Positions 1-64,000 of a stretch of DNA of 64,000 nt are shown here, piece by piece. The stretch lies in NCBI GenBank assembly GCA_965153355.1, contig OZ231126.1, positions 992,001 to 1,056,000 on the forward strand, given 5' to 3'. Within the stretch, counting starts at the first letter, position 1; every line of letters starts with the position of its first letter. The notes below the pieces were generated by a model that did no database searches, had not been told where the DNA came from, and saw nothing but the letters and a program-made list of their open reading frames with translations. A program made the translations under genes and the position numbers. Source of the stretch: Flaccisagitta enflata (taxonomy: Eukaryota).

Positions 1-189
1 CTTACCACGACAGTAATTAGTTCTACCATGTTCCCAGCAACTGCTTACTTAAGGGGCTCGGGTACCACTGATCAACTGACCACCTGACCACCTGACCACC
101 TGACCACCTGACCACCTGAGGCTTTTGCGACCATTTTTTCTCCTGCCATGTCTTTTCTTCTTTTCCCTTTTCTTTTTCAATTTCTGTTT

Positions 190-488
190 TTATTTCATTT
201 TCATTTTCATTTTCATTTTCATTTTCATTTTCATTTTCATTTTCATTTCATTTTCATTTTCATTTTCATTTTCATTTCATTTTCATCTTTATTTTATTTT
301 ATTTTTTTCCATTTCATTTTCATTTCATTTCATTTTCATTTCCATTTTCATTTTCATTTTCATCTCTTATTTTCATTTTCATTTTCATTTTCATTTTCAT
401 TTTCATTTTCATTTTCATTTTCATTTTCATTTTCTTTTTCATTTTTCATTTTCATTTTCATTTTCATTTTCATTTTTCATTTTCATTT
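190..488. repeat. (TTTTCA)n microsatellite
   Basis: direct reading. Confidence 0.95.
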
Positions 489-1345
489 TAAGTCGCGTGC
501 TACGTGACTCTATAAGCCACTTTTTGGTCGGTTGGTCCGTCGGTCCATTGATCCGTCGGTCGGTCGGTCGGTCCGTAACAAAACTTTATAAAAGGCGTTT
601 CACACAAAATAAGGACAGTTTAAATGTTTTTGAATGTTTCTACGGCATTTATAAACCTCTACAAGCCACTTTTTGGTTGGTCAGTTGGTCTGTTGGTCTG
701 TCTGTCCGTCACAACGTTGTTTAAAGAGTGTTTCACCCAATTTAAAGACATTTTAAATGTTTTTGAATGTTTTCATGTCATTCATACAGCTCAATAAGCC
801 ACTTTCTGGTCCGTCTGTCTATCCGTTAGGGTGCCTTTTTTTTCCACCAAGGGTTTATTCCTGGGATGCGTGCATCTGTCTGTCCATCCTGTCCATACAT
901 CCATGCGTCCATCTGTCTGTCCATTGGTTTGTCACAAAGTTGATTTTAAGGCTTTTTGTTTTTAGGTTAAAGGTATTTTTAAAGGTTTTAGTCTGTTCAT
1001 CTGTCTGTCTGCGTGACTTTTCTGAAAGTGCCGACGCATGCGACTTAGGTCTAATGACCTGGTTTATTTTCATTTTATTTTTATTTTTAGTCGCGTGCTC
1101 ACGCGTACTCTATAAGCCACTTTTTGGTCCGTCAGTCCGTCCGTCCGTCCGTCGGTCGGTCCATCACAAAGTTGTTTAAAAGGCGTTTAATATGTTTTAA
1201 AGCCATTTTAAAGGTTTTAGGGTATCAATAAGAACCGGTTGGCTAAATCAAAGGTAATCTTTGAAATTCTAGTCGGTCTGCCTGTCTGTTTGTCCGACCT
1301 TTTGTGAAAATGCCGACGCACGCGTCTTAGGTCTAATGACCTTGT
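488..1345 (+). mobile_element. Two tandem DINE-1/HINE-like (non-autonomous Helentron-type) elements, ~488-1064 and ~1087-1345
   Basis: 5' palindrome AGTCGCGTGC..CGYGACT after a T-run, (GTCN)n microsatellite, 3' CGCAYGCGACT inverted copy plus AGGTCTAATGACCT hairpin. Confidence 0.75.
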
Positions 1346-1426
1346 TTTTTCTTTTTCTTTTTCTTTTTCTTTTTCTTTTTCTTTTTCATTTTATTCAACT
1401 TCTTTTTCGGCTTCTTTTTTTCCTTA

Positions 1427-1655
1427 ACAAGTGACGCGGGGTCACAATATCGTTGGGGACGGGTGGGCATGGGTATTTTTTCAACCCCCATCCACACCCA
1501 ACCTCCACCCCCACACACAAACGTACACAAAAATTATAAAAAAATTCTCGTTTTTCCACTTATTTACTCCATCACCACGGACGGACCGACGGACGGACCA
1601 ACGGACCAACGGACGGACAAAGCCTCTTATAGAGTTGCGTGTCCGCAACTAAAAA
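1427..1655 (-). mobile_element. DINE-1/HINE-like element
   Basis: AGTTGCGTGTCCGCAACTAAAAA palindrome and (GGAC)n in reverse orientation. Confidence 0.7.
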
Positions 1656-1809
1656 CTTGACTTCACTGGCTGCAACCCTACTACACTAATCATTGACTAG
1701 ATTCTGAGATTGGATGTTAATTTGGTAATCTTTACTCCTACAGAAGTGGATTTCATAATTTCAACGGATCGTATCGAACAAGTTTTATCATTTCTGGAGT
1801 CTGGTTAAG

Positions 1810-2300
1810 ATCCCATTTTCAATTGATTACCTTTTCTTCCATTTTCAATGAATTATCTTTTCTTCCATTTTCAATGAATTACCTTTTCTTCCATTGTCAG
1901 TCATTTACTGCTCCTCCCACCATCAATTGAATACCTTTTTTCCCATTTTCAATTAATTACCTTATCTTCCGTTTGAAATCATTTCCTTTCCTATTCACCC
2001 ATTTTCATTAAATTACCTTTTCTCCCATTATCATTGATTACCTTTTCTCCCATTTGCGATGGGAGGGCGAAAGTGAGAAGAGTAAGAAGAGAAAGAAGAA
2101 CGCACGGCACCACCACATTATACCTTAATTAAGCACACCACATTATACCTTAATTAAGTACACCACAATATACCTTAATTAGGCACACCACAATATACCT
2201 TAATTAGGCACATCATATTAGACTTTGATGTTTCACACCACATTATACCTTTATTTAGCACATCGCAATTCACCTTAAGCACACCACATTATACCTTTCC
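1810..2300. repeat. ~27-bp tandem repeats derived from the donor (1810-2050) and acceptor (2108-2300) junctions of M1 exon B
   Basis: ATTACCTTTTCTYCCATTTTCAA and CACCACATTATACCTTAATTAAG units match the exon-intron junction sequences. Confidence 0.8.
2042..2123 (-). CDS. nAChR-like subunit M1 exon, variant B (M-YNVVVPCVLLSLLTLLTFALPSQMGEK)
   Basis: 82 nt with the same phases as variant A; ttaag acceptor and gtaatc donor; ends in the canonical GEK linker. M2-M4 exons were not found and presumably lie left of the window. Confidence 0.88.
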
Positions 2301-2740
2301 GAGCGCATCATATCATAACCTCATTAATTTCACCTTATTATACCATGATTTTTCGACATGTCATTTACAGCTGGGCTTAACTAGAGCGCGTAGCAAGGGA
2401 CTTGGCAAAATGATGCCTTACAATAATCAATTAAACCTGCCTTATTGCCAAAGTAAAAATAACTAAAAAATCTTTTGAGGAACACCAAAATGTAAACTTT
2501 ATAAGTGGGTATGTCTTTTTAGCGGGTGCGCTCTAGCAATGCTCCACTGTTCCAACGTTTTTTGATTGACCAAGATGAATTTACTCCCAATGAAATTTCA
2601 ATCTTTTTTACAAACCCTTGAAAGAAACTATTGACAGAAAAGTAGATGATCCCATAGAAGTAGCAACTAGTGAGTAGCAACCGTAATTTTGCTTTAATGA
2701 TTTCTGGCAGAAAGATAGATTCTATCACTACCAAAGGGCA

Positions 2741-3322
2741 CAGGGAGTACCACGCCAAACAGGACCAAAGAAAACAATATATCTCAACTTCTATAAATAA
2801 TAGAATGATTTTATAAAAAGGTTCAGATAGCTCTTGAAAAATGATTTTTGTATCTGCATTTTGTTAAAGGCTCATTAAAAAGATGGAATCCTTCTGTATT
2901 GTTTACAGCAAAGTATGGTTTTTACATTGAGTTTTTGCTTGTTTTGTTGTGTTTTGACAAGCATCCTTTTATCCCACCGTCGTTTCTAAAAAAATGATAC
3001 AATTTTGACAAAGGTTATGAGAGAATCCAGATCTTCAGTGTCCTAGCTAAACTGGCATCCATTTCTGACCATTTTTTGTCATCTATATTTGTATGTGGCA
3101 TAGATTTTCCAAGGAAAATCCTTTTGTTGGGATGGAAATTAGCATTTTATGGCAAAAAAATGGTTTTGCTGAGGATATATGTTAACCATGACTAGCAAAA
3201 GTCTGTATCATTTAAAAATTGTCTCAAATTATCTCTCAGAGACAGTTTTCAGAAATGATTTTGCACTTCTAAAAGCAGAAATATATCGTTTTCTTTTGTC
3301 CTGTTTGATGTGAAACACCCTG
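2741..3322. mobile_element. Tc1/mariner-type MITE
   Basis: imperfect ~45-bp TIRs (CAGGGAGTACCACGCCAAACAGGACCAAAGAAAAC vs reverse complement CAGGGTGTTTCACATCAAACAGGACAAAAGAAAAC); TA on the right flank. Confidence 0.6.
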
Positions 3323-3348
3323 TATTTGAAATGCCTTCCGGGTTGTAC

Positions 3349-3430
3349 CTTATCGCTTGAATCAGATGGTAAAGCAAATGTCAGGAGGGTCAGCTTTGAT
3401 AACATGATACACGGAATGATTACATTATAC
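3349..3430 (-). CDS. nAChR-like subunit M1 exon, variant A (M-YNVIIPCIMLSKLTLLTFALPSDSSDK)
   Basis: 82 nt; cccccctcacggtag acceptor and gtacaa donor; NxIIPC...F.LP motif of M1. Confidence 0.85.
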
Positions 3431-3605
3431 CTACCGTGAGGGGGGGGAGTTGAACAATAGAAAATGTAAGGATCAATGGAAGTTCAAACCAAATTTTGTA
3501 GCATGATCACTAAGCAATACCGTAACTATACATAATTTCTTAAGTCATACATGTAATAAACTCCGAAGCTTATTCTTATGACATAACTAAAAAGCAAATA
3601 CTCAC

Positions 3606-3685
3606 ATGTAGTAAAGTGAAAGTCTTTTAATCCTAACCGTGTATAACAATTCTGGAAAAGGCTCAGGCCAAGTGTCAAAAAAGAC
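3606..3685 (-). CDS. nAChR-like subunit loop C/pre-M1 exon (VFFDTWPEPFPELLYTVRIKRLSLYY), no vicinal Cys so non-alpha
   Basis: ctttccag/gtgagt boundaries; phases fit; xPEPxP...I.R..LYY motif. Confidence 0.92.
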
Positions 3686-3756
3686 CTGGAAAGGGTAAAG
3701 AAACGTGGATTTCTCTGAAAATTATTTATCTGATTTGAATCAAGTGTGCGAGCTTG

Positions 3757-3795
<39 letters not shown>

Positions 3796-3816
3796 CATGA
3801 TCTGAATATTACATAC

Positions 3817-3943
3817 CGTTCTGTTGATCATGGTAAATGTCAGCAGTTTCCATTCCGAATTTGCGACCAGAACTGAAGTATCAACTGGATGATCAGAAAC
3901 TCTCAAATCGACCACCAATCCATTGTAACTCCAAGATCCTAAT
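3817..3943 (-). CDS. nAChR-like subunit exon (R-LGSWSYNGLVVDLRVSDHPVDTSVLVANSEWKLLTFTMINRT, loop B)
   Basis: cattcag/gtatgt boundaries; GSWxYxG..VDL and NSEW motifs. Confidence 0.95.
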
Positions 3944-3945
3944 CT

Positions 3946-4065
3946 GAATGATGAGTAATGAATGATGAATGATGAGTTATGAACGATAAATGATGAATGA
4001 TAAATGATGAATAATAAATCAGGAAAGAGGAAGGATACCTGATGAACGATACATGATGAATGATT

Positions 4066-4110
<45 letters not shown>

Positions 4111-4285
4111 AATGAATGAGAAAGAGGAAGGATGAATGATGAATAATAGATGATAAATGATGAATGAGGAATGATGAATGATGAATGATGAATGAGGAAA
4201 GAGGAAGGAAAAATGATGAACGATGAATGATAAATCATGAATGATGAATGATGAATGAGTAATTATGTATGAGGAAAGATGAAGG

Positions 4286-4316
<31 letters not shown>

Positions 4317-4392
4317 GAGAATGAATGATGAATGATGAATGATGAATGAAGCAAGAGAAAGTATAGATGATGAATGATGAATAATGAATGAT
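3946..4392. repeat. (GAATGAT)n degenerate microsatellite
   Basis: direct reading. Confidence 0.9.
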
Positions 4393-4456
4393 TCCCCACG
4401 ATTCTAATCTAGATAATCAATTTGTCTGTCAGTCTGTCAGTCTTCCAATCTCTTAC

Positions 4457-4545
4457 CTAATGTGGCATTTCTGTCTATCAAATGGAAAGAAGCTGATGTC
4501 GATGTCGCAACGAGTTTGCAGTCTCACAGGAACTGGCCAGTGTAC
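4457..4545 (-). CDS. nAChR-like subunit Cys-loop exon (VHWPVPVRLQTRCDIDISFFPFDRQKCHI)
   Basis: tttttcgcag/gtaaga boundaries; C-x13-C containing FPFD, the Cys-loop signature. Confidence 0.96.
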
Positions 4546-4564
4546 CTGCGAAAAAAAGAAAATC

Positions 4565-5040
4565 TAAAAAAACAAAACCAAAAACCAAAAACCAAAAACC
4601 AAAAACCAAAAACCAAAAACCAAAAACCAAAAACTAAAAACCAAAAACCAAAAACCAAAAAAATAAAACAAAAACAAAAAAACAAAAAACAAAAGACAAA
4701 AACAAAAAAAAACAAAAAAAAAACAAAAACAAAAACAAATCAAAAACAAAACCAAAACAAAACAAAAATGAAAACAAAAAACAAAAAACAAAAAAACAAA
4801 AAACAAAACAAAAACAAAAACAAAAGAACAAAAACAGAAACAAAACAAAAACAAAAAACAAAAAAACAACAAAAACAAAAACAAAAACAAAAACAAAAAA
4901 CAAAAACAAAAAAAAAAAAAACAAAAAAAAACAAAAACAAGAAACATAAAACAAGAAACAAAAACAAAAAAAAAAAAAAAAAAAAAAACAAAAACAAAAA
5001 ACAAAAAACAAAACAAAAAACAAAAAACAAAAACAAAACA
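4565..5040. repeat. (CAAAAA)n-type A-rich microsatellite
   Basis: direct reading. Confidence 0.9.
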
Positions 5041-6612
5041 ACAAGGCCAACAATTCAGTTATGGGACAAAAATAACTGAACTGACCTGACTCCTTATTGT
5101 ATCTTTTTATCGAAAACCAGACTTAAACGCAACCCAAAACATACCCAAACCAGACTCAAACGAGACTCAAACCAGACTCAAACAAGACTCAAACGAGACT
5201 CAAACCAGAATTAAACCAGACCGAAAACAGACCTAAATCAGACATAAACCAGACATAAACCAGACATAAACCAGATTTAAGCCAGACTCAAACCAGACTC
5301 AAACCAGACTCAATCCAGACTCAAACCAGACTCAAACCAGACTCAAACCAGACTCAAACCAGACTCAAACCAGACTCAAACTAGACTCAAACCAGACCTA
5401 AACCAGACTTAAACCAGGCTCAAACCAGGCTCAAACCAGGCTCAAACCAGGCTCAAACCAGGCTCAAACCAGAAACAAACCAGACTCAAACCAGACTCAA
5501 AGGAGACTCAAACCAGAATGAAACCAAACCAAAACCAGACCAAAACCAGACCAAAACCAGACCAAAACGAGACCTAAATCAGACCTAAATCAAACATAAA
5601 CCAGACAAAAACCAGACATACACCAGACCTAAACCAGACATAAATCAGACATGAACCAGTCTTAAACCAGACTTAAACCAGACTTAACCAGACTTAAACC
5701 ATGCTTAAACCAGACTTAAACCAGACTTAAACCAGACTTAAACCAGACTTAAACCATACTTATCTTTAATATCATTTCAACCAGCAGACTTTAACCAGCA
5801 GACTTAAACCATTAGACCAGCGGACTTAAACCATTAGGTTTAAACCAGCAGACTTAAACCAGCAGACTTAAACCAGCAGATTTAAACCAGCAGACTTTAA
5901 CCAGCAGACTTAACCCATTAGATTTAAACCAGCAGACTTAAACCAGCAGATTTAAACCAGCAGATTTAAACCAGCAGACTTTAACCATCAGACTTTACCC
6001 AGCAGACTTTAACCAGCAGACTTTATGACCAAAGATGACCATAGATGACCAAAAATGACCAAAATGACCAAAAACGACCGAAAACGTCCAAAAATGACCA
6101 AAAATGACCAAAATGACCAAAAATGATCCAAAATGACCAAAATGACAAAAATGATCAAAATGATCAAAATGACCAAAAATCACCCAAAATGACCAAAAAT
6201 GACCAAAAATGACCTAAAATGACCTAAAATGACCTAAAATGACCAAAAATGACCAAAAATGACCAAAATGACCAAAATGACCAAAATGACCAAAAATGAC
6301 CAAAAATGACCAAAAATGACCAAAAATGACCAAAAATGACCAAAAATGACCAAAAATGACCAAAAATGACCAAAAATAATCAAAAATGATCAAAAATGAC
6401 CAAAATGACCAAAATGACCAAAATGACCAAAACTAACAAAAAATAACCAAAAATGACTAAAAGCAACCAATAATTCCCAAAAACAACAAAAAAATGACTC
6501 AAAATAACTCCAGACGACCCAAAAAGACGAAAAAAAGCAAAGTGTTACGGATGGACCGACGGACCGACGGACCGACGGAGCGGGTTGTAGAGTCGCGTGC
6601 ACGCGACTAAAA
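5041..6612 (-). mobile_element. DINE-1/HINE-like element carrying (AAACCAGACT)n and (AAAATGACC)n satellite arrays
   Basis: AGTCGCGTGCACGCGACTAAAAAA terminus at ~6591-6612, ACAAGGCC end at 5041, satellites inside. Confidence 0.65.
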
Positions 6613-6755
6613 AACAAAAAACAAAAAACAAAAAACAAAAAACAAAAACAAAAGCCAATAGCCAAAAGCCAATAGCCAAAAGCCAAAAACCAACAACAAG
6701 CAAGATCACCTCGCCGTCTGAATCAATGATGACGTTACCACCTTCTTACCCGGTT

Positions 6756-6783
6756 ACAACAACAACAACAACAACAACAACAA

Positions 6784-6866
<83 letters not shown>

Positions 6867-6945
6867 ACAACAACAACAACAACTACAAGTCTACAACTAC
6901 AACAACAATAACAACAACAACAACAACAACAATAACTACAAGTCG

Positions 6946-7035
<90 letters not shown>

Positions 7036-7143
7036 CACCACAACAACACACCACAACAACACACCACAACAACACACCACAACAACACACCACAACAACA
7101 CACCACAACAACACACCACAACAACAACAACAACAACAACAAC

Positions 7144-7230
<87 letters not shown>

Positions 7231-7267
7231 GCAACAACAAAAACAACAACAACAACAACAACAACAC

Positions 7268-7339
<72 letters not shown>

Positions 7340-7340
7340 T
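6756..7340. repeat. (CAA)n microsatellite
   Basis: direct reading. Confidence 0.95.
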
Positions 7341-7345
7341 GTCAC

Positions 7346-7418
7346 CTCGCCATCTGAATCGATGATGACGTTACCACCTTCGTATCCGGTTATGAGGCCA
7401 GAGACGCTGTCATCAGCG
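7346..7418 (-). CDS. nAChR-like subunit exon (N-ADDSVSGLITGYEGGNVIIDSDGE)
   Basis: ttttgtcag acceptor and gtgaca donor; phases fit both neighbours; NAD...V..DG motif. Confidence 0.85.
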
Positions 7419-7892
7419 CTGACAAAAATAAAAAGACAAAGGAATGATCACAAGCAATGACAGCATAAAAGATTCGTTACACTGTAGTAGAATGACTGCT
7501 AGTCCCCAGCCAAAAGCAAAGGAGATGTACAATACATTTGTTACTCCATTTTTAGTCGCGGACACGCGACTTTAAACCCCGCTTTGTCCATCCGTCCGTC
7601 CGTCCATCCGTCTGTCCGTTGGTCTGTCGGTCCATCACACTTTTACTTTTTTTTATCAATTTTATTTCTTTAAGTTATCTAAAGTCATTTAAGGGTATAC
7701 TGAGTAACTATACTGAAAACTATTTTGAATTCTGAATTGAATAAAAAATCAACATGTTTCACATGAATGCATCCGTCATTGTAAATGGACTTTACTTACT
7801 TGTTGTATATGAATATATCTGGAAGCCAAATGAGTGAAGATGGAACATGAATTTTGTAAATGATCAGTGTTTATTACAGATGATCTACTTAC

Positions 7893-7999
7893 TTGTTGTA
7901 TATGAATATATCTGGAAGCCAAATGAGTGAAGATGGAACATAAATTTCGTTGACACGATATTCAGTCTTGTTCCATTTAAGACGTTCATCTGACCAATA
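7893..7999 (-). CDS. nAChR-like subunit exon (YWSDERLKWNKTEYRVNEIYVPSSLIWLPDIFIYN, loop A)
   Basis: cttatag/gtaagt boundaries; WxDxxLxW...IWxPDIxxYN motif. Confidence 0.95.
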
Positions 8000-8058
8000 C
8001 TATAAGGAAAAAAAAAAAACTACTTTACTAAAGTTTGACTAGTTTAACAGCTAAACAG

Positions 8059-8365
8059 TAGGGTGGTCCCGAATTGGGTCAAATTTCATATATTGATATA
8101 CTTGAGCCCTTAGCTCAAATGTTCAATAAAAGAAGGATTTCTCACAAGCTGGGGTGTGAAATCAAACAAGAGACATTGTCGGCAAAACCATAGGCTTGCT
8201 ATAGGGATATTTTCATTGCCCTAGGAAGCCTATTGTTTTGCCGCCATGGTTTAATCTTCAAATTCAGACCTCTATTTGTGGGAAAACCTTCTTATTTGAT
8301 ACATTTGTGCAAAAATCTAGAGTATATCATTTTTTGAAATTTGACCCTATTTCGTGACCACTCTA
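8059..8365. mobile_element. hAT-type MITE
   Basis: TAGGGTGGTC/GACCACTCTA TIRs; 8-bp TSD CTAAACAG; second copy at 54101-54409. Confidence 0.88.
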
Positions 8366-8607
8366 CTAAACAGTGGTTTACAAGAATCCTGACCAAAGCT
8401 ATCAAAAAGACACGTGATGAGAACTTGTTGATTTTTCCACTGGCTTCCTCAAGCAATGTCTTTTTAGTAGCGGACAGCGACTCCTATCATTGCTGGGTCG
8501 GTAGGTCCGTCCGTCCATCGGTCCGTCACGTTTTCAAGTTGTTTTCCACCCTTGTCCCTCTTTCGGTGACTGGGGGCAGCGTATGTGGCCTTGTTTGTTG
8601 GACTTAC

Positions 8608-8652
8608 CATATCAATCCATACATTTGTTGTCATAAACTGATTCCGTTCATT
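8608..8652 (-). CDS. nAChR-like subunit 45-nt exon (NERNQFMTTNVWIDM, loop D)
   Basis: aaacag/gtaagt boundaries; matches the DEKNQ..TTNVW motif and the conserved 45-nt nAChR exon size. Confidence 0.93.
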
Positions 8653-8729
8653 CTGTTTAGAAAAAGGAAATGAAAAAAGAAAAATTCTGACTGCGAATGC
8701 AAAGAAATCATCCTGCCGTTACTTGACAC

Positions 8730-9474
8730 AACTGGATGGACCTGGCCTGACATAAGTCTAACTTACCAACGAAACGATCTGAGTGGGTACGAGGCTAGAT
8801 TTAACTTTAACTGTATCCGCCGGATGTATAACTGGCCTGACGGACCTGGCCTGACGTTAGTGTAAATTACCAACAAAACGATCTGAGTGAGTACGAGGCC
8901 AAAATTAACTTTTACTGTATCCGCCGGATGTATAACTGGCCCGACGGACCTGGCCTGATGTTAGTGTAAATTACCAACAAAACGATCTGAGTGAGTACGA
9001 GGCCAAATTTAACTTTAACTGTATCCGCCGGATCGATAACTGGACAGACGGACCTTGCCTGACATTAGTGTAACTTACCAACAAAATGATCTGAGTGAGT
9101 ATGAGGCCAAATTCAACTTTAACTGTATCCGCTGGATCAATAACTGGACGGACGGACCTGGCCTGACGTTAGTGTAAATTACCAACAAAACGATCTGAGT
9201 GAGTACGAGGCCAAATTTAACTTTAACTGTATCCGCCGGATCGATAACTGGATGGAAGGACCTTGCCTGACATTAGTGTAACTTAGCAACAAAACGATCT
9301 GAGTGAGTACGAGGCCAAATTTAACTTTAACTGTATCCACCGGATCAATAACTGGAGAGACGGACCTTGCCTGACATTAGTGTAACTTACCAACGAAACG
9401 ATCTGAGTGAGTACGAGGCCAAATTTGACTTTGACTGTATCCGCCGGATCGATAACTGGACGGACGGACCGCAT
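8730..9474. repeat. 104-bp tandem array (7 units) made of the 3' part of an nAChR exon plus its donor site
   Basis: donor positions at 8766, 8870, 8974, 9078, 9182, 9286 (mutated) and 9390, spaced exactly 104 bp apart. Confidence 0.92.
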
Positions 9475-9524
9475 GTAATTGTTGAAAAGTCGCCGTTGAA
9501 GTTTGTATTCTGGTCCTTTGCCTC
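9391..9524 (-). CDS. nAChR-like subunit exon (GKGPEYKLQRRLFNNYMRSVRPVIDPADTVKVKFGLVLTQIVSL)
   Basis: ttgcag/gtaagt boundaries; LFxxYxxxxRPV...VxFGLxLxQI is the N-terminal motif of nAChR ligand-binding domains. Confidence 0.93.
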
Positions 9525-9681
9525 CTGCAATGGATGATTATTGGTATAATTGTCCTAATTGGTCTAATGGTCCCATCCGCATCATGCCACGATGCTCAGG
9601 AGCCGAGTTATATAGGTTTCCTATGTTGCATTCCAAAAAAAAAAATCATACTGTAAATCCTTTTCCCACTGACATAATTAC

Positions 9682-9748
9682 CGTTGATTTCCGAAACGAG
9701 TAGAAAAGCAGAAAAGAATGTCATCCAAAATAGTCGACTTCCAACAGC
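9682..9748 (-). CDS. Cys-loop (nAChR-like) subunit, signal-peptide exon (AVGSRLFWMTFFSAFLLVSEIN-G)
   Basis: ttttcag acceptor and gtaatt donor; hydrophobic stretch. 67 nt ending in phase 1, which joins the next exon in frame. The start codon may be the internal ATG or lie further upstream. Confidence 0.7.
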
Positions 9749-10022
9749 CTGAAAACCTCCACAAACATCGCCTACGAGTAAACTTTTCATTCTGAAATGG
9801 TAAGAAATGATGAAAATGAAAGATAGATTGTGTAGAAGCAATTATATGATAAGAACCAAGATTAACCTCCACAAACATTGCCTACGAATAAACTATTCAT
9901 TCTGAAATGGTAAGAAAAAATTAAAAAATAGACTTAGTAGAATCAATCATGAGATAGGCTTTACTTTCTTTGGCTGGTTTTAAAAAGTTAAGCGTGCCTA
10001 ACAGACCGATCGAACGATTGAA

Positions 10023-10405
10023 GGGACTCTTAAGGGAACTGAGATAAAAAAATAAGATGATATTGGCGGTGCTGTGACAAAGATAGCATCAATGCAGCAG
10101 GAATTAGTTCTTGATAATCACAATGGAGTACAGACGGACGGACGGACGGAGACTGACGAACAGACGGACGGACGGACGGACGGACGACGGACGGACGGCC
10201 GGACGGACCGACGAACGACGGACGGGACTCTTACGGGAACTGAGATAAAAAAATAAGATGATATTGGCGGTGCTGTGACAAAGATAGCATCAATGCAGCA
10301 GGAATTAGTTCTTGATAATCACAATGGAGTACAGACGGACGGACGGACGGACGGACGGACACATTCCCCTTTCGTCCCCTTCGCGACCGCTGCGCGCTGT
10401 CCAGA
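10023..10405 (-). mobile_element. HINE-like element with an internal ~200-bp direct duplication
   Basis: GGGACTCTTA...GGAGTACAGACGGAC occurs twice; (GGAC)n tracts; GTCCCCTTCGCGACCGCTGC end resembles the second HINE family. Confidence 0.55.
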
Positions 10406-10717
10406 AAGATATTCATCGGGGTTCCGAGCAAGTTGAAGAGTTTTTCCGAAACAACCATTTCTTTTTATCATTTTTAGATGATGCGATTGACTTTGTCGGC
10501 TTTTAATCTACAATTTCTTTCGAGTTATCCATGGCATAGCAGTATTATTGAGATGATCACAATATAAAAGCCGCTAGATTGTTTCAATTTGTTGCTCAGT
10601 AATGATTTATGCAAATAATGGTTTAAATCATGATAAAACGGAAAATTGTGTTTGAAAGAGGTCAAAAATAATTTCAAAAGTAAACGGAAGTAAGCTCTGC
10701 TTCTTCTTCTTCTTCTT

Positions 10718-10749
<32 letters not shown>

Positions 10750-11177
10750 AGTAATAGTATATATAAGAGTTCTTTTATTCTTCTTCATCGAGTAATAGTT
10801 AAGATCAAGGATAGTACAGGAGTGTTCTTCTATTCCACGAAGTAAGGAAGCAAGGCCGGAGTACGGAGTACGGAAGTAAATTGTTCTTTCTTCCTCTTCT
10901 CTTCTTCTTCTCTTCTTCTTCTTCTTCTTCTTCTTCTTCCTTATTTTAATACTATCCCTTCTTCTTCCTTCTTCTTTTTCCTTTTCCTCTTACGGAGGCA
11001 CTGAACCTTCTTCTTCTTCTTCTTCTTTTTCCTCATTCTTCTTCTTCTTCTTCCCTTCCTTCCTTCTGCCTCCACCACCTTCTCCTCCCACTTCCTTTTC
11101 TTTCTTCTCTTCCTTCTCTCTTTTATTTCTCTCTCTCTCTCTCTCTCTCTCTTCGCCCCTCTTCTTCTTCTTCTTCT

Positions 11178-11211
<34 letters not shown>

Positions 11212-11458
11212 TTCCTTCCTCTTCTTCATCTTTTTTTGCTTGAACTTTTTTTTTACTGGCAACTTAAAATGGCTAAATCTCTGCTAAGCGTTGATACAGT
11301 AGGAACAAGTCGGAAAGCACCGACACAGCAGAGAAAAACTTTTGAGACAAAATACAATACAAAAATACAACACAATCAAAACAGGTTAGGTATTCAATAA
11401 AACCGGGTTTAACCAACGGACGAACGGATGGACGGACTGTCTTGGAGCGTGTAAAAGC

Positions 11459-14138
11459 CTGGTATATCGTCCCTGATTTTGGCCATGGTAATTAACAGTA
11501 CTTTAACGCCGTTAATTAACACTATATAGGTACCAGGAAATTAACTAAGAAAAACATTTCTTTATTTTTTAGAAAATTACTGAAAAGAGGTGTTGAAGGT
11601 CGTTGTTAATCATCAGGTACCTACATGCTGTTAATTAACATGCTGTTTTTGATGTTAATTAACACCCCATTTTAGCATGCTAATTAACACAAAAATATAG
11701 ATTATTACAAATTGTTAAAATATACAATTTTTGGTGTTAATTAACAGGCTAATGTTGAAGTTAATTAACATGAAAAAACATGCGTTAATTAATACAAAAA
11801 AATATAGATTATTAACAAATTGATTTTGGTGGATTTATACGCTGTTAACATGTTGTTTTTTAGATGTGTTAATTAACACTACAGTTCAATTATTAATTAA
11901 CCCAAAATATAGATTATTAAATAAATTGTTAAATATTCAATTTTTTCGTGTTAGTTAATGGGAGAAATGTGGTGTTAATTAACATCAAAAACAGCGTGTT
12001 AATTAACACAGACAAAATATAAATTATTAACAAATTGATTTTGTACTTACACGCTGTTAATTAACATGCTGTTTTTGATGGTAATTAATACCCAATTTCA
12101 TGCGTTAATTAATACAAAAAATATGTAGATTATTAACAAAATATTAAGAATATACAATTTTTTGGTGTTAATCAACAGGTGAAATGTGGAGTTAATCAAC
12201 ATCAAAAACAACATGTTAAATAACACAGAAAAAACATAAATTATTAACAAATTGATTTTGTAGCTATACGCTGTTAATTTACATGTTGTTTTTGATGTTA
12301 ATTAACACCACATTTTATGCGTTAATTAACAAATATGAATTATTAACAAAATGTAAAAAATATACCATTTTTTTGTGTTAATTAACAGTTGAAATGTGGT
12401 GTTAATCAACATAAACAACAGCGTGTTAATTAACACAGAAAAAATATGGATTATTAACAAATTGATTTTTTACCTAAACGCTGTCAATTAACATGCTGTT
12501 TTTGATATTAACTAACACCGCATTTCACCTGTTAATTAACACTAAAAAATTTTATATTCTTAATATTTTGTTAATAATCTATATCTTTTTGTGTTAATTA
12601 ACGCATGAAATTGGGTGTTAATTATAATTACCATCAAAAACAGCATACATCAACACAGAAAATATAGACACAACAACTGATTTTGTACTCACACCTCGTA
12701 ATTAACATGCTTTTATGATGTTAATTAACACACATTTCACTCATTAATTATCACAAAAAGATATAGATTATAAACAAAATATTAAGAATATACAATTTTT
12801 TGTAAGTTATTAACAGGTGAATGTGTTAATAACACTGAAAACAGCATGTTACTAACAGCGTTTAGGCAAAAATCACCCTGGTTATAATCTATATTTTTCT
12901 GTGTTAATTAACACGTTGTTTTTTATGTTACTAACACCATTATTTCAACTGCTAATTAACACCAAAAAGGGTATATTTTTTACAAATTGTTAATAATCTA
13001 TATTTTTCTGGTGTTAATTAACGCATGAAATGTGGTGTTAATTGACATCAAAAACAACATGTAAATTAACAGCATATAGCTACAAAATCAATTTGTTAAG
13101 AATCTATATTTTTTCTGTGTTAATTAACACGCTGTTTTTTATGTTAATTAACACCATATTTCAACTGTTAATTAACACCAAAAAATGGTATATTTTTTAC
13201 AATTTGTTAATAATCTATATTTTTTTGGTGTTAATTAACTCATGAAATGTGGCGTTAATTAACATTAAAAACAACATGTAAATTAACAGTGTATAACTAC
13301 AAAATCAATTTGTTAATAATCTATATTTTTTCTGTGTTAATTAACACATTGTTTTTGATGTTGATCAACTCCACATTTTACCTGTTAATCAACACCAAAA
13401 AATTGTATATTCTTAATGTTTTGTTAATAATCTATATTTTTTTTTGTGTTAATTAACGCATGAAATTGGGTGTTAATTACCATCAAAAACAGCATGTTAA
13501 TTAACAGCGTGTGAGTACAAAATCAATTTGTTAATAATCTATATTTTTATGCTAACACGTTGTTTTTGATGTTAATTAACACCACATTTCTCCTATTAAC
13601 TAACACAAAAATAGAATATTTTTAACAATTTGTTAATAATTATTTTTTTAATTAACGCATGAAATGTGGTGTTAATAACATCAAAAACAGCATGTTGATT
13701 AACAGCGTATAGGTACAAAATCAATTTGTTAATAATATATTTTTTTTTTGTGTTAATTAACCCGCTGTTTTTCATGTTAATTAACACTGCATTCCAACCG
13801 TTAATTAACACCAAAAAATGGTATATTTTTAACAATTTGTTGATAATCTATATTTTTTTTGTGTTAATTAACGCCTAAAATGGGGTGTTAATTAACATCA
13901 AAAACAGCATGTTAATTAACAGCATATAGGTACCTGATAATTAACAACAACCTTCAGCACCTATTTTCAGTAATTTTCTGAAAAATAATAAAAGGTTTTT
14001 CTTAGTTAATTTCCTGGTACCTATATCGTGTTAATCAACGACTGTTTTTTAAGTGTTAATTAACAGCAGAAAAACTACCGTTAGAGGGGTTAATGTGCCG
14101 TTAATTAACGCAGGGTATATCGCTCATGATATATCTCG
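11459..14138. mobile_element. Non-coding foldback-like DNA element, copy 1
   Basis: 7-bp TSD TAAAAGC (11452-11458 and 14139-14145); long inverted arms of GTTAATTAAC-rich subrepeats; both ends shared with 37407-40319. Confidence 0.88.
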
Positions 14139-14482
14139 TAAAAGCGTTAGTAGACCGCCATGACCAGGACACAGGCCTACCGACCGAATGAGCGACGCTC
14201 TGATGACGCCATTGCACAGTCTTTCCCCCCCCCCCCCCCGCCATCACAGATGGGTGGAGAGGAGCGGAAAACCTCGAAAGACAGTTTTTGACGGACGGAC
14301 TGACCGATACAGCTAATTCTAGAGTAGCTTGTCCGCGACTAAAAATCATTTTCCTCATTAAAATCAAAATGCGAGGCATCAAAAATGATAAATCGGACAA
14401 ATGAAATGCGGGCATTAAGGAAGAGGAAAATTTGGAGAAAGCTGGAAGACGGGGTTAATTGATAACGCCAATAAGACGACTT

Positions 14483-14704
<222 letters not shown>

Positions 14705-14977
14705 TTCCGTCAACCACTTCAATCTCGCACAACCACTGGGACAACAATAACTTCCAACAGAAGAACTTCTTCTCATTCTTTTCTTCTTCGTTCGCATTGA
14801 GGATATTTTGTAGACATTTGCTTGTCTTTGTTAAAGCAATTCAATTGACAGGGGAATTTTTTGACGAGTTAAAAAGGAAACTTGAATCAAAGCCTTTCAA
14901 GTAATTTTCTTCCCTCCAAGAAGGCAGGGCAAATATTGGCTTAATTTTGTCCCAAACAGACAAAACTACCGGAATGC

Positions 14978-15240
14978 GAGTGTGTTTCTAACGACCGCCA
15001 AAAACGCATTTCTTCCCGTGAAATGTGTTCACAGAATTTCAACTGTCCCACGAGCGAGTGATGGAAGTGAGTGAGCGAGCCTGTGAGAACATTGAGCGAG
15101 CGAAGCGAGAAGAGCAAAGCGGAGCGCTGCGGAGTGAGAGAGCGGAGTTAGAGAGCGGAGTGAGTGGTACGAGCGAACGAAAGTGGAGAGCGACCGAGTG
15201 GTCCGCTCAAAACGCGATTGTCACGAGTAGAAACAGCCCA
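14978..15240. mobile_element. MITE-like element with GAGCGA repeats (second copy at ~20015-20200)
   Basis: inverted ends TGTTTCTA.../...TAGAAACAG; CAACCGAGTGGYCCGCT-like core shared between the two copies. Confidence 0.55.
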
Positions 15241-15635
15241 TCCCTTGAACAGAAATATCGACCAGTAGTTGCATATATGGCAAAATGATTGGAGGCTGTC
15301 AGGCCTAAAATGGAATAATGAAGTTGATGTTGAATCTCATATCACTGTCAGATGAATACCCAAAACTTAGTTGCTTTAAAATCCGGACAAATTCAGCTAC
15401 ATGTATGGAAAGTGGACAACACATAATTAACATTTACAAAACTTAACTCTTAGTCTTGTAATGAGTAGTGAACGCTCTCATACTATTCAAAGATCCAAAA
15501 GTTAGTCAGTCTAGTTGTTGGAAATCTTATCTATTGAAGTCTTTATTTAAAGGCCCCTGTCCAGGAAGACAACCCAGCCGAGATGGAGATGAAGTGGAAT
15601 AAGTGCTTTGGGAAAACAAAAGAATTATTCAGCAT

Positions 15636-15905
15636 TTTTAGTCGCATTCACACCACTCTATGACCCGCTCTGTCCGTCAGTCGGTCAAGCCTTTGGTTGG
15701 TCTCTTGGTCAGTCTGTCTGTGACGCTTAGAGTTTCTATGTCATTATACGGCGTTTGAAGTCATTCTGTGTTACTTTAAGTCAATACAAGTCATGAAAAG
15801 TAAATTTGTCATTTTTTGGGTTTCAAGGCTTTTATTGAAACTGGTGGAGTCAGGTAGATACAAATATTCATGTCCCGCACGCGACTTATAGGTATTGGCC
15901 TTGTT
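15636..15905 (+). mobile_element. DINE-1/HINE-like element
   Basis: TTTTAGTCGC start; CGCACGCGACTTATAGGTATTGGCCTTGTTT end. Confidence 0.65.
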
Positions 15906-16119
15906 TTTTTTTGTTTTTTTTTTCCAAATTGAATTTTCATTAAAATACTACGACGGGACAAGACGGAGAGATCTACGCATACTTTAACACAAAACTCATA
16001 TCAATAGAAAACAAGCCCAACAGGGAATTAGTCGCATACTCCATTTTTCACAAACAAAAACATGATTGTATTTTTACATATTAACGTGATTACATTATGT
16101 CGTAATTACATAATCACAA

Positions 16120-16302
16120 AGTGACATAATTACATAATTACATGATTACATAATCTCATAATTACATAATTACATAATTACATAATTACATAATTACATA
16201 ATTACATAATTACATAATTACATAATTACATAATTACATAATTACATAATTACGTAGTTACATAGTTATATAATTACATAATTACATAATGACATAATTA
16301 CA
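16120..16302. repeat. (ACATAATT)n microsatellite
   Basis: direct reading. Confidence 0.9.
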
Positions 16303-16659
16303 AAATCGCATAATTTTTCATGGATATTCATAGACAAAACTAAAAACATCTATCTTGTTTCATTTATCTCATAAATTAATCGAATAACAACAACAACAGA
16401 AAAAAAGCGGAGAACAAGTTTTCGCGTGAAATAGATCTCGCAGCCCAAAGACAGACTTTTTATTGGATGTTTGAGTGAAACGCGATCGCGCGTGAGATGA
16501 GACGCAAACGCTACTTTGAAAAGACAAAGCGCGTGAGAAGCAAACGCGTGCGCCAGAGAGACGAAGCGTGAAACGTGAACGTGAACGAGAACGCGAGCAA
16601 TCGCGGCCTAAGACAGAATGCGGAACCGGAACGTCAATGAGAAAGCGGGAACCGGAACG

Positions 16660-17130
16660 TCAACGAGAACGCGGGAAGCAAACGCGGGAAACGAACGCGG
16701 GAAGCGAACGCGGGAAGCAAACGCGGGAAGCGAATGCGGGAAGCGAACGCGGAAAACAAACGCGGGAAGCGAACGCGGGAAACGAACGCGGGATGCGAAC
16801 GCGGGAAGCGAACGCGGGAAGCGAACGCGGGAAGCGAACGCGGGAAACGAACGCGGCCCAAGACAGACAAGGCGCAAAAACTGAATGCGTAGACCACGTC
16901 CGCGAAATATGAGAGGAAACGCGATGTGATCATGGAAGGCGCGCAATTGGAGGGTTGGGCATATAAGAAGAGAATGAAAGCGATGGTGGCATGCAGGCTG
17001 AGGGTGGCATGCAGGCTGAGGGTGGCATGCAGGCTGAGGGTGGCATGTAGGCTGAGGGTGGCATGCAGGCTGAGGGTGGCATGCAGACTCAGGGTGGCCT
17101 TTGAGCTGAGGGTGGCATGTAAGCTGAGGC
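16660..17130. repeat. GC-rich minisatellites (AACGCGGGAAGCG)n and (GGTGGCATGCAGGCTGAG)n
   Basis: direct reading. Confidence 0.85.
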
Positions 17131-17247
17131 TTACATGCACGTTGAGACCATCAGCGGGGCCGCATGAGCCGCGGGGCAGCGGGGCTGCATGAGTGCGTGG
17201 ACTTTAAAGAGTGGGACGCGATATGAGGGTTGCAACTTGAAAAAAGA

Positions 17248-17306
<59 letters not shown>

Positions 17307-17390
17307 TTATTATTGTTGTTGTTGTTCTGTTTGTTGTTGTTGTTGCTGTTGTTGTTTTATTTGATGGTTGTTGTTGTTAATTGTTGTTAT

Positions 17391-17442
<52 letters not shown>

Positions 17443-17782
17443 AAATACATTATTTGCGGTTGTTGTTGTTGTTATTTTGTTGTTGTTGTTGTTGTTGTTG
17501 TTATTTGTTGTTGTTGTTGTTTATTGTTGTTGTTGTAGCTGTTTTTGAGGTTGTTGTTGTTGTTGTTGTTGTTGTAGCTGTTTTTGAGGTTGTTGTTGTT
17601 GCTGTTGTTGTAGTTCGTTTTTTGCTGTTGTTGTTGTTTTATTATTGTTATTTTGTTGTTGTTGTTGTTGTTTATTGTTATTTTTGTTGTTGTTATTGTT
17701 CTTGTTGATGTTGTTGTTGTTGTTCTTATTGATGTTGTTGTTGTGTCGTGTTATTGTGTTTGCTGTGTGTCATTGTGGGCAG

Positions 17783-17835
<53 letters not shown>

Positions 17836-18778
17836 CAGAGACAGAGACAGAGACAGACAGACAGAGTGGGAGAGAGAGACAGGGGGAGAGAGATACAGAG
17901 AGAGAAACACAGAAAATCATGTAACACGGGGGAGACAGAAAGACAGAGAGACAAAAAGACAAATAGAAAAAGAAAGAGAAGAAAGAAACAGTAGAGAATG
18001 AATAATTTATACTAAAATGAGTACTGCTAAAACTGACATGATATCAGGATCTAAAGCGGAAGTGGAAGCAGTTGCGGAAGCGGAAGCGCTTGATTATGTA
18101 CTTTCGCTTCTGCTTCCGCTTCCATTAGGCATCCAAAAAATGTTTCACTTCTGCTTCCGCATCCACTTGATTTTGATATTGCGCTTCCACTTCCGCTTCC
18201 GCTTCCATGCTCAGACTACTGCTTCCACGCCGCTATATTCTGTCTCTAGTTTGTTGTTGGTAGTTTTATTATTTTTGTTGTTGTTGTTTATTTGTTATGT
18301 TGTTGTTGTTGTTGTTGTTTATTTATTTGTTGTTGTTATTGTTGTTGTTCTTGTATTTATTTATTTGATGTTGTTGTTGTTGTGTTGTTGTTGAGATTGC
18401 TGTTATCTTGTTTTTGTCATCTTGTTTTTATGATCTTTTTTTTTTGTCATCTTGTTTTTATGATCTTTTTTTTTTTGTCATCTTGTTTTTATGATCTTTT
18501 TTTTTGTTATCTTGTTTTTGTCTTAGGCATGGCATTCTTCAAGAGCAAAGACAAAAGTCAAAAGAAGTCGCTGAGCTAAAACAAGATGTCGTTCCAGTTA
18601 ATGAGCAGCTGACAAAAGAACACACTTTAAGTTCCGAAATTGGGTTGTTCCCATCGAAGTTCGTTTGCATTTGATGGTTTATTTTCCAATCAGTTGAACT
18701 CGCCCGCTTGTCAATCGCTCCGTTTTCCCGTATAGCGTTAAAAGCGATCATACTGTAGCACTATGTTGTACAACTTGT

Positions 18779-18859
<81 letters not shown>

Positions 18860-19310
18860 AAGAGACAGAGATAGAGAATAATGGTAAAAAATAATCATGG
18901 CTAAGAAAATACAATATGATGATAGAGGCCACACCACAAATCAGCTTCCAGAACATTTCTTCCAATAACTGCAACCCAAAGATGAAGAAGGATTGATGCA
19001 TCGCAAAACATAAGAGCAATCATGAGGAGGCAAATGCAAGTTAAAAAGAGATGTCCCACTACAAACCAGCTGCTGGGGCAACTGAACCCAGCTTCTGGAG
19101 CTTCTAGAGCAATTGATCCAACAACTTTAGCGTTGCTTCTGCACTTATGTGCGCCTGTTACAAGACTTGCTGTTAACACACGTCTGATAATGTTAACATA
19201 TCGTCTGATAATCGACAATACGTCAGCAACGCTTTTGTCAACAAAGCCGTTACTGATACCTCAACCCAGCTTGATTTATTAAAAGGATCTCACAAAAAAG
19301 ACTCACAACA

Positions 19311-19917
19311 ATGGATCTTGAAATGGAGAAAGCCTCTTCAGCTCCTCCTCCTGATTACAATACTGCAGTATCAATGGGTCGATCACAAAGTCCAGGACAA
19401 GACCGATTCAAACCACCGTTTGATTCTACGGCAGACCCACCAGCAACCACTCCAACCCAAATCAACATTGAGCCCATGGGGTGGGCACCAAACCCGTATC
19501 AACCATCAGCGAGTCCCGGACATGCGAATTTTCAACCACCAATTTCAATGGAACCGATTCCTTACCCGCCGGTATCAATTCCTTACCCACCGGGATCAAC
19601 GATCAACTCCATACCCTTTGGTGACAACCCCTGTGAGTCCAAACCCTGCAACTTCTTACGGGGCAACTCCAACCCATACCAACTTCCAACCCGTAACATT
19701 GGCTCCAAGTCCGAACAGTTGCCAACCGGCCTCATTGACACCGACTGCAGGACCATCTGGTGGCCAGTTTGTGCCCTCCCTGCCTCCAGAGGCGGGTATC
19801 AGCAAAGACTTCTTACCCGTGGCAATTATTACTTGCATCTTTTGCAACTGGTTTTGTCTCGGATGTGTCTCTCTCTACTTTGCCATCAAAACCAGAGAAG
19901 CTCTCAAGGCCGGCAAT
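19311..19917 (+). CDS. CD225/dispanin-family protein, exon 1 (Pro-rich N-terminus plus first half of the CD225 domain); frameshifted at ~19600
   Basis: MDLEMEKASSAPPPDY... frame switches to ...KDFLPVAIITCIFCNWFCLGCVSLYFAIKTREALKAGN|gtaagt; removing one GATCAAC copy gives a continuous frame. Confidence 0.85.
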
Positions 19918-20261
19918 GTAAGTTGTAACAATGGGTATGTGTCTACTGATTTGTATGACTCTATCTTTGTCTTATTTTCTTTTATTTCTCATATCTCTAT
20001 CTCTATCTCACCAGAGTATGTTTCTACTTATGACAAGAATCTCGATTGTTCCCATGAAACGCGATTTCAGCTTGAACACATTTTCTTGAATTTTAACCAT
20101 CCCACGAAGTAGCCTCTGAACGGAGCGAATGAGCGGAGTGAGCAGTGCGAGCAACCGAGTGGCCCGCTAAAAACGTGATTGTCATGAGTAGAAACAGACC
20201 CAATATTCAGGGATGAATTGATCTCTACTACTAACTGAATTGGATTTTTGTTGTTTTTTTT

Positions 20262-21625
20262 TTTTAGTCGCTCGCACGCGACTCTACAACCCGCTCCATT
20301 TTCGGTCCGTTGGTCGGTCCGTTGGTTGGTCACTTTGCTTTTTTGCGTCGTTTATGGTCATTTTGGGTTGTCTGGAGTCATTTTGAATCATTATTTGTTG
20401 TTTTTGGTCATTTTTGGTCATTTTTTGTCATTTTTGGTCATTCTTGATCATTTATGTCATTTGTGTCGTTTTTGGGCATTTAAAGTAGATTTAAGTCCTT
20501 TTAAGTCATTTCGGGACGTTTCAGATCATTTTTAGTCGCATGCTACGCGACTCTATAAGCCACTTTTCGGTTGGTCCATTAGTCGGTTGGTCACAAAACT
20601 GTTTTTAAGGTTTTCTAAAGCGTTTTTCATGTCTCTGAATGGCAGAGAAGAATTTTTGTGGAACAAAAGGCCATTTCAAATGTCTTTTTGAGGAAAAAAT
20701 TGTTTGTTTGTCTGTCTGCCTGATTGTTTTTGAAAATGCCGACGCACGCGACTTAGGTCTAATGACCTTGTCATTTATTTTACATCGTTTTTGTTATGTT
20801 TTGGTAATCTATGTCATTTTGTTCATTTTGATCATTTAACTCATTTTTTTCCTTTTTTGTTGTTTTTTAACTCAATGGGTCTTCTCTGGACATAATGGGT
20901 CACTTTGGGTCATTGTAGGTCATTTTGGGTCAGTTTGAGTTATTTCAAGCTCGAGGCTAGAGCCTCCAGGATAGAGCCTCTGGGCTGGGGACTCCCTCAT
21001 TTGTCATTTTTTTGGGATTTTGTCATGTTTTGTCATATTGAGGTTTTTTGGAGTTATTCTTAATCAGTTTGGGGCACTTAGGGTTTTGTAATCATTTTAG
21101 GTCAATTAAAGTCACTCTGCGTCATTTTGAATTGTTTTGTCGTTTCCTGTTTCGAAACTGGTGGGTTTTGAGGTCTGGGTTAAGAGTGGTGGGTCTCATG
21201 GTAAAAATTGAAGCTGGTGGGTCTCAAGGCTTAAATTGAAACTGGTGGGTTTCAAAGCTTTAATTGAATGTGATGGGTTTTGGGGCTTGGGTTGGGTCAA
21301 GGATTTCGGGGCTTGGGGACGGTGACATTAAAGATTTGGGTGAAACTTGTGGGGTCTGAGGGTTGAAATTGGGGCTGGTGGGTTCCGGGGCTTGAATTAG
21401 GACTGTAGGGTTTCAAGGCTTAAATTGAAAGTGGTGGGTCTCAGTGCTTTAAATAAACTGGAGGGGTTTCACGGCTTAGACTGAGACTGTACGATTTAGA
21501 GGCTTTGATTGAAACTTGTGGAGTCAGGTCAATGAAACTATGAAACTATGAAACTATGAAACTATGAAACTATGAAACTATGAAACTTTGAAACTATGAA
21601 AATATGTCCCGCACGCGACTTATAA
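20262..21625 (+). mobile_element. DINE-1/HINE-like element with a second copy nested at ~20530-20770
   Basis: two 5' palindromic termini and two 3' CGCACGCGACTT ends in nested order. Confidence 0.65.
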
Positions 21626-22001
21626 CCTAGCACTATCTAGCTCACAAATATATCGACAAAATGGGGATTAGTTGCTTTAATGACATAAAATCTATAGAAA
21701 TAGGCTAGTAATACGAAAACAGCTAAAATGTCAAAAAATGGTCTCCCGCACATGGATCGGCTCGTATTTACATGGGTCACACTATTTACAGCCACCAATG
21801 ACACTTTTGACTCATTTCATGTCGCCTGCAATAGTATAAGTGAGCGGTATCTGCCCTTCAGTTTCTGGCACTTTTTTTTCTCCAAGAAAATGGAGCTATA
21901 CCGTGTCTTGCAATGAGTTATTATGAGTAGATATGAGCTAAAAACCTACCAGATGATTGATTTAGATACTGGTTATGACGCTGGCACCACCTAGACCAAT
22001 G

Positions 22002-25000
22002 CCCCGGCCTTTTGGTTCGACGCATCTACACGTCGAGCCTCGGTGGAAGGGATTGTTACCCTCCTTGGGTATACAAAATCGGGGTCCGCATACCCAGCGG
22101 GCTGGATATGTGGGGAAATCGCCCAATCTGCGAATTTTCTACAAGGCGGCGTCGCGCCGGCATGACGTCGCCGGATAAACAATGCCAGTCTCCCCTTTAC
22201 GCTCTGTTCGTCGTCTTCTTCTTCGACTCCTCTCCCTTCTCCCGTCGCCTCATCCTCGTCCTCCTCCACATCGGCGGCATCCATCCAAATCCCGGCCCTC
22301 GTCGTCACCCTCCACGCCCCCCTGCCAATAAAATCATCAGTTGGAACTGCTGCGGCATCGGCAATTCGGCTGCCGAACTTCGCCACTTCCTTTCTCGGAA
22401 CAATGTCCTGGTTGCATGCATCCAAGAATCGAAGTTGAGTCTTACCTCGAATACGCCGTCATTTCCCGATTACGCTGTTGTCCGGCTGGACAGAGTTGGT
22501 GGTGGTGGTGGTGGTGGTGGTCGCGGTGGTGTGGGTGGTGGTTTGCTAACTCTTATCCATCATTCAGTGCAATTCCATCAGCTTCCTTCTCCAATTAACG
22601 ACGGTGGAACCGAACTCATACTCATCAACGCCAAAATCGCCGACTTCAACATCAAAATTGCCAACATATACATTCCGCCTGCTTCTTCGGACAATCTCCC
22701 GACCAACTTCAAAGCGTCTCTTCTCCCGCTTCTCAACGACGACGTCATCATCTGCGGCGATGTAAACGCTCACAGCGAAGAGTGGTCGCTAGGAAACCCG
22801 GACAACCGCGGCGATGACTTGGCTAACGAAATTGACAACCACAACTTTGTTGTCATGAATAACCCGGACATTTCCACTCGTCCCGTTTCCACGACTTCTC
22901 CCGATGTGATTTTTGCGCCGATGTCGCTTGCGTTGAATTTTGAATGGAACGCTCACACTGCGCTGAACTCCGACCACCTTCCTATGTCACTCTCATTCGA
23001 CGATGAATCACCTCCCCAACGCGGCGGTAGAACGTACATCAACTTTAAAAAGGCGAACTGGAGCGAATTTAAACGAGAATCGGAAGATTTGTTCTCTCGC
23101 CTGCCGCCTGCCTCTTCATGCTCTCAGGGAGAAAAAGAGTGGCGCCGAGTTATGCAGAAGTGTTCTGCCCGTCATGTCCCGGCTGGATACTTCCGCACTT
23201 TCGCCCCTGGCCTCGACGCCAATTCCGCTTCTCTCATCGACGACAGGGATAATCGACGACGTCGCGACCCAAACGATCCTGAAATCAACAACCTCAACCA
23301 ACGGATTTCTGCCTCTATCTCCAACGCTTCGAAGCAACGGTGGATGGAGGCAGTGAAAGAGGCTGACAGACGAACGAATTCTGCCCGCTACTGGCGGCTG
23401 ATGAAAAATCTCTCCGGAAAAAGGGCGGTCACAACTCCCAATCAGCCAATCATTTTCAAAGACAAACCTGTCTCGAAGAAATTGTCAATTGCTAATGGTT
23501 TCATCAAGTTTTACACTAATATTCGGGAGTTTAAGCAAAATAAGGAATCAAGGAAAGTTTTTAAAAATATTAAGATCAATAACCCTCTTGACCACTCATA
23601 CGTCCCTTACTCAGAAGAAGATACCATCAATGCAATCAAGGCTAGCAAGAATTCCTCTGCTGCGGGTCCAAATGGGATCACTATGCTTCATCTGAAAAAT
23701 ATCGGTCCCCACGGCATCCGCTATCTCACCCATCTTTCAAATTTGTCTGTGCAGAAAGCAGATATTCAGTCTATTTGGAAGTCGGCGTTAATTGTTCCGA
23801 TCCAGAAGCCGGGTAAACCGGCCGATAGGGCAGGGTCTTATCGCCCGATCTCCCTCCTCTGCCCGGAAGTCAAGGTTCTTGAAAGGATGAATTTGGGAGC
23901 GTTAAAATCGTCACTTCATCCTGCGTCGTCTCAGCACGGATTTCGGTCTCAACGGTCAACCATCTCCGCCCTCCTCCCACTCGCTAACCAGGTCGCCTCC
24001 GGGTTCAACGAAAAGAAGCCTGCCAGACGAACTGGTCTACTTTGTGTGGATTTGGCGAAGGCGTTTGACGTCGTTTCTCACTACAAACTCGTCGAGAAAA
24101 TTGGCCAATCTGACCTTCATTCCAACCTAAAAAGGTGGCTTGTTGTTTGGTTGCGTGATCGGAAGGTGCGGTGCATCTACCAGGGGAAGGCCTCTAAGTG
24201 GCGAAAGCTTAAAATGGGTGTTCCTCAGGGTAGTGTGATATCACCCATCCTATTCAACTTCTACGCAAGTGGTGTCACCCCTTCCGACGACTCCTTCTCA
24301 CCGGATATCGACGAGCGATACGCTGACGATAATCATGCTGCTTGCTCTCATGTTGATCCGACCGTCATCTCTGCTGGTCTAACATCTGCGGCGAACAATC
24401 TTGATGCTTCAGCTCGTGAGCTTGACATGGGCATCGCTGCGTCGAAGTCTACAGTTACACTTTTCACGCCTTGGACGAAGCAATACGGCCGCCTCCCGCC
24501 GGTTTCTGTTGGCGCCGATGCTATTCCGCAGGATAACAATCCCAAATTGCTCGGCTTAATCTTCGATCCGATGTGGACGTTTTCGGCCCATGCTATCCAC
24601 ACGGCTAAAAAAGCTAACAGCCGATTAAACGTGCTCAGGGCACTGTCTGACACTTCCTTTGGCCACGATAAGGAGTGCCTCACATTGACCTTCAAATCGT
24701 TGATACGGCCTTTCTTCGACTATGCGGCTCCCATCGTATATCCCAACTACTCTCCAACCTCCATCAAACGTCTCCAGATGATACAAAACAAGTGTCTCCG
24801 ACTTATAACTGGCGCCCACACTGCTGCTTCCTTCGATCATCTCCACTCGGAAACACAAATTCTCCCAGTTGGTCGTCATTTGCAACTTCTCTCCGCTCAG
24901 TACTTAGCTCGTGCTCTTATCCCAAGCCATCCTTCCAACCCTCATGTTTGTTCCTCGCCTCCACCTGGCTCCCGACGCATGAAAGAAACTCTGCGCTCGA

Positions 25001-25605
25001 AGTGCTGGGAATTAGTTGAGCCTTTCCTGCGGGACGGGAGAGCGCCTGACAACATAAAGGAAGTTCAAAGGAATATCCATGTTAAAGTAATCAGTGATAC
25101 AGTTGATTCCTTCGGCCCAAATCGCGTCCTCGGATCTGCACCGCCGCTGATTCATCCTAGCGAATCGTCGCTTCCGAGGCTGACACGCGCGGCCTTATGT
25201 CAACTACGCTCGGGTTTCTGCGCGCGCTTAAAAGACTTCCAGCAACGTATTGGCGCCTCTGACTCCGATTTATGCCCCGACTGTAACGCCTCACCACAAA
25301 CGTCTAGTCATATTTTTTCCTGCCAAGCCAATCCTACAAACTTGACTCCTGCCGATATGTGGGAACGGCCTCGTGAGGTGGCTGCCTTCTTATCCACTAC
25401 TTCCTCCTTTTCCGACCTCCCTGATCCTGGACCTTCCCCTCCTCCTCCTCGACGACGTCGCAGAGCACGCCCCCCTCCCGAACCTCCGCCCCCATAGATG
25501 GTGGCCGTCGATATGGTATAAGCTACCATTCTCTCGATACTTTCGACGGCGGTCTCCCATCGGCCCAGAATCTTCGCAACGTTGGTTAATAACAACAACA
25601 ACAAC
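22002..25605 (+). mobile_element. Full-length non-LTR retrotransposon, probably Ingi/Vingi-like (I group)
   Basis: single APE-RT ORF, no recognisable RNase H, C-terminal Cys/His motif, (AAC)5 tail at 25591-25605. The 5' boundary is inferred and no clear TSD was seen. Confidence 0.85.
22012..25497 (+). CDS. LINE polyprotein: 2A-like peptide, AP endonuclease, reverse transcriptase, C-terminal zinc-finger-like motif
   Basis: SWNCCGI, CIQESKL, GDVNAH and SDHLP (APE); YRPISLL, QHGFR, DLAKAFD, GVPQGSVISP and YADD (RT); CPDC...HIFSC; uninterrupted 1161 codons. The true start codon is uncertain. Confidence 0.95.
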   Translation: MVRRIYTSSLGGRDCYPPWVYKIGVRIPSGLDMWGNRPICEFSTRRRRAGMTSPDKQCQSPLYALFVVFFFDSSPFSRRLILVLLHIGGIHPNPGPRRHPPRPPANKIISWNCCGIGNSAAELRHFLSRNNVLVACIQESKLSLTSNTPSFPDYAVVRLDRVGGGGGGGGRGGVGGGLLTLIHHSVQFHQLPSPINDGGTELILINAKIADFNIKIANIYIPPASSDNLPTNFKASLLPLLNDDVIICGDVNAHSEEWSLGNPDNRGDDLANEIDNHNFVVMNNPDISTRPVSTTSPDVIFAPMSLALNFEWNAHTALNSDHLPMSLSFDDESPPQRGGRTYINFKKANWSEFKRESEDLFSRLPPASSCSQGEKEWRRVMQKCSARHVPAGYFRTFAPGLDANSASLIDDRDNRRRRDPNDPEINNLNQRISASISNASKQRWMEAVKEADRRTNSARYWRLMKNLSGKRAVTTPNQPIIFKDKPVSKKLSIANGFIKFYTNIREFKQNKESRKVFKNIKINNPLDHSYVPYSEEDTINAIKASKNSSAAGPNGITMLHLKNIGPHGIRYLTHLSNLSVQKADIQSIWKSALIVPIQKPGKPADRAGSYRPISLLCPEVKVLERMNLGALKSSLHPASSQHGFRSQRSTISALLPLANQVASGFNEKKPARRTGLLCVDLAKAFDVVSHYKLVEKIGQSDLHSNLKRWLVVWLRDRKVRCIYQGKASKWRKLKMGVPQGSVISPILFNFYASGVTPSDDSFSPDIDERYADDNHAACSHVDPTVISAGLTSAANNLDASARELDMGIAASKSTVTLFTPWTKQYGRLPPVSVGADAIPQDNNPKLLGLIFDPMWTFSAHAIHTAKKANSRLNVLRALSDTSFGHDKECLTLTFKSLIRPFFDYAAPIVYPNYSPTSIKRLQMIQNKCLRLITGAHTAASFDHLHSETQILPVGRHLQLLSAQYLARALIPSHPSNPHVCSSPPPGSRRMKETLRSKCWELVEPFLRDGRAPDNIKEVQRNIHVKVISDTVDSFGPNRVLGSAPPLIHPSESSLPRLTRAALCQLRSGFCARLKDFQQRIGASDSDLCPDCNASPQTSSHIFSCQANPTNLTPADMWERPREVAAFLSTTSSFSDLPDPGPSPPPPRRRRRARPPPEPPPP

Positions 25606-25751
25606 ACCAGGAGTAATAAGATTTGAGTATTGGTGGAGTTTTATGCCAGATTGATAGATCATTTTTCAATCAGAAATTGACATCGGTTTAAAAGCTAAGA
25701 ATCAACCGCATATGTCATTTGATTCAATTTATTCACACACACACACACACG

Positions 25752-25782
<31 letters not shown>

Positions 25783-25783
25783 T

Positions 25784-25849
<66 letters not shown>

Positions 25850-27017
25850 CATGACCCACACTTACAACTTTGTCGGATATGAACTACATAATAAAAGGCC
25901 GGATACACGGCTCCCCCAGTCGCATGCAGTTGGGCAGGGACCATTTTTGAGGTCATTACTCACTCATTAGAGCATTTAGGCAGGAGCAGTGTGACCAGAA
26001 AATACGAAGTAGAATGTGACGGAATGACCGATCCAACGACATGGACGGACAAGCGAAACACGCAACTTGAAAAAAAAAAAACAGAAGCCGTTTTCGTTAT
26101 GAGAATTGATTTATTTATTTTTTATCTCTAGGATGCAAGCTTGTAAAATTCAGGAAATGACTTCAATAATGAGAGGATTAAATGATGGAAAAATCTTCTA
26201 ATTCAAAATCACAGGTTGAAAAATATATAACCCAGTGAAACACATGTCATTATGTGCCACCGAACGAGCAAAATTAGAAGAATACTATCTATGCATTCAA
26301 ATCATCAAAATGCGATGAAAAACATCTATAAAAGGTAACAATCATTCGCCTTTATCTATTTTGGTAAGTATTAGTGTTTTGGGTTAGACTCAGAATGGAT
26401 GTTAGCAAGTTAGTTTTGCTAAATGGAAAACTAGGAGTGATGCGCGTAGTAACTAGTCAGTGAGGGCTCACAAGGCCCTCTTCCATATTTTTCAGTTTGG
26501 GTATAGTGAGGGATATTGTTCCACCAGTCATACGACATGTTGACAAAAACAAGGCCGGATAAACGGCAAGACAGTCACGGCCGGGAACGGTTGGGCAAAG
26601 ACTGTAATGGAAAAATTGTGTGCAATTCAAAAATACTTGTAACGTACCGACCAACCAACCTACCGACCGACACGGCCAGGTTTAGCCACGTGTACGCGAC
26701 TGAAAATTAGTTTCCATAGATACGCAACGCACAGTTCGTTTGCGTCTAATCTACGTGTCGATTCCATCGTGTTATTTTTAGTTCTTTCTGCTCTAGATAC
26801 TAGCTGACTGTTTTAGCTCTAGCCATCCTTAGCCACATGGAAAGTAATTTCTGAAAACAGATTTGAACTCGGCACTGACTAATTGACACGATGGTTCTGC
26901 GTATATTCGTGAATGGGCCTCTATTTTGACTCAGGAGATGGTTTTTAAGTCACTTCTCCAATCTCGATAATTTCACATATATTGAATCACAAAAAAAGGC
27001 TCAGGATCAAGCTATTA

Positions 27018-27849
27018 CAGCCGGAGACCCTAGAAAAGCTGATTTTTCAGCTTTTGCTTTTTTTTCAATTTTTCCTTAATTTCTCTTGGCTAAATGTGCA
27101 GTGAGTGCATTAATTTCTTTTGTCATGGATCCATGGTCAAAGCTTATGTGAAAAAAATTAGTTAATAACAAATTTTATTTTTTTTTTAAATTATGAAAAA
27201 AATTTACATACTCTCAATTTTTCTTTTTGTTTAGATAGATTTTAGACAGGAATTTCATTACAATTCAAATCCACTGCCTCATCAATAAATAGGTCAAAAC
27301 ACGCTTTTAAATATCAAAAAAAAAAGCTTAACACCCAAGTTGTTACAGCTCAAAAGCTCATTCTGAGCTTTAAAGCTCAAGTTGAGCTTTGAGACTCACC
27401 TCCTATACGCAAGTCTCAAAAAGCAGCTCTGAGCTTTTCAAAAGCTCAGAAGTGAGCTTTTTGAACTCTAACGTAGACTTGAGCTTTTAGGCTCAAAAAG
27501 CTGATTTCTGAGCTTTTAAATATTTAAAAGCGCATTTTGACCTAATTATTGATAAGTGCTAAAGGATGTGACATTCTAGATGAATTTCTTGTCTCAAAAT
27601 CTCTCTGTATGCCAAAAATTAGAAAAATTGAAAGGTGCCATCTGAACCCAATTTTTTTCATGATTTCAGAAAAAATGCTAAAATTGAGTTAATAACCGCA
27701 ATTTTTTTACACGATGTAGCTACCGACCATAGATCCACGACAAAAAAGAAGTTAGCCCACTCAATGAGCTCATTTAGCCAAGAGAAGTTAAAGAAAAATT
27801 GAAAAAAAAACAAAAGCTGAAAAATCAGCTTTTCTAGGGTCTCCGGCTG
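27018..27849. mobile_element. Tc1/mariner-type MITE with long inverted arms
   Basis: perfect TIR CAGCCGGAGACCCTAGAAAAGCTGATTTTTCAGCTTTTG; TA on both flanks. Confidence 0.9.
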
Positions 27850-28002
27850 TATTATGCATTATTTAGTCATTCTGATTGATAATAGAATGAAATTCGATCA
27901 TGTTGATCCATTCTGACTGCTTAAATGCGATGAAAAAAATTCTGACAACTTTTTTTCCAGCCACTTTCTCCTCGATCTGAGGCTTCTCCCTTCCCTAATA
28001 GA

Positions 28003-28145
28003 AACAAGGCCGGATACACGGCAATCCAGTCGCGGACAGTTGGGCATGAGCAGTTATGCGAAAACCGCTCGGAATTCAAAAATGTGACGGATCTACCGAC
28101 CGAACAACACGGCAAGGTGTAGAGTCGCGTGTCCGCGACTAAAAA
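28003..28145 (-). mobile_element. Short DINE-1/HINE-like element (similar copies at ~25893-26070, 26548-26705, 49584-49763, 57490-57692)
   Basis: AACAAGGCCGGATACACGGC hairpin end and AGTCGCGTGTCCGCGACTAAAAA palindrome end. Confidence 0.75.
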
Positions 28146-28355
28146 CCTCCAGAACATATCGAATACTTAGAAATGCATTTTTGGCTATCAACAATTACCT
28201 GGGCATGTTGACAATCTAGTGGTTGAATGGTTGACAATAATGGTTGATTTTTTCCCTATCGCGGTGAGAGGGGGGGAGATTGCATTTCATTTGTCATAAT
28301 CAGTAATTCCATTCCATTTATATTTGCTTGTTTATTTCATTTTTTTTTGTTACAG

Positions 28356-28487
28356 GTGACGGAGGCGCAGAAGAATTATCGATTGACAAGAGGCTTCGTA
28401 GTTGGAGCATTTGTAGGTTTTTTCGTTGTGATTTTTCTGAACATATCGGGGTTTACGAAGTATTACAGTGATTTTTACTTAACTTAA
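28356..28487 (+). CDS. CD225/dispanin-family protein, exon 2 (VTEAQKNYRLTRGFVVGAFVGFFVVIFLNISGFTKYYSDFYLT*)
   Basis: strong ttttttttgttacag acceptor in phase 0; completes the G-D/N-x-x-x-A motif and C-terminal TM helix of CD225 at the usual intron position. Confidence 0.85.
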   Translation: MTEAQKNYRLTRGFVVGAFVGFFVVIFLNISGFTKYYSDFYLT

Positions 28488-28699
28488 CTACTCCTTTAAT
28501 GTCATTGCACATATGGTGAAAATACGATGAGAGAAAAACTTCTTTCATTGGGTAATACACATATGAGTTTGTAGTACATAACCACAGAATATTTCGATAT
28601 GCATGGACATACCATCATTCAGCTGTGAAACAGAATGACTCTCAGAAAAAGAGACACTCTTATAAAGCCATCAGCCACAATCCCAGACATTTGGTCAAT

Positions 28700-31655
28700 C
28701 CATACTTTAAGTTATTTTTAGTCATTCTAAGTCATTTTAGGTCATTCTAAGTCATTCTAAGTCATTCTAAGTCATTCTAAGTTATTTTAAGTCACTTATG
28801 TCAAATAGGTCAAAGTAGTCATTTCGGTCATTTTAGGTTTTTTTAAGTCATTTAAAGTTGTCTTGAGTCATTTTAAGTCTGGTCTAAGTCTGGTCTAAGT
28901 CTGGTCTAAGTCTGGTCTAAGTCTGGTCTAAGGCTGGTCTAAGGCTGGTCTAAGTTTGGCCAAAGTCTGGTCTAAGTCTGGTCTAAGTCTGGTCTAAGTC
29001 TTTTCTAAGGCTGGTCTAAGTCTGGTCTAAGTCTGGTCTAAGTCTGGTCTAAGTCTGGTCTAAGTCTGGTCAAAGTCGGGTCCTAAGTCTAGTCTAAGTC
29101 TGTTCTAAATCTGGTCTAAGTCTGGTCTAAGTCTGGTCTAAGTCTGGTCTCGTCTGGTCTAAGTGCTGGTCTGGGCTGGTCTAGGCTGGTCTGGTTTTGG
29201 CCAGGTCTGGTCAAAGTCTGGTCTAGAATCTGAGTCTGTTCGCTTTTTGTCCGTCTAGTCGGTCCCGTGAGTCCGTCCCGTCCGTCCATCCATCACTTTA
29301 TTTTTGGGCCTGTGGCTGAGAGGGCCAGTGACTGTCTTTCACACATAGGGAAATTTTGCTTCTCGTCCACCCCTCCGAAGCTCATATCCTGGCGCCAGGG
29401 ACTCGCCTGGGTGCGGGGCCCAAATCTGGTCTTGAGTAAAGGTTCAGAACTCAAGCCTCGTCAGCAGCCTCATATCAGCCTCGGCTCAAATCTCAGCATC
29501 TTGTGGCTTAAATTGCAGCATCTTGGCTCAAATCACTTAGCCTCAAGGCTCAAATTGCAGCCTTGAGGCTCAAATCACAGCCTCAAGACTCAAATCAAAG
29601 CTTTGAGGATCAGATCATCACCTCAATGCACCAATCACCACCTTGAGGCTCACATCACAGCTTCATGGATCCAATCACAGCCTCATGGCTCAAATCCTAT
29701 TACTGATGTTAAAATTCAAGCCTGGAGCTTCAAAACTCACTACATGGGTCCTCGGCCCCTTCGGAGCCGCTGCCCTTCTCACCATCTCACTCACATACAC
29801 ACTCACATAGGAGGCAGGTACATGCTGACCATCTAACTACGTGTTGTGCTCTTTAAGTTATTTTTAGTCATTCTCAGTCATTCAGGTCATTTAAGTCATT
29901 CCTGAGTCATTCTAAGTCATTTCTAAGTCATTCTAAGTCATTCTAAGTCAACCAGTTATTTTAAGTCACTTAAGTCAAATTGGTCAAAGTAGTCTTTTCG
30001 GTCATTTTAGGTTTTTAAAATTTATTCAAAGTTGTCTTGGGTCATTCTAAGTCTGGTTAGAGTCTGGTCTAAGTCTGGTCTAAGTCTGGTCACAAAATCT
30101 GTTCTAAGTCTGGTCTAAAGTCAAGTCAAGTCTGATCTGGTCTGAATCTAGTCTGGTCTAAGTCTGGTCTAAGGCTGGTCTGAGTCTGATCTATTTCTGG
30201 TCAAAGTCTGGTCTAAGTCTGGTCTAAGTCTAGCCTAAGTCTGGTCTAAGTCTGGTCTAAGTTTGATCTAAGTCTGGTCTGCAGTCTGGTCTAAGTCTGG
30301 TCTACCAAGTCTGGTCTAGTCTATTTCTAAATCTAGTCTAGAAAGTCTGGTCTAGAAGTCTGGTCTAAGTCAGTCTAAGTCTGGTCTAAGTCTGGTCTAA
30401 GGCCAGATGGTTGGCCAAGTCTGGTCTAAGTCCTGGTCTGGGAGTCTCAGGTCTACAACCGCTTTTTCCGACCGTCGGTCTGTTGGTCCGTCCGTCTGTC
30501 TGTCCGTCATCACGCACCTTTTGGTTATACTTAAAAAGTTATTTTAGTCATTCTAAGTCATTATAAGTCATTTAAGTCATTCTAAGTCATTGCAAGTCAT
30601 TCCTAGTCATTCTAGAGTCATTCCTAGGTTGTTTTGGGTCCTTAAGTCCAAATAGGTCAAAGTAGTCATTTTTGGTCATTTTAGTTTTTTTTAAGTCATT
30701 TAAAGTTGTCTTGAGTCATTCTAAGTCTGGTCTAAGTCTGGTCTAAGTCTGGTCTAAGTCTGGGTCTAAGTCTGTTCTAAGTCATAATGTCTACGTCTGG
30801 TCTAGTCTGGTCTAAGTCTGGTCTCAAGAGTCTTGGTCTAGAGTCTGGTCTAAGTCTGGTCAAAGGCTGGTCTTGGCTGGTCTATAAGTTTGGCCAAGAA
30901 GTCTGGTCCAAGTCTCTGAGTCTAAGTCTGTTCTAAGTCTGTTCTAGAAGTCTGGTCACAAGTCTAGTCACCGTCCTGTTCCCCTAGAAGTCTGGTCCAA
31001 GTCTCAATTAGATCTGTGATCCTAAATCTAGTCTGGGACTGGTCTAAGTCTGGTCTAAGTCTGGTCCTAAATCTGGTCTAAGTCTGATTAAATCTTGGTT
31101 TAAGGGGTCTGGTCTGGTCTGGTCTGGTCTGGTCTACAAGTCTCAGTCTAAGTCTGGTCTAAGTCTGGTCTAAGTCTGGTCTAAGTCTAGTCTAAGTCTT
31201 GGTCTAAGTCTGAAAGGTCTAAGTCTGGTCTAGAGTCCTGGTCTAAATCTGGTCCTAAGTCTGTTTCTGAAGTCTGTTCAGTCTCAGTCCTAGAAGTCTG
31301 GTCTAAGTCTTGTCTAGGTCTGGTCTGGAAGTGGTCTAGGGCTGGTCTAAGTTTGGCCCAAAGTCTGGTCGTCTGGTCTAAGTCTGGTATAAGTCTGGGC
31401 TTAGTCTGGTCTAAGTCAATTCTAAGTCTGGTCTTAGTCTAGTACAAGTCTGGTCTGATCTGGTCAAACTCTGGTCTAAGTCTGGTCTAAGACTGGTCTA
31501 AGTCTGGTCTAAGCTGGTCTAAAGTCTGGTCTAAGTCTGGTCTAAGTCTGGTCTAAAGTCTGGTTTAAGTCTGGTCTAAGTCTGGTCTAAGTCTGGTCTA
31601 AGTCAAGTCTAAATCTGGTCAGAGGTCTGATCTGGTCAGTCTAAGTCTGTTCTTT
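28700..31655. repeat. (AAGTCTGGTCT)n and (AAGTCATTCT)n satellite blocks within about three tandem HINE-like units
   Basis: repeated block order; reverse-complement relative of the 5110-6030 satellite; many scattered indels. Confidence 0.8.
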
Positions 31656-31918
31656 TAGGGTGCAAAATCTGACTGTAAAATGACAAAGCTAAAGAACCGC
31701 TATCCACCTACCTTACTTTTGCGCCAATATCCATATAAACTGAAGCCCCTTCATCCTACCCGACCAACCGCCCATTTTCGATTCATTCACCTCCGCCATT
31801 CTTGCCTCATTCTTTATTCCTTCTCTCAATTACTTCGTCTCAATTTGTATTTTAGCGCCCAACTGTCACTCCGTCCATCCATCGATCATGCCACTCGTTT
31901 TCTTTTCTTTTCTGTTTC

Positions 31919-32037
<119 letters not shown>

Positions 32038-32262
32038 CTCTGTCCTAGTTTCCTCTCATTTCTTTGCCAATCTCTCAATTTTTCTCGTTTCATCTTCTTA
32101 ACTCCCTTTTTCTTCCCATATCTTTTTTTTTCCTTTTTCTTTTCTTTTCCTTTTTAACCTCTCTCTTTTCTTCTCCTATTTTCTCGCTATTTCTTCTCAC
32201 TTTTTTCTCGCTTTTTCTTCTCACTTTTTTCTTCGTTTTTCACGTTTTTCGCGGTGGTCTGG

Positions 32263-32358
32263 ATGGTGCCAGATAATCTCGCGCTCGATTGGACCGATGA
32301 GGCCCAGGTTACCGAATTGGATGAATTAGATGTTGCGCGAGGGCAAAAAACAGAGCGG
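32263..32358 (+). CDS. Candidate first coding exon of the ankyrin/TRPC-like gene (MVPDNLALDWTDEAQVTELDELDVARGQKTER)
   Basis: ATG-initiated open 96 nt with a consensus gtgagt donor in phase 0, compatible with the exon at 51266; the linkage is inferred. Confidence 0.45.
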
Positions 32359-32789
32359 GTGAGTGTGGAAAAGTGCTCATATGAAAGTGAAAAAGAACAG
32401 CGAGATGAGTGGGATGAGTAGAAGGAGAGGAAAAAAAGATCAAGAAGAAGAAGGAGAAGAAGAAGAAGAAGAAGAAGAAGAAGAAGAAGAAGAAGAAGAA
32501 GAAAAGAAGAAGAAGAAAAGAAGAAGAAAAGAAGCAAGACGACAACAACAACAATAACAACAGCAACAACAACAACAACAGCAACAACAGCAGCAGCAGC
32601 AACAACAACAACAGCAGCCGCAACAGCAACAACAACAGCAACAGCAGCAAAACCACATAGCAACAGCAAAAACCGACAACTACAACAACCAACAACAACA
32701 ACAACAACAACAGCAACAACAAGCAACAGCAGCAGCATTAACAGCAGCAGCAACAAGCAACAGCAGCAGCAAACAAAACTGCTCATAAT

Positions 32790-32838
<49 letters not shown>

Positions 32839-35348
32839 GCAACAGCAACAACAACAGCAACAGCACAACAGCAGCAGCAGCAACCACAAGAGCTGCAACA
32901 ACGTCAACCGGTAAATCAGCCGCATGAACATCAACAACAGTGGAAAAATACTGCAGAGGAACATATGAATACCTGGTTCAGTGATCAAAGTGCGCATGGC
33001 CTTTTATCAGGCTGTTGCCCAAAATATATGCAACCAAAACATATTCGACCAAAAACGAAAGGTGTTAGGTTTCGTCATCGTCATCCTCGCTCTCATGTCG
33101 TCGTCATCGTCATCACCATCGTGGTAGACATGATCGTCGTCATCGTTACTTTGTAATGACATACGTCGTTTGCGCCACTCGCTCCAGGCGCCAGCCTGAC
33201 GAAGCGATAAATGGATGATTGAGTCGATTCTTTATAGCTTGCAATGGCGCATGATTTTCTGAAAATTATATAAACCAATGTGAAGGAAAAAGAGAATGAA
33301 AAAAAAAGGAGGAAGGGGGAAGAAATAAATGGTTAATGACTTGCAAAGTGCATACGTACAAGCTTGTTTCGATTTACCGCGCGCTCGAGGGTTCCCGAGA
33401 TTAACGCGGTCCTAGATCCCTTGACAGTTGCCGCCATAATTCTCTTTACTCATTTATCAACAATACTGGATCAGATACATGGCACAGTAAACCGTCATCA
33501 TTGGTGCAGACTGCAGAGTCAACAACAGCTAAACCTCTTCGGAGTCGAGAAATGCTCACAAGGGACCGACACTCCGACAGTTAAAATTTGAAGATTGAAA
33601 GCGACTGTCTTAATTTTGACGAGCTTGTCTCTCTCATGGTCCATCTTTTCTCTTATTTCGATGATCTTTTTTTGATCTTTCACTTTCTGGAACAATTGCC
33701 ATCTCAGCCCTCAACCTGCCCCTCCTCCCCTCTTCCCCCAAACCCCCCTACCTATCCGTCTTCCTTCCTACTTCATTTCCTCTTCTTCCAATTCAAAGGG
33801 AACCAACTTTTTTTTATTTCCCACGCTCATCTTTTTCTCTCTCTTTTTTTTCTCACCCGAAAAAGAAAAATATAGGATGAAAATGGTTGGTATCTATCTT
33901 TTCCCGTCGCCCTCATAATAAAATTGAGTCATTCGAGATTCCGATCTGTCTTGGCTTTCGCTCCATTTCTTCCATTCTTTTTTCACTAGCTATTTTGTAT
34001 TCTTCTTCTTTTTTTTCTTCTTCTTCTTCTTCTTCTTCTTCTTCTTCTTCTTCTTCTTCTTCTTTTTCTTCTTCTTCTTCTTCTTCTTCTTCTTCTTCTT
34101 CTTCTTCTTCTTCTTCTTCTTCTTCTTCTTCTTCTTCTTCATCTTCTTCTCCTTCTTCTTCTTCTTCTTCTTCTTCTTCTTCTTCTTCTTCTTCTTCTTC
34201 TTCTTCTTCTTCTTCTCTATTCTTTTTTATTCGTTTTTTTTTCCTCCCCCTCATTTCACACTTTTTTCTTCGGCTTCAATAATTTCTTTCCCTTTTTTCG
34301 GGTTGGAAAGTGAACTGAATCACCCCCAAAAGAAGGGGGGGGGGAAGTCGATGGGTAATGTGGAAGAATGGGCGGATGTTTTATGTAGAAAAATGTGGTG
34401 GAACGGGGTTGTAAGGAGTTGAAAGGAGGAAGAGAGTAGTGGTGAAATCAGAGAAATGAATACTAGGGGGAATAGAGAAAGTAAAGATGAAGGACATGTT
34501 AGACTTAAGGGAAATAATGGAATGGGGGAAGAAACAAAGGAAACGGAAATGGATTGGGAGATAAGGGGAATGGAAATGAATTAGGGCAAAAAAAGACGAG
34601 ATGCAAATGAGTATGAATTAGAGGAAACAAAAGAATGAATGGAAAGGAGATGAAAGCTGCGGTGAGAGAAAAGAAAAAAAGGAGGACTACTTGTCGAATG
34701 ATAAGGAATGGCACAAGTAGTACTAGTCAACTAGAATAGATGAATAACAAGTAACAGTTAACAAGTCGCTTGATTGTAAGACGAAGGCGCTGTGGAATCT
34801 TAACAATCACGTTCATATCAAAATGAAACTAGCTCTCTTACAGACAAGTGTCTTCCATGTGCAAAATGATATTAGGTAATAATTGTTGTTAGATCATTTC
34901 GTCTCAAGAGAAAATGAAAAGACTATCCATTTAGGTCTTTCAAGTTTATTAAAGCGTCACCAATCACTCTAAATCGGGCCAATTGAATGGGAGTCGCCTT
35001 TGCATTGGTTTATAATTGATTGTAATGGAACGATCGGACATTTTGAAATTGACACTCATATGAACGCATGCTGAATTTCTTCTTAAGTCCAATACAAAGA
35101 TGAATAAAGATGATAAACAAGATGAGGTCTAGGAGGGGGTCTAGCAGATGTCGCGTCTGTCGGTCGTTTTGTCATTGAAGATTCGTTGAACGAACCAGCC
35201 TTTTTGGCCTGCATGGCCTTGTTACTTATCGCTTATTCCTATTCATGGCAAAGAAACTGATTGTCGAGAGCTTCACGTTGATGAATCTCATTTACTAAAA
35301 AAAGAAAGAAAATGTCAGAAATGCCGGAAGTTGAATAAAACGCAGAAA

Positions 35349-35388
<40 letters not shown>

Positions 35389-36897
35389 GGGGCTTTAAAA
35401 GCAGTTCAAAAGATGGTATTTGATTACTTCAACGCTATTTTACACTATTTTGACCATTAGTGTATCATATACCATATACCAAAAGATCATACCATTATCT
35501 ACGCTCTATGGGGCAGAAAATGAAATGATTCTTTGGCCGTGGGTGGGGAAGGAAATCAAAGACCAGGGGCCAGGGGGGGATCAAAAGCCACTCAACTTAA
35601 TTTACCTCTGTTGTTTCTTCGTGATTCTATTTGGGGAACGCGTGGAACGCTACTATCTAGGAAAAAAGTTTGGAAACACTTAGGGTTGACCGTATGTTGT
35701 CACCCTCCTGTGCTCAAAATTTATGTAACTGATTGTTTTTGGTTATTTTTATAATTAGAACAAAAGAGAAAAACAATCTTCATTCTAATTTAGGGATGGC
35801 AAGTTTGGTTTGTTTATCACAACTAAGAGATGGTTATGGTAAAAATGGTAGATTTTGGTCAGTTTTGTTTGTATGGGCAATTGGGCTACTTCCCTTTGGA
35901 ACTCTGACTAAAAATCCATGGCAATGAAAAGGCGAAGCGATGAGTCTTTTAATCTTTAAATGATCTTTAAATGATCTCTAAATGATCTTAAAATGAGTCA
36001 TTAGATCTTGAATGATGGCGAAGAATTCTGATAATGTTTTCTTTTGGGAAGAAGAAGTCCATTGGGAAGAGAGAAGTCGAGGATGACGAGGAGGGAGGAT
36101 GAGGAGGACGAGGAATCGAGGAGAGAGGAGGAGGATGATGAGGAAGACGAGTCTTTGGAGCGACCCCAAAAATAACGAATTTAGCGAGATTTCCTGTAGA
36201 TGGATAAGAGGATAAACAAAATACGGCGCAATTACGAACACATACATACATACATACATACATACATACATACATACATACATACATACTTACATACTTA
36301 CATATATATATATGTACTTACATATATAGTATATATATATCATATTTGTACATATTGTGTTGCTTATATGCTAACAAAAAGAATATCGAAAAGGGCCTTT
36401 TGTTTTTCTAAAATGCTCACAGAGTTCTCTTCACATCTTCTCAATTCATGTAAGCCTTTCATCGCCTCGATTCCGTAGCTGCAAGGGCGTGACGTCATGA
36501 ACCCATAATGTTTTCCCCTTAGTTAAGATTAATGCTTTGTTGGAAAGATGTCAGCAATGTTTTTTGGAGAAAATATAAAAAAAACTACTTTTCTTTGTAT
36601 TGATACATGAGTAAATCGGTCAGGCTATGTGATGTTTTTCCTGAGTTCATGAACGTATAATTGCCAGTCCTTGCGAGGAGAGCTCTGATTGGTTAAGGTG
36701 GCACGTCAGGTGATCGCTGATTGGCTGGCATAACATGTCCTGAAAAGACCGAAGTCTAACATGATATGCTAAGCCGGATCAACAAGGCGCGGGGCCCTAA
36801 GCTAGGCTAGGGGTGCGGGGCCCCCTAACCCCCCTTCTTTACCCTCCCTCTTTGCCCCCCCCTTTACCAAATAACGCAAAATCAGTTGATTAAAATT

Positions 36898-37185
36898 TCA
36901 TCTAGCATGCGGAACTTTCTGTCTGCCTAAAAGTGACATGTTTAAAGAACTTAAAATAAATGAAACAACAAAATATGACATTTCCATTACAGTTAAGCAT
37001 ATCACCGTGGAAATCTTTAAAGCAAATATTCCTGCAAATTTTGCGATTATGTCATCAACATCAATTCTTCGTAAAAGTTCATGCTCGATAGACAAAAGAG
37101 TAAGATTGTTCAAACGATCTTTGCTGATAAATGTGCGTTTTAGTTTGGAGAAAGATCGTTCACCACTGGAATCGGTTACCATCAT
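36898..37185 (-). pseudogene. hAT transposase C-terminal dimerisation-domain remnant
   Basis: VTDSSGERSFSKLK...RLNNLTLLSIEHELL...DDIIAKFA matches the ERSFS hATC motif. Confidence 0.85.
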
Positions 37186-37348
37186 GGAAAGGTAGATGTG
37201 AAGATTGGGAAGTGGATTGGATCTCGTTCTGCCTCAAAAATATGTGATACTGATATTCTCGACTTTTTTTATCTTTTTTTCTCTTTCTTTCTTTCTTTTC
37301 CTTTTTTTCTTTCTTTCTTTCTTTTTCTTTCTTTCTTTCTCTTTTTGG

Positions 37349-40300
37349 CAGGGGTGTATATAGTTGAGCGGCTTTGGATTTTATTACCCCCCCTGCCTTT
37401 GATTTTCGAGATATATCGTGAGCGATTTACCCTGCGTTAATTAACGGCACTTTAACGCCTCTAATTAACAAAATTGTTAATAAAAGGCAAGTACCATTAG
37501 ATTAACATTAGTTTTTCTGCTGTTAATTAACATACTTAAAAAGCAGTTGTTAATTAACTTACTATAGGTACGAAGTCAACTAAAACATTTTTATTTTGAA
37601 AATTGCTAGTAGGTGCTGATAGTTGTTAATTATCCAGTGCCTATATGCTGTTAGTTAACATGCTGTTTTGATGTTAATTAACACCCCATTTCAAACGTTA
37701 ATTAACACAAAAAAATATAGATTATTAACAAATTGTTAAAAATATACCATTTTTTTGTTAATTAAGTTGGAATGTAATGTTAATTAACATGGCAACAGTT
37801 GATTAACAAAAAAAATATAGATTATTAACAAATTGATTGTGTACTTATACGCTGCTAATCAATATGCTGTTTTTGATGTTAATTAACACCACATTTCAAC
37901 TGTTAATTAACCCCAAAAAATAAAGATTGTTAAAAATATTCAATTTTTCTGAGTTAGTTGATGGGAGAAATGTGGTGTTAATTAACATCAAAAACAGTGT
38001 GTTAATTAACACAGAAAAGATATAGATTATTAACAAATTGATTTTGTACTAACACTCTGTTAATTAACATGCTGTTTTTGATGGTAATTAACACCCAATT
38101 TCATGCGTTAATTAACACAAAAAAAAATATAGATTATTAACAAAATATTAAGAATATACAATTTTTTGGTGTTAATTAACAGGTGAAATGTGGAATTAAT
38201 CAACATCAAAAACAAAGTGTTAATTAAACAGAAAAAATATAGATTATTAACAAATTGATTTTGTACCTATACGCTGTTAATTTACATGTTGTTTTTGATG
38301 TTAATTAACGCCACATTCCATGAGGTAATCAACACCAAAAAAATATAGATTATTAACAAATAGTAAAAAATATACCCTTTTTTTTTTTGTTAATTAACAG
38401 TTGAAATGTGGTGTTAATTAACATAAAAAACAGTGTGTTAATTAACACAGAAAAGATATAGATTATCAACAAATTGATTTTGTAGCTATACGCTGTTAAT
38501 TAGCACCACATTTCATGCGTTAATTAACACCAGAAAAATATAGATTATTAACAAATTGTAAAAAATATACCATTTTTTGGTGTTAATTAACAGTTGAAAT
38601 GTGGTGTTAATTAACATAAAAAACAGTGTGTTAATTAACACCGAAAAAATATAGATTATTAACAAATTGATTTTGTACCTAAACGCTGTTAATTAACATG
38701 CTGTTTTTGGTGTTAACTAACACAGCATTTCACCTGTTAGTTAACACCAAAAAATTGTATATTCTTAATATTTTGTTAATAATCTATATCTTTTTGTGTT
38801 AACGAACGCATGAAATTGGGTGTTAATTAACATAAAAACAGCATGTTAATTAACGGCGTGTTGGTACCAAATCAATTTGTAATAATCTTAATTTTTTCTG
38901 TTTTAATTAATAAGCTGTTTTTGATGGTAATTAACACCCAATTTCATGCGTTAATTAACACAAAAAGATTTAAATTATTAACAAAATATTAACAATATAA
39001 AATTTTTTTGTGTTTATTAACAGGTGAAATACGGTGTTAATTAACATCAAAAACAGCATGTTAATTAACAGCGTTTAGGTACAAAATCAATTTGTTAATA
39101 ATCTATATTTTTTCTCTGTTAATTAACACGCTGTTTTTTATGTTAATTAACACCACATTTCAACTGTTAATCAACACCAAAAAATGGTATATTTTTTACA
39201 ATTTGTTAATAATCTATATTTTTCTGGTGTTAATTACCGCATGAAATGTGGTATTAATCAACATCAAAAACAACATGTAAATTAACAGCGTATAGCTACA
39301 AAATCAATTTATTAATAATCTATATTTTTTTTGTGTAATCAACACGCTGTTTTTCATGGTAATTAACACCACATTTCATGAGTTAATTAACACAAAAAAA
39401 GGGTATATTTTTTACAATTTGTTAATTATCTATATCTTTTTGGTGTTAATTAACTCATGAAATGTGGCGTTAATTAACATAAAAAACAACATGTAAATTA
39501 ACAACGTATAGCTACAAAATCAATTTGTTAATAATCTATATTTTTTCTGTGTAAATTAACACATTGTTTTTTATGTTGATTAACTCCACATTTCACCTGT
39601 TAACACCAAAAAATTGTATATTCTTAATATTTTGTTAATAATCTATATTTTTTTTGTGTTAATTAACGCATGAAATTGGGTGTTAATTACCATCAAAAAC
39701 AGCATGTTAATTAACAGCGTGTAAGTACAAAATCAATTTGTTGATAATCTATATCATTTCTGTGTTAATTAACACGCTGTTTTTGATGTTAATTAACACC
39801 ACATTTCTCCTATTAACTAACACAAAAAAATCGAATATTTTTAACAATTTGTTAATAATCCATATTTTTTTGGGTTAATTAACAGTTGAAATGTGGTGTT
39901 AATTAACATCAAAAACAGCATGTTGATTAACAGCGTATAGGTACAAAATCAATTTGTTAATAATCTATATTTTTTTTGTGTTAATTAACCCGCTGTTTTT
40001 CATGTTAATTAACACCATATTCCAACCGTTAATTAACACCAAAAAATGGTATATTTTTAACAATTTGTTAATAATCTATATTTTTTTTGTGTTAATTAAC
40101 GCCTAAAATGGGGTGTTAATTAACATCAAAAACAGCATGTTAATTAACAGCATATAGGTACCTGATAATTAACAACAACCTTCAGCACCTATTTTCAGTA
40201 ATTTTCTCAAAAATAAAGAAATGTTTTTTTTAGTTAATTTCCTGGTACCTATATAGAGTTAATTAACGGCGTTAAAGTACTGTTAATTACCATGGCCAAA

Positions 40301-40593
40301 ATCAGGGACGATATACCAGTGATTTTCTTCCCCGCGACGCGTTGCGTCGCGTTACAAAATCTTTGTTTTTCTTCCCCTATGAGCTATAAAACAGAATATT
40401 TTAGGTTTAGATAGTGTTAAATTAAGTTGTAGTAATTGTATTTTGCCTTTTGGTACTACCAAAAAGGTTAGATCTTCTAAAATTCTCTCTTTTCTTTTTT
40501 TCAAACTTTTGATTTTCTTCCCCATCTCCAAACCTTTTGATTTTATTCCCCCCCCCCCACCAGGGGGGGAATACTCAACTTGATACACCCCTG
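37349..40593. mobile_element. hAT-type MITE interrupted by the foldback element
   Basis: TIRs CAGGGGTGTAT..AGTTGA / TCAACTTGATACACCCCTG; 8-bp TSD CTTTTTGG; another copy begins at 63795. Confidence 0.88.
37407..40319. mobile_element. Non-coding foldback-like DNA element, copy 2 (opposite orientation to copy 1)
   Basis: 7-bp TSD TGATTTT (37400-37406 and 40320-40326); same termini as 11459-14138. Confidence 0.88.
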
Positions 40594-41470
40594 CTTTTTG
40601 GGCAGCGGCCGGAGGGCCGTGACCTATGATTCCACATAGGGTAAATTTTCCGGTTTCCGTCCGTCCGTCCGTCCGTCCGTCTGTCTGTCCCCCCCCCCCG
40701 ACCCCAAAAAATAACCTCCTGGGCCTCAAAATAGGCCTTTCAGACCCCCAATCAGGCCTATCAGATCCCAAATCAGAGCTTCCAGACCCTTATCTAGGCC
40801 TCTCAGGACCTCAATCAGGCCTATCAGATCCCAAATCAGGCCTTCCAGACCTCGATTTAGGCCTCTCAGAGCCTCAATCAGGCCTGTCAGACCCAAAATC
40901 AGGCTTTCCAGACCTCAAATTAGGCCTCCTGAATCCTAACCAGGCCCCTAAGAACCCCAATCAGGCCTTTCAGATCTAAAATCAGGCCTTGACAGACCCC
41001 TTTTCAGGCCTTTTGAACCTCTGATCAGGCCATCCTGACCTCAAATCAGGCCTCTCAGACCCTAATTCAGGTATTTCAGTACTTAATTCAGTTCTCTCAG
41101 ATCCAAATCTGGCCTTTCAAACCCAAAATCAGAACTTTGAGACCTCAAACTAGGCCTATCAGACCCACATCAGCCCTTCCCAGCCTACAAACAGGCCTCT
41201 GACCCTGAATAAGACCCAAGATCAGGCCTCTAAGCTTCTGAAACTTCTCCGACCTCAAATCAGGCATCTTAGACCTTAAATCAGGCAACTAAGACCTCAA
41301 ATTAGGCTATTTACACCCAAAATTAGGTATCAAAGATCCAGCAATTGTCCAGCATGGAATCATAGGTCATCGGCCCCTCCAGGGCCGCTGCCCCACTCAT
41401 TATCTAATAGCAAAACAAACTAACATAGGGGCATCGGGTACCGCTGACCATGTAACGCTTTTGCGACTAT
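40594..41470 (+). mobile_element. Second HINE-like family element with a (TCAGGCCTCTCAGACCCYAAA)-type internal tandem array (relatives at ~29305-29835, 50313-50743, 62575-62835, and a 3' end at 53-135)
   Basis: TTTTGGGCAGCGGCC start, (GTCC)n tract, internal inverted GGCCGCTGCCC, GGTACCGCTGACCAT...GCTTTTGCGACT end. Confidence 0.65.
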
Positions 41471-41899
41471 TTTCTTTCCCCCTTTTCTTTTTTTCTTTTT
41501 TTTTCCAGGGGTGGGTGCTGCAGGCGCGGGGCCCCCCTGAGGCGCGGGGCCCTAAGCTATAGCTTTTTTAGCCTATTGGTTGATCCGGCATAGATGATAT
41601 GTGGGGAATTGTAGCATCCAATAGCATTGCTTTGGAGGGTCTAAGCAGCTAATCAGGAAATCTTAATCAGTATTGAAACTTAACGTCTGTGACTTAACAT
41701 TAAGTAAAACTGAATTTTCTTCAAGAGCTGCTCAAAAACTGTTACCTTACGAGGACATGAGAAATCAGATTTCTCTAGTTGAGGGATGATTTGAGTTGGG
41801 CTTTTCCTATGTGAAATGATTTACGATAGGCTCGATGAGTCATTTGACCCCAGTAAGCACGAGAAATCATGATGGTTTTAAAACACTGATCCTCCCCAT

Positions 41900-43365
41900 A
41901 TATACTCACATACATACTACATACATACATACTTACTTACATACATACTTACTTACATGCATACTTACATACTTACTTACATACTTACTTACATACATAC
42001 ATACTTACATACATACTTACATACTTACTTACAAATTTACAAAAAATACATACTTACATACTTACATACTTACATACTTACTTACTTACAAATTTACAAA
42101 AAATTTTGTAAAGGTATTTTACAAAATTTTTACAAAATATTAAGAATTTTTACAAAATGTTAAAAAAAGGTAAAAATGTTTATAAAAATATGTTAAAAAA
42201 ATTTTTAATGTTACAAATTTCAAAAAATATTAGAAAATGTTTAAAAATATTCAAGATGTTAGAAATGTTAGAAATGTTAAAAATGTTAGAAACGTTGAAA
42301 ATGTTAAAAATGTTATAAATGTTAAAAATATTAAATATGGTTAATGTTTACAGTGTTTAAAGTGTTTCATGTGACTAAAGTGCTTAAAATGCTTAAAATG
42401 TTTAAAATATCAAAAATGTTACAAATGTTAAAACTGTTGAAAATGTTGGAAATTTTAAAATGGTTTGAAATGTTAAAATATCGAAAATATTGAAAATGTT
42501 AAAAATGGTAAAAATGGTAAAATTGTTAAAAGTTTTTAAAAAGTTTAGAATGTTTAAAGTGTTTAAAATGTTAAAAAATGTATAAAAATGTTTAAATGTT
42601 ATTGATTTTGAAAATGTCAAAAAATGTTTAAAATGTTAAAAAATGTTAAAAAATGTAAAAAAATGTTAAAAATGTTAAAATGTTTAAATTATGTTAAAAA
42701 ATTTTTTAATGTTAGGAATTTCAAAAAATATTAGAAAATGATAAAAAATATTAAAGATGTTAGAAATGTTAAAAACGATAAAAATGTTATAAATATTAAA
42801 TATGTTAGAAATGTTAGAAAGATTAAAAATGTTTAAAGTGTTTAAAATGTTTAAAATTTTTAAAATGTTTAAAATGTTTAAAATGTTTAAAATGTTTAAA
42901 ATGTTTAAAATGTTTAAAATGTTTAAAATGTTTAAAATGTTTAAAATGTTTAAAATGGTAAAAATGGTAAAGATATTGTGTGTCCCAAAAAAAGTTACAT
43001 TCTGAACCAATAACGAGTGTCCAATAAAAAGTTGACAAAATACCCAAAATACCCAAAAATACCCAAAAATACCCAAAAATACCCAAAAAACATAAAAATA
43101 CCCGTAAATACTCAAAAATACTCAAAAGTACCCAAAAATATCTGAAAGTACCCTAAAATACCTTAAATACCTAAAAAAAATTAAGTATCCTAAAGTACCC
43201 TGAAGTACCCTAAAGTACCCTGAAATACCCTAGAGTACCTTAAAATACCTTAAAAAACCTTAAAAAGTCATAATTTTAACAATGTGACGGACGGACGGAC
43301 GGACGGACCTACCGACCGACCGACCAACACGGTAAGGTGTAGAGTCGCGTGCACGCGACTAAAAA
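41900..43365 (-). mobile_element. HINE-like element preceded by (TACA/TACT)n, (AAAATGTTT)n and (AAAATACCC)n arrays
   Basis: AGTCGCGTGCACGCGACTAAAAAA terminus at ~43343-43365; left boundary uncertain. Confidence 0.55.
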
Positions 43366-43610
43366 AGATGGTAAAACAGACAAAAAGACAGACAGACTGA
43401 TTGCTGGACATTTAAAGCCTAAGGGACGTTAGAGATTGAAATTGACAGATCATTTCCTTCCATGCACCTTAAAAGTGCAAAGGTTAATACATTTTCTCTC
43501 AGAAAAAAAAGGAAGAGAGAGAAGAAAACATACCAACACACTCTGAAAAATAAATGTTCTTGCATGGTAGCAATCTAATGAACAATTCATGAAGAAATCA
43601 AAATTCAGAG

Positions 43611-44463
43611 TTTATGAAAGTTGGACAACGTAACTACTCAAACCCTTACTAGCTTAAGGATGAGAGCCTTTGGAGCTCTCAATGGTGTTTAATCCGGACC
43701 CATCACAACTATCCTTAATAATTTCAAAATCATATCTTAGCTTATACCACAGAACATTCTAACGGGAACTCCCATCAAGACGAAAATTCCATGATTTTCC
43801 GCTGTTTGTGTAATGTGCTGGTGACAAGAAAGAGTATCAGATGAGTGTGCTGAATCGTGTCCCTCTATCCCTCACACCTATCTGATCTTCCCATTGTAAA
43901 AAGCTCATGACACCCACAACTTCCAATCAGTAATCTTCCCACCAAATAGAAAATCCCATCAAATTACTCCATGTCAACCCCTTAACTCTGAAATAAGTAG
44001 CAGTTATACTGAGATTAAGGATCAATATTAACCAAAGGATAATTTAATTACCAAAGGTAACATTGTCAGAAAAACATACCCTTAGAGGTAAGAATCGAGG
44101 ATCAACCATAAAGGGACCGCCGGCATTCCATACCAAGGTACTTATATTTATGAAAGTTGGACAACGTAACTACTCAAACCCTTACTAGCTTAAGGATGAG
44201 AGCCTTTGGAGCTCTCAATGGTGTTTAATCCGGACCCATCACAACTATCCTTAATAATTTCAAAATCATATCTTAGCTTATACCACAGAACATTTGAACG
44301 GGAACTCCCATCAGTACAAAAATTCCATGATTTTCCGCTGTTTGTGTAATGTGCTGGTGACAAGAAAGAGTATCAGATGAGTGTGCTGAATCGTGTCCCT
44401 CGATCCCTCACACCTATCGTATCTTCCCATTGTAAAAAGCTCATGACACCCACAACTTCCAAT
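43611..44463. repeat. 536-bp unit tandem repeat (~1.6 copies)
   Basis: TTTATGAAAGTTGGACAAC at 43611 and 44147 with near-identical following sequence. Confidence 0.9.
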
Positions 44464-45953
44464 ATGTTAGTTTTAGGCAAATACAGGGGGGTATAGGGGA
44501 GGTGGGTAAGAGAAGAAATGAAGATCTAGACACAGAATGTGAATGGCTGAGAAAGGAATGAAATTATTCAATCCTATATTAGGTATGATTAGGTCTCATC
44601 CCACTTATCCAAGAGTATATTAGCAAACAAGAGTATAGTTGCAAACAAGAGTATAGTTGCAAACAAGAGAATAATAGCAAACAAGAGTATAGTAGTAATA
44701 ATTATTTTACACTAAGTTATTGTCTGTTGGGACACCAAATTTGTTGGGCACTAGTTAGGTGGTGGAAGTCCCAAAAAATCCAGCTCTCCTACGCCGCTGA
44801 GTCTACTCCTGCCTAAATGATCAATTTTAGTAAAACTGTTGTAATTTTTGAATAAATGAAGCTAGTAACTCCAGAAACAGCTCAAATGACAGATTTTTCA
44901 AGGGCTTTCTCAATGTCATAGATATTGATAGGTTTTCTCTTGATTAAAACTTTTTATGAATGACAAAAGAAAGAGTTTTTTCATCACACAAATTTAGAAA
45001 ATGAGGGATCTTTTTTCCCTCTAATAATATCCATGTTTGAAAAGAGGGAAGTAAATAAAATCGGTGACCATCTGAAAGATCTTCAAAAGATCTTTCATTC
45101 TAGACCAATCCCAAATGAAAGCTCTTTTGAATATCTTTCAAATGATCTATGATATCAATTGATTTCCTGTACTGAAACGGAAAAAAATCAAATAAAAAAA
45201 GGTTCTTTTTTATATTTTTTGAAGAATTCACTGTTCATACACAGATTCTGACACCACATCTTCATTTTACAATAAAACCAAAAAGAATTAGTGTAAACTC
45301 ATGGGATTTGTGGCATTGGTTTCATTTGATGGTACTCTTTCCATATCTCACAAAGAAAATATCAAAAAGTAATTTTTTTCATGAGAAATATCTTATAGAA
45401 CTGCTGTTTCCTTTTTTATAATACGCAGTGTAAATGTTATGGTTTTATAAGTGCAGATGCAAAAAAGGTGAGAGGGAAGATAAAGACAAAGACAGAGAGG
45501 AGAGAAGGAAATATGGTACAACAAAAACGAACCTGAACAAGAACCAGAAGAGACAGGTGAAAGACAATGGAATGGAATGGAATAAAGTAGAATAGAATAG
45601 AACTTGATACTTTTTGTACTCTGAATTTATTGCATCAGCACTACAAAAAGCTAACAAATTGCGAACAATTTTGATGATTTCTTTTCACACTCCCTTCAAG
45701 AGAAAATAAAATTCTTCATTTGGGTATTACACATATGTATTTGCAGAAAGAAATCCACATAATATTTCGATAAGCTTTGGCTTACCATCATTCAGCTGTG
45801 AGACAGAATGAATCTCAGACAGAGAGACTGAACACATAGGCATCAAATAGAAGCCTTGGTCAGATGGAAATGACCAAAAACATCCATGAAAGGGAAGTAA
45901 TCCCCCCTCCCCTCTCCCCCAATAAAGGTGTCAGGGATAAATATAAACAATGG

Positions 45954-46172
45954 TTATGATGGATTATTGTTTCCCATCTTCTGACAAAGTTGAATCAGGA
46001 GAGGGTCCCATTGTTTGGTATAGATGCGTCTACCCTCATCCTCATTGAATCCGTTGCCTGGGCCCGTTTGATGGAGTTTGATCATGAGAGATTCCATATA
46101 GTCGAGTTTGAAGTCCGCTTGGCGTTTGGAGCGTGCGTTGACTCTGGTGAGGATGGTCGGGTTGTCGGGTTG
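45954..46172 (-). pseudogene. Penelope-like GIY-YIG endonuclease C-terminal remnant
   Basis: IL...MESLMIK...FNEDEG...WDPLL resembles the conserved E...I...N.D.G...W tail of PLE GIY-YIG domains. Confidence 0.55.
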
Positions 46173-46629
46173 TGTAATACCCAAATGAAGAATTCTATTT
46201 TCTCATCTAACTCACCATATGTGCAATGACTTTAAAGCAACACTCCCTTCAAGTCACCTTGTTTTGATTGATTGTACTGTATCTCCATTGATGAGCAGCA
46301 AATAACATTCGGTCTTTCTTTGCTCAACTTCTCTCCTACACCAATAGTACATGCTTAAATCTTTTCTTATTATTGCCATTTCTTACGTTTGTTAAAACCT
46401 GTCTATTCTCTACAGTCTACTCAGTGTTTCTTTGCAGTTTCTTAGGTCCAAATGATTGACTCTGCCACTCTTGTAAATTAGATGACGAGCTAGGATACTG
46501 ACCATAACGGGCATAAGACGTTGATGTCGGCTCATCACAAGTGAAACCGACTTTGGAAATGTCCAGTGAATATTCTTTCTGTCTCGTGCGGCACGAGTCG
46601 TCCTCTACATTTAATCCTTAACCCCTCGA

Positions 46630-47215
46630 CGCGATGAGCAAACCCCCCTTCCCCCCTCTGCGACGCGATATACAACCGCCCCCCTCCCGCGACGCGATAA
46701 GCCACCGCCCCCCCTCCCGCGACGCGATAAGCAACCGCTCCCCCCTCCCGCGACGCGATAAGCAACCGCCCCCCCTCCCGCGACGCGATAAGCAACCGCC
46801 CCCCTCCCGCTACGCGATAAGCAACCGCCCCCCCTCCCGCGACGCGATAAGCAACCGCCCCCTCCCGCGATGCGATAAGCAACCGCCCCCCCTCCCGCGA
46901 CGCGATACGCAACCGCCCCCCCCCCCCTTCCGCACTGCGATAAGCAACCTCCCCCCTCCCCTCCCGCGACACAATAAGCAACCGCCCCCCTCCCGCGATA
47001 CTATAAGCAACCGCCCCCCCCTTCCGCACCGCGATAAGCAACCTCCCCTCCCGCGACGCGATAAGCAACCACCCACCTCCCGCGATACAATAAGCAACCG
47101 CCCCCCTCCCGCACCGCGATAAGCAACCGCCCCCCCTTCCGCACCGCGATAGGCAACCTCCTCTCCTGCGACGCGATGTGCAACCTCCCCCCTCCCCTCC
47201 CGCGACGCGATAACC
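46630..47215. repeat. ~28-30-bp GC-rich minisatellite (CCCCCTCCCGCGACGCGATAAGCAACCG)n
   Basis: direct reading. Confidence 0.92.
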
Positions 47216-47708
47216 AAAGTTCCTCTTTTCTTTCTTCTTCCTCCGCGTGTCCTCCTCTTCCTCTCGCCTTCATTTTATACTCGAACTCTCCTTCCTCCAC
47301 TTCGTCCTCTTTTCTCCTCCTCTACTTCCTCCTCTTCCTCCTCCTCCTCCACCTTTCTTTCCTCCCCCTTCCCCCTTTTTTAGCTCTCTTCTTGAATCCA
47401 TGTTTGCGCTTAGTTCTCAAAATGCGATCAATGAAATCTTCACTCTTTTCTTTTTAATTCTATTTATTTCGTCTTTCCTATTTATTTGTTTTGTCTTTCT
47501 TTTTCTTTTTCTTTTTTTTTTGTTGCGGATACTCGATTCTGTAAAAGGCTTTCCCCGTCCGTTGGTCAGTCGGTCCGTCCGTTGGTCCGTTGGTCCGTAA
47601 GAACGAGTCTAAAAGTGGAAAAACGAGTGTTTTACAAAATTGTTTTGTGTATGTATGGGGGAAGGAGGGGGGGTATGTGCGTCCCTTCCCACCCACCCGC
47701 AACAATGA

Positions 47709-48069
47709 CAGGGTGTGCGAAAATAAAGGTATTCAAATATTACCCCAAAAACCGTATTGCCAGATGGCCCAGCAAAATTAAAAGTACAATCTCACAATTA
47801 GTTTTACTGAATGCTAAATAATCTTGAATTCATTGTCACTTTTCATTTGTCCATTATGACCAACAATTATGAAACTACTGAAAATGGGCCTTTCCCGCCT
47901 TCTGTCATTCTCTTTTTAAATACCTTTTCTGCCTATCCTCTGAATGCTCGGAGGAACTTTAAATATTGGTTAATTGACAAACATGACCTTGACTTTGATG
48001 GAAAAATGTTCGTAAGACATGAGTTTCGTATGCTTACTCCAAAAAATACAATACTTGTCGCACATCCTG
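47709..48069. mobile_element. MITE inserted in a HINE-like element (47520-~48085)
   Basis: inverted ends CAGGGTGTGCGA / TCGCACATCCTG. Confidence 0.5.
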
Positions 48070-48477
48070 TTATGATAACCCCGGATCATAAGACGGACTG
48101 ACCGACCAATTGACATACCCCCGTTTACAGATGCGAGGACGTACCTGAAAATGGATGAACGGGTTCGCAGTCTTTTGTTTTGCCATAACCGAGGGCTTTG
48201 TTTATTTTGTGTTCATAAAAATTGAATTAGAATGGGCACGCGAGTTTGTTATAAAAACGATTTGATTAATGCGGTTTAGAGTGGATCTAAAGTTTTATGA
48301 GTCAGCATAGAACTAGAAGAACATCTTCTCTCCCCGATGTTGTAATTATGTCACAGCAACATACATAAACGAACATCCTCTCTCCCTGATGTTATAATTG
48401 TTTCACGACAGCAGCAATTATGGCAGTAACGACAAAAGTAACGACAGCAGAAAAAATCTCAATAATAGGAAAATGAA

Positions 48478-48597
<120 letters not shown>

Positions 48598-48961
48598 ACA
48601 ACAGTGCCTAACGTCAGAGTGTTTTAAAAAAAGCTTCAAGTTCATCTGACTGTAAATTGTATCCCCCTTTTTCCCTTACGAATATTTCACAATTCAGCGA
48701 CTTCATTGATGGAAAAATAAAAATGAAAGACAGAGAGAAAAAAGATAAAAGAAAAAAAAAGTGAAGTAAAAACAGGAAATCTGAAATAATGGTAGTGGTA
48801 ATTGTAAGGAAAAAGAAAATTGAGAAATAAAAAAAGAAAGAAAGAAAGGCCAAAACTCTTCTTTTATTGTCTTGTGAAAAAAGAAGATGGAATCGAATTT
48901 TGTGCGGCACACGCAAACTCATGTGAGTGCATTTCTTATTTTTCCTACGGCGATTAGCCGC

Positions 48962-49328
48962 CTTTATTGGTATCAGTATTGACATGTCAAAAAAGTCATT
49001 TTTCTTGGGTAATGCCGCAAATCTTAAACCTCTTGTCATGATCGGGGGAGTGAGAGAGTAAGTATTGGGAGACGAGAGGGGAGGACAGAGTTTGGTGACA
49101 GAGTAAGTAAATCCTTACATTACCAAATCTGCGCTGTCGTTCTCGAGACGATCCAGCAAATTGCAGAACGAGCCTACGCCTTCTTCGTAGTTGGAATCGA
49201 CTTTTGTAATGTTATAAGTTAGGTGAAGATCTTCGACAATTTTCTGCCAAATTTCTATGAAAATTCCTTGGTATATGCCCTGTACCGCTGGCATTGACAC
49301 CACACGCACAACATCTGACATCTTCAAA
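48962..49328 (-). pseudogene. Divergent ionotropic glutamate receptor / IR-like S1 exon with an in-frame stop
   Basis: YQGIFIEIWQKIVEDLHLTYNI...LLDRLENDSADLVM*GFTYS...YSLTPPIMTRGLRFAALPKK...ILIPIK is one continuous frame broken by TAA at 49115-49117; cattcatcag acceptor. Confidence 0.6.
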
Positions 49329-49784
49329 CTGATGAATGGTTAGAGGATCTATCAGCACCACCACAGAATAATTATGCGATGCGTTATTAACAAAATTGAA
49401 GAGACGCCTGGAGAACCAAGCCAGAGCTACATAAGGCAGAGGAAGGAATCAAAGTTTTGGTTGATGTTGGATAAAAAGATAGAATTCGGTGTCACTTTTC
49501 ACCACAGAAATATACAAAAAAAAAAAAACATCAACTCCCAGTTCCGTGACATCCTGAGAGAGGCAGTACTTAGGAAAAGAAAAAACAAGGCCGGATACAC
49601 GGCCATCAGTTGCGGACGGGTGGGCAGGGGCAGAAATGCGCGTTTTCCCACTTTTCAACTCGAGCGTGACGGACCAACCAACCGACCGACCAACCAACCG
49701 ACCGACCAACCGACCGACGGACGGACAAAGCCTGTTATAGAGTTGCGTGTCCGCAACTAAAAAGAGAGAGAGAGAGAGAAAGAG

Positions 49785-49833
<49 letters not shown>

Positions 49834-51265
49834 TCCAGAAAAGGAGGCAAAGACAGATACAGAAAGACAGAAACAGAGACAGATACAGAAAAGAGCCAAA
49901 AGCCGGTTAAACAGGTACCCAAGTTGCGTGCAGTAATGTTGAAGTTCATTATGGTATTTTGGCTTCAGCAGTGAGGTAAGAAACGCTCATTAACACCTAA
50001 AAAATAAAAAAGTGACAGAAGGATGGATTGACGGAACGGGTTTTAGAGATGTGTCATGTGTGCATGCAAATGGAAACGCGGGGTACGAGAGAAATGTCTA
50101 AGTCTAATTACAGTCTAAGTACAGTAGCTAAGTTTAAACCAAGTTTTGATGGCACGACTGCGCGACCTAGCTATGACACAGAATCGCATTTGTTTGGTGG
50201 AATCGATTTGGAAGATTTGAGAAGGATGATAACTAGTCATCCAAGGATCGCACATGGTCAGCGGTACTCAATGTCCTGCTGGGATTAATCCAGTGAAGTA
50301 GAGTGAGAGCACGGCAGCGGCCCAAAAAGGTACGATATCCTGTAGAACAGAGAAGGGAATTTCCATTCATCCTGAGGGGGCATGTTTCAGGCCTTAGATG
50401 ACTGATTTAGGCCGCCGAAGGCAAATTTTAAGGCTGGAGGGCAGAATTAAGGCTTGGAGAGCCAATTTGAGGTTTGGAGGGCAAATTCAAGCCATGGAGG
50501 GTTGATTTTATGCTTGGAGGGCTAATTGAAGGTCTGGAAGGCAGATTTGAGGTCTGGGGGTCAGATTTGAGGTGGGGGGGGGCTGATTTGAAGCCTGGAA
50601 AGCTGATTTGAGGCCTGGAGGGCTAAATTGAGGGCTGGGAGGGCAAATTTGAGGCCAATGGAAGGGGGACAGAAAGACGGACATATGGAAATTCCCCCCT
50701 GTGTTCTACAGGACATCGGCCTTTTGGGGCCGCTGCCCAAAAAGGCCGGATGCACGGCTACCAATGTGGCGTGCGGACGGGCAGGAGCAGTGATAAACAA
50801 GTCATTCAAGGATTGAACGTGGTCAACGGTACCCAAAGCTCTGGGTAAGCTGAAGAAGTGAGAGCTCGCCAGTGGCCCAAAAGGGCCAATGTCCTGTAGG
50901 ACAAAGGGTTATTTACCATCAGTGTCATTTTGTGAGTTCAGTCTGTAGTTTTGGCCCTTAAGCAATTTCACATGCATTGCAAATTGCTTAAGATCATTTG
51001 AAATAAGCTTTATTGCTTTTAAGCTAGATGATGAAAAAAAATTTGATTTAAAAGAAAACAGTATAGTGAATCATTCTTGTTTTGAGCTGTGATAATTGGC
51101 CTTTATCATATTCAATATAACAAACTAAAGCAATATTTGTCATACAACCAGATAAGCTAGTACCATTTGATACAGGTTTGTTTTGATTAAGATTTCAGGA
51201 TTTCATAGAAATGATCGTGAATTATTTCAAATGATTCTATTCCTAATGTGTTTTTTTTCCTTCAG

Positions 51266-51413
51266 CAATTGCACGTGATCGCGCGGACATTCCTAAACGC
51301 GTGTGAGGACGGAGACATTGAAGGAGTTCGTCGATGCTTCCCAAGACTGCCTTCATTGCATCAATGCGTCGACTCCTTCGGCAGAACAGGATTCCTATTG
51401 TCTGTGGAAAAAG
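51266..51413 (+). CDS. Ankyrin-repeat exon, TRPC-like N-terminus (QLHVIARTFLNACEDGDIEGVRRCFPRLPSLHQCVDSFGRTGFLLSVEK)
   Basis: ttttttccttcag/gtgaga boundaries; FLxAxExGD..V...CxDxxGR pattern of the first TRPC ankyrin repeats. No downstream exons were identified. Confidence 0.72.
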
Positions 51414-51424
51414 GTGAGAAATTA

Positions 51425-51714
51425 AGGAAGAAGAAGAAGAAGAAGAAGAGGGAGAAGAAGAAGAAGAAGAAGAAGAAGAAGAAGAAGAAGAAGAAGAAGA
51501 AGAAGAAGAAGAAGAAGAAGAAGAAGAAGAAGAAGAAGAAGAAGAAGAAGAAGAAGAAGAAGAAGAAGAAGAAGAAGAAGAAGAAGAAGAAGAAGAAGAA
51601 GAAGAAGAAGAAGAAGAAGAAGAAGAAGAAGAAGAAGAAGAAGAAGAAGAAGAAGAAGAAGAAGAATAAGAAGAAGAAGAAAAAGAAGAAAAAGAAGAAG
51701 GAGAAGAGGAAGGA

Positions 51715-51749
<35 letters not shown>

Positions 51750-51862
51750 AGAAGAAGAAGAAGAAGAAGAAGAAGAAGAAGAAGAAGAAGAAGAAGAAGA
51801 GGAGAATAGGATGAATAAAAATAATAATAATTATAATAATAATAATAATAATAATAGTAATG

Positions 51863-51909
<47 letters not shown>

Positions 51910-51917
51910 TATAATGA

Positions 51918-51948
<31 letters not shown>

Positions 51949-52900
51949 AAGAAGAAGAGGAAGAGAAAGAAGAATAGAAAAAAGAAGAAGCAGAAGAAAA
52001 AGAGGCAGAAGAAAAAGAGGAAGAAGAAAAACAGGAAGAGGAAGAAGCAGAAGAAGAAGCAGAAGCAGAAGCAGTAGAAAAAGAAGAAGAAGAAGAAGAA
52101 GAAGAAGAAGAAGAAGGAGGAGAAGAAGAAGAAGAAGAAGAAGAAGAAGAAGGAGAAGAAGAAGAAGAAGAAGAAGAAGAAGAAGAAGAAGAAGAAGAAG
52201 AAGAAGCAAAAGCGGACAAAGAATAAGAGGAAGAAGAAGAAGAAGAAGAAGAAGAAGAAGAAGAAGAAGAAGAACAGGAAGAAGAAGAGGAAGAAGAAGG
52301 AGAAGAAGGAGAAGAAGAAGAAGAAGAAGAAGAAGAAGAAGAAGAAGAAGAAGAAGAAGAAGAAGAAGAAAAGAAGAAGAAGAAGAAGAAGAAGAAGAAG
52401 AAGAAGAAGAAGAAGAAGAAGAAGAAGAATACAGAGGAAGGAGAAGCAGAAGAGGACAAAGAAGAAGAATAGGAAAAAGAAGAAGCAGAAGAATAAAAGG
52501 AAGAAGAAAAAGAAGAAGAAGAAGAAGAAGATGAGGAAGAAGAAGAAGAAAAAGAAGAAGCAGAAGAATAAAAGGAAGAAGAAAAAGAAGAAGAAGAAGA
52601 AGAAGATGAGGAAGAAGAAGAAGAAAAAGAAAAAGAAAAAGAAAAAGAAGAAGAAGAAGAAGAAGAAGAAGAAGAAGAAGAAGAAGAAGAAGAAGAAGAA
52701 GAAGAAGAAGATGAAGAAAAGAAGAAGACGAGGAAGAGGAAGAAGAATAGAAGAAAGAAGAAGCAGAAGAAAAAGAGGAAGCAGAAGAAGAAGAAGAAGA
52801 AGAAGAATAAGAAGAAAAAGAAGAAGAAGAAGAAGAAGAAGAAGAAGAAGAAGAAGAAGAAGAAGAAGAAGAAGAAGAAGAGGAAGTAGAAGAAAAAGAA
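51425..52900. repeat. ~1.5-kb (GAA)n/(AAT)n microsatellite block
   Basis: direct reading. Confidence 0.95.
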
Positions 52901-53009
52901 GGACCTCATATTTATATTGCCTGCACATCGATTTCTGCATCAAGGAAAAGAATGAATTAATAAAGAATCAGAAAACTGATTCTCATGACAAAGAAACAAG
53001 ATGATTCAA

Positions 53010-53520
53010 AGCACGGTATTGCCGGATTTGATCAAAACAACGAGCAAATAAAACAATTCCTTGCTTAGTATTGCCAGATTTGATCAAAACAACAAATGAA
53101 AGATACAATTCCGTAGCACTTAAGCCACTTAGTATTAAATGACTAGATCAAAACTCACTCAGTATTGATAGATTTTTCAAAACAGCAAACAAATGATATT
53201 TGTTGTAAGATTTCATCAATATTACATACAAATGAGATGATTCTTTACTCTGCATTGATGGATGTGATCAAAACAACAAACAAATGAAGCAATTCCTATC
53301 TCAGTATTGATAGATTTGATTAAAATAACACAAAATTGAAACAACTTCTAACACAGTATAAATAAATTTGATTAGGATAACAAATGAATAAAACAATTCC
53401 TTACTCAGTGTTGAAAATACTGATGGACTTTATCAAAATAACAAGCATGTGAAATAAATCCTTACACAGTATTGATGGATTTGATCGATACAAAATGAAA
53501 CAACTACTTATTCAGTGTTG
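53010..53520. repeat. Degenerate ~55-bp tandem repeat (AGTATTGATAGATTTGATCAAAACAAC...)
   Basis: recurring motif. Confidence 0.7.
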
Positions 53521-53642
53521 TTAGTTTGGTTCAAATGAAATGATTCCTTTCAGGTTTTAATCCGTCTCAATTTTGTTTTCATTGAATCATATCCGGCTCA
53601 CCGTGTGAGCATGAAAATATCTTGGCCAGTTCCAAATTTGTA

Positions 53643-54533
53643 CAGTAGATCTCGTCTAGACTTGGAAATACGGGGGAATTCATTACAGGAAGACAAATAA
53701 ACCTAAGAGACTGATATTTGGAATGTAAACTAATAAAAGGATGCTTTATTGCCCATGGGTGTTGGTTGCCATAGAAACACGTTTCCATGTATTTACTCTA
53801 AAGTATCAATATTTTGAGAAATTTTTAGAAGGAACATTGTTTAAAATAAGATTTGCTTCAACTTTCCCACAATATGTTCTGTAAGAATATCGCTTGTTTG
53901 GCGATTGCTAGGGAGCATCACAGGGCTGTCACACATAGTTACGCTCCCTAGCAACGGCTAAACGAGCAATATTCTTACAGAACATATTGTGGCAAAGTTG
54001 TTGCATATTCTATCTTAAACGATGTTCCCTCAAAAAATTTCTCAAAATATTAATACTTAAGCGAAAATACGTGGAAATGTGTTTCTATGGCAACCAACAC
54101 TAGGGTGGTCACGAAATAGGGTCAAATTTCAAAAAATGATTTACTCTAGGTTTTTGCATAAATGTACCAAAAAAGAAGGTTTTCCCACAAGTAGAGGTCT
54201 GAATTTGAAGAATAAACCATGGCGGCAAAACTATAGACTTCCTATGGCAATAAAAAGATCTCCATAGCAACCCTATAGTTTTTTTTAGATAAGGTTTCTT
54301 GTTTGATTTCACACCCCAGCTTGTGAGAAATCCTTCTTTTATGGGACATTTGTGCAAAGGGCTCAAGTATATCAACATATGAAATTTAACCCAATTCCGG
54401 ACCACCCTAACCAACACCCATGGGCAATAAAGCATCCTTTTATTAGCCTATATTCCAAATATCAGTCTCTTAAGTATATTTGTCTGCCTGTAGTAAATTC
54501 CCCCATATTTCCAAGTCTAGATGACATCTACTG
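53643..54533. mobile_element. Tc1/mariner-type palindromic MITE
   Basis: TIR CAGTAGATSTCRTCTAGACTTGGAAATA; TA flanks; arms inverted to the centre. Confidence 0.88.
54101..54409. mobile_element. hAT-type MITE nested in the Tc1 MITE
   Basis: TAGGGTGGTC/GACCACCCTA TIRs; 8-bp TSD ACCAACAC. Confidence 0.9.
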
Positions 54534-55071
54534 TATTCAATCTCTCGTCTTGACATGAAATCTGATTTGTCCGTGCAAAGGCGGACCACATTTATCGATT
54601 GAAAGGGTGAATCGTCGTGACGTCAGGGAATGTCATTAATACGGATGAAATGTCATATGACAACATGATATCGTATGTCTTATTTTGCGATGCAATGTCA
54701 GACATTAGATTGTGCAAATGGAGGATTCGCACTTCATTGACAATGTAAATCAAGTTTAGAATAATTGACAAATGAAATATTCATTTATGTTAGAAACTAG
54801 AGTGTGAAAACGAAGGATTCATACTTCAGTGACTGCGTCAATCAAGTTTGTTGCAATTCACAAATAAGATATTCATCAATATTAGAAACTAGAATGTGCA
54901 AAAGGAGGATTTGCACTTCAGTGACAACATTAATCAAGTTTGATGTAATTGACAAATGAAATTTCTGTCATTAATACTTATCTAATGTCATACAACAACA
55001 TGATACCAAATGTTTCATTTTGTGTTATACAGATCAATGACAAATATGATATACTATAAGAAGTCTAGGAA

Positions 55072-56170
55072 TTTATGAAAGTTGGACAACATTACTACTC
55101 AACAATATCTAAAATAAGGACAAGAGCCTTTGGAGCTCTTACTGGTGTTTAATCCAGACCCATCATAGCTATCCTATAAATTTCTGAAAAAACATTCCCT
55201 CTTCAGAAATTATCATAGGACTTGTCAAAAGTTATGCAACATTTAGAAAAGGGTAACCAATTTCTTTCTATACATGAGATATGCAGACCACAAGAAAACA
55301 CTATATGGCAAAAATATGAAGAAACCATATCCATCTGGGCACCTTCTTATACTCCTCATATACCAAAGATAGCAAGAAACTCAAACTCTCTTCCTCCTGA
55401 AACAACCCTATCAAAAATCCAATGTCAACCCCAAAATCTTGAATTCAAAATTTCTGAAGTATTTCATTCCAATTGTTAAAAATGTCAAATCACCTCAGGA
55501 TGAACTAGTTACCAAAAGATAAGCTATTTAACAGAGGCAATGTTGTAAAAAACCATACCCTTAGAGGCAAGAATCGAGGATAAACCATATGGGACTGCCG
55601 GCATTCCATACCAAGGTACTGAATAATATGAAAGTTGGACAACATTACTACTCAACAATATCTAAAATAAGGACAAGAGCCTTTGGAGCTCTTACTGGTG
55701 TTTAATCCAGACCCATCACAACTATCCTATAAATTTCTGAAAAAACATTCCCTCTTCAGAAATTATCATAGGACTTGTCAAAAGTTATGCAACATTTAGA
55801 AAAGGGTAACCAATTTCTTTCTATACATGAGATATGCAGACCACAAGAAAACACTTGATAAATATGGCGACCATATGAAGAGACCATATCCATCTGGGCA
55901 CCTTCTTATACTCCTCATATACCAAAGATAGCAAGAAACTCAAACTCTCTTCCTCCTGAAACAACCCTCTCAAAAATCCAATGTCAACCCCAAAATCTTG
56001 AATTCAAAATTTCTGTAGTATTTCATTCCAATTGTTAAAAATGTCAATTGTCAAATCACCTCAGGATGTACTAGTTACCAAAAGATAAGCGATTTACCAG
56101 AGGCAATGTTGTAAAAAACCATACCCTTAGAGGCAGGAATCTAGGATCAACCATACGGGACCGCCGGCAT
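55072..56170. repeat. 553-bp unit tandem repeat (~2 copies), related to 43611-44463
   Basis: ATGAAAGTTGGACAAC at 55075 and 55628; shared conserved blocks; interrupts a ~95-bp repeat array (54700-54970 and 56260-56530). Confidence 0.88.
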
Positions 56171-56636
56171 AGATGCAATATGTCAGAATTCTTATCATCT
56201 CAACTGACAACTTGAGATATCAGACAAGAATATAAAATATAAATCACCTTCTTGAAGTTATGTCAATCCAGTTTGATGCAATTGACAAATTTCCATTGAT
56301 GTTAAAAACTAAATTTTGCAAAAAGAGGATTCACACTTCTGTGACTAAGTCAATCAAATTTGATGCAAATGGCGAAAGAAATTTCGCTGATGTAAAAAAC
56401 TAAATCGTGCAAAAAGAGGATTGGCACTTCAGTGACTATGTCAATCAAGTTTTATGCAAATGGCAAACGAACTTTCACAGAAAAAAAACCCTATATCTTG
56501 CAAAAGGAGGATTCGCACTTCAGTGACTACCAGACTGGGCCGTAGGACCCTTATGAAGGCAGATTGGCTACCAACAGCAGGGACTGGCTTCATTCATCAT
56601 AACAACAAGATTTGCCAAGTTTCATGACCATATGAT

Positions 56637-59048
56637 CGATTTTACTCATGGCCGCCACCCCCCCTAAAATCCCAGCATGAGGGTTGTTGTGGTAAAAATT
56701 CCAACTTTGGGTCACTTTGGCCTCAAAATTAGGCCCCTTCGAATTCAAATTTTGACCTAAAATCCATGAGATTATAAAACTAGAGCTCAAGAGCTAACTA
56801 AAGGTGCAATCCGCATGTTTTTATCTTGATTTGTTGAGATTTGAGAGCATTTCAAAGATGAAAGGGTATGAGGGTCAAATTGCATCCTATTTTCAGTGGC
56901 AATTTTGACATTTTTCACAGATTTGAACATATTTTGGCTTGGGATGGACTAATCTGCATGAAATTGGTGATCAAATTGAAGAGTTTTTACTGCTTTAGCA
57001 GATGGTAAAAAAATTTTTGATCGAATTTGCCCTCAATTTTTTTTATGACTGTAGAAGCAGGTGTTAAAAAGTCGATTTTCTTGAAAATTGAGCAATTTTG
57101 GACAAAAAATAAGACCACTTCCATTTTTAAGAAAGATTTAAAATCCATGAGCAAAATTAAGAGCTGCTCAAGAGCTAACTAGTGGTGCAATCGGCATGTC
57201 AATATGTTTTTGCATTTAGATTTTACAGAACTTTAAAGATCAAAGGGTATGTCAAAATGACCATTTATGATAACTTTTGCCGTTTTGGCCTCAAATTGGG
57301 TTCACTTTGCCGCAGTAATCTATAGAAAAATCTGTGAGATCACAAAACTAGAGCTCAAGATCTAACCAGTGGTGCAATCCACATGTTGCTTTCATTTTTC
57401 GTTAAAGTTTGAGAGCATTTCAAATATGGAAGGGTAAGAGGGTTATTTTACTGGATAAACTTGAGGGTCAAACTTGACAATTTTTACATTTTTAGTTGCG
57501 GACACGCAACTCTATAAGAGGCTTTGTCCGTCCGTTGGTCGGTCAGTTGGTCGGTCCGTTGGTCGGTCCGTTGGTCGGTCGGTCGGTCCGTGGACACGAG
57601 TCGAAAAGTGAGGAAATGAGCGTTTTAGAACATTTGTATTTCCGCCCCTGCCCACCCGTCCGCAACTGATGGCCGTGTATCCGGCCTTGTTTGATATGTC
57701 TTGGCTTTGGTTGGACAAATATGGATAAAATTGGTTACAAAATTGAAGATTTTTTGATGCTATGATTCTGGTAAAATTTTTGATCGATATGACCCTCAAA
57801 ATGTTTTAGAGACTGATGAAGCAGGTGCTAAAAAAAGTATATTTTTGCCCATTTGGTTACTTTTTTCACAAAATTTTTGTGCTTCCGAGCTAGAAAAAGA
57901 CAAGAAATTCATGAGAAAACCTAGATAACATCATGCCGATTGCACCACTGGCTAGCTCTGGAGCTCTAGTTTTATTGTCTCATGGAATTTTTTGTCCGAT
58001 ATTGACATCAGAGTGACTCAAATTAGAGGCCAAGATGGCCAAAATGGCCATGCATACTTATTTGGACAGTCCCTTTAATCTTTTAAATTCTGTTAAATCT
58101 AAATGCAAAATCATAAAGACATGGCGATTGCACCACTAGTTAGCTTTTGAACAATTCTTTATTTTGGCCATGGATTTTAGGTCAATTATTGAATTGGAAG
58201 TAGACGAATTTGTTGTCAAAAATTGCCCAATTTACAAAAAAAAAATTTTTGCATCTGCTTCTATGGTCATTAAAAAAAATTGGGGGACATATCGATCAAA
58301 AAATCTTTTACCATCTGCTAGAGCAGCAAAAACTCTTCAGTTTGGTCACCAATTTCATGCAGATTGGTTCATCCAAAGCCGGGAAATATTGAAATTAGTG
58401 AAAAGTGTCATTATCGCCATTGAAATTTAAGCTGCAATTTGACCTTCCTACCCTTTCATCTTTGAAATGCTCTAAAATCTTAACAAATTAAGATAGAAAT
58501 ATGCGGATTGCACCACTGGTTAGCCCTTGAGCTCTAGTTTTATAATCTCACAGATTTTTTTATCGATTTCTACAGCAAAGTGACCCCATATTGAGGCCAA
58601 AACGGCCAAAGTGACCATAAATGGTCAATAGAAGTCAATAAAAAAAAATTGAGGGCAAATTTGATCAAAAATTTTTTTACCATCAGCTAAAGCAGCAAAA
58701 ACTCTTCAATTTGATCACCAATTTCATGCATATTGGTCCATCCAAAGCCAAAATATGTTCAAATCTGTGAAAAATGTCAAAATTGCCACCGAAAATAGGC
58801 TGCAATTTGACCCTCATACCCTTTCATCTTTGAAATGCTCTCAAATCTCAACAAATTAAGATAAAAACATGCGGATTGCATCACTAGTTAGCTCTTGAGC
58901 TCTAGTTTTATAATCTCATGGATTTTAGGTCAAAATTTAAATTCGAAGGGGCCTAATTTTGAGGCCAAAGTGACCCAAAGTTGGAATTTTCACCACAACA
59001 ACCCTCATGCTGGGATTTTAGGGGGGGTGGCGGCCATGAGTAAAATCG
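56637..59048. mobile_element. Non-coding element with ~400-bp inverted arms and AGAGCTCAAGAGCTAACTAGTGGTGCAATC subrepeats
   Basis: 56637-~57040 is the reverse complement of ~58645-59048; HINE insertion at 57490-57692; no TSD resolved. Confidence 0.7.
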
Positions 59049-59088
59049 CATCTTTCAAAATTCTTTGTCTTCCGGACCTGTCTCTCTG

Positions 59089-59250
<162 letters not shown>

Positions 59251-59262
59251 CACCCAAGTTAC

Positions 59263-61286
<2,024 letters not shown>

Positions 61287-61716
61287 CTGAAGTAGAAAGC
61301 AGGAAAGAAAATATAGTCATAGAATGGCCGGCGTGGCATCGGTCCAGCCTACAGCCACCACGGTTTAGACGGGATGGGGTGTGACCAAACTCCCTGTCCA
61401 AAGGGAGGAACCGCTTCAGGGTCAGTGAATGCCAAGGCCGATGTGCAACCGAAAATCTCCGCTGTTAGATAACAGGGGCAACTTACTGAAACAAACAAAG
61501 AAATTTTCCGATTTTTACCCACGTTCATCCCAGATAGTCAAATAATGACCATTTCTTGGCATAGAAACAGTTGACCATCAATTTTCGAGGGGGAGAAATG
61601 AATACCTACGGCAGATGATGACTATTGTAAAACCTGTTGATAGCTGGTACAAAGAGTAATGGACTTAATCAAGCACTGCAATATGCAAATCATCCCGATC
61701 ATCTCGATTGACCTTA

Positions 61717-61815
<99 letters not shown>

Positions 61816-61898
61816 TGTGTGTGTGTGCGTGTGCGTGTGAGATTATCAGAGATATCATTCGACAGTGTGTTTGTGTGCAAACGTCGGTGTATTTATAC

Positions 61899-62321
61899 CT
61901 TTGGCAGTGCCTGTCTTTGCTTCTCGCCGCTGAGCGCTTCGATGGCTGGATTCGCTTGGAATTTGTGCAGAAGATGCGATATGACTAGTCTTTCGCTGGG
62001 CGACCCGAAAACCTTAACGACACTCGGCAAATACACGCAAAACAACGTCAAAATGCCGAACCGGAAAAGCGTATCGGCATCCGGTTCAGTTGAGGGACTC
62101 AAAGCGGCTTCAGGGGCGACGGCGGCATCAAGAGCGGCTTTGGGGGTTGGAGAGGAAGTGAGGACTGAAGCTGAGTTGAGAGTTGTAAATGAGGTAGAAC
62201 TGTTGAGGGATACTAGGCTCGAGTTGGGAACCGGAGGCATGACGTCGAAAAATGAAGAAGAAGGTGAAGAAGAATTGGCGAAGACGACGACATCTTCGTG
62301 GGACAAATACAGAATAGCCAC
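61899..62321 (-). CDS. XK-related protein, exon 2
   Basis: cttatag/gtataa boundaries; 141 codons; VAILY...FGILTLFCVYLP motifs. Confidence 0.8.
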
Positions 62322-62979
62322 CTATAAGAAAATTGAAAATTTCTCTAAGGTTGTGCGTTGGTACCTCGTTTTATCGCATGCTTGCCAATTAAACAAGACT
62401 CGATCCTCTATCATCGGTAGTATCAAAGCTCATGTACCTAAGTTAACAATGGCTATGATGCATTTTCAGAATAAGGCATTTTTGGCGCCGCTCGGCCTGG
62501 CCAACTGTCGCGAGTAACGGCAATTATTTTCATTAAAGACAAACGGCCCGAATATCAAAACAGTGTTAATAGGGCTTTAGGGCTGGGGTCCCAGCCTCAA
62601 GGCTTGAATCTGGGCCTGGAGGCTGAGATTGGAGCCTCAAGGCTAGGATTGGAGCGTCAATGCTGGGATTGGAGCCTCAAGGCTGCAATTTGAACGTCAA
62701 GGCTGGAATTGGAGCCTTAAGGCTAGGATAGGGGCCTTGAGGCTAGGATTGAGCCTTCGAGGCTTGGTTTGGAGCCTTGAGGCTGGGATCAAAGCCAGGG
62801 GGGATAGAGAGGGAGAAAGAAAAAATATCCCACATGTGTAAAAGTATATGTATATGGACATCCTATGAAAATTTGCCGTCTTAAAGAGTCGAATAAAATG
62901 TGTAAATGAGACCCGAATGGTTTTCAGCTGTTCAACTCAAAGAGAAAAATCATGACCGACGTAATTGACATTTACTTAC

Positions 62980-63093
62980 TCTGAAATCAGTGCCGATGTC
63001 AACCATCATCATGACGACGCTGAACATTTTCCGGAAAATGAAAAACAGAAACATGTACTCAATTTGATTCTTCATTTTGAATGCAAACAGCAT
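62980..63093 (-). CDS. XK-related protein, first coding exon (MLFAFKMKNQIEYMFLFFIFRKMFSVVMMMVDIGTDFR)
   Basis: D-x-x-TD motif of XK TM1; gtaagt donor in phase 0; start ATG uncertain (63093, 63075 or 63054). Confidence 0.75.
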
Positions 63094-63226
63094 GTTGGGC
63101 AAAGAAAAAAACTAGGTTATAGTTATGGTATCAAACCTAGGTTACCGCGATAAAGGAACGGAATTCATTTGTTTGTCTTCGAATTTTGAGATGGAATTAA
63201 GATGGAACGAATTTTAAGTTGACGAC

Positions 63227-63312
<86 letters not shown>

Positions 63313-63563
63313 AGGTCCAGGTCATCGAATTTAAATAACTCATGCACACTACTCATTATTCTTTGCTTTCCTCAACACTTCCTCTAATCTGGGATCTGAC
63401 ATGAAATTAAGTTTTCTCTACCCGGAGAACATGTAAATGAGATTCGGTAATGGATCAACTTTCGATTGACACTCATATGCTTGATTGGTTGATTGATTGA
63501 TAGATTGAATGATTGATTGGTGGATTGGTTGATTGATCGGTTGATTAATTTTTTCATTGATTG

Positions 63564-63596
<33 letters not shown>

Positions 63597-63794
63597 CTAA
63601 GAGTCAGTTAATAATCGATGAATTGTGGATCAATTTACGTGGAATATTCCTCGTCATTCCCATACGTCACATAAATAATAAAGTTGTATTCTAATTATAC
63701 AGTGCGATGGGAGCAAAGACGACCTAAACTGGAGGATAGATTTTAAGTATCTTTGTTTTATTTAATGTATAAAAAAATTAAGATCTGTGCTGAT

Positions 63795-64000
63795 CAGGGG
63801 TGTATAAAGTTGATTATTCCCCTTCCCCCCCGCCGGTAGGGGGGGGGGAATAAAATCAAAAGGTTTGGAGATGGGGAAGAAAATCAAAAGTTTGAAAAAA
63901 AAAAATTTTTGAAGATCTAACACTTTTGGTAGTACCAAAAGGTAAAATACAATTACTACAACTTAATTTACCACTATTTAAACCTAAAATATATATTTTA
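63795..64000. mobile_element. hAT-type MITE (partial), same family as 37349-40593
   Basis: CAGGGGTGTATAAAGTTGA start; reverse complement of ~40390-40593. Confidence 0.85.

What the first reader, a model, noticed from the sequence alone, without database searches (positions are those of the whole stretch)
2042..3430. Two alternative M1 exons that swap the pore-entrance linker of a nicotinic-type receptor
Seen: two 82-nt exons with identical splice phases and intact AG/GT sites encode YNVIIPCIMLSKLTLLTFALPSDSSDK (3349-3430) and YNVVVPCVLLSLLTLLTFALPSQMGEK (2042-2123). They differ at many synonymous positions yet both stay open, so the duplication looks old and constrained. Including both or neither would frameshift, which fits mutually exclusive splicing. 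Established: the -2'/-1'/0' residues before M2 (GEK) form the intermediate ring governing charge selectivity, conductance and Ca2+ permeability in cationic Cys-loop channels. The insect nAChR mutually exclusive exons I know of are in the ligand-binding region (exon 3) or M2 (alpha6 exon 8). Inference: one gene makes GEK and SDK pore variants, the latter also carrying an unusual Lys within M1.
Basis: partly seen in the sequence, partly recalled or inferred. Interest (0 to 1): 0.85.

Follow-up and report, generated by a model that had tools for sequence, protein, structure and literature searches.

The report
Two alternative M1 exons, nicotinic-type receptor
A nicotinic-type receptor gene of an unnamed marine animal holds two old, still intact copies of the short exon for its first membrane helix and pore-entrance linker; they are probably used one at a time, which is an ordinary way for such genes to make channel variants, but no RNA data could be found to prove it.

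Summary
On the minus strand lies a Cys-loop (nicotinic-type, non-alpha) receptor gene. Two 82-nt exons, 3430-3349 (A) and 2123-2042 (B), both have AG/GT sites and the same phase, and each gives an open 245-codon frame when joined to the seven upstream exons. They share 48/82 bases and 18/27 residues. They differ at 22/27 third, 2/27 second and 10/27 first codon positions, so the duplication is old and both copies have been constrained. Including both gives a stop at B's second codon.

Mutually exclusive use is the best reading, but it is not shown. The one RNA run of the organism laid no reads, and no orthologous locus could be fetched.

- A keeps the family-consensus first half and the -4' acid, while B keeps G-E-K but has Gln at -4'.
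- B is flanked by 25/26-nt tandem arrays that copy its own acceptor and donor. Three other exons of the gene also have duplicated 3' ends.
- Public predicted proteins of alpha7-like genes already show tandem duplicated loop C-M1 units.

Verdict: a probable new member of the known class of tandem-duplicated alternative exons in Cys-loop receptor genes. Interest is moderate.

The parts
3349..3430 (-). M1 exon A (82 nt). It encodes YNVIIPCIMLSKLTLLTFALPSDSSDK. The acceptor is a C-rich tract plus TAG; the donor is AAG|GTACAA.
2042..2123 (-). M1 exon B (82 nt). It encodes YNVVVPCVLLSLLTLLTFALPSQMGEK. The acceptor is ttaattAAG with no pyrimidine tract; the donor is AAG|GTAATC. The interior is CT-rich with a 9-nt periodicity (2072-2099).
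2111..2297 (-). Tandem array upstream of exon B: period 25, 7.6 copies. The unit is the last 12 nt of the intron (with the AG) plus the first 13 nt of exon B. A 16-nt acceptor-plus-exon-start motif matches 6 times, one of which is the real site.
1811..2055 (-). Tandem array downstream of exon B: period 26, 9.3 copies. The unit is the last 13 nt of exon B plus the donor and about 13 nt of intron. An 18-nt motif matches 7 times, one of which is the real site.
3606..3685 (-). Exon e8 (80 nt): loop C region without vicinal Cys, plus pre-M1 (VFFDTWPEPFPELLYTVRIKRLSLYY + AT). The donor is CAT|GTGAGT. This is the common upstream donor for A and B.
3817..3943 (-). Exon e7 (127 nt), loop B region (LGSWSYNG...).
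   Evidence: 93% identical fragment P0003 in a relative
4457..4545 (-). Exon e6 (89 nt), the Cys loop: C-DIDISFFPFDRQK-C, with 13 residues between the cysteines.
7346..7418 (-). Exon e5 (73 nt). Its last ~45 nt plus donor are copied at 6706-6756.
7893..7999 (-). Exon e4 (107 nt), loops D/A region. Its last ~50 nt plus donor are copied at 7793-7854.
8608..8652 (-). Exon e3 (45 nt), NERNQFMTTNVWIDM.
9391..9524 (-). Exon e2 (134 nt). Its 3' part plus donor is repeated in six further tandem copies (period 104) down to 8738.
2740..3323 (.). MITE-like insertion in the A-B intron with 57-nt terminal inverted repeats (79% complementary). It starts 25 nt after A's donor.
   Evidence: P0009 is an ORF of another copy elsewhere

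Best explanation
The window holds the 5' two thirds of a non-alpha, nicotinic-type Cys-loop receptor subunit gene on the minus strand. An ancestral 82-nt exon encoding M1 and the M1-M2 linker was duplicated in tandem long ago, and both copies have stayed under purifying selection.

The most likely use is one copy per transcript. The donor at 3606 joins either acceptor 3430 (A) or acceptor 2123 (B), and the chosen exon's donor joins the M2 exon beyond the window start. Exclusivity would be enforced by the reading frame. A+B gives an immediate stop, and skipping both shifts the frame, so such transcripts would be unproductive and presumably removed by nonsense-mediated decay.

The two subunit isoforms would differ at 9 residues. 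Three are in the cytoplasmic mouth of the pore: -4' Asp/Gln, -2' Ser/Gly and -1' Asp/Glu. One is a mid-M1 Lys/Leu. These changes should alter conductance and divalent-ion permeability rather than the sign of selectivity, because both isoforms keep an acid at -1'.

Shown: the exon anatomy, the frames, the homology and the long-term constraint. Inferred: that both exons are spliced, that they are exclusive, and any functional difference.
For: 1. Anatomy. A and B have the same length, the same phase and intact AG/GT sites. Each gives an open 245-codon frame with e2-e8, and A+B gives a stop at B's second codon.

2. Homology. Both align over their full length to M1 plus linker of solved nicotinic subunits and end exactly at the Lys that precedes M2. 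Pfam Neur_chan_memb gives E 2e-4 and 5e-4.

3. Age and constraint.
- Differences by codon position are 10/2/22 of 27 each, with pS 0.84 (saturated) and pN 0.28. When 34 differences were placed at random, 0 of 20000 trials left 9 or fewer residue changes.
- Against 21 outgroup genes, A has only 3 states never seen outside (K12, S25, D26) and B has 4 (V4, L9, Q23, M24). A's first 11 residues equal the outgroup majority.
- A neutral branch of 0.3 substitutions per site would leave A with 4 or fewer changes and no stop in 0.015% of trials, and B with 7 or fewer in 2%.

4. Splice sites. Donors of 5 of the 7 upstream exons match GT[AG]AGT at 5-6 of 6 positions. A matches 3/6 and B 4/6, and e5 also 4/6. 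Weaker sites are usual for regulated exons; that generalisation is my own knowledge.

5. Precedent. Tandem-duplicated mutually exclusive exons are documented in insect nAChR genes, including pore-lining TM2 (passages of PMC1919356, PMC8505678, PMC2064938, PMC2045683). 7 of the 13 fetched hits are read-through models with two tandem loop C-M1-linker units.
Against: - There is no transcript evidence. The only run labelled as the organism laid 0 reads (about 6% of the run was read), and the marine metatranscriptome contigs touch only repeats.
- No orthologous locus was available to show that both copies persist in relatives. All 21 related loci found are distant genes with a single M1.
- Exon B's acceptor is poor: AAG with no pyrimidine tract. 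It is preceded by five further matches to the acceptor-plus-exon-start motif that would give stops if used.
- Exon A has a Lys in the middle of M1, a weak donor (GTACAA) and a transposon 25 nt downstream.
- The constraint tests cover the whole time since duplication and cannot exclude a recent death of one copy.
- The third-position divergence in B may be inflated by its CT-rich 9-nt periodicity.
Confidence: 0.55

Rival explanations
1. Exon B is the only working M1 exon. Exon A is a silent or recently retired duplicate that still looks intact.
For: - B carries the canonical G-E-K found in 21 of 21 outgroup genes.
- A has Ser-Asp at -2'/-1' and a Lys at an M1 position that is never charged in the outgroups.
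- A's donor is the weakest of the gene, matching 3/6 positions.
- A MITE-like element sits 25 nt after A's donor.
Against: - A has the better acceptor: a C-rich tract plus TAG.
- Only 3 residue states in A are never seen in outgroups, and its first 11 residues equal the family majority. It also keeps the -4' acid that B lost.
- With third positions saturated, a long-dead copy would not look like this; P is about 1e-4 at 0.3 substitutions per site.
- Only a very recent silencing remains possible.
Confidence: 0.15
2. Exon A is the working M1 exon. Exon B is being eroded by the local tandem-repeat process and is rarely or never included productively.
For: - B's acceptor is AAG without a pyrimidine tract. 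The 174 nt upstream of it are copies of its own first 13 nt plus acceptor, and each such copy would add 25 nt and a stop.
- B's donor is followed by six further matches to the donor motif.
- B's interior is a CT-rich 9-nt repeat.
- B lost the -4' acid present in 21/21 outgroups.
Against: - The frame is open, and G-E-K is intact.
- Five of B's nine differences from A are conservative (I>V three times, M>L, E/D).
- The second codon position differs from A at only 2 of 27 sites.
- Boundary-spanning duplications are also tolerated at three constitutive exons of the same gene, so the arrays by themselves do not mark a dead exon.
Confidence: 0.2
3. Both exons are used, and the choice is steered by the unusual sequence around B. 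Arrays of decoy acceptors and donors, together with pairing between B's pyrimidine-rich body and the purine-rich downstream array, would set how often B is recognised.
For: - The arrays are confined to exon B's two ends: 6 and 7 motif matches against 0.03 and 0.10 expected.
- The predicted fold of 1805-2305 pairs B's CT-rich interior with GA-rich array units; z is -2.6, and 0 of 100 shuffles fold as well.
Against: - The window is full of tandem repeats, and three other exons have duplicated 3' ends. A neutral mutational origin is therefore the simpler reading.
- Folding energies of AU- and GA/CU-rich repeats are weak evidence.
- There is no comparative or RNA support.
Confidence: 0.06

Closest known systems
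Insect nAChR alpha6 mutually exclusive exons 8a/8b/8c (and 3a/3b)
   Same: Tandem-duplicated homologous exons of a nicotinic subunit gene are used one at a time. They are ancient and conserved at the protein level despite nucleotide divergence. They alter pore-forming residues; Tribolium exon 8c replaces a conserved Glu (passages of PMC1919356, PMC6393475, PMC8505678, PMC2064938).
   Different: Those exons encode TM2 and the TM2-TM3 loop (or loop D) of an alpha subunit, and their use is shown by RT-PCR. Here the pair encodes M1 plus the M1-M2 linker of a non-alpha subunit, has a length that is not a multiple of three, and has no RNA evidence.
Bombyx mori alpha8 alternative exon 7
   Same: A lineage-specific tandem duplication of a transmembrane-coding exon in a nicotinic subunit gene (passage of PMC2045683).
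   Different: It lies at TM2-TM3, and its copies are 86% identical, so the duplication is recent. Here the copies share 59% of bases and their third positions are saturated, so the duplication is old.
Unnamed alpha7/alpha6-like genes whose predicted proteins contain two tandem loop C-M1-linker units (P0004, P0005, P0007, P0008, P0010, P0011, P0012)
   Same: The duplicated unit includes M1 and the linker up to the start of M2. This is the same part of the protein as here, and the two copies differ in the linker residues before G-E-K.
   Different: The unit is longer because it includes loop C, and it is in frame when both copies are read. It belongs to alpha-type subunits with vicinal Cys, and all copies keep G-E-K. 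These are database gene models without names or published analysis that I could find, so their splicing is equally unproven.
Vertebrate nicotinic subunits with solved structures (beta2, alpha4, alpha7, Torpedo/muscle alpha)
   Same: Both exon peptides align colinearly to their M1 and linker, ending at the Lys before M2. The rings of charge at -4'/-5' and -1' are established determinants of conductance and Ca2+ permeability (PMC2217203 abstract in listing; PMC5447003 passages).
   Different: In vertebrates these positions vary between paralogous subunit genes. I know of no case where they vary between splice forms of one gene.

Membership tests
Cys-loop (pentameric) ligand-gated ion channel | Extracellular ligand-binding domain (Pfam Neur_chan_LBD) | tested here: met
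   Exon e4 scores 41 bits (E 1.8e-10) and e6 scores 30.5 bits (E 3.1e-7), both above the 26-bit cut-off. Exon e7 is weak at 12 bits.
Cys-loop (pentameric) ligand-gated ion channel | Two cysteines separated by 13 residues (the Cys loop) | tested here: met
   Exon e6 reads C-DIDISFFPFDRQK-C.
Cys-loop (pentameric) ligand-gated ion channel | Four transmembrane helices M1-M4 | tested here: inconclusive
   M1 is present twice. Neur_chan_memb scores 22.2 and 20.7 bits, below the 28.1 cut-off because the pieces are only 27 residues; the PDB matches are clear. M2-M4 lie outside the window.
Nicotinic acetylcholine receptor subfamily | Closest solved relatives are nAChR subunits rather than GABA/Gly/GluCl receptors | tested here: met
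   All 60 chains listed for exon A and all 60 for exon B are acetylcholine-receptor subunits. The nearest family member, P0018, is closest to alpha7 (E 9e-27). The ligand itself is not testable here.
Nicotinic acetylcholine receptor subfamily | Alpha type: vicinal Cys-Cys in loop C | tested here: not met
   Exon e8 reads VFFDTWPEPFPELLY with no Cys pair, so the subunit is non-alpha.
Cation-selective nAChR pore | Acidic residue at -1' (the G-E-K motif before M2) | tested here: met
   B has G-E-K. A has S-D-K, which keeps an acid at -1'. The rest of the pore (M2) was not seen.
Mutually exclusive tandem-duplicated exons | Adjacent homologous exons of equal length and phase with intact splice sites | tested here: met
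   Both are 82 nt with AG/GT sites. They are 1225 nt apart with no other exon between them.
Mutually exclusive tandem-duplicated exons | Joint inclusion or joint skipping is unproductive | tested here: met
   A+B gives a stop at the second codon of B. Skipping both leaves e8 in phase 2 against an exon that must start in phase 0; this is inferred, because the M2 exon was not seen.
Mutually exclusive tandem-duplicated exons | Transcripts contain exactly one of the two exons, and both forms occur | not testable with these tools
   The run search and the read laying are capped at one call each. Run X19 laid 0 reads and the other runs touched only repeats.
Mutually exclusive tandem-duplicated exons | Both copies conserved in related species | tested here: inconclusive
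   Constraint on both is inferred from codon-position pattern and outgroups. No orthologous locus was available; the 21 loci found are distant genes with one M1 each.

The most novel reading that the evidence does not exclude
Exon choice at this locus may be set by a device not described for mutually exclusive exons. Exon B would be wrapped in tandem arrays of its own acceptor and donor, which act as decoy sites that yield unproductive products. Its pyrimidine-rich body could also pair with the purine-rich downstream array. Together these would titrate how often B rather than A reaches the mRNA, and so tune the charge of the cytoplasmic pore mouth (-4' Asp/Gln, -1' Asp/Glu) of one receptor subunit.
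Probability: 0.06. Interest if true: 0.65.

Novelty: new member of a known kind. Interest (0 to 1): 0.35.

Why it matters
If both exons are used, one gene would make two subunits that differ only in M1 and in the rings of charge at the inner mouth of the pore. That would be a natural experiment on how the -4', -2' and -1' positions and a mid-M1 Lys shape conductance and Ca2+ permeability.

It would also extend the known repertoire of alternative exons in nicotinic receptor genes (loop D, the Cys-loop region, TM2) to M1 and the linker, and to a non-insect animal.

The boundary-spanning tandem duplications in the same gene illustrate how a repeat-prone genome can multiply splice sites without destroying exons. 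The same raw process presumably made the exon pair in the first place.

Tried and rejected
- **Whole genome.** None is held, so the M2 exon and paralogues could not be examined.
- **RNA evidence.**
  - The look-up of sequencing runs gave 18 marine or seawater metatranscriptome rows with shares of 0.05-0.14, plus one raw poly-A run of 'organism A' that was added by study.
  - Read laying on 1700-3950 laid 0 reads from X19. The 9 contigs laid from X1, X2 and X5 lie on the arrays, on the small inverted-repeat element at 2497-2550 or on low-complexity sequence.
  - There were no joints, so this gave no verdict. Both tools are now at their caps.
- **Protein word-index searches.**
  - The exon-B ORF with 'longer' gave 21 candidates and none scoring.
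  - The exon-B ORF with 'near' gave nothing.
  - Exon e7 with 'longer' gave one 167-aa genomic ORF of a close relative (93% identity, P0003). Its DNA could not be fetched.
- **Metagenome scan.** A scan with the A/B alignment gave only distant genes in which M1 is continuous with the flanking coding sequence. These are useful as outgroups but not as orthologues.
- **Exhaustive HMMER search.** The exon-A ORF gave 15 hits and no orthologue.
- **Earlier findings of the scan.** Nothing was found by place, by sequence or by words.
- **Docking/selector-type RNA pairing.** The only long inverted repeats in 1800-3720 are transposon termini. I do not claim they regulate splicing.
- **Haplotype or assembly duplicate.** Rejected, because the copies share only 59% of bases.
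- **Second gene copy.** Rejected, because no other receptor exon lies between or after the pair.

Full report
**What is there.**

The finding lies in a gene on the minus strand. I mapped the exons by reading the sequence and checked them by assembling them in a script.

| Exon | Coordinates | Length (nt) |
|---|---|---|
| e2 | 9524-9391 | 134 |
| e3 | 8652-8608 | 45 |
| e4 | 7999-7893 | 107 |
| e5 | 7418-7346 | 73 |
| e6 | 4545-4457 | 89 |
| e7 | 3943-3817 | 127 |
| e8 | 3685-3606 | 80 |
| A | 3430-3349 | 82 |
| B | 2123-2042 | 82 |

All nine have AG acceptors and GT donors. Exons e2-e8 followed by A, or by B, give 735 nt with no stop. A followed by B gives a stop at B's second codon.

Several features place the gene among Cys-loop receptors:
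- Exons e4 and e6 pass Pfam's cut-off for the ligand-binding domain of neurotransmitter-gated channels.
- Exon e6 carries the Cys loop, with 13 residues between the cysteines.
- Exon e8 lacks the vicinal cysteines of alpha subunits.
- The two 27-residue peptides align over their whole length with M1 and the M1-M2 linker of solved nicotinic subunits, ending at the Lys that precedes M2. All 60 chains listed in each search are acetylcholine-receptor subunits.

No M2-M4 exon is in the window.

**Age and constraint.**

A and B share 48 of 82 bases and 18 of 27 residues, and 13 of the 18 shared residues use different codons. Differences fall at 10, 2 and 22 of the 27 first, second and third codon positions. 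pS is 0.84, which is saturated, and pN is 0.28. When 34 differences were scattered at random, none of 20000 trials left 9 or fewer residue changes.

For polarity I used the M1 stretch of 21 related genes recovered from metagenome contigs. At the nine positions where A and B differ:
- A has the outgroup state at six positions and B at five.
- A has three states never seen outside (Lys12, Ser25, Asp26).
- B has four states never seen outside (Val4, Leu9, Gln23, Met24).
- Both share Ala19, which is seen in none of the 21.

A's first eleven residues equal the outgroup majority. A simulated neutral branch of 0.3 substitutions per site leaves A-like conservation in 0.015% of trials and B-like conservation in 2%.

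Both copies have therefore been under purifying selection for most of their separate history. A recent death of either copy cannot be excluded by such tests. B's CT-rich interior with a 9-nt period may exaggerate its synonymous divergence.

**What the swap changes.**

Counting back from the Lys at 0', A reads Ser-Asp-Ser-Ser-Asp-Lys and B reads Ser-Gln-Met-Gly-Glu-Lys. A keeps the acid at -4', which is Glu or Asp in 21/21 outgroups, and has Asp rather than Glu at -1' and Ser rather than Gly at -2'. B keeps Gly-Glu-Lys but has lost the -4' acid.

The rings of charge at -5'/-4' and at -1' are established determinants of cation conduction and Ca2+ permeability. The sources are the abstract of PMC2217203, seen in the listing, and passages of PMC5447003, which include the alpha7 E237A result.

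Because both forms keep an acid at -1', I expect a change in conductance or divalent permeability, not in the sign of selectivity. This is inference. A also has Lys at an M1 position that is never charged in the outgroups and that aligns with Ser or Phe in solved subunits.

**Are both exons used?**

This could not be settled.
- No genome is held.
- The run search returned marine metatranscriptomes with small shares, plus one raw poly-A run of the coded organism.
- When laid on 1700-3950, that run gave 0 reads from the roughly 6% of it that was read. The contigs of the other three runs lie only on the arrays, a small repeat and low-complexity sequence, with no joints. This is no test either way.
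- Word-index protein searches found no protein carrying either exon. They found one genomic ORF of a close relative covering exon e7 at 93% identity, whose DNA I could not fetch.
- The 21 metagenome loci are distant genes. Their other exons are about 28-52% identical to the window's, apart from the short conserved e3 at 64-71%. In them M1 is continuous with the flanking coding sequence, and each has a single M1.

Indirect signs fit regulated exons.
- Five of the seven upstream donors match GT[AG]AGT at 5-6 of 6 positions, whereas A matches 3 and B 4 (e5 also matches 4).
- All seven upstream acceptors are pyrimidine tract plus CAG or TAG. A has a C-rich tract plus TAG. B has AAG with no tract.

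**The surroundings of exon B.**

B is flanked by two tandem arrays built from its own ends.
- Upstream, at 2111-2297, there are 7.6 copies of a 25-nt unit. The unit is the last 12 intron bases, including the AG, plus the first 13 exon bases.
- Downstream, at 1811-2055, there are 9.3 copies of a 26-nt unit. The unit is the last 13 exon bases plus the donor and about 13 intron bases.

The boundary motifs occur 6 and 7 times against 0.03 and 0.10 expected, and nowhere else in the window. Using an upstream acceptor copy would add 25, 50 or 75 nt containing a stop. Using the next donor copy would shift the frame.

This is not peculiar to B:
- the 3' part plus donor of e2 has six further tandem copies (period 104, 89-93% identical);
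- the end of e4 is present twice (98% identical);
- the end of e5 is present twice (92% identical).

Exons e3, e6, e7, e8 and A have no such copies.

The window is dense with tandem repeats. The simplest reading is therefore a high local rate of tandem duplication, filtered by selection so that only duplications leaving one intact exon copy survive. The A/B pair is then an older product of the same process.

A regulatory role for the arrays is possible but unsupported. The predicted fold of 1805-2305 pairs B's CT-rich body with GA-rich array units (z -2.6).

The A-B intron also holds a 584-bp MITE-like element with 57-nt inverted termini, 25 nt after A's donor.

**Comparison with what is known.**

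The papers below were read as passages only.
- Insect alpha6 has mutually exclusive exons 3a/3b (loop D) and 8a/8b/8c (TM2 and the TM2-TM3 loop). They are conserved for about 300 My and used unequally. Tribolium 8c replaces a conserved Glu (PMC1919356, PMC6393475, PMC8505678, PMC2064938).
- Alpha4 has alternative exon 4.
- Bombyx alpha8 has a recent duplicate of exon 7 at TM2-TM3 (PMC2045683).

My three full-text searches for a mutually exclusive M1 exon in a nicotinic gene found none. The library is limited and supplements were closed.

The exhaustive protein search with the exon-A ORF returned 15 hits. Of the 13 I fetched, 7 are gene models that read through two tandem loop C-M1-linker units of alpha7-like genes. 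Duplication of the M1-coding unit is thus recurrent in this superfamily, though apparently undescribed.

The nearest family member found, P0018, has Arg-Glu-Lys in the linker and is as similar to A (19/27) as to B (19/27). The 19/27 counts are my own, made by hand from the sequence printed. This again points to an old split.

**Verdict.**

The best explanation, at about 0.55, is a pair of tandem-duplicated exons whose exclusivity is enforced by the reading frame. They would give two pore-mouth and M1 variants of one non-alpha nicotinic-type subunit.

The main rivals are that A (0.15) or B (0.20) is no longer used. In kind this is a new member of a well-known class. The open points are RNA usage and conservation in relatives. 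The boundary-spanning repeat arrays are the most unusual thing seen and deserve a genome-wide look.

Noticed in passing
window 8738-9470, 7793-7854, 6706-6756, 2111-2297, 1811-2055 (minus strand): Four of the nine mapped exons (e2, e4, e5, B) have extra copies of their own ends, including the splice site. Further copies of e2's 3' part plus donor number six, and e4 and e5 each have one. There are five further matches to B's acceptor motif and six to its donor motif. All lie in the adjoining intron. Such copies multiply potential splice sites. Whether this is frequent genome-wide is unknown.
   Followed up: partly
window 2740-3323: A MITE-like element with 57-nt terminal inverted repeats (79% complementary) lies in the A-B intron. 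The predicted RNA fold closes the termini into a long stem (z -5.2). An ORF from another copy of the element exists in a public protein set (P0009, 79% identity over 34 residues).
   Followed up: partly
window 2367-2389 / 2528-2550: A second small inverted-repeat element. Contigs of marine metatranscriptomes match 2497-2550 at about 90%, which suggests a dispersed repeat shared with organisms in the plankton.
   Followed up: no
proteins P0004, P0005, P0007, P0008, P0010, P0011, P0012: Public gene models of alpha7/alpha6-like nicotinic subunits read through two tandem copies of the loop C-M1-linker unit. These are probably unrecognised alternative exon pairs in other animals.
   Followed up: no
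protein P0003: A 167-aa ORF from a 2046-nt public contig contains exon e7 at 93% identity, flanked by unrelated read-through. A close relative of the window's organism therefore exists in public assemblies, but its DNA could not be fetched here.
   Followed up: no
window 21979-25494 (+): An open 1172-codon frame of a non-LTR retrotransposon: endonuclease plus reverse transcriptase (Pfam Exo_endo_phos, RVT_1).
   Followed up: partly
window about 19800-19925 (+) and 59262-59600 (-): There are exons of two other genes. One is a CD225/interferon-induced-transmembrane-like segment preceded by a Pro-rich region. The other is an XK-related protein segment at the end of a long ORF that also contains repeat-encoded stretches.
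   Followed up: no
window 3945-7340: The introns between e7 and e5 are almost wholly tandem repeats: a 7-mer in 64 copies, an A-rich 6/7-mer in about 75 copies, an 11-mer in 59 copies, a 14-mer in 16 copies and long TTG/CAA runs. The same TTG runs recur at 14.5, 17.3, 32.7 and 48.5 kb.
   Followed up: no
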